Shown here: in pieces, positions 1 to 32,000 of the stretch
How positions within the stretch are numbered: the first letter of the stretch is position 1
How the letters are laid out: every line of letters begins with the position of its first letter
Notes under the pieces: generated by a model
What the model saw: the letters and a program-made list of their open reading frames with translations, nothing else
What the model was told of the DNA's origin: nothing
Database searches by the model: none
Origin: Pseudodesulfovibrio piezophilus C1TLV30
GTDB taxonomy: Bacteria > Desulfobacterota > Desulfovibrionia > Desulfovibrionales > Desulfovibrionaceae
NCBI RefSeq assembly: GCF_000341895.1
Contig: NC_020409.1
Coordinates: 120,001-152,000, forward strand
Length of the DNA: 32,000 nucleotides
Reading direction: 5' to 3'
Program-made: the position numbers and the translations under genes

Positions 1-340
1 ATCTTCTGGGATCGTGGCTGTTTTTTGACTTTGATTTCGAGCTTGAGGGCCGTGCTTTTATCCGCAACATCCACACTGCTGATCAATTCGACCGGAGTTC
101 GAGAGCGGGTATATTTGGAAGCTGTGCCTGAGTTGTGTTGGGCAAGTCGACGTTGGAGATTGTTCGTAATGCCACAATAAAGCGTCTCATCAGAACACTT
201 CAGAAGATAAACGGACCATTTTTGCATTGGCTGACTCTAACGGGAAGTTTTCATGTGGTCAAAGCCTCGATATCGCGAAGCTTGCATAATGGCGGTGACC
301 ATTATATCCACTGTGCTCAACGAAAAAGGAATCTTTCATT

Positions 341-2314
341 ATGTCCCGAATTACTGTCCAAAGTCTTGGTAAATCCTACGGAGGCGAATCTGTCTTTTCA
401 GATGTCGCTTTCGAGGTCACCCCAGGTATGCGTCTTGCCCTTACCGGCCCTAACGGGTGCGGAAAGAGTACCTTGCTCAAGATTCTCGCCGGGGAGATCG
501 AACAGGATGAAGGGCAAGTGACGGTTTCCCGAACAGCGCGGGTTGGGTATGTCGAGCAGGAGATGAAAGGCGATGTTCTTGCCGAAACCCTTTTGTCATG
601 GGTTTTGTCGGCATTGCCGTCGTGGAACTCCTTCTGGAAGGATTGGGAGATGGCTGTCGCTGCTGATGACGGTAATCGTATCGAGAAATTGGCACATCGG
701 CAGGCTGAGTTCGAGGAATTGTACGGGTATAATCCCGACCATAAAGCCAGAGCCATATTGAGTGGGTTGGGGTTTGCTGATGAAGATTTGCTCAAAACAC
801 TTGGTGAGCTTTCGGGTGGGTGGCGAGAACGGGCAAAGCTTGGGAGGGTCCTGTTGCAGGGAGCCGATATCCTGCTTCTTGATGAACCGACCAACCATTT
901 GGATTTGGAAGCAGTCGAGTGGCTTGAAGAATATCTTTTGAATTTTCGGGGAGCCTTGGCTTTTGTTGTCCATGATCGGATATTCCTTAACCGTGTAGCA
1001 ACGCATGTTGTTTTTCTTGGTGCGGGGAAACCGGTTTTAAGGCGGGGAAATTTTGATGATTTTCTTGCTTGGGATGCGGAAAATGCAGATCAGCGAGCCA
1101 AAGAAGCTGCCAAGCTTTCCGCTCGGATTGAAAATGAGTACAAATATATCAACAAATTTCGAGTGAAAGCTCGTAAGGCAGCTCAAGCTCAAAGTAAGCT
1201 CAAGAAAGTTGAGAAGCTTGAACAGGAATTGAATCAGATAAAAGAGGTACAAGCGACTTCCCACCGAGGGAAAAGCCTCAATTTTCGTCTCCCTGCTCCG
1301 AAGCGTGGCGATAAGGTTCCAGTTGCCGCTGTTGATCTTGAGTTTGCTTATGAGGGAGAAAACTCTGTCTGGCCAAAGCTCAATTTTCAGCTCTTCAGGG
1401 GCAAGAAGATTGCTCTTGTGGCTCCTAATGGGGCGGGGAAGTCTACGCTCCTCAAGCTGATTATGGGGGATTTGCAACCATATGCAGGGCATACCAAGAT
1501 TGGTAATGGGACAGAGGTCGGGTATTTCAGTCAGCACCAGCACGAAATCTTGAATCTTGGTAATACGGTCATCAGTGAGATTCGACGTCTGTCGGACCCC
1601 GGTTTGACAGAAGAGCAGGTCATGAGTGTACTTGGGCTGTTTCTTCTTGGAGAGGCTTTTTTTGAAAGAAAAGTTCAAGCGCTTTCAGGTGGAGAAAAAA
1701 GTCGTCTCCTTTTAGCAACTCTTTTTTTGGCTCGTGCAAATTTTCTTATTCTTGATGAGCCAACCAACCATCTTGATATTGAGACTCGAGAGGGTTTGAT
1801 TCGTGCGCTTAAGGATTATGAAGGCACGTTACTTTTTGTCGCTCACGATCGTTACTTGCTCAATGAAGTTGCCGAAGAGGTCTGGTCTCTTGAAGAGACA
1901 GGTATTACACAGTATCTTGGAGGCTTTGAAGGATTTTACGCAAAGCGTAAACAGGAAGAAGCATGCAAGGCCGGAGTTGCCTCCTGTAAGCCTGAAGAAA
2001 TCAGGGAAAAGCGTAAATTGAGTAAAGATGAAAAACGGCGACAGGCAGAGAATAGAAATACTCTCTATCGTAAGCTCAAGCCGTTGCGAAAGGAATATGA
2101 AAAGTTGGAATCCGACCTTGAAAAGGTTTTTGATGAACAGGCGGAACTTGAAATGAAGATGAATGACCCCGCGACATATGAAAGACCTGAAGATGCATTG
2201 AAGTTGAATGCCGCTTATAAAGATGCAACGGAATGGGCTGATAACCTTATGATTCGCATGGGAGAGTTGGAAGAACAGATTGAAGCTGTGACCACTGAAT
2301 TTGGAGACGAATGA
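341..2314 (+). CDS. ABC-F family ATPase (Uup/YheS-like, soluble, tandem ABC cassettes)
   Basis: 657-aa ORF with two cassettes. Walker A motifs are GPNGCGKST and APNGAGKST. ABC signatures are LSGGWRERAKL and LSGGEKSRLLL. Walker B motifs are ILLLDEPTNHLD and FLILDEPTNHLD. There are no TM segments. A charged linker and a coiled-coil C-terminal tail are typical of ABC-F. Confidence 0.9.
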   Translation: MSRITVQSLGKSYGGESVFSDVAFEVTPGMRLALTGPNGCGKSTLLKILAGEIEQDEGQVTVSRTARVGYVEQEMKGDVLAETLLSWVLSALPSWNSFWKDWEMAVAADDGNRIEKLAHRQAEFEELYGYNPDHKARAILSGLGFADEDLLKTLGELSGGWRERAKLGRVLLQGADILLLDEPTNHLDLEAVEWLEEYLLNFRGALAFVVHDRIFLNRVATHVVFLGAGKPVLRRGNFDDFLAWDAENADQRAKEAAKLSARIENEYKYINKFRVKARKAAQAQSKLKKVEKLEQELNQIKEVQATSHRGKSLNFRLPAPKRGDKVPVAAVDLEFAYEGENSVWPKLNFQLFRGKKIALVAPNGAGKSTLLKLIMGDLQPYAGHTKIGNGTEVGYFSQHQHEILNLGNTVISEIRRLSDPGLTEEQVMSVLGLFLLGEAFFERKVQALSGGEKSRLLLATLFLARANFLILDEPTNHLDIETREGLIRALKDYEGTLLFVAHDRYLLNEVAEEVWSLEETGITQYLGGFEGFYAKRKQEEACKAGVASCKPEEIREKRKLSKDEKRRQAENRNTLYRKLKPLRKEYEKLESDLEKVFDEQAELEMKMNDPATYERPEDALKLNAAYKDATEWADNLMIRMGELEEQIEAVTTEFGDE

Positions 2315-2700
2315 TGAAACCGGTACTTGATGTCGTCGCGGGTGTTATTTGGAAAGATGGGCAGTATCTTGCTGTGGAACGTCCAGAGGGGTTCAGAATG
2401 GCCGGGATGTGGGAATTCCCCGGTGGCAAGGTTGAAAAAGGGGAGGCTCGCGATGCAGCCCTTGTTCGCGAATTGCAGGAAGAATTGAACATTACTCCGA
2501 CAGAGTTTTCATTTTGGCGTCACTTGGTCCATGAATATGATGATTTTTTTGTCGGGTTGCAGTTTTATACCATTACAGCCTATTCTGGAGAACTGAAGCC
2601 TCTTGAGAATCAACGATTACAGTGGGTTGACCCCTCCCTGCCTCCGACACTCGAATACCTTCCCGCTGACATCGCGATTGTTGAAGCATTGCATCACTAA
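2311..2700 (+). CDS. mutT: NUDIX hydrolase, MutT-like (8-oxo-dGTP diphosphatase type)
   Basis: 129-aa ORF with Nudix box GGKVEKGEARDAALVRELQEELNI. The start overlaps the upstream stop (ATGA), suggesting translational coupling. Confidence 0.8.
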   Translation: MMKPVLDVVAGVIWKDGQYLAVERPEGFRMAGMWEFPGGKVEKGEARDAALVRELQEELNITPTEFSFWRHLVHEYDDFFVGLQFYTITAYSGELKPLENQRLQWVDPSLPPTLEYLPADIAIVEALHH

Positions 2701-2828
2701 TTGAATCAGGACATGGCGGGAATGACAGTCACTTCGTCATTGAACGTTCCGTAAAGAAGGCGTATGTAATTTCACTTACCTGTTTAAACAATAAGCAGGT
2801 TTCGAAACGAATTTTTAAGGAGTATCCA

Positions 2829-3701
2829 TTGCGTGTCTGTGATTTGATCGAGAGAAAACGTCCTTTTATTTCTTTGGAGTTTTTTCCCCCAAAGGAAAAA
2901 GATGCATGGCCAGGCTTTTTTGATGTGGTCGAAAAGCTCAAGGAACTGAAGCCTCTCTTTGCTTCCGTGACTTATGGCGCCGGTGGCGGCACTCAGGATA
3001 ACACTCTTGAAATCGCAACCCGCATGAAACGGGATCATGGAATAGAGCCGATAACACACCTTACTAGTGTGGGAGCTTCTGCAGAAAAGCTGGATGCTTT
3101 TTTGCGAAACTTGCGGGATGCCAATATCGAAAATGTGTTGGCTCTGCGCGGCGATCCTCCTGCTGGGGTTCCTGATTTTGATTTTAATGCGCAGGAATTC
3201 AAACATGCGACGGATGTTATTGAGTTTATAAGAGAGCGGTATCCTGAAATATGTGTTGGTGGCGCAGCCTACCCAGAGCCGCATCCAGAGTCATCGACCA
3301 TTCAATCTGACTTGGATATGGTTGATCTTAAAGTAAAAAAAGGTGCCAAGTTTCTTGTCACTCAATTGTTTTTCGATAATCGCCTTTATTTTGATTATGT
3401 TGAACGTTTGAAGCTCATGGGATCGGATGTGCCGGTTATCCCCGGTGTGTTGCCTATTATGAGCCTCCGTTCCGCGAAGTTTATCCTTGGTCTGTGTGGA
3501 GCCGCCATCCCTGGAAAATTCCTGAGTGCTTTGGAAAAAGCACATACTGAAGGCGGCGACGATGCTGTGTATGCCCTTGGAATGGAATATGCTGTCAAAC
3601 AGGCCAGAGAATTGGTGGACGGGGGCGCACCGGGTGTTCATTTGTATACGCTTAATCGAGCGGAGGCTTGTCTCGAAATTGGCAGAAAGTTGAATTTTTA
3701 A
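2829..3701 (+). CDS. metF: 5,10-methylenetetrahydrofolate reductase
   Basis: 290-aa ORF with MetF-like blocks LEFFPPK, VTYGAGGGT, HLTSVG, LALRGDPP and FLVTQLFFD. A TTG start lies 6 nt after AAGGAG. Confidence 0.85.
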   Translation: MRVCDLIERKRPFISLEFFPPKEKDAWPGFFDVVEKLKELKPLFASVTYGAGGGTQDNTLEIATRMKRDHGIEPITHLTSVGASAEKLDAFLRNLRDANIENVLALRGDPPAGVPDFDFNAQEFKHATDVIEFIRERYPEICVGGAAYPEPHPESSTIQSDLDMVDLKVKKGAKFLVTQLFFDNRLYFDYVERLKLMGSDVPVIPGVLPIMSLRSAKFILGLCGAAIPGKFLSALEKAHTEGGDDAVYALGMEYAVKQARELVDGGAPGVHLYTLNRAEACLEIGRKLNF

Positions 3702-3719
3702 GAGAGATTGGAGAGAGTA

Positions 3720-4745
3720 ATGAAGAGCAATCCCGTTGTAGCCGTATGTGGAGCAACCGGCGCGGTCGGTCAGGAAATGTTGAAGGTTCTGGAACAGAGA
3801 GAATTTCCGTATTCCAAAATAATTCCGATGGCTTCTGCCAGGAGTGCTGGCAAGAAAGTGGAGTTCAAAGGAGAAGAGTTGACTGTTGTCGAGTTGACTG
3901 AAGATTCTTTTGAAGGTGTTGACTTGGCCCTGTTCTCCGCAGGTGGGTCAACTTCCGAAAAATTTGCACCTATCGCTGTTCAATCAGGTTGTGTCGTGGT
4001 GGATAATTCTTCTGCCTGGCGTATGGATGATGAGTGTCCTTTGGTTGTGCCTGAAGTGAATCCGGAAGACCTTGACTGGCATAAAGGCATCATTGCCAAT
4101 CCCAATTGTTCAACTATTCAGATGATGGTTGCTTTGAAGCCTATTCATGATGAAGCTCGGATCAAGCGGGTTGTGGTTTCCACATATCAGGCTGTTTCCG
4201 GGACAGGGCAGAAGGCTATTGAAGAGTTGGAAAACCAGACTCGTCGTCTGATGTCGGGACAGCCTGTTGTGGCGGATGTCTATCCTCATCAGATCGCATT
4301 TAACTGTCTGCCACAGATAGATGTGTTCATGGAAAACGGATATACCAAAGAAGAAATGAAGATGGTTCACGAAACCATCAAGATCATGGGGGACCCCACA
4401 ATCAAGGTTACAGCGACCTGTGTTCGGGTTCCGGTATTTTATGGGCACAGCGAATCTTTGAATATAGAGACCCAAGAGAAAATGAAGGCAGATGATGTTC
4501 GCGCTCTTCTTGCGAAATCTCCCGGTGTGATAGTCGAAGATTACCCAGAGAAGAAAGCATACCCCATGCCGGTAGATGCCGCTGGTGATGATGCAACCTA
4601 TGTCGGCCGTATTCGTGAAGATGAAACCATTGAGAACGGTATTAACATGTGGGTGGTTTCCGATAATATTCGCAAGGGTGCCGCGCTGAATACCATTCAG
4701 ATTGCTGAGACGCTGATACAACGAAATCTACTTCGCGTTCCCTAA
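3720..4745 (+). CDS. asd: aspartate-semialdehyde dehydrogenase
   Basis: Rossmann N-terminus VAVCGATGAVGQ and active-site block ANPNCSTIQ, with an Asd-like C-terminal dimerisation domain. ATG at 3720 preceded by GGAGAGAG is preferred over the upstream TTG at 3708 in the ORF track. Confidence 0.9.
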   Translation: MKSNPVVAVCGATGAVGQEMLKVLEQREFPYSKIIPMASARSAGKKVEFKGEELTVVELTEDSFEGVDLALFSAGGSTSEKFAPIAVQSGCVVVDNSSAWRMDDECPLVVPEVNPEDLDWHKGIIANPNCSTIQMMVALKPIHDEARIKRVVVSTYQAVSGTGQKAIEELENQTRRLMSGQPVVADVYPHQIAFNCLPQIDVFMENGYTKEEMKMVHETIKIMGDPTIKVTATCVRVPVFYGHSESLNIETQEKMKADDVRALLAKSPGVIVEDYPEKKAYPMPVDAAGDDATYVGRIREDETIENGINMWVVSDNIRKGAALNTIQIAETLIQRNLLRVP

Positions 4746-4756
4746 GGAAAAATAAG

Positions 4757-5698
4757 ATGGTGAAAATTGCAGACAAGGACACCTATCTGAAGGCCATGCT
4801 TGAGTGTGAACGTCCTGGCGCATCGGAGGTTCATGCTTTTTATGAGCATCGTGTCGGGATGATCTGTACCGATCCAGCTTTGATGCTCATGCCTTGGGAT
4901 GATCATCTTGTTCATCGGGGAGATGGTATCTTTGAAACGATGAAATTCGTGGGGAAAAAGCTGTATCAGCTGGAACCTCACATGGAGCGTATGAAGCGGT
5001 CAAGTGCTGCTATCTACCTGGAACCTCCATGCTCCTGGGATACAATCAGCCAGCTTGTGCTGGATGTGGCGCGTGCCGGAGAGAGTGATGACGGTATGGT
5101 TCGTGTGCTTCTCGGACGCGGGCCCGGCGGCTTTGGTATTTATCCTTCTGAGTGCCCAGAGGCCAGTCTGTATGTCGTCTCGTATGCTCTTCATCACAAA
5201 GCTGATACCGTCTATGAAAATGGTGTTACCGCCTTCAAAACATCAATTCCCGCCAAGCAATCCTATCTGGCGACAATCAAATCCATCGACTATCTGCCAA
5301 ACGTTTTAATGAAGCGCGAAGCAGAAGAGAAGGGATATGATTTCCCATTTTGTTTTAATGGTGATGGGTTCCTGGCTGAAGGGGCGACTGAAAATGTCTG
5401 TATAGTTTCTCAGGATGGTAAATTGGTCATACCTGAATTCACCAATGCTCTGGCGGGAACGACGCTCATGCGTGCCGTTGATCTGATCAAGGGAGAAATG
5501 CCAATTATTTTTCGTGGGATCAGTGAAGAAGAAATCCTCGAAGCCAGGGAAGTGGTTATTGTCGGCACGACTGGGGATGCTATCCCGGTGGTGCGCTTCA
5601 ATGGGAAACCTATTCATGATGTTCGGCCAGGGCCTGTGGCTTACCGAATTCGAGAATTACTGGTAGAAGATTTGGAGAAAAACGGTATTGCTTTGTAG
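4757..5698 (+). CDS. class IV aminotransferase (branched-chain / D-amino-acid aminotransferase-like)
   Basis: 313-aa ORF with the fold-type IV block HRGDGIFET and overall IlvE/PabC-like length. The exact substrate cannot be assigned by eye. Confidence 0.7.
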   Translation: MVKIADKDTYLKAMLECERPGASEVHAFYEHRVGMICTDPALMLMPWDDHLVHRGDGIFETMKFVGKKLYQLEPHMERMKRSSAAIYLEPPCSWDTISQLVLDVARAGESDDGMVRVLLGRGPGGFGIYPSECPEASLYVVSYALHHKADTVYENGVTAFKTSIPAKQSYLATIKSIDYLPNVLMKREAEEKGYDFPFCFNGDGFLAEGATENVCIVSQDGKLVIPEFTNALAGTTLMRAVDLIKGEMPIIFRGISEEEILEAREVVIVGTTGDAIPVVRFNGKPIHDVRPGPVAYRIRELLVEDLEKNGIAL

Positions 5699-5763
5699 CC
5701 TGATGGTATGATGAAAAATGGTTGAGACAGCCATGTTTTGCAGATTGCTATAAACATTTGGTA

Positions 5764-5798
5764 GAGGCCGCCCATATATTGGGTGGCCTCATCTTTTT
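5764..5798 (+). terminator. rho-independent terminator shared by convergent genes
   Basis: GAGGCCGCCCA-TATAT-TGGGTGGCCTC forms an 11-bp stem with one G.U pair, followed by ATCTTTTT. It sits between the aminotransferase stop and the convergent GT2-like stop. Confidence 0.6.
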
Positions 5799-6705
5799 AC
5801 CTGCTGGCTTCCACTGTCAGTGGGGACAGATCGAATTGACGTATCGCCTCTTGTGCGAGGACGTCGGTTCCCATTGTCTTCATATGAAATTCGTGAATCA
5901 TGCGTGAAACCTCCACGGCGGTAGGGATTACCATAAAATGTGCGGCCTGTGCCCAGGATTCTCCTCGGAGATAAGACAGTGCCCACTTCACAGTATGAAT
6001 GTGGAAAAAAGCCTGATTGTTTATGACGATCATTGCCTTGCATCGACCATCTTCTGCTCGTTCCCGGAAGCTGATCTTGACATGTTCACATGATGCCAGA
6101 GGGTAATTTATATGGAAGAATCTGCTTCCGGTGTTGGCAGCTTGAATCCACATTTCCCAGTCGCGATAGATCGTGTTGTTCTTGAATCCATCGGTTCTCT
6201 CAAAAGCCTCACGTCTCATACTCACAGCTGGTCCAAGAATGTTTCTGGATTGGAGCAAGGATTCATCAAAGTCAGGCAATTGAACCATGCCAGGTCGAAT
6301 GGACGAAGCCTTTCTCGGAGCCAGGCGGATATAGTCAGTGTAAACAATATCCGCCTCAGGTGAACTTTCATAGACTGAGAGCACTGTCGTCAGATACTTG
6401 GGATCAAGACGATAGTCGGAACGGACAAAAAGGATCAAATCTCCTTGTGCCGACTGGGCTGCGAGGTTGCGCGCTTCCGAAGGTGAGAGAGTCTTTGGAG
6501 CTGGTATCAAGTGAATTGCTTCAATTCCGGCAATGGCAGACCAGATAGAATTTGATACTGTTGAATTTCCTTCTTCTATAACTATAAGAATTTCAACCAT
6601 TTCTAAGCCGGTTGATTGTCGGGCAATTGATTGCAGCAAGCGGGGGAGGCCTGGATGGGGTTCCAAGTCGGAAACGAGTATGGAGACATTCTTGATCGTC
6701 TGCAT
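5797..6705 (-). CDS. glycosyltransferase family 2-like protein (weak assignment)
   Basis: 302-aa ORF. The N-terminal segment VSILVS...LLQSIARQS and a downstream acidic DY/D-x-D-like region resemble a GT-A fold. No strong motif was recognised. Confidence 0.45.
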   Translation of the reverse strand: MQTIKNVSILVSDLEPHPGLPRLLQSIARQSTGLEMVEILIVIEEGNSTVSNSIWSAIAGIEAIHLIPAPKTLSPSEARNLAAQSAQGDLILFVRSDYRLDPKYLTTVLSVYESSPEADIVYTDYIRLAPRKASSIRPGMVQLPDFDESLLQSRNILGPAVSMRREAFERTDGFKNNTIYRDWEMWIQAANTGSRFFHINYPLASCEHVKISFRERAEDGRCKAMIVINNQAFFHIHTVKWALSYLRGESWAQAAHFMVIPTAVEVSRMIHEFHMKTMGTDVLAQEAIRQFDLSPLTVEASR

Positions 6706-6973
6706 CGTTTTCCACCAGAGGGTTGATATATAGAGACACTCGCTCTATGCGTGAGTATAAAATTATCCTCACTCGTGCTTTTTTTATCGGCGTAATAATG
6801 GAAATCTTTAGGGACAAAAGTGTTTCACTTGCAATAAATCGATGTCGTTGTCTTGAGTCCTTTGCTTGCACAGGACCCAACCTTCACGTATGTTTTATAA
6901 AAGTCATTGGTTTTCTCTGGGGCGTCCCCTTATGATCGGACGATCTTACTCATACTTCACATGGTGGTGATGC

Positions 6974-9652
6974 GTGGCGATTTTTAAATGCGATTCCTGC
7001 GAATACAAACGGAATGTCCCGGATTCTCTTACGGGGAAAAAAGCAAAGTGCCCTGAGTGCGGTCGAGGTGTGACCATTGTCGAGACCCTCTTGCCGGGTG
7101 GTCATTCTTTTGAAAAAACAGGAAGCATTGAGCTGGGTGTGACCAATTCAAATAGGGTGGATCAGATATCCCAGGGCATAGGTGAGGGCGAAGATATTGT
7201 CTGCGATCAGTGTGGGCATGTGATGCAGGACTCTGATGAGGCGATGACCACGTGTGCCCATTGTGGTCATGCTCTCAAAAGAAACTCTGACGCGCTGAAG
7301 GTGACAGAAGAGAATATCGACGTAAGTGACTTGGCCAACGAAAATGCGCCCGATATTTGGGAGTCTGATTTTCCGGGCAATCTCAATGTTTCAAGCACTT
7401 CTCTTGATGCAGAAGAGGAGTGGCAGGGGTGGAGACTGTTTGAAGGGAATCTTGCGTTGAATGTTTTTTCCGGTTTGGTCTCCGGTCTTCTCGCCTTTTA
7501 TTTTGCAGTGGCCATGTCGTTGCTCGCAGCTTCTCAAAACGGCGTGCATGAGTTGTTGCCGTATATCCTCTCCACTGCTTTGACGGGGATGGCTATTGGG
7601 TGTTTTGTTTTTGCCTTGATGAGCAGAATTCCATTTGCTGTTTCCGGCCCTGGCACCATTTCAGCTGCGATTCTTCTTTTCTTTCTTGGTTCTATCTATC
7701 GAACCATGGCAGGAACCTATTTGCCAGAAGAAATAACAGCTACCATCATTGCATCCATCATTGTCACTTCTCTCTCCGCTGGTGCTGGTTTGTGGCTGGT
7801 GGGTCGACTGAAGGCCGGAGAACTCACCAGATATATACCTATTCAGATCATTGGTGGAGTGATTGGGGCTGTTGGAGTGTGCGTGGTCATTGTGGCCTTT
7901 GAGTGGATGGGGAACTTTCCCATGGATTGGGGAAATGTTCTCGATACTTTCAAGAATTGTCTTCTTGGGATGAATGCCGCTGAATGCGTTTCAAGTATGG
8001 GGCCAGGGGTTGTTTTTGGCCTCGTTCTCTTCATGGGACTTCACAGATTCAAGAATTCCCTGTTTTTGTTAGGTCTTCTTCTCGTCGCCTCTGCCGTCGG
8101 CTATGCCTGTGGTATATGGGGCAATGATGTCATTACACAGTCTCTTGCCATGCCTGTCCCTGATTTGGAGGGAGGCGTTCCCTTATTTACGGTCAAGTTG
8201 CTTCAGTCTGGATTTCATCAAATCCAATGGCATATCATGAGAGAGAATATCCTCTTTATCGGCGCGTTGGCTTTGCTCGTCATGCTGACAACCATGTATA
8301 GAACAACCAGACTCGAATTGCTCTTGGGGAAAGAAGTCGATTTGAGCAAAGAGTTCGAGGCTCTTGGCATCACAAACATTATTTCCGGGTTATGCGGAGG
8401 TATGCCGTCGGCCCTTTCCTATGGTCGGAGTGCCGGTAATCGTGCTACCGGCGCAACCGGACCACTTTCCGGCATTGTTGCGGGTATCGTGTGTGCTGCT
8501 GGATTATATTTTGTGGATACCGTGCTTCCTCTGATTCCTCGGTTTGTGCCGGAAGGATTGTTGCTTTTTTCTGGGGTTGCGCTTGTGAATGGGTGGATGT
8601 TCAAAGCCAAAACTGCTTTTACTCGTCGAGACGATCTTTGGATGTTGTGGAGCGTTTTTCTCACGACTCTTCTATGCGGGCTGGTGGTTGGAGTCGGATT
8701 CAGTGTCGCTTTGGCCTTGATGGTAACTGTGAGCCGGAATAGCCGAGGTGGTGTTATACGAAATATTCTTTCAGGAGCGAACCACCGCAGCAATGTTGAT
8801 AGAGCTCCGGCTCAGCAACGGACACTCAAGGAGTATGGCGATCATATTCATGTCATCCGGTTGCAAGGTTTTCTCTTTCTGGGGTCAATGCGAAGTCTTA
8901 TCAAGAATATCCGTGAAAGGATGGAGGAAAGAGACCTTCTGCCGGTGGAGTATCTGATCTTGGATTTTCGAATGGTGAGTGGGGTCGCTTCTGCTGCGAG
9001 CGTCGGCTTTGAAAAGTTGCATCAACTTGGAGAAGAGTATGGGATTGATATAATCATAACCAGTGCGCCGCTCGAACTTGAAGAGCATCTTGAGAAGAGT
9101 GGACATCTCGGTGATCACCACGGTGCATTCAAGGTCTTTTTCAATTTGGATTATGCATTGGAATGGTGTGAAAACCATGTGCTGGATGCGGAAAATATGC
9201 TTCACATGAAGCAGATGACCTTACCTGAGCTTCTGGCTCCGGTCTTTCCTGAGCCGAAATATATTCCTGCCCTCATGAAGGTCTTGAAACGAGTCGAAGT
9301 TGCGAAGGGCGAAGTCCTGTTCAGGCAGGGGGATATTTCTGATTCACTCTTTTTTGTGGAATCCGGCCGACTTGATGTAGAACTGGAGATGGAAGGCAGA
9401 AAGATTTTGCGGTTGAAAAAAGTAGGTCCGGGTGCCGTGTTCGGGGAAATGGGGATTTATACCAGAGAACCTCGGACTGCGACTCTCAAAGCTACAGAAC
9501 GCTGCGTTTTGTACATGATGACAACAGAGAAATTGGCAGCCGTAGAAAAGCGCGCTCCCATGCTCGTTTCAGCTCTTCATAAGTATATGGTCACAATGTT
9601 GTCAGGTCGACTCGGTGACGCTAATATCAAGGTCCGTGACTTGATGTCCTAG
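6974..9652 (+). CDS. SulP-family anion transporter fused to N-terminal zinc ribbons, a STAS domain and a C-terminal cyclic-nucleotide-binding domain
   Basis: 892-aa ORF with a GTG start. It has two CxxC...CxxC ribbons (CDSC..CPEC and CDQC..CAHC) and about 10-12 hydrophobic helices of SulP type. A STAS-like block is IHVIRLQGFLFLGS...LILDFRMVSGVASAA. A CAP/cNMP block is FRQGD...FGEMGIY...PRTATLKA. Confidence 0.85.
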   Translation: MAIFKCDSCEYKRNVPDSLTGKKAKCPECGRGVTIVETLLPGGHSFEKTGSIELGVTNSNRVDQISQGIGEGEDIVCDQCGHVMQDSDEAMTTCAHCGHALKRNSDALKVTEENIDVSDLANENAPDIWESDFPGNLNVSSTSLDAEEEWQGWRLFEGNLALNVFSGLVSGLLAFYFAVAMSLLAASQNGVHELLPYILSTALTGMAIGCFVFALMSRIPFAVSGPGTISAAILLFFLGSIYRTMAGTYLPEEITATIIASIIVTSLSAGAGLWLVGRLKAGELTRYIPIQIIGGVIGAVGVCVVIVAFEWMGNFPMDWGNVLDTFKNCLLGMNAAECVSSMGPGVVFGLVLFMGLHRFKNSLFLLGLLLVASAVGYACGIWGNDVITQSLAMPVPDLEGGVPLFTVKLLQSGFHQIQWHIMRENILFIGALALLVMLTTMYRTTRLELLLGKEVDLSKEFEALGITNIISGLCGGMPSALSYGRSAGNRATGATGPLSGIVAGIVCAAGLYFVDTVLPLIPRFVPEGLLLFSGVALVNGWMFKAKTAFTRRDDLWMLWSVFLTTLLCGLVVGVGFSVALALMVTVSRNSRGGVIRNILSGANHRSNVDRAPAQQRTLKEYGDHIHVIRLQGFLFLGSMRSLIKNIRERMEERDLLPVEYLILDFRMVSGVASAASVGFEKLHQLGEEYGIDIIITSAPLELEEHLEKSGHLGDHHGAFKVFFNLDYALEWCENHVLDAENMLHMKQMTLPELLAPVFPEPKYIPALMKVLKRVEVAKGEVLFRQGDISDSLFFVESGRLDVELEMEGRKILRLKKVGPGAVFGEMGIYTREPRTATLKATERCVLYMMTTEKLAAVEKRAPMLVSALHKYMVTMLSGRLGDANIKVRDLMS

Positions 9653-10530
9653 GAGCTTTTGAGTTCTGGGAATTCATGTCCCATATATTCCTTCAGTGCC
9701 TCTTGCCATGAACGGGGTGTGATCCCTGTGAGTTGGGTGAAGTCGGAAAGATCAAGCACTGAGTATTTTGGTCTGACTGCTTTGGTCGGATACTTGTGTG
9801 ACGGAACCGGCTCAATAGTGCAGTTTAGCCCGGCTATTTTGACAGCTTCTGATGCAAGTCCGAACCATGACGTTGTCCCTGAATTGGCGAGATGGTATAT
9901 GCCATTGGCGTCATGTCTGATGAGGGCCAAAGTGTTTTCAGCTATATCAGTGGTATATGAGGGCGATCCTATTTGATCGTTGACGACAGTAATCTGCATT
10001 TCCCTTTGAGCAAAGGAAAGGATCTTTTCGACAAAATTCATTTTCCCTGCCCCGAAGAGCCACGAAATACGAATAAGCAGAGTCTTGTCATAGCCAAATT
10101 CGAGCAGGTTTCTTTCCCCTTCGGCCTTGCTGATTCCATACACCGAGAATGCGCCCGGTTTGTCAGTGACCCCGTACGGACGTTTCTTATCCCCTCTGAA
10201 CACAAAATCTGTGCTGTAATGGACAAGGAGAATGTCCCGTTTGGCTGCTTCAACTGCTAGGAGTAGAGGGGCGGTGGCATTGAGGGAAAATGCGGCTTCT
10301 GTTTCATCTTCAGCACGGTCAACGTTCGTATATGCGGCAGCATTGATGATAAGGTCCGGATTGATTTTGTTTAGAATCTTCTCAATTCCCTTGGGGTTGA
10401 GGATGTCGCAATCCGAACTGGAGAGGGGGATCGGAAGAGCCTTGGCGACGAGGAGAGCTTTGGTGACAGCTTTCCCCAATAGTCCATTTTTTCCCCCAAA
10501 AATAATGACGTGTTTACCTTTGAGGTCCAC
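9649..10530 (-). CDS. rfbD: dTDP-4-dehydrorhamnose reductase
   Basis: RfbD-like blocks NAAAYTNVDRAE, HYSTDFVF and YGISK. GTG at 10530 (AAGGAG 8 nt upstream, overlapping the rfbB TAG as TAGTG) is preferred. The ORF-track start at 10551 is the alternative. Confidence 0.8.
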   Translation of the reverse strand: MDLKGKHVIIFGGKNGLLGKAVTKALLVAKALPIPLSSSDCDILNPKGIEKILNKINPDLIINAAAYTNVDRAEDETEAAFSLNATAPLLLAVEAAKRDILLVHYSTDFVFRGDKKRPYGVTDKPGAFSVYGISKAEGERNLLEFGYDKTLLIRISWLFGAGKMNFVEKILSFAQREMQITVVNDQIGSPSYTTDIAENTLALIRHDANGIYHLANSGTTSWFGLASEAVKIAGLNCTIEPVPSHKYPTKAVRPKYSVLDLSDFTQLTGITPRSWQEALKEYMGHEFPELKSS

Positions 10531-11546
10531 TAGGAACGCTCCTTGTACCATCTGTCCATGAAGTTCTTATACTCACCGCTTTGAACTTGATTGAGCCATT
10601 GTTGGTTTGATTCATACCATGCGATGGTTTTTTGTAGCCCTGTCGCGAAGCTGACGGTGGGGGCAAATCCGAGTTCTTCTGCTGCAAGAGCAAAATTCAT
10701 GGCATATCGTTTGTCATGGCCGGGTCTGTCGGTGACATAGGTTATAAGGCTTTCCGGTTTGCCCACTATGGATAAAAGCGTTTTAACGACATTGATGTTG
10801 GTTTCTTCTGCATCTCCACCAAAGTTGTAAACCTGTCCTTCCCGTCCTTTGAGCAGCGTCAGCTCAACGCCGAGGCAGTGATCGTCAACATAGATCCAAT
10901 CCCGTATATTCGTTCCATCACCATAAACCGGGAGTGGCCTATCATTGATGGCATTCATGTACATCAGTGGTATGAGCTTTTCCGGGAATTGATATGGGCC
11001 GTAGTTATTCGAACAACGGGTGATCAGGACCGGGAATCCATAGGTTTCAAAATATGCTCGAGCCATAAGATCAGCTCCGGCCTTGCTCGCTGAATAGGGG
11101 GAGTTCGGAGTCAGGGGGGTCGTTTCAATAAATTGTCCGACATTCCCGAGAGTACCGTACACTTCATCAGTCGAAATATGTACAAAACGGGAGACATGAC
11201 ATTGGCGTGCGCACTCAAGCAAAGTCTGTGTTCCGAGAATATTAGTGGTCACAAATGGGGCAGGATCATTTATTGACCGATCTACATGTGATTCAGCAGC
11301 AAAGTTGACAACAGCATCAAACGCCTTTCCAGACAGCAGGTCCATGAGAAGATCTCGGTCGCCGATATCTCCCCGGACAAATGAATACCGGGCTTCATTC
11401 TCCTCAAGATCAAGCAGGTTGAGACGATTCCCTGCATACGTGAGTTTGTCCAGGTTGGTGATTGACCAATCCGGGTGTTTCTCAAGCATGAGGCGTATGA
11501 AATTGGTTCCTATGAATCCGCAGCCACCGGTTATGAGTACTTTCAT
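10530..11546 (-). CDS. rfbB: dTDP-glucose 4,6-dehydratase
   Basis: 338-aa ORF with N-terminal MKVLITGGCGFIGTNF, SDR catalytic YSASKAGAD, and RfbB-like RCSNNYGPYQFPEKLIP. Confidence 0.9.
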   Translation of the reverse strand: MKVLITGGCGFIGTNFIRLMLEKHPDWSITNLDKLTYAGNRLNLLDLEENEARYSFVRGDIGDRDLLMDLLSGKAFDAVVNFAAESHVDRSINDPAPFVTTNILGTQTLLECARQCHVSRFVHISTDEVYGTLGNVGQFIETTPLTPNSPYSASKAGADLMARAYFETYGFPVLITRCSNNYGPYQFPEKLIPLMYMNAINDRPLPVYGDGTNIRDWIYVDDHCLGVELTLLKGREGQVYNFGGDAEETNINVVKTLLSIVGKPESLITYVTDRPGHDKRYAMNFALAAEELGFAPTVSFATGLQKTIAWYESNQQWLNQVQSGEYKNFMDRWYKERS

Positions 11547-11688
11547 GATGAGTGTATCGTATTGTTTTGTGGGTTATATGGCAGCATGACTACCTGAGTG
11601 ATTAGTACAAGGCGTATGGGGAAAAAACAAGAGACAGGAGAAACTGTCTTGGGTCATTGATCGTCAAGTTTGTTTGATCCGTTGAAAA

Positions 11689-12144
11689 TCAGTCCGGGAG
11701 ACCCTCTGTTTGGCGTAATGCTTCAAAGAGAAGAATGCCTGTGGCTGTTGAGAGGTTCAAGCTGCGTACTTTTCCCCAAATGGGAATTCGCACACAGGTA
11801 GGGTATTGTTCAAGCAAATCTTGTGGCAATCCCCGTGTTTCCGGTCCCAAAAGGAGGACGTCATTCGAATGGAATTGGAATTTGTGGTGAGCTGTGGCAG
11901 CTTTTGCACTGGCCAGGACCAACCGTTCGGGTTTGACCGTATCAAGGAAGACTTCGAAGTTGGAGTGAATGGAGACATCTACGTGGGGCCAGTAGTCGAG
12001 TCCGGCCCGTCGCAGATGTTTATCGTCCACCAGGAATCCTAAAGGCTCAATGAGGTGGAGCGGGGTTTTCGTTGCAGCGCAGAGGCGAGCTATGTTGCCT
12101 GTGTTCGGTGGTATTTCCGGTTCATAGAGAGCTATTTGCATCAC
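11689..12144 (-). CDS. trmL: SpoU/TrmL-type tRNA (cytidine/uridine-2'-O)-methyltransferase
   Basis: 151-aa ORF. The block ALYEPEIPPNTGNIARLCAAT...LHLIEPLGF is typical of YibK/TrmL, with a SPOUT-knot C-terminus (IPI...RSLNLSTA). Confidence 0.8.
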   Translation of the reverse strand: MMQIALYEPEIPPNTGNIARLCAATKTPLHLIEPLGFLVDDKHLRRAGLDYWPHVDVSIHSNFEVFLDTVKPERLVLASAKAATAHHKFQFHSNDVLLLGPETRGLPQDLLEQYPTCVRIPIWGKVRSLNLSTATGILLFEALRQTEGLPD

Positions 12145-12165
12145 CGGGAACTACCTTTTTCACTC

Positions 12166-12873
12166 TTAGACGTCCAGTGTGAGAGTTGCTTTACCCGGAG
12201 AATATCCTTTCAGGGTTCTGAGCATTTCCCGGATGGATGCGGAAATGATTTCTTCGACGAATGGTTTCATACCGACAGGGGCTCCATTGATATCAACGGT
12301 GATTGAATTGTGCATGGCCAAGCAAGCTTCGGGTGTGGCAACTCCCTTGACGATGTCTTCTGCCAAGCCTTTACAGTCTGGGCGTCCGCAGGTTTCACAG
12401 TCCATACCCGGCAGGAAAAACCCTTTTTCCAAAACCAGATCCCCCAGTTCTTCGATAGTCTTGCAGACTGGAATGGGCCCGAGTGTTCTTTCTCCATAAG
12501 AGCCAAGAGCCAATTCTGGATGGAGCCATTCGATTCCATCAGAAAGGTCGCCGGAGAGACAGAGGATTCTGGGCAGAAAACCAAGCTCTTTTCCGCCTTC
12601 AACGATAAGTACATCGGCAGTGAGCAAGGGAAGCAGATCAGGTAGAAAGCGATGGCCGTCCCAATGAATAAAAGTTTCATTGGGTCCTAAACCTGCGACG
12701 GTGTCACAGATTTCGGCATACCTTGTCGTATCTGTATCCTGCCAGTTGAGGTCATGGTGGCTGAATTTAGCGACTGAGACAGTCAGTCCTTGTTTCTTGA
12801 AGTATTGTGCTAACTTGATGCCCAGAGTTGTTTTGCCGGATTTTTTCGGTCCGACCAGAGAAATGGCCTTCAT
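12166..12873 (-). CDS. mobB: MobB-like molybdopterin-guanine dinucleotide biosynthesis adapter fused to a Cys-rich (putative Fe-S) C-terminal domain
   Basis: The N-terminal P-loop is LVGPKKSGKTTL. The C-terminal half carries LPGMDCETCGRPDCKGLAEDIVKG....C, resembling the RnfB-type putative Fe-S motif. Confidence 0.7.
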   Translation of the reverse strand: MKAISLVGPKKSGKTTLGIKLAQYFKKQGLTVSVAKFSHHDLNWQDTDTTRYAEICDTVAGLGPNETFIHWDGHRFLPDLLPLLTADVLIVEGGKELGFLPRILCLSGDLSDGIEWLHPELALGSYGERTLGPIPVCKTIEELGDLVLEKGFFLPGMDCETCGRPDCKGLAEDIVKGVATPEACLAMHNSITVDINGAPVGMKPFVEEIISASIREMLRTLKGYSPGKATLTLDV

Positions 12874-12891
12874 GGTGTTCTCCCGGAAGTA

Positions 12892-13548
12892 TCATTTTAT
12901 AGCGGTAATATATCCATCGGCAAGGTGGATAGTCTTGTCACTGACCTCTTCAAGCCACTTCAAGTCATGACTGGCAATGACCAAACTGGTCCCGTTGTTG
13001 GCCCGAGCTTGAAGTGCAGCTTTGCGGATACGCTCTGCGCTTTGAGTGTCCAAGCTTGCTGTCGGTTCATCCATGAGCAGGACTTTCGGTTTGAGCACCA
13101 GTCGCGCGGCAAGGGCAACTCGTTGCGCTTCTCCGCCGGACAATTCATACCATTGTCTTGCCATGAATAAGTCTGGAGCCAAGCCTACTTCAATGAGAGC
13201 ATTATGAACTTTGGTAGAAATGTCCGACTTGCCTCGTACTTTAAGGCCATAGGCTATGTTTGCGTGAACAGTGCGTTTGAGCAGGTAAGGCTCTTGTACC
13301 AATAAGGTGACTTGGCGGTGGACGGCTCCGGGTTTGGTGGAAGTGGGTGATCCCATGAATGAGAGAGTGCCCTGATTGGGGCTGTCCAAAAAGGCCAGGA
13401 GACGCAGAAGTGTGGATTTTCCGGACCCGTTGGGACCGGCCAACCCGATGATGCTGCCGCTTTCAATTGCAAGACTTTCAATATTCAGAACAGTTCTACC
13501 AGAATATGCTTGGTGAATATGGTCCAAAGTGATGAGTGGGGTCGTCAT
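12892..13548 (-). CDS. tupC: ABC transporter ATP-binding protein (tungstate TupC-like)
   Basis: Walker A GPNGSGKST, signature LSGGEAQRVALA, Walker B VLLMDEPTASLD. It overlaps the upstream permease by 4 nt and lies in an operon with TupA-like and TupB-like genes. Confidence 0.75.
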   Translation of the reverse strand: MTTPLITLDHIHQAYSGRTVLNIESLAIESGSIIGLAGPNGSGKSTLLRLLAFLDSPNQGTLSFMGSPTSTKPGAVHRQVTLLVQEPYLLKRTVHANIAYGLKVRGKSDISTKVHNALIEVGLAPDLFMARQWYELSGGEAQRVALAARLVLKPKVLLMDEPTASLDTQSAERIRKAALQARANNGTSLVIASHDLKWLEEVSDKTIHLADGYITAIK

Positions 13549-14240
13549 TGGACTGCCTTTTTTTTGAGGCCTGAAGCAAAAATATTGACGATAAGGGCGA
13601 CGGTAAGCAAGACCATGCCCAAAGCAATCCCAACGGCAAACTCACCTTTGCCGGTTTCCAGAGCTATAGCGGTCGTAATGGTCCGGGTATGCCATTTGAT
13701 ATTCCCACCCACCATCATGGATATTCCAACTTCAGAGACGATCCTGCCATAGGCGGCCATGGCTGCAAGCATAAGAGAGAAACGGGCTTCCATGATTGTG
13801 GCCCATAAAATTTGGCGTGGATTCGCACCCAAGGTGATAAGAGTCATGGGTAAGCGTGTATCAAGCCCCTCGACAGCATTGGCTGTCATGGCGATGATAA
13901 TGGGCAATCCTAGGAGGGTTTGGCCCATGGCTATGCCGGGGACGGAAAAAAGAAGGCCGGTTCCGCCCAGAGGACCGTGTTTCGTGAGGAAGGCATAGAC
14001 AAGAAGTCCAATAACGACTGTGGGAAAGGAAAGAAGAGTATCAACGATGGTTCTGACGGATTTTTTTCCTGGGAACCTTTTATGTCCGAGGAGAAATCCA
14101 AGAGGGATTCCGATTGCAAGGCTACAGGCCATGGAGAGAGATGAAGCCCAGACCGTGGTAAGAATGGCTGAATACGTTTCCGCATCACCTGAGAAGAGGA
14201 GAACGAATCCCTGGAGAAAACCTTGTAGGAGAAATTCCAT
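13545..14240 (-). CDS. tupB: ABC transporter permease (tungstate TupB-like)
   Basis: 231-aa ORF with about 5-6 TM helices, of binding-protein-dependent permease type, between the TupA-like and TupC-like genes. Confidence 0.75.
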   Translation of the reverse strand: MEFLLQGFLQGFVLLFSGDAETYSAILTTVWASSLSMACSLAIGIPLGFLLGHKRFPGKKSVRTIVDTLLSFPTVVIGLLVYAFLTKHGPLGGTGLLFSVPGIAMGQTLLGLPIIIAMTANAVEGLDTRLPMTLITLGANPRQILWATIMEARFSLMLAAMAAYGRIVSEVGISMMVGGNIKWHTRTITTAIALETGKGEFAVGIALGMVLLTVALIVNIFASGLKKKAVQ

Positions 14241-14296
14241 ACATTTCCAATGTCAGGGGGCAGGGCTTTTGGCCCTCCCCCCGTGTGAGTGTTGTT

Positions 14297-15121
14297 TTAC
14301 TGGGCGTTTGGAATGAAGAGCTTCTTGCCGAGCAGTTTGAATTCTCCGATAGCTTTTTGAGTATCAGGAGAGGCCATCCATGCGATGAATTGTTTTGCCA
14401 GATCATACTGAGCATCTTTGCAATGAGCCGGGTTCACGGCAAGAGCGCTGTATTGGTTGAAGAGAACCTTGTCTCCTTCCACCAGGACTTTGAGAGGGGC
14501 ATTACCACCATGATTATCAGCATACTTGATGTAGGTTCCACGGTCTGTCATGGTGTATCCGTTTTTTTCATTGGCGATGTTGATAGTTGGCAGCATACCT
14601 TGTCCGGTCTGAACATACCATTCAGCCTTTTCTGGAACAGCCATACCTGCAGCCTTCCACAATGAAATTTCCTTCTTGTTTGTACCGGAATTATCACCAC
14701 GGCTTGTGAAGACGGCTTTTTGAGCCTCAATGGTCTTCAAGGCATCGGTGACATTCATGCCTTTGACTCCGGCTGGATCAGATGCGGGGCCGATGATGAC
14801 AAAGTCATTGTACATCAATTCCTTGCGGTCAATAAGCACACCTTTTTCCACATATTTCATTTCAGCGCCGGGAGCGTGCACCAGGACAACATCGACATCG
14901 CAATTCTCAGCCATTTTCAGGGCCTTACCAGTGCCTATGGCGACAAATTTTATTTCGATGCCGGTATCTTTCATGAATTTGGGAACAATCAGTTCATCCA
15001 GAAGACCAGTGTTTGCAGTGCTGGTTGTGGTTGCCATCATCAGGGTTTTACCCGCCATTGCAGGCATGGCCAGCGCGAGCGTCAGAACAAGTGCCAGTGC
15101 AAAAGAGTAAAATCTTTTCAT
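14297..15121 (-). CDS. tupA: periplasmic tungstate/oxyanion-binding protein (TupA-like)
   Basis: Sec signal peptide MKRFYSFALALVLTLALAMPAMA. The mature protein starts with the TupA-type anion-binding block ATTTSTANTGLLD. Confidence 0.8.
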   Translation of the reverse strand: MKRFYSFALALVLTLALAMPAMAGKTLMMATTTSTANTGLLDELIVPKFMKDTGIEIKFVAIGTGKALKMAENCDVDVVLVHAPGAEMKYVEKGVLIDRKELMYNDFVIIGPASDPAGVKGMNVTDALKTIEAQKAVFTSRGDNSGTNKKEISLWKAAGMAVPEKAEWYVQTGQGMLPTINIANEKNGYTMTDRGTYIKYADNHGGNAPLKVLVEGDKVLFNQYSALAVNPAHCKDAQYDLAKQFIAWMASPDTQKAIGEFKLLGKKLFIPNAQ

Positions 15122-15175
15122 TGCAATCTCCGTAAACTGTTAAGTGTTATATCAACCCAAATGTCGGACTGATAG

Positions 15176-15574
15176 CTATTCGGTATCGTCTCGGTAAAAT
15201 TCACCGGATTTTTGAACATCCATTTCCAACACCTCGGAAGCTTTCCGCATGGCGTAGTTTTCTACATCCAAGTAAAAATGGAGAAATTTTTCCATGAGTT
15301 CTTTGCCGTAAGGTGAAAGGTTGAATCTTTGCCCTTTCCCTTTTGTCTTGGCGACCAAAGGTTGGCCAATTCGTTCTTCGGCATTTTTCAGTTTTCCCCA
15401 TGCGCGTCGGTATGACATCCCGAGTGCCTCAGCAGCTTTTCGAAGAGACCCGAGCTTCTGGATGTGTTGCAGGAGTAAGGTGCTGCCTATGCCAATATAG
15501 ATTTCATTCTTCTGCTCGATCCACACTCTAAGACGGAGTGTCGCTTCATTTGAATCAGTCATGGTAAATCGCAT
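15176..15574 (-). CDS. ModE N-terminal-domain-like winged-helix regulator (no Mop/TOBE domain)
   Basis: The block GSLRKAAEALGMSYRRAWGKLKNAEERIGQPLV matches the ModE-type HTH. At 132 aa it has only the DNA-binding domain. It may start at the second Met (15562). Confidence 0.65.
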   Translation of the reverse strand: MRFTMTDSNEATLRLRVWIEQKNEIYIGIGSTLLLQHIQKLGSLRKAAEALGMSYRRAWGKLKNAEERIGQPLVAKTKGKGQRFNLSPYGKELMEKFLHFYLDVENYAMRKASEVLEMDVQKSGEFYRDDTE

Positions 15575-15698
15575 GTTCCGTTTTGCTGTTAAAGCGCATT
15601 GGATTAAAATGCACTGAATAAAAATAAGTATATGCAGTACTTCACGTATTAAGTCAACTCATGGTATGAGGGGTACGATCTGGCACTGATCGAATATC

Positions 15699-16535
15699 TT
15701 ATAGGGATATTTTTTCGAAAGTGAGTGATTTGAGGTCGATGACAAAGATTGAGGCGGCAAGAAGGGAGGGGTGACCTGAGAGCAGTTGGACCGTGAGTGC
15801 CGCCATGAGCGAAGCGATGAGTGTCACAGTCGGTGCCGGGCACCCGAGCATCTCTTCCGCTGCATTGTTCCGCCCCATGATTTCAGCTGGGCCAGGTTGA
15901 CCGGGCAATATCACTCCAACATAGCCTGTCCATCCTGCCAAAGCACCGGTTACCAGAGGAATATCCACTCGGGCAGCAGCCTGCTGCAGTGCCAGCCGTG
16001 TTTCCAATCCGCCTAAAGCGTCAATGGCGATATCTGCTCCAGTCAGGAACTCCGGGAGTTCTTTTGGTTTCAGAAATAGATGGCGGGCATCGAATGATAC
16101 AGATGGGTTTATGGTGTAAGCCCTTTGGTTGGCAGCTCGTGATTTTTCCCAACCGAGAGTCTTTTGGGTAGAAAGAGATTGCCTATTGAGATTGCTTTCT
16201 TCAAATAAATCACCGTCAGCAGCTTTAATACTCCCGATTCCTGTGCGGAGAAAAATATCGAGCAGTGTTCCTCCGAGTCCACCCAGCCCTACTTGAGCAA
16301 TACTGGATTCAAGGAGTAGAATCTGTTCTTGTGCAGGGATTGCGTTTTGATTTCTCAGGTAGCGGAGAGGAGTGATTTTTTGTCGAAGAGCTTGCGCTTC
16401 AATTGAAGAACCGGGTTGAGCATGGTGCTTGGCGATTGCTGCAATTGCTTCACTTGAAATTACCTGTTGCGATTCTCCCTTTGAAGAAGAATATGGTTCA
16501 GCTTGTTCCGTTATCATATCCGCAAGGGAGATCAT
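15699..16535 (-). CDS. ThiF/MoeB/HesA-family E1-like adenylyltransferase
   Basis: Nucleotide-binding loop VGLGGLGG followed by D...ESNLNRQ, typical of the ThiF family. It starts 4 nt after the stop of the MoaD/ThiS-like gene. Confidence 0.75.
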   Translation of the reverse strand: MISLADMITEQAEPYSSSKGESQQVISSEAIAAIAKHHAQPGSSIEAQALRQKITPLRYLRNQNAIPAQEQILLLESSIAQVGLGGLGGTLLDIFLRTGIGSIKAADGDLFEESNLNRQSLSTQKTLGWEKSRAANQRAYTINPSVSFDARHLFLKPKELPEFLTGADIAIDALGGLETRLALQQAAARVDIPLVTGALAGWTGYVGVILPGQPGPAEIMGRNNAAEEMLGCPAPTVTLIASLMAALTVQLLSGHPSLLAASIFVIDLKSLTFEKISL

Positions 16536-16538
16536 GGC

Positions 16539-16766
16539 TTATCCGCCGCCTACAGGTGGGAAAAGTCCGACCCGGTCACCATTTCTGATTTCACTTTCAG
16601 GATAAGCGCGGGCAGAGTTGATGAACATGAGTGAAACTTCGGTTGCCGGAATACCGAGTTTGGTCATGAGTGAGAGTATGGTTTCGCCTGGATCTATAGA
16701 AAAATCTTCATGATTTTCAGGCAGAAATTGAGCCAATGTCGCAAAGCATTTTAGTTCTATACCCAT
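16539..16766 (-). CDS. MoaD/ThiS-family sulfur-carrier protein
   Basis: 75 aa with a beta-grasp-like pattern ending ...GDRVGLFPPVGGG (C-terminal Gly-Gly), directly upstream of the E1-like gene. Confidence 0.7.
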   Translation of the reverse strand: MGIELKCFATLAQFLPENHEDFSIDPGETILSLMTKLGIPATEVSLMFINSARAYPESEIRNGDRVGLFPPVGGG

Positions 16767-16812
16767 ATCGTCAGCCTAGACATTTGAAAACGTAAGGTCA
16801 ATACAGATTCAA

Positions 16813-16841
16813 AAAGAGACCGGGAATTTCCCGGTCTCTTT
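16813..16841 (-). terminator. rho-independent terminator after the AOR gene
   Basis: Perfect 13-bp palindrome arms AAAGAGACCGGGA / TCCCGGTCTCTTT with a 3-nt loop. On the minus strand it is followed by TTTTTG. Confidence 0.7.
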
Positions 16842-16863
16842 AAGTGACTATTTATCTTTGAAG

Positions 16864-18591
16864 CTAAACTTTTGCTCCCTGAAGTTCATCCTCATCAAGA
16901 TCCCAGATAACTCCATGAGGAGGCAGGGGATCTGTTTCAAAAAAACGTGGCAACTTGTCATCCATTTTTGTGAACCCTGCACGCTTATTGAATTCTTGTT
17001 CATCCTGCATGCAGTGTATGCCGAGATTGACCAGGTCGTCAGTCGTGAAAGTGTTGCCGGTGTAAGCTTGAACCAGATCGGCCATGGCTTGTACTCCATC
17101 AGATGCATCCAGGACAGCAAAAGCGACAAAGAGACAGAATCCCATGGAATCAATCGCCGCAGTGGCTATTTGCAAATTTTTGGAAAGCTCGACGTTTCCT
17201 TCTTTTTTGAGTCCATCAATATCTCCACCAACCTTGAGGAGGTTTTGAGCAACTCCGTATCCGGCGGTGTGGTCGGCACCCATGGCAGACGTGGCATATG
17301 TAACACCAACGCCTTTGACTGCACGCGGGTCATAAGCGGGCATGGATTGTCCTTTGACCGTTGGCAGGCGTTCGACACCGAACGCTCCGCCTGCAAAGTC
17401 AACTCCATTGCCGATGATCATTCCCATGGGGTCGTTAGTACCGACCTTGTTCAGAAGGTCAATGGCTGCTTCGCCATCTCCCCATGGAATGATGCCACCA
17501 TCCATGGCAACGGCAATAGTGTTACCCATTTCAATGGTATCCATTCCCTTCTCGTCACAGATTCGATCCATAATAGCAATTTGATCAATATCTTTGATCA
17601 GGGCATTGCCGCCAAATGCCCAGACTGTTTCGTATTCAAAGCCAGAGGTGATATATTCACCCTTGTCATTATTGTATTGCTGTGAGCATTGAATGACACA
17701 CCCAGCATGGCAGCCTTCAGTTGTTTTCCCGCCACGAGCCTCAATGTTTTCGGCAATCTTTTCACCGGAAATATCTGCAGCATGCTCGACCTGTCCATAG
17801 CGGAAGTTCTTGCCCGGCAACGCCCCTGCTTCGTTGACAACATTGACCAGCACTGAAGTTCCGAATCCTGGCAATCCTTGGCCTGTGACCGGGTGATCCT
17901 GAAGCATCTTGACCCAGGTCTTTCGGGCTGTTTTGAAAGTCTCTGGATCCGCAGCAGTAACTTTGTTGTTGAATTCAGGGTCGAGAACAAGAGCTTTGAT
18001 CTTTTTTGACCCCATCACTGCGCCTGTTCCGCCACGTCCAGCAGAGCGGGCCGGACGTTTGTAGGGGTCAGTGAACTGGATTGTTGCAGTCTTTCGAACA
18101 GTTTCGCCAGCCGGTCCGATCATGGCTGCGCAGAGTTTGTTGCCGTATTCCTCCAGTAAAATATCGTGTGCAGGATAGTTGTCCATACCAACTATCTTCG
18201 AGGCATCACGGAATTCGACTTTCCCATCAGAAATGAAAATTGTTGAAAAAGGGGTTTCGTCTGTTGGTTTGTCTTCAAGGATGATCGCCAAGAGGTTCAT
18301 CTTTGGCATTTTATGAGCAAAGAGGCCGCCAGAGTTGGATTCTTTTATGCCGCCAGTCAGAGGTGACTTTGTTCCAACAGAGACTCGTCCTGAGTTTGCT
18401 GCGGTAGAACCGCCAAGCAGGCCCGTTGCAATCACGAGTTTGTTCTCACTGGACAGCGGATGACAGTCAGCAGGAACTTCCTGATTGATAATCCTTGATG
18501 TCAATGCCCGTCCACCGAGGTTGGCATAGGTTCCGACTTCCTCAAAGGAGTACTCTTGGGTTCTTGTGTTAATTCTTAGAATTTGCGGCAT
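16864..18591 (-). CDS. aor: tungsten-type aldehyde:ferredoxin oxidoreductase (AOR family)
   Basis: About 575 aa with an AFOR N-terminal domain. The Cys cluster is EGCHAGCVIQC, with a distal DSMGFCLF Cys. ATG at 18591 preceded by AGGTGAGGA is preferred over GTG at 18603. Confidence 0.9.
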   Translation of the reverse strand: MPQILRINTRTQEYSFEEVGTYANLGGRALTSRIINQEVPADCHPLSSENKLVIATGLLGGSTAANSGRVSVGTKSPLTGGIKESNSGGLFAHKMPKMNLLAIILEDKPTDETPFSTIFISDGKVEFRDASKIVGMDNYPAHDILLEEYGNKLCAAMIGPAGETVRKTATIQFTDPYKRPARSAGRGGTGAVMGSKKIKALVLDPEFNNKVTAADPETFKTARKTWVKMLQDHPVTGQGLPGFGTSVLVNVVNEAGALPGKNFRYGQVEHAADISGEKIAENIEARGGKTTEGCHAGCVIQCSQQYNNDKGEYITSGFEYETVWAFGGNALIKDIDQIAIMDRICDEKGMDTIEMGNTIAVAMDGGIIPWGDGEAAIDLLNKVGTNDPMGMIIGNGVDFAGGAFGVERLPTVKGQSMPAYDPRAVKGVGVTYATSAMGADHTAGYGVAQNLLKVGGDIDGLKKEGNVELSKNLQIATAAIDSMGFCLFVAFAVLDASDGVQAMADLVQAYTGNTFTTDDLVNLGIHCMQDEQEFNKRAGFTKMDDKLPRFFETDPLPPHGVIWDLDEDELQGAKV

Positions 18592-18773
18592 GTTGATCCT
18601 CACCTGGTTATTGTTTCTTCAATGAAATTCGCGAAACCTTAGCTTTCCCTTGTGTGAAGTTTGACTTTTATACACAATGTAATAAAAAAAAGTCAAAGAA
18701 AAACAATGTATTATGCCTAGTTCGACATAATGCTTAGAGATTGAAGTTTCATAAACGGAAAAGGAGAGTCAGT

Positions 18774-19334
18774 GTGACTGCCATAACATGCATGAAAATT
18801 CGAATGAAAGCTGAAGGACGATTTTTATGGAATTTCATTTTGCAAAAAGGATTCTATCTATCAACATTTTCAGGAATGACAGTTCGTCAATTCATGGTGG
18901 AAACCATGAAGTTCGAGAACTCATTTGTGGACAATGCTGTCAGAACCGTTTTTCTCAACAGTCGTCCTGTTGATGATATAGATGGCGCGGTTCTTCGAGC
19001 TGGAGACTGTGTTGCATTAGGCAGTGCAATGCCTGGTCTGGTGGGGATTTGTATGGGGCGGGACAACCCTTATAAGGAATTCAGAAGTGGAATTGCGGCT
19101 GAGTCCATGAGGCTTGAAGGTGCAAGAAGCGAAGAGATTACTGTCCTTGTTAAAGTTTTCAGTACGCTTGCCGTGGAGACTGGAACTGATCTTCTTGAAC
19201 AGGGGATACGAATCAAAACGCATGACCTTACAGCTTTTCTTGAGAAGAATTCAGCGTATGTAATGAATTGGGATTCGGAGTTGTGCTTTCGGAATACGAG
19301 TGATGTCGAAATTCAAGTCGAGTTTATTGAGTAA
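18774..19334 (+). CDS. hypothetical protein, divergent from aor
   Basis: An open frame with even amino-acid composition. GTG at 18774 lies 5 nt after AAGGAGAG. No motif was recognised. Confidence 0.5.
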   Translation: MTAITCMKIRMKAEGRFLWNFILQKGFYLSTFSGMTVRQFMVETMKFENSFVDNAVRTVFLNSRPVDDIDGAVLRAGDCVALGSAMPGLVGICMGRDNPYKEFRSGIAAESMRLEGARSEEITVLVKVFSTLAVETGTDLLEQGIRIKTHDLTAFLEKNSAYVMNWDSELCFRNTSDVEIQVEFIE

Positions 19335-19520
19335 AAGAAGCGCGAGGAAAAGATGTGAAGGTTCTTATCTTTTTCATTGAGGAGAAGTAACTGAATCGAA
19401 ATTATGCACTCAAAGAGAAAGCTTGGTTGTCCAAATAAAGCGATATGTTTTACAGACATGGCTCTCAAGGAGTACCTAAGTCTCTCTCATTTTGGCATCC
19501 TTGGATTAATGGGGGACAAA

Positions 19521-19554
19521 GGAAAAAAGCCTCCAGTAGTATAACCGGAGGCTT
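19521..19554 (-). terminator. rho-independent terminator downstream of the tRNA-Val fragment
   Basis: AAGCCTCC-12 nt-GGAGGCTT forms an 8-bp stem. On the minus strand it is followed by TTTTTT. Confidence 0.6.
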
Positions 19555-19606
19555 GAAATTGAAGTCTTTTCACGAGGAAAACCTCAGCTATCGCCTTGCA
19601 ATACTC

Positions 19607-19651
19607 GAAATAAATGGTGGGCGATGGCAGATTTGAACTGCCGACTTCTAC
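19607..19651 (-). other. 3' fragment of tRNA-Val(CAC), anticodon loop to CCA; probable att site of the island
   Basis: The minus strand reads C-TTCACAC-GGTAG-AAGTC-GGCAG-TTCAAAT-CTGCC-ATCGCCC-A-CCA. That is an anticodon loop (CAC), 3' anticodon stem, variable loop, full T arm, 3' acceptor strand, discriminator and CCA. No matching 5' acceptor (GGGCGAT), D arm or 5' anticodon stem lies upstream. Confidence 0.65.
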
Positions 19652-27100: not shown

Positions 27101-29457
27101 ATGCCACCCTCAAAGCTGGCGGCAACGTGGCCGTGTCCACGATGGAAACAACCTTCAAGCATCGTGCTTCCGGTTCGGATTTCAATACCCATACCGATTC
27201 GACCTTCAACCGCAAGAGCACCATCAAGACCGACGGCGCATTGACCGTCGAGGCCGGCCAGGACGTGGCCATCCACGGCAGTGAGATCGAATCCGGCGGT
27301 GACGCATCCATCAAGGCGGGCGGCAACGTCTCCGTGACTGCCGCCACTGACACGACCGATTTCTATGCCCACAACGAGGGCGGTGGAGGCGGTTTCTTCG
27401 GCGGCAAGAAATCCACCACCAGGGAGATGAAGCAACAGACTACCATCGCTTCGGTCATCGAGTCCGGCGGCTCGGTGGATGTCGAGGCCGGAACCTCGGG
27501 GCAAGGCGATCTGATCCATCAGGGTAGCCGCATCCAGGCCGCGCAGGACGTCACCCTCAAGGCCGAGGGGGAGATTCAGGTCACGCCCAATCAGGTTCAG
27601 AACTACTCGAAATTCCAGGAAGAGAAGTCCGGATTCATGGGTGCCAAGTCCATGGACCTGAGCGAACTGGACACCACCACGAATGACCGGGCGAAGATCA
27701 AGGCCGGGCAAAAAGTGGCGATAACGTCCAAGGATAACGTGATCATCCAATCCGCGCGCATCGAGTCCGGCGACACCATGACCATCGAGTCCGAGGAAGG
27801 CCAGGTCTCCATGCTGGTCAGCAAGGACAGGAAATATGAGCGCAAGCTCAAGACGGACATGGGCTTTCTCACGTGGTCGTCCAGCGACAAGGGGACGATA
27901 GACGAAACCGTTATCCACACGCTTATCGAGTCCGGCGGCGCGCTGACCATTACCACCCCCCAAGGCGTGGTGGTGGAGTTCAAGGAGTCCACGGGCGACG
28001 TTCGCAAGGACGCTGCTCTGCTCTCCAACGTGGAGGGCCTCGAATGGATGGGCGACCTTCTGGAGCGTGACGACGTTGACTGGCAGGCAGTCCAGGAAAT
28101 CCATGACCAGTGGTCGAAATCCGACGGCGGCCTCGGCGCTGGCGGGATGTTGATCATAGCTCTTGTGGCTTCGGCTGTGACAGCGGGAGCAGCGTCAAGC
28201 TTGGCGTTGGCCGCAACTGGGCTTGAATTCGCAATGGTCAATGGTGTCTCAACTTTGGTCGTTTCAGGTGCGGAGACGCTGACTGTAGCCAGTAGTATGC
28301 AAATGGCAATGTACACCGCCCTTACCGCAGGCATTGTGTCCATAGGGTCACAGGTTATTACAAGCGTTGCTGACGCTGCTGCTGGCGGTGATCTCGGTAG
28401 CAATCTCTCTGGCATTGCCTCTATCGACGGCTTGCGCTCGCTTGCCGCATCAATGATCATGGCCGGAACGCTCAGCACATATGCCAGCGATTTTGCCAAG
28501 ATGGGCTCTGCTGGTGAGGTTATGGCAAAAACCACGGTAAAAACCCTCACCAGTACAATCGTTGAGGGCGAAGGACTTGAGGAATCTTTCCGCACGGCCC
28601 TCGGTTCCACCTTTGCAAGCTATGCAAAAGGTGAAATAACCTCCGAGGAATTGAACGACACGGTCAACCTCATCCTCACGGGCGCAACCGGAGCGGCAGG
28701 CGCTGCCGTAGCAGGAGGAGACCCGGTACAGGGTGCCTTGAGCGCCATTGTCAGCGAACTTGCGGAGCAGATAAAGGCACCGGAGTTGAGTGAAAAGCAG
28801 ATAAAGGAAGATGGCCCAAAGGCAAGGCTTTCAAGTTGTTCATATGATGACGCTTGTTCAGGGTCAGATGGCTTCAAGCGATTGACAGACGCTGAAATTG
28901 TTCAAAAGGTCCCAGAATTGCCTGCTCTTTTGAGTGACAGCGATATAGGAATGACCACCCAAGTTTTTTTCAACGAGGAAACGAAAGAGTTGGTGGCAGT
29001 TTATCGAGGCTCAGATGAGATGAAGGACTTTACATCCACAAACCTCCCTCAGGCTTTCGGCACTGATCTTGGGCAGTATACCAAGCTAAATGAGCAACTC
29101 AATGCAATTAAAGCATTAGCGGACACTCTCCACGCAAAAACAATAACTGCTACTGGACACTCCCTTGGTGGTGGCATGGCAGTTGCTGCAGCTTCCACAA
29201 AATATGTTTCAAGTGCAGTAGTTTTTAATCCGGCTGGAGTCCATAAAGACACATACACCGCCATCGGAGGGGATGTGAACATAGTACAAAATAAGGTCAA
29301 ATCATATTCGAGTAGGGGCGATCTCTTGACGAATTTTCAAGACATGTTGAATTTCATGCTCCCCACTGCGGTAGGCGAAAGATATGTCATTGAAGGTGGT
29401 GGAGCTCATGGCATTGAAGCCATGTTGTCGGCCTTTGAAACACCAACCCAACCGTAA
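24133..29457 (+). CDS. tpsA: TpsA/CdiA-like filamentous-haemagglutinin-family exoprotein with a C-terminal lipase-like toxin domain
   Basis: 1774 aa with GGAG 7 nt before the ATG. It has a signal peptide and a TPS domain (PLVNIAAPQNGMSHN.F.DFNV, ILNEVTG, ANPNGISINGGGF). A long run of FHA-type repeats follows (G-x-I/V-x-A...L.I.A.G.I). Next comes an Ala/Gly/Ser-rich hydrophobic DUF637-like segment. The C-terminal alpha/beta-hydrolase domain carries GHSLGG. Confidence 0.9.
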   Translation: MLEFVKHLLIAFLIGLILCPPHMVHAAGITPDAAAPAANQATVDAAPNGVPLVNIAAPQNGMSHNMFTDFNVGAQGVILNNAVAPGVSQLGGALAPNANLGGTAASTILNEVTGNGRSSIQGYTEIFGQSANYILANPNGISINGGGFVNTPKATMTTGTPQFSGGAFQGLDVRGGDILVEGAGINANNIDAFEIVTRAAQINADIYAKQLNIITGQNRHNPVAGTTTALAPDGSAAPAVSIDSAALGGMYAGRIKLVGTEAGVGVNTTGIVQATENLEMTADGRIQIKGKISSAQNLTITSANGEVAVSGSVRAADTATLTGQTVTVAKLDSADTAIVSADKAVVNAGTLNNDHLIAGDSKTTVTATDVNNTGTIYSAGTALYRVGGTLHNNRGILLSKGDMVLEGSAAGQKMGTLQNDSGQIESLDGSLTFRATTFNNNNSRFVLTQGSSELAYSEGGYWYYGDEGDECYSLFTRYIGSPRFGVSNVAHQLTPAQFSAAGIDASRHVVTRDELLAAIAETDQKLAADANYLTSTQKTDLARARSVAASGRAYIITGMGSGVVYSATTTQDTATGQNLGSSIAAQGNILIEAGDAKNTVSKITTATGDITINANTFENVGMGIYERTTYKWGSGIFQNHNSPSVIPLGGGTEVALKATSYAYGTLDAGNRVIISSGAVANGVTERGGIINPPAPATQQQKVADVTTLTDGLPSNGLFKANTNPAQNYQIETNPALTNLDTFYGSDYALSRMGFDPNAEANKRLCDDYCETRLVREQMFELSGRRFLESGTTTDAEQFKALMDNAVQAHTDLSLSVGISLTADQVAALTSDIVWFESREVNGEQVLVPVVYLASASLEKIAQGGSVIVGKEVAINTTGDMANAGLIKADSQVTITADNFFNNKGTVSGRNVAVTATDSVRNTGGTIEGENVALKAGNDVVIAADTIQQSNADTTYTQRAKAGKVRAENSLSIEAGRDIGILGSDVEVGGDATLKAGGNVAVSTMETTFKHRASGSDFNTHTDSTFNRKSTIKTDGALTVEAGQDVAIHGSEIESGGDASIKAGGNVSVTAATDTTDFYAHNEGGGGGFFGGKKSTTREMKQQTTIASVIESGGSVDVEAGTSGQGDLIHQGSRIQAAQDVTLKAEGEIQVTPNQVQNYSKFQEEKSGFMGAKSMDLSELDTTTNDRAKIKAGQKVAITSKDNVIIQSARIESGDTMTIESEEGQVSMLVSKDRKYERKLKTDMGFLTWSSSDKGTIDETVIHTLIESGGALTITTPQGVVVEFKESTGDVRKDAALLSNVEGLEWMGDLLERDDVDWQAVQEIHDQWSKSDGGLGAGGMLIIALVASAVTAGAASSLALAATGLEFAMVNGVSTLVVSGAETLTVASSMQMAMYTALTAGIVSIGSQVITSVADAAAGGDLGSNLSGIASIDGLRSLAASMIMAGTLSTYASDFAKMGSAGEVMAKTTVKTLTSTIVEGEGLEESFRTALGSTFASYAKGEITSEELNDTVNLILTGATGAAGAAVAGGDPVQGALSAIVSELAEQIKAPELSEKQIKEDGPKARLSSCSYDDACSGSDGFKRLTDAEIVQKVPELPALLSDSDIGMTTQVFFNEETKELVAVYRGSDEMKDFTSTNLPQAFGTDLGQYTKLNEQLNAIKALADTLHAKTITATGHSLGGGMAVAAASTKYVSSAVVFNPAGVHKDTYTAIGGDVNIVQNKVKSYSSRGDLLTNFQDMLNFMLPTAVGERYVIEGGGAHGIEAMLSAFETPTQP

Positions 29458-29467
29458 ACCGAATATT

Positions 29468-30418
29468 ATGAACGTAATCATTAAAGTTACAATGTTATTG
29501 GTGTGCCTCTGCCTACTCAATGCATGTGAGGGCATGTTTGCTGTTACAAAGGTCGCGTTACAACAACTTCCCAAAAGAGAAATTCGAGTATCCGACGTAT
29601 TCCCTGAGGACCGCATGGCCCAGAAGTTGGCTACTGCCGCTTCCGAAGGCGATCTGGAAAGAGTGGATGAACTCATCGCAAATGGGGCGAACCCCAATGC
29701 AGTTGGGGAAAACGGAATCACTGTTATCGGATGGCTACTCTACCGTCCTAATAAAGCTGGACTCAAGTGTCTCTTTGAGCATGGCGCAGACCCTAATGCC
29801 ATTTGGGATAAATGGGACACGCAGCGAGGATGGGAGTGGGCATTCATTCATCTGGCAACAGAATTATCGCCAAAAATTGGTACTGATTACCTCCAACTGG
29901 CATTGGATGCAGGAGGAAATCCCAATTTGATGGTGAACAATTATTATGAATGGCCCATTTTGATTACTATAGAAAGAAAGTATCTAACTGCTTTTGCTGT
30001 ACTATATTCATCGGGCGCCAATCTGAACTACAATGGGCATTATTCTCAAACACCGTTGATGCGTTCAGTAACTATTGAAAATTTTGAATTATGTTATTTT
30101 CTGCTTAAGCATGGAGCAGACTATATGGCCGGTGCGCCATATGACTGGGCCAAAGAATTTGCAAAAGGGAATGACATCTCAGGCCCAATGTCAGCCATAT
30201 GGTCAAGCCTTCTCCATGATATCCTGAACCAAGAAGATTCAATCCACAACATGTGGTTTTGGCGTTGCATCGACTTTCTTGAAAAACAAGGAATGAATTT
30301 CGCCATTCCTGCGGATGTTGAAAAGTTTCGCCCTGCAGTCTTGGATACAAAGCCTACAGCTTATGAGCTTGAGATTGAAAGACAGAAAATGAAAAAGGGG
30401 AATGGCAATGAGTCGTAA
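29468..30418 (+). CDS. ankyrin-repeat lipoprotein (candidate immunity protein)
   Basis: ATG at 29468, 11 nt after the tpsA stop. The lipobox signal peptide is MNVIIKVTMLLVCLCLLNAC. ANK-like repeats include AASEGDLERVDELIANGANPNA, LFEHGADPNA, ALDAGGNPN and LLKHGADY. Confidence 0.8.
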   Translation: MNVIIKVTMLLVCLCLLNACEGMFAVTKVALQQLPKREIRVSDVFPEDRMAQKLATAASEGDLERVDELIANGANPNAVGENGITVIGWLLYRPNKAGLKCLFEHGADPNAIWDKWDTQRGWEWAFIHLATELSPKIGTDYLQLALDAGGNPNLMVNNYYEWPILITIERKYLTAFAVLYSSGANLNYNGHYSQTPLMRSVTIENFELCYFLLKHGADYMAGAPYDWAKEFAKGNDISGPMSAIWSSLLHDILNQEDSIHNMWFWRCIDFLEKQGMNFAIPADVEKFRPAVLDTKPTAYELEIERQKMKKGNGNES

Positions 30419-31037
30419 ATACTTAATTTTTATGCTCGCTTTGCTTGTTTTATCTGCAAATGCATCTGCGGTAGGAAGTACGGACCTCTCACAGGTGAAA
30501 ACCATTACTCAGACTATCAAACTCTACCAAGGCGTCCTTACTTTTCCACCGCCCATGTGGGTGAATGAAGTCAAAGACCTTGGCAACTCAAAATTCTTCC
30601 GGGACCAGCAACGCAATCTGTTTACCCTTGAACAAATCCCCAAAGACCAGGAATTTGATAGCTGGACGAACCTCTACGGTGTTTATGGTTTCTACCTACC
30701 GGAATACGACATGAAGCGATTCATCAACGAGTCATTGAATGCCCTTGCCCTTGGCTGCAAAGTGCAGACGAAGTCCAAGATCGTCAACGCAGAGAATGGC
30801 ATGATCATCATGACCTATATGTGCAAAGACCTCGTGGACCCGCTTGTTGTCAATGGCTACAACACGGAGAGCGGTTTTCTTTTCATGAGTCAGGTCGATC
30901 AATCCTTCGCCAAAGTCTACATGGCTTGGCGCTCAAAACAGGAATACATGAAGACCGACAAATGGCCCATGAACGCGGAAACCATGACCGAAGCCGTCGA
31001 ACGAATGGGAAAGATACGGTATTTCAAGGTAGACTAA
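30408..31037 (+). CDS. secreted protein of unknown function (last gene of the TPS operon)
   Basis: Signal peptide MSRKYLIFMLALLVLSANASA-VG. AAGGGG lies 7 nt upstream of ATG 30408 (alternative ATG at 30402). It overlaps the end of the ankyrin gene. No motif was recognised. Confidence 0.55.
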   Translation: MSRKYLIFMLALLVLSANASAVGSTDLSQVKTITQTIKLYQGVLTFPPPMWVNEVKDLGNSKFFRDQQRNLFTLEQIPKDQEFDSWTNLYGVYGFYLPEYDMKRFINESLNALALGCKVQTKSKIVNAENGMIIMTYMCKDLVDPLVVNGYNTESGFLFMSQVDQSFAKVYMAWRSKQEYMKTDKWPMNAETMTEAVERMGKIRYFKVD

Positions 31038-31104
31038 GCAAAATTAGAATCAGGGGATTTTCGGGGATACCTTACTAATTAAATTCCACAAATAGTGGAA
31101 AAGA

Positions 31105-31133
31105 GGCCCGGTTCACGCCGGGTCTTTCTCTTG
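31105..31133 (+). terminator. rho-independent terminator ending the TPS operon
   Basis: GGCCCGG-TTCACG-CCGGGTC forms a 7-bp stem with one G.U pair, followed by TTTCTCTT. Confidence 0.65.
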
Positions 31134-31302
31134 TCCTTTGACATAGCCTAACCATCACCACCTGTAACAGACAGAGAGGCGATGAATAAATCAACATCCT
31201 TATGATGACGGTGCTGTTCAATTAATTACAGCTATATTATTTACCTGAACATTCGGCGTTTTTGCGTTCAATACATCCTTACCCCCACTTCCGCTACGGA
31301 GT

Positions 31303-31311
31303 GGGGGGGGG
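31303..31311. repeat. homopolymeric G9 tract, part of a C5/G-tract hairpin
   Basis: CCCCCACT (31282-31289) pairs with AGTGGGGG (31300-31307). The G run extends to 31311 and is followed by CTT, as at the G8 site. Confidence 0.9.
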
Positions 31312-31334
31312 CTTATTCCAAAGGAGGAAATTCG

Positions 31335-31934
31335 ATGAATGATAGTCGAAACGAACTGCAAACTCTCCAACCAACCGAGCACGATGCCGGTGAGATATTT
31401 AACGGCAAGAACTCTAACCGCACGGTTCGCGGATTTGCGATTCCGTGTTCATTCACTCCGGACCTCAACCCTGAATATTTGTTCCATGACTCCAGCCGCG
31501 ACGCCGTGGTCTGGTTCATGGATTCGTCTGATCCACTGTACGTATTCGGGCCTGCCGGTTCGGGCAAAACTAGTCTCATCAAGCAACTCGCGGCTAAGCT
31601 GAATTACCCGGTGTTCGACATCACCGGCCATGGGCGATTGGAGTTTCCTGATATGGTCGACCATCTGACCTTGGAAGATTCCAACATGTCTTTTCAGTAC
31701 GGACCGCTTGCGCTGGCCATGAAGTTCGGCGGTCTTTTTCTCCTAAATGAAATCGACCTTCTCAAGCCGGCGACTGCTGCCGGGCTGAACGGTATCCTGG
31801 ACGGTGATCCGCTGTGCATCCTGGAGAACGGCGGCGAGGTCATCAAGCCGCATCCGTTGTTTCGGTTCGTGGCCACGGCCAACACCAACGGCGGGGCTGA
31901 TGAGACCGACCTTTACCAGGGGGCACAGCGGTAA
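31335..31934 (+). CDS. CobS/MoxR-like AAA+ (AAA_5) ATPase, interrupted by an in-frame TAA; homology continues to the window end
   Basis: AAGGAGG lies 7 nt before the ATG. Walker A is GPAGSGKTS and Walker B is LFLLNEID, followed by FRFVATANT. After TAA (31932-31934) the same frame reads NLAFMDRFWLCEIGYPSPKVE, which matches the conserved ..DRF....YP...E block of this family. Confidence 0.8.
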   Translation: MNDSRNELQTLQPTEHDAGEIFNGKNSNRTVRGFAIPCSFTPDLNPEYLFHDSSRDAVVWFMDSSDPLYVFGPAGSGKTSLIKQLAAKLNYPVFDITGHGRLEFPDMVDHLTLEDSNMSFQYGPLALAMKFGGLFLLNEIDLLKPATAAGLNGILDGDPLCILENGGEVIKPHPLFRFVATANTNGGADETDLYQGAQR

Positions 31935-32000
31935 AATCTGGCGTTTATGGATCGTTTCTGGCTTTGTGAAATCGGCTACCCAAGTCCCAAGGTAGAGCGG

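Follow-up and report, generated by a model that had tools for sequence, protein, structure and literature searches.

A CdiA-like exoprotein of Pseudodesulfovibrio piezophilus with a Tle6-family lipase domain and an adjacent ankyrin-repeat lipoprotein gene

The CdiA-like exoprotein TpsA of Pseudodesulfovibrio piezophilus C1TLV30 ends in a lipase domain of the Tle6 family, and the next gene encodes an ankyrin-repeat lipoprotein that is its candidate immunity protein. We analyzed a 32,000-nucleotide window (NC_020409.1, positions 120,001-152,000 of the forward strand); all coordinates are window positions (Table 1). The best overall explanation, which we regard as quite probable, is a contact-dependent-inhibition (CDI) locus (CdiB/CdiA-like, type Vb) whose polymorphic C-terminal (CT) cargo is a Tle6-family phospholipase. 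The cassette consists of three genes, encoding the lipase CT, the ankyrin lipoprotein, and a periplasmic PsbP/Mog1-fold protein. The sequence features listed in an initial annotation of this DNA were all found in place, with caveats for DUF637 and Lipase_3.

Table 1 Features of the locus, in window coordinates.
Feature	Position	Strand	Evidence
Island border: broken tyrosine-integrase ORFs and IS5-like DDE transposase fragment	19783..21502	.	ORF translations, GC profile
tpsB, ShlB/FhaC-type Omp85 transporter, 5' end disrupted	22355..24117	+	Pfam ShlB 8.9e-93, POTRA_2, POTRA_3
tpsA, CdiA-like exoprotein, 1774 aa, CCH47381.1	24133..29457	+	ORF, translation, exact-sequence look-up
TPS secretion domain, aa 27-288	24211..24996	+	Pfam TPS E 6.9e-46, TIGR01901 E 7.2e-17
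Fil_haemagg_2 (FHA-2 type) repeat stretch, aa 1012-1081, best-scoring of three	27166..27375	+	PF13332 E 2.2e-15
Gly/Ala-rich hydrophobic DUF637-like pretoxin region, aa 1332-1549	28126..28779	+	Sequence; DUF637 in homologues
C-terminal toxin domain, aa 1550-1774 (225 aa), Tle6-family phospholipase-like (PF26363), class-3 lipase fold	28780..29454	+	Sequence profile, AF2, Foldseek
Cys1569-x5-Cys1575 pair, putative periplasmic disulfide	28837..28857	+	Sequence, family alignment
Predicted nucleophile Ser1677 codon, in GHSLGGG	29161..29163	+	Aligned to Tle Ser341; Ser in 161/161 family sequences
Predicted catalytic acid Asp1730 codon, in SRGDLL	29320..29322	+	Aligned to Tle Glu393
Predicted catalytic His1759 codon, in GGGAHGIE	29407..29409	+	Aligned to Tle His448
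Ankyrin-repeat lipoprotein, 316 aa, candidate cognate immunity protein, Tli analogue	29468..30418	+	Pfam Ank_4, Ank_2, Ank
Third cassette gene (ORF211), 211 aa, about CCH47383.1, Sec signal peptide, PsbP/Mog1-like fold	30402..31037	+	AF2, Foldseek

The C-terminal lipase domain

The lipase match of the CT domain is not due to chance. Its single sequence retrieved PDB entry 7ubz_B ('T6SS lipase effector') with an E-value of 3.4e-7, and the family profile did so with an E-value of 2.4e-27, spanning the whole domain; PF26363 is recorded for the L001 product, which is 99.6% identical. The AlphaFold2 model (pLDDT 85.5) had Tle (9cys_A) as its best Foldseek match (E 2.7e-10; 22% identity in the structural alignment), followed by fungal class-3 lipases. 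The profile and fold matches thus bear out the alpha/beta-hydrolase domain initially annotated at the end of TpsA. In Pfam searches the Ank families passed their thresholds on the ankyrin protein (Ank_4 44.9 bits, Ank_2 38.2, Ank 32.1), whereas Lipase_3 remained sub-threshold on the CT domain (21.3 bits vs a cutoff of 22). The fold and elbow recur in Rhizomucor miehei lipase, Thermomyces lipase, and A. niger FaeA (Foldseek E 1e-7 to 1e-4, TM ~0.6-0.66), but these are only 13-17% identical in sequence and have no toxin context.

The C-terminus of TpsA contains the motifs AVYRGSDEMKDF, TGHSLGGGMA, SSRGDLL, and GGGAHGIE. From these the initial annotation had picked a nucleophile elbow, a candidate acid, and a candidate histidine, and all three align with the catalytic residues of Tle, so that the alignment predicts a Ser1677/Asp1730/His1759 triad. 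Of 161 family sequences, 160 have an acidic residue in the acid column (E in 95, D in 65), and the histidine is present in all 151 sequences long enough to cover that position. The lid-region residues D83, Q91, G94, Q99, and Y100 are also conserved with Tle. The Cys-x5-Cys pair, which Tle lacks, occurs in only 9 of the 161 family sequences, all of them long chassis-borne proteins or their fragments.

An alpha/beta-hydrolase sequence does not reveal substrate specificity, feruloyl esterases are the next best fold matches after Tle, and the identity to Tle is low, all of which would be compatible with an esterase acting on a non-phospholipid target (e.g. lipoprotein acyl chains, lipid A, or O-acetylated peptidoglycan), whether toxic or merely degradative. 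We nevertheless consider such an enzyme decidedly unlikely, given the conserved lid residues, the PLA1 activity of the sole characterized family member (PMC11470151), and the good fit between an envelope or membrane target and a periplasmic lipoprotein as the immunity protein. A phospholipase is thus the activity we would expect of the CT domain.

The ankyrin lipoprotein and the third gene

The TAA stop codon of tpsA ends at 29457 and, after a 10-nt spacer, the ATG at 29468 opens MNVIIKVTMLLVCLCLLNAC. The mechanically called ORF (29384..30418) starts too early; the start conserved in alignment A2 is ATG 29468. A signal peptide and a lipobox (LLNAC, Cys20) occupy positions 29468-29527, and the lipobox cysteine is conserved in at least 90% of the ankyrin homologues; a lipobox and ANK repeats closely 3' of tpsA had been described initially, and both stand. 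By analogy with Tle/Tli, the reading already proposed there, in which a TPS-borne lipase is paired with a periplasm-facing ankyrin immunity protein, is supported by the closest structure being Tle, the conserved lipobox, the recurrent adjacency of the two genes, and their co-divergence. PDB searches did not link the ankyrin protein specifically to Tli by homology, because generic ankyrin proteins dominate every one of them.

The third gene overlaps the ankyrin gene by 17 nt. The AF2 model of its product (pLDDT 89.6) is predicted to form an alpha-beta-alpha sandwich and matched PsbP, Mog1, Tsi3, DcrB, and SciW in Foldseek (E 1e-4 to 1e-2), but with TM values of only ~0.35-0.5, no sequence similarity, and no Pfam family; like Tsi3 and DcrB, it is periplasmic. 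Among related loci with enough downstream sequence, the majority have this gene after the ankyrin gene (L007, L010, L087, L089, and, in three instances, L086 among them), and in the relatives P0027 and P0031 the ankyrin protein carries a related domain as a fusion. Its role is most likely that of an accessory or second immunity factor.

Since the T6SS immunity protein Tsi3 and the Eag/SciW effector chaperones have a PsbP/Mog1-like fold, and since Tli also activates Tle, the ORF211 product might instead be the real neutralizing immunity protein, and the main task of the ankyrin lipoprotein might be to chaperone or activate the lipase. The cassette linkage and the fusions would agree with this arrangement, but we hold it to be unlikely. 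ORF211 remains 58-81% identical to its relatives while the CT domain falls to 34-45%, and thus fails to co-vary with the toxin as the ankyrin protein does; lipase-ankyrin pairs without any ORF211 homologue are widespread; and it is the ankyrin protein that inhibits Tle in the solved complex (PMC11470151). The conservation of ORF211, above that of the CT and ankyrin proteins, is unlike that of a specificity-determining immunity protein. We therefore retain the ankyrin lipoprotein as the candidate cognate immunity protein.

A polymorphic module on a CdiA-like chassis

TpsA begins with a Sec signal peptide (aa 1-26), ahead of a TPS domain with an NPNG motif at aa 137. The TPS domain and FHA repeats of the initial annotation were recovered by Pfam (TPS, Fil_haemagg_2), whereas its DUF637-like segment was not detected as DUF637 in the window protein at E<=0.1 and was found only in homologues (P0103, E 5.3e-7; L087). 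The pretoxin region terminates in a conserved GGDPVQGALSAIVSELA. Homology to the chassis of relatives stops at ~aa 1543-1549, and at the CT junction GC drops from ~0.57 in the 200-nt window that starts at 28601 to 0.45 in the one that starts at 28801. Sequence inspection of the pretoxin region and CT boundary found no VENN motif, and toxin release may therefore differ from that of classical CdiA; VENN or VENN-like motifs are present in the alternative alleles of L087. The integrase and transposase remnants lie upstream of the TPS operon.

Lipase and ankyrin genes are adjacent in more than 30 loci, across many phyla and dozens of genomes. From allele to allele, the CT domain and its ankyrin protein change together on a conserved chassis: in L008 and L010 the chassis is 59-70% identical, the CT domain 43%, and the ankyrin protein 37-40%. 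Nitratidesulfovibrio termitidis carries orphan [FHA-2 + lipase]-Ank-ORF211 modules, and other genomes contain orphan ankyrin genes. Together with TpsB, the TPS domain, the FHA-2 repeats, the VENN or VENN-like motifs of the L087 alleles, and the GC break, the variable CT/ankyrin module and its orphan copies point to a CDI locus.

Many TpsA proteins are haemolysins or adhesins. TpsA might accordingly be a cytolysin or adhesin (like ShlA or FHA) directed against eukaryotic cells or surfaces, with an ankyrin protein that is unrelated or helps secretion; ankyrin repeats are common in host-targeting effectors, and there were weak NCBIfam matches to Legionella Ank effectors. This is very improbable, as the ankyrin protein bears a lipoprotein signal peptide, which is not an effector architecture, and a polymorphic CT/ankyrin module on a conserved chassis, orphan arrays, and orphan ankyrin genes are hallmarks of interbacterial toxin/immunity systems. 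Moreover, P. piezophilus is a free-living deep-sea sulfate reducer.

The CDI reading also accords with the architecture of the CdiB/CdiA/CdiI systems of E. coli EC93, Burkholderia, and E. cloacae: an Omp85 partner gene lies directly upstream, TpsA has the TPS domain, FHA and FHA-2 repeats, and DUF637-like pretoxin region, and a variable CT/immunity module sits on a conserved chassis, with orphan modules in relatives and VENN in sister alleles. In contrast to those systems, the cargo would be a periplasm-acting lipase rather than a nuclease or ionophore, the candidate immunity protein is secreted as a lipoprotein, unlike CdiI proteins, which reside in the cytoplasm or inner membrane, this allele lacks both VENN and a cytoplasm-entry domain (none was found at the lipase-chassis join), TpsA is short, and tpsB is inactivated in this strain.

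Russell and colleagues reportedly described the T6SS lipase effector families Tle1-Tle5 and their periplasmic Tli immunity proteins in 2013. They share the logic of a periplasm-delivered phospholipase neutralized by a periplasmic or lipoprotein immunity protein, but have no detectable sequence relationship to the CT domain, for which the PDB profile search gave only Tle6 and fungal class-3 lipases.

Enterobacter cloacae Tle is a PLA1 neutralized by Tli, a six-ankyrin-repeat lipoprotein (PMC11470151). It belongs to none of Tle1-5, and Tle/Tli was proposed as family Tle6 (PDB 7UBZ, 9CYS; Jensen et al. 2023 J Bacteriol, 2024 Nat Commun); Slp of Serratia marcescens is a Tle homologue. Jensen et al. 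had already noted CdiA-borne Tle copies with ankyrin genes in deltaproteobacteria, among which P. piezophilus counts. The lipase and ankyrin-lipoprotein pair thus belongs to a family characterized in 2023-24, and the novelty implied initially for this pair on a TPS chassis was overstated. The third cassette gene, the absence of VENN and of an entry domain at the sharp GC break between chassis and lipase, the tpsB pseudogene, the missing crosslink lysine, and the Cys-x5-Cys pair are points beyond that annotation.

The P. piezophilus pair resembles Tle/Tli in its lipase domain family, top fold match, GHSLGG elbow, acid and histidine at aligned positions, adjacent ankyrin-repeat lipoprotein as the candidate immunity protein, and, as we infer, periplasmic or membrane site of action. 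It differs in delivery (a two-partner-secretion (T5SS) exoprotein vs the T6SS), in the catalytic acid (Asp vs Glu in Tle), in including a third gene, and in not conserving the internal start codon from which a cytosolic immunity protein would be made. Lys461 of Tle (the crosslink partner, His+13) corresponds to Thr1772, and a counterpart of Arg180 is not evident; therefore the activating methylglyoxal crosslink of Tle cannot arise at the equivalent position, and the TpsA lipase may be activated in another way or differ in its behavior.

Proposed mechanism and the state of tpsB

We propose that TpsA would be exported by Sec and reach the cell surface by threading through TpsB. When the cell touches a neighbor, the FHA-2/pretoxin part would carry the lipase into that neighbor's periplasm, where the predicted triad would hydrolyze membrane phospholipid; because this target would be reached from the periplasm, the CT domain would need no cytoplasm-entry domain. 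The ankyrin lipoprotein would protect siblings and also the periplasm of the producer, which the CT has to cross, and by analogy with Tli it may clamp the lipase. The third, translationally coupled gene would supply its periplasmic product from the same cassette.

In this genome, tpsB is a pseudogene. A 1-nt deletion at ~22373 puts the signal peptide out of frame with the start ATG (22355), and an in-frame TAG follows at 22483-22485; a signal peptide is missing from the longest open frame (TTG 22543..24117, 524 aa). In a three-way DNA alignment, the near-identical metagenome contig L091 reads CAG in place of the TAG and has one more G, so that it encodes an intact TpsB of 614 aa, and the L087 orthologue has Glu at the TAG position. 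The delivery steps of the proposed mechanism may therefore not operate in this strain, and the toxin is probably no longer delivered. If delivery has been lost, the cassette would persist mainly for immunity.

Lipase domain at the C-terminus of TpsA

The last 225 aa of the CdiA-like exoprotein TpsA (the CT domain, aa 1550-1774) were compared with known structures by sequence and by predicted fold. A profile built from 12 CT-family members matched the T6SS lipase effector chain 7ubz_B in a search of PDB sequences (E 2.4e-27, 99.5 bits; profile positions 14-233, chain residues 47-302); fungal class-3 lipases ranked next, at roughly 1e-5, and none of the Tle1-5 structures was among the profile matches. 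The same chain was the one meaningful match of the single CT sequence (E 3.4e-7). The AlphaFold2 model of the domain is confident (pLDDT 85.5, pTM 0.87), and its top Foldseek match is 9cys_A, the Enterobacter cloacae lipase Tle (E 2.7e-10, TMq 0.67); feruloyl esterase A comes next, ahead of Rhizomucor and Penicillium lipases. Homology to Tle extends over the full length of the lipase domain, as expected for the Tle6 family, which includes Serratia Slp alongside E. cloacae Tle. PF26363 (Phospholipase-like) is on record for a 99.6% identical product from a metagenome contig (L001).

The initial annotation had proposed an α/β-hydrolase with a catalytic triad from four sequence motifs, all of which are indeed found in TpsA, and the fold match to Tle agrees with that proposal. 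By alignment, Ser1677, Asp1730, and His1759 correspond to Ser341, Glu393, and His448 of Tle, with the serine located in the GHSLGG elbow. Across the family, the serine is invariant (161/161), the acid is Glu in 95 sequences and Asp in 65, and the histidine is present in all 151 sequences that reach this position. The Pfam Lipase_3 model (PF01764), proposed as a check by the initial annotation, stayed below its gathering threshold of 22 bits, scoring 21.3 bits on aa 1500-1774 and 18.0 bits on the whole of TpsA, and the match was confined to the nucleophile-elbow region (profile positions 51-82). Membership in the class-3 lipases is supported by the predicted fold, not by the Lipase_3 model. The CT family is very large: it has 15,188 representative clusters at E<=1e-3, and 845 remain when the cutoff is tightened to E<=1e-30. 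In NCBIfam, the domain best matches the N-terminal 132 positions of the model for the "SA1320 family", though far under the cutoff (E 1.8e-12), a hint that staphylococcal proteins may hold related lipase-like domains.

Ankyrin lipoprotein and third cassette gene

The gene following tpsA opens with an ATG 10 nt past the tpsA stop codon and encodes a protein with the lipobox LLNAC, on which the Pfam models Ank_4, Ank_2, and Ank all score above threshold, so the predicted neighboring lipoprotein with ankyrin repeats is present. In an alignment of 16 homologs, the lipobox Cys20 is at least 90% conserved, and five G-x-[DN]-x-N turns precede a conserved MWFWRC..FLEK cap, suggesting a protein with five to six repeats. 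PDB sequence searches with the full protein and with a family profile were dominated by DARPins and generic ankyrins, against which homology specific to Tli did not stand out, and the non-ankyrin C-terminal 98 aa had no match in PDB sequences.

Genetic linkage provides stronger evidence for an immunity role than this comparison with Tli. An ankyrin-lipoprotein gene lies directly downstream of the lipase, as in the cognate immunity arrangement of Tle6, and tblastn detected lipase and ankyrin genes side by side in over 30 loci, spread over Lysobacterales, Actinomycetota, Bacteroidota, Planctomycetota, and others. Among the TPS-linked loci, the identity of the ankyrin protein follows that of the CT, the CT and ankyrin values being 70% and 67% in L006, 45% and 36% in L007, 43% and 37% in L008, 43% and 40% in L010, 33% and 39% in L009, and 34-38% and 35-42% in the three modules of L086. 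In three further loci (L003-L005) the ankyrin gene is an orphan, lacking a lipase in its vicinity, as would be expected of immunity genes. Homology to Tle, ankyrin linkage, and covarying identities together support the earlier reading of a toxin/immunity pair similar to Tle/Tli.

A second possible start of the ankyrin gene, Met23, lies three residues past the lipobox cysteine with GAGGG 2 nt upstream, and JGI gene calls begin there (P0016, 294 aa). It recalls the internal starts from which E. cloacae makes a cytosolic form of Tli. The homologs, however, do not conserve Met23, which speaks against a conserved internal start producing a cytosolic immunity protein as in Tli.

The third gene, ORF211, has its first 17 nt within the end of the ankyrin gene and encodes a protein with a Sec signal peptide and no Pfam or NCBIfam match. 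Its homologs are hypothetical proteins, and all those with a named organism come from Desulfovibrionaceae. In L007, L010, L087, L089, and each of the three L086 modules, a homolog sits directly 3' of the ankyrin gene, and a related domain (pairwise E 5e-13) is fused to the C-terminus of ankyrin proteins in P0027, P0031, and the 468-477-aa proteins of L086 and L007. The AlphaFold2 model (pLDDT 89.6) shows a PsbP/Mog1-like sandwich fold, with weaker Foldseek matches to the T6SS immunity protein Tsi3, DcrB, and the Eag chaperone SciW. Since ORF211 is 50-81% identical to its relatives, above the CT domains and ankyrin proteins, we take ORF211 to encode a conserved accessory factor or co-immunity factor, not a specificity determinant. 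Elsewhere in the C1TLV30 genome there is a second, frameshifted copy of this family (P0266, 171 aa, 76% identical over the first half), which suggests the trace of another eroded cassette.

Exoprotein chassis, cassette junction, and transporter gene

TpsA (CCH47381.1) has a Sec signal peptide, a TPS domain at aa 27-288 (E 6.9e-46), and Fil_haemagg_2 repeats, which bears out the domain order first assigned to it. The adjacent TpsB matches ShlB (E 8.9e-93), POTRA_2, and POTRA_3 in Pfam, so that transporter and TPS domain are paired as in CdiB/CdiA systems. The DUF637-like segment claimed earlier holds as far as a hydrophobic Gly/Ala-rich stretch is concerned, beginning at aa 1332, but Pfam makes no DUF637 call on TpsA at E<=0.1; the model is called only on the corresponding segment of the relatives P0103 and L087. 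In RefSeq, tpsA has been re-annotated as WP_231856626.1 (1361 aa, start at Met414), by which the TPS domain is lost though the 1774-aa frame is open.

Homology to relatives with other cargoes stops at about aa 1543-1549 (…GGDPVQGALSAIVSELAEQIKAP followed by ELSEKQ…). In 200-nt windows, GC drops from about 0.57 in the one that begins at 28601 to 0.45 in the one that begins at 28801, indicating that the CT domain, the ankyrin gene, and ORF211 form a cassette swapped into a 60%-GC chassis. The TPS chassis as a whole has about 60% GC, and the cassette and the flanking genome about 45%. From this contrast, chassis and cassette seem to have different histories, whereas the usual picture is of a native chassis with a foreign CT. 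Chassis identity is 59-70% in L008 and L010, versus 43% for the CT and 37-40% for the ankyrin protein; a conserved chassis that carries polymorphic CT/immunity modules, together with the presence of orphan modules, is what characterizes CDI loci. No orphan module occurs in the window itself. In L089 the cassette lies between IS elements. In the Nitratidesulfovibrio termitidis locus L086, three lipase-CT/ankyrin/ORF211 modules stand in tandem. One belongs to a full TpsA; the other two are orphans (FHA-2 plus lipase), each with about 650 aa of FHA-2/pretoxin sequence. The locus ends with a phage integrase gene.

TpsA contains neither a VENN nor a V.NN motif, and PT-VENN had no Pfam match. VENN-type motifs are found in L087 alleles with other cargoes ("AVENNV" in an orphan module, "AVMNNYL" in a TpsA before a different CT), showing that the chassis family is genuinely CdiA-like and that lipase alleles join upstream of VENN. 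The AlphaFold2 model of the CT is a single folded domain leaving no room for a cytoplasm-entry domain, which fits a toxin reaching its substrate from the periplasm.

The transporter gene carries two lesions. A 1-nt deletion separates its ATG from the signal peptide, and the downstream frame, which has no in-frame start codon, reads VLSRKNFYVLLALLYLVFVGGVEAHA followed by APVDDAIRQQ, a TAG stop, and QIQQQ…. The near-identical JGI contig L091 has CAG at the TAG position and one extra G at the deletion site, giving an intact 614-aa TpsB, and the L087 ortholog has Glu at the TAG position. A sequencing error is ruled out as the origin of the TAG, as the independent assembly L001 has it too and L091 has CAG. 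By comparison with L091 and L087, tpsB is therefore a pseudogene in the window, with tpsA, the ankyrin gene, and ORF211 intact. Besides the TAG, the metagenome contig L001 (99% identical) has a 4.16-kb deletion that removes most of tpsB along with the first ~960 codons of tpsA but leaves the lipase CT, the ankyrin gene, and ORF211 in place. This deletion is a second, independent way of losing delivery while the cassette stays.

Features of the locus and of related loci
Feature	Sequence	Position	Strand	Remark
SulP-family sulfate permease ORF	window	6974-9652		892 aa, with STAS and cyclic-nucleotide-binding domain
Tyrosine-integrase ORF fragment	window	19783-20016	minus	
Tyrosine-integrase ORF fragment	window	20038-20400	minus	
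Tyrosine-integrase ORF fragment	window	20271-20777	minus	
IS5-like DDE transposase fragment	window	20750-21067	plus	
Tyrosine-integrase ORF fragment	window	21218-21502	minus	
tpsB	window	22355-24117		start ATG 22355
1-nt deletion in tpsB	window	~22373		
tpsB downstream frame	window	22375-22620		
In-frame TAG of tpsB	window	22483-22485		
TPS chassis	window	23000-28800		
tpsA	window	24133-29457		1774 aa
Cassette	window	28800-31300		
SA1320-family match	window	28987-29400		aa 1618-1755
Ankyrin lipoprotein gene	window	29468-30418		316 aa
Met23 start region	window	29528-29536		ATG 29534
ORF211	window	30402-31037		211 aa
AAA_5 (MoxR/CbbQ-like) ATPase ORF	window	31335-31934		199 aa, runs past window edge (L001 5478-6389)
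Alignment of window 21686-22856 and 27015-32000	L001	1-6143		
Fused ankyrin and ORF211-like gene	L007	8650-10083		
Fused ankyrin and ORF211-like gene	L086	12631-14043		
Tandem-module locus	L086, KI632512.1	3106961-3125680		

Integrase and transposase fragments upstream of tpsB mark a decayed island border; there is no tRNA gene in the window, and so none at this border. On the right, L001 continues the AAA_5 ORF with a separate 99-aa CbbQ_C ORF and then an rve transposase just beyond the window; AAA_5 and CbbQ_C look like a split ATPase gene at the island edge. Scans for promoters and terminators between 21.5 and 32 kb gave counts not above those of shuffled sequence. Elsewhere in the window, one 892-aa ORF joins a SulP-family sulfate permease to a STAS domain and a cyclic-nucleotide-binding domain.

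Relation to Tle/Tli and implications

Pseudodesulfovibrio piezophilus C1TLV30, whose genome matches TpsA and four flanking housekeeping proteins of the window exactly, belongs to the Desulfovibrionales, which are deltaproteobacteria in the older sense. The initial annotation had not recognized the pair as a characterized system; this does not stand, as a lipase with an ankyrin lipoprotein is the E. cloacae Tle/Tli pair, for which the name Tle6 was proposed (Jensen et al.). The same authors reported related lipase domains on VgrG, PAAR, DUF4150, and Rhs proteins, and deltaproteobacterial CdiA-lipases are listed in the supplement (Table S1) to their 2023 paper (J Bacteriol 205:e00113-23). Lipase-like α/β-hydrolase domains of polymorphic toxins had already been catalogued by Zhang et al. 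2012. Our own scans reproduced the carrier range of Jensen et al., with TPS-borne copies in Pseudodesulfovibrio and Nitratidesulfovibrio, Rhs/Tc-type copies in Pleionea and others, and an eroded remnant of a TPS-borne copy in Salidesulfovibrio. In the literature searched, we found no experimentally characterized CdiA-CT phospholipase or T5SS-delivered lipase.

Compared with Tle6, delivery differs: the CT ends a TPS-domain exoprotein encoded next to a ShlB-type transporter, whereas T6SS delivery of Tle6 lipases goes with fusion or linkage to VgrG, PAAR, DUF4150, or Rhs. Pfam scans of window ORFs, a set that leaves out several at 11.7-16.5 kb, turned up no T6SS gene. Given this carriage, the TpsA CT is predicted to work like a Tle6 lipase but is not a type VI effector.

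Tle becomes active only after a Tli-dependent methylglyoxal crosslink between Arg180 and Lys461, aided by Glu458 (PMC11470151). Glu458 (His+10) is conserved as Glu1769 in TpsA, whereas Lys461 (His+13) is replaced by Thr1772 and Arg180 has no evident counterpart, leaving the Arg-Lys pair of the MODIC crosslink absent. Lys at His+13 is rare in the family (9/151). Instead of these residues, the TpsA CT has a Cys1569-x5-Cys1575 pair, for which a putative periplasmic disulfide is a reasonable inference. Exactly 9 of 161 family sequences have such a pair, all of them long polymorphic-toxin proteins or their fragments: window TpsA, six proteins with a TPS/FHA chassis (P0001, P0062, P0095, P0103, P0126, and P0178), P0170, in which an Rhs-core-like C-terminal motif can be read ahead of the lipase, and P0145.

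In summary, the initial observation is confirmed and its functional interpretation supported, the locus being a further, so far uncharacterized member of an already known lipase/ankyrin-lipoprotein kind. It is distinguished by T5SS delivery without VENN, absent crosslink residues, a third gene of PsbP/Mog1 fold, and an inactivated transporter gene. A bolder proposal, that the Desulfovibrionales cassette is a T5SS-adapted form of Tle6 working unlike E. cloacae Tle/Tli, seems to us rather unlikely. According to this proposal, the lipase would cross Sec unfolded and fold in the oxidizing periplasm, where the Cys1569-Cys1575 disulfide would stabilize it in place of the methylglyoxal Arg-Lys crosslink, and it would act attached to the filament or once released without VENN. 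The system would also have an obligatory third component, hitherto undescribed, in the PsbP/Mog1-fold protein, which would serve as a co-immunity factor or else, alongside the ankyrin lipoprotein, as a holder or activator in the periplasm.

Experimentally studied CdiA cargoes are nucleases, pore formers, and similar toxins, most of which must cross the inner membrane. None of our findings overturns current understanding, and a lipase cargo that has to get no further than the periplasm would be a clean tool that could split the outer-membrane translocation of CDI from later steps. Because the Lys of the advanced-glycation crosslink is absent, the TpsA CT also offers a test of whether the unusual Tle activation mechanism is family-wide. 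Finally, the three near-identical variants, with an intact tpsB, with nonsense plus frameshift, and with nonsense plus a 4.2-kb deletion, together illustrate how the weapon is lost and the shield retained.
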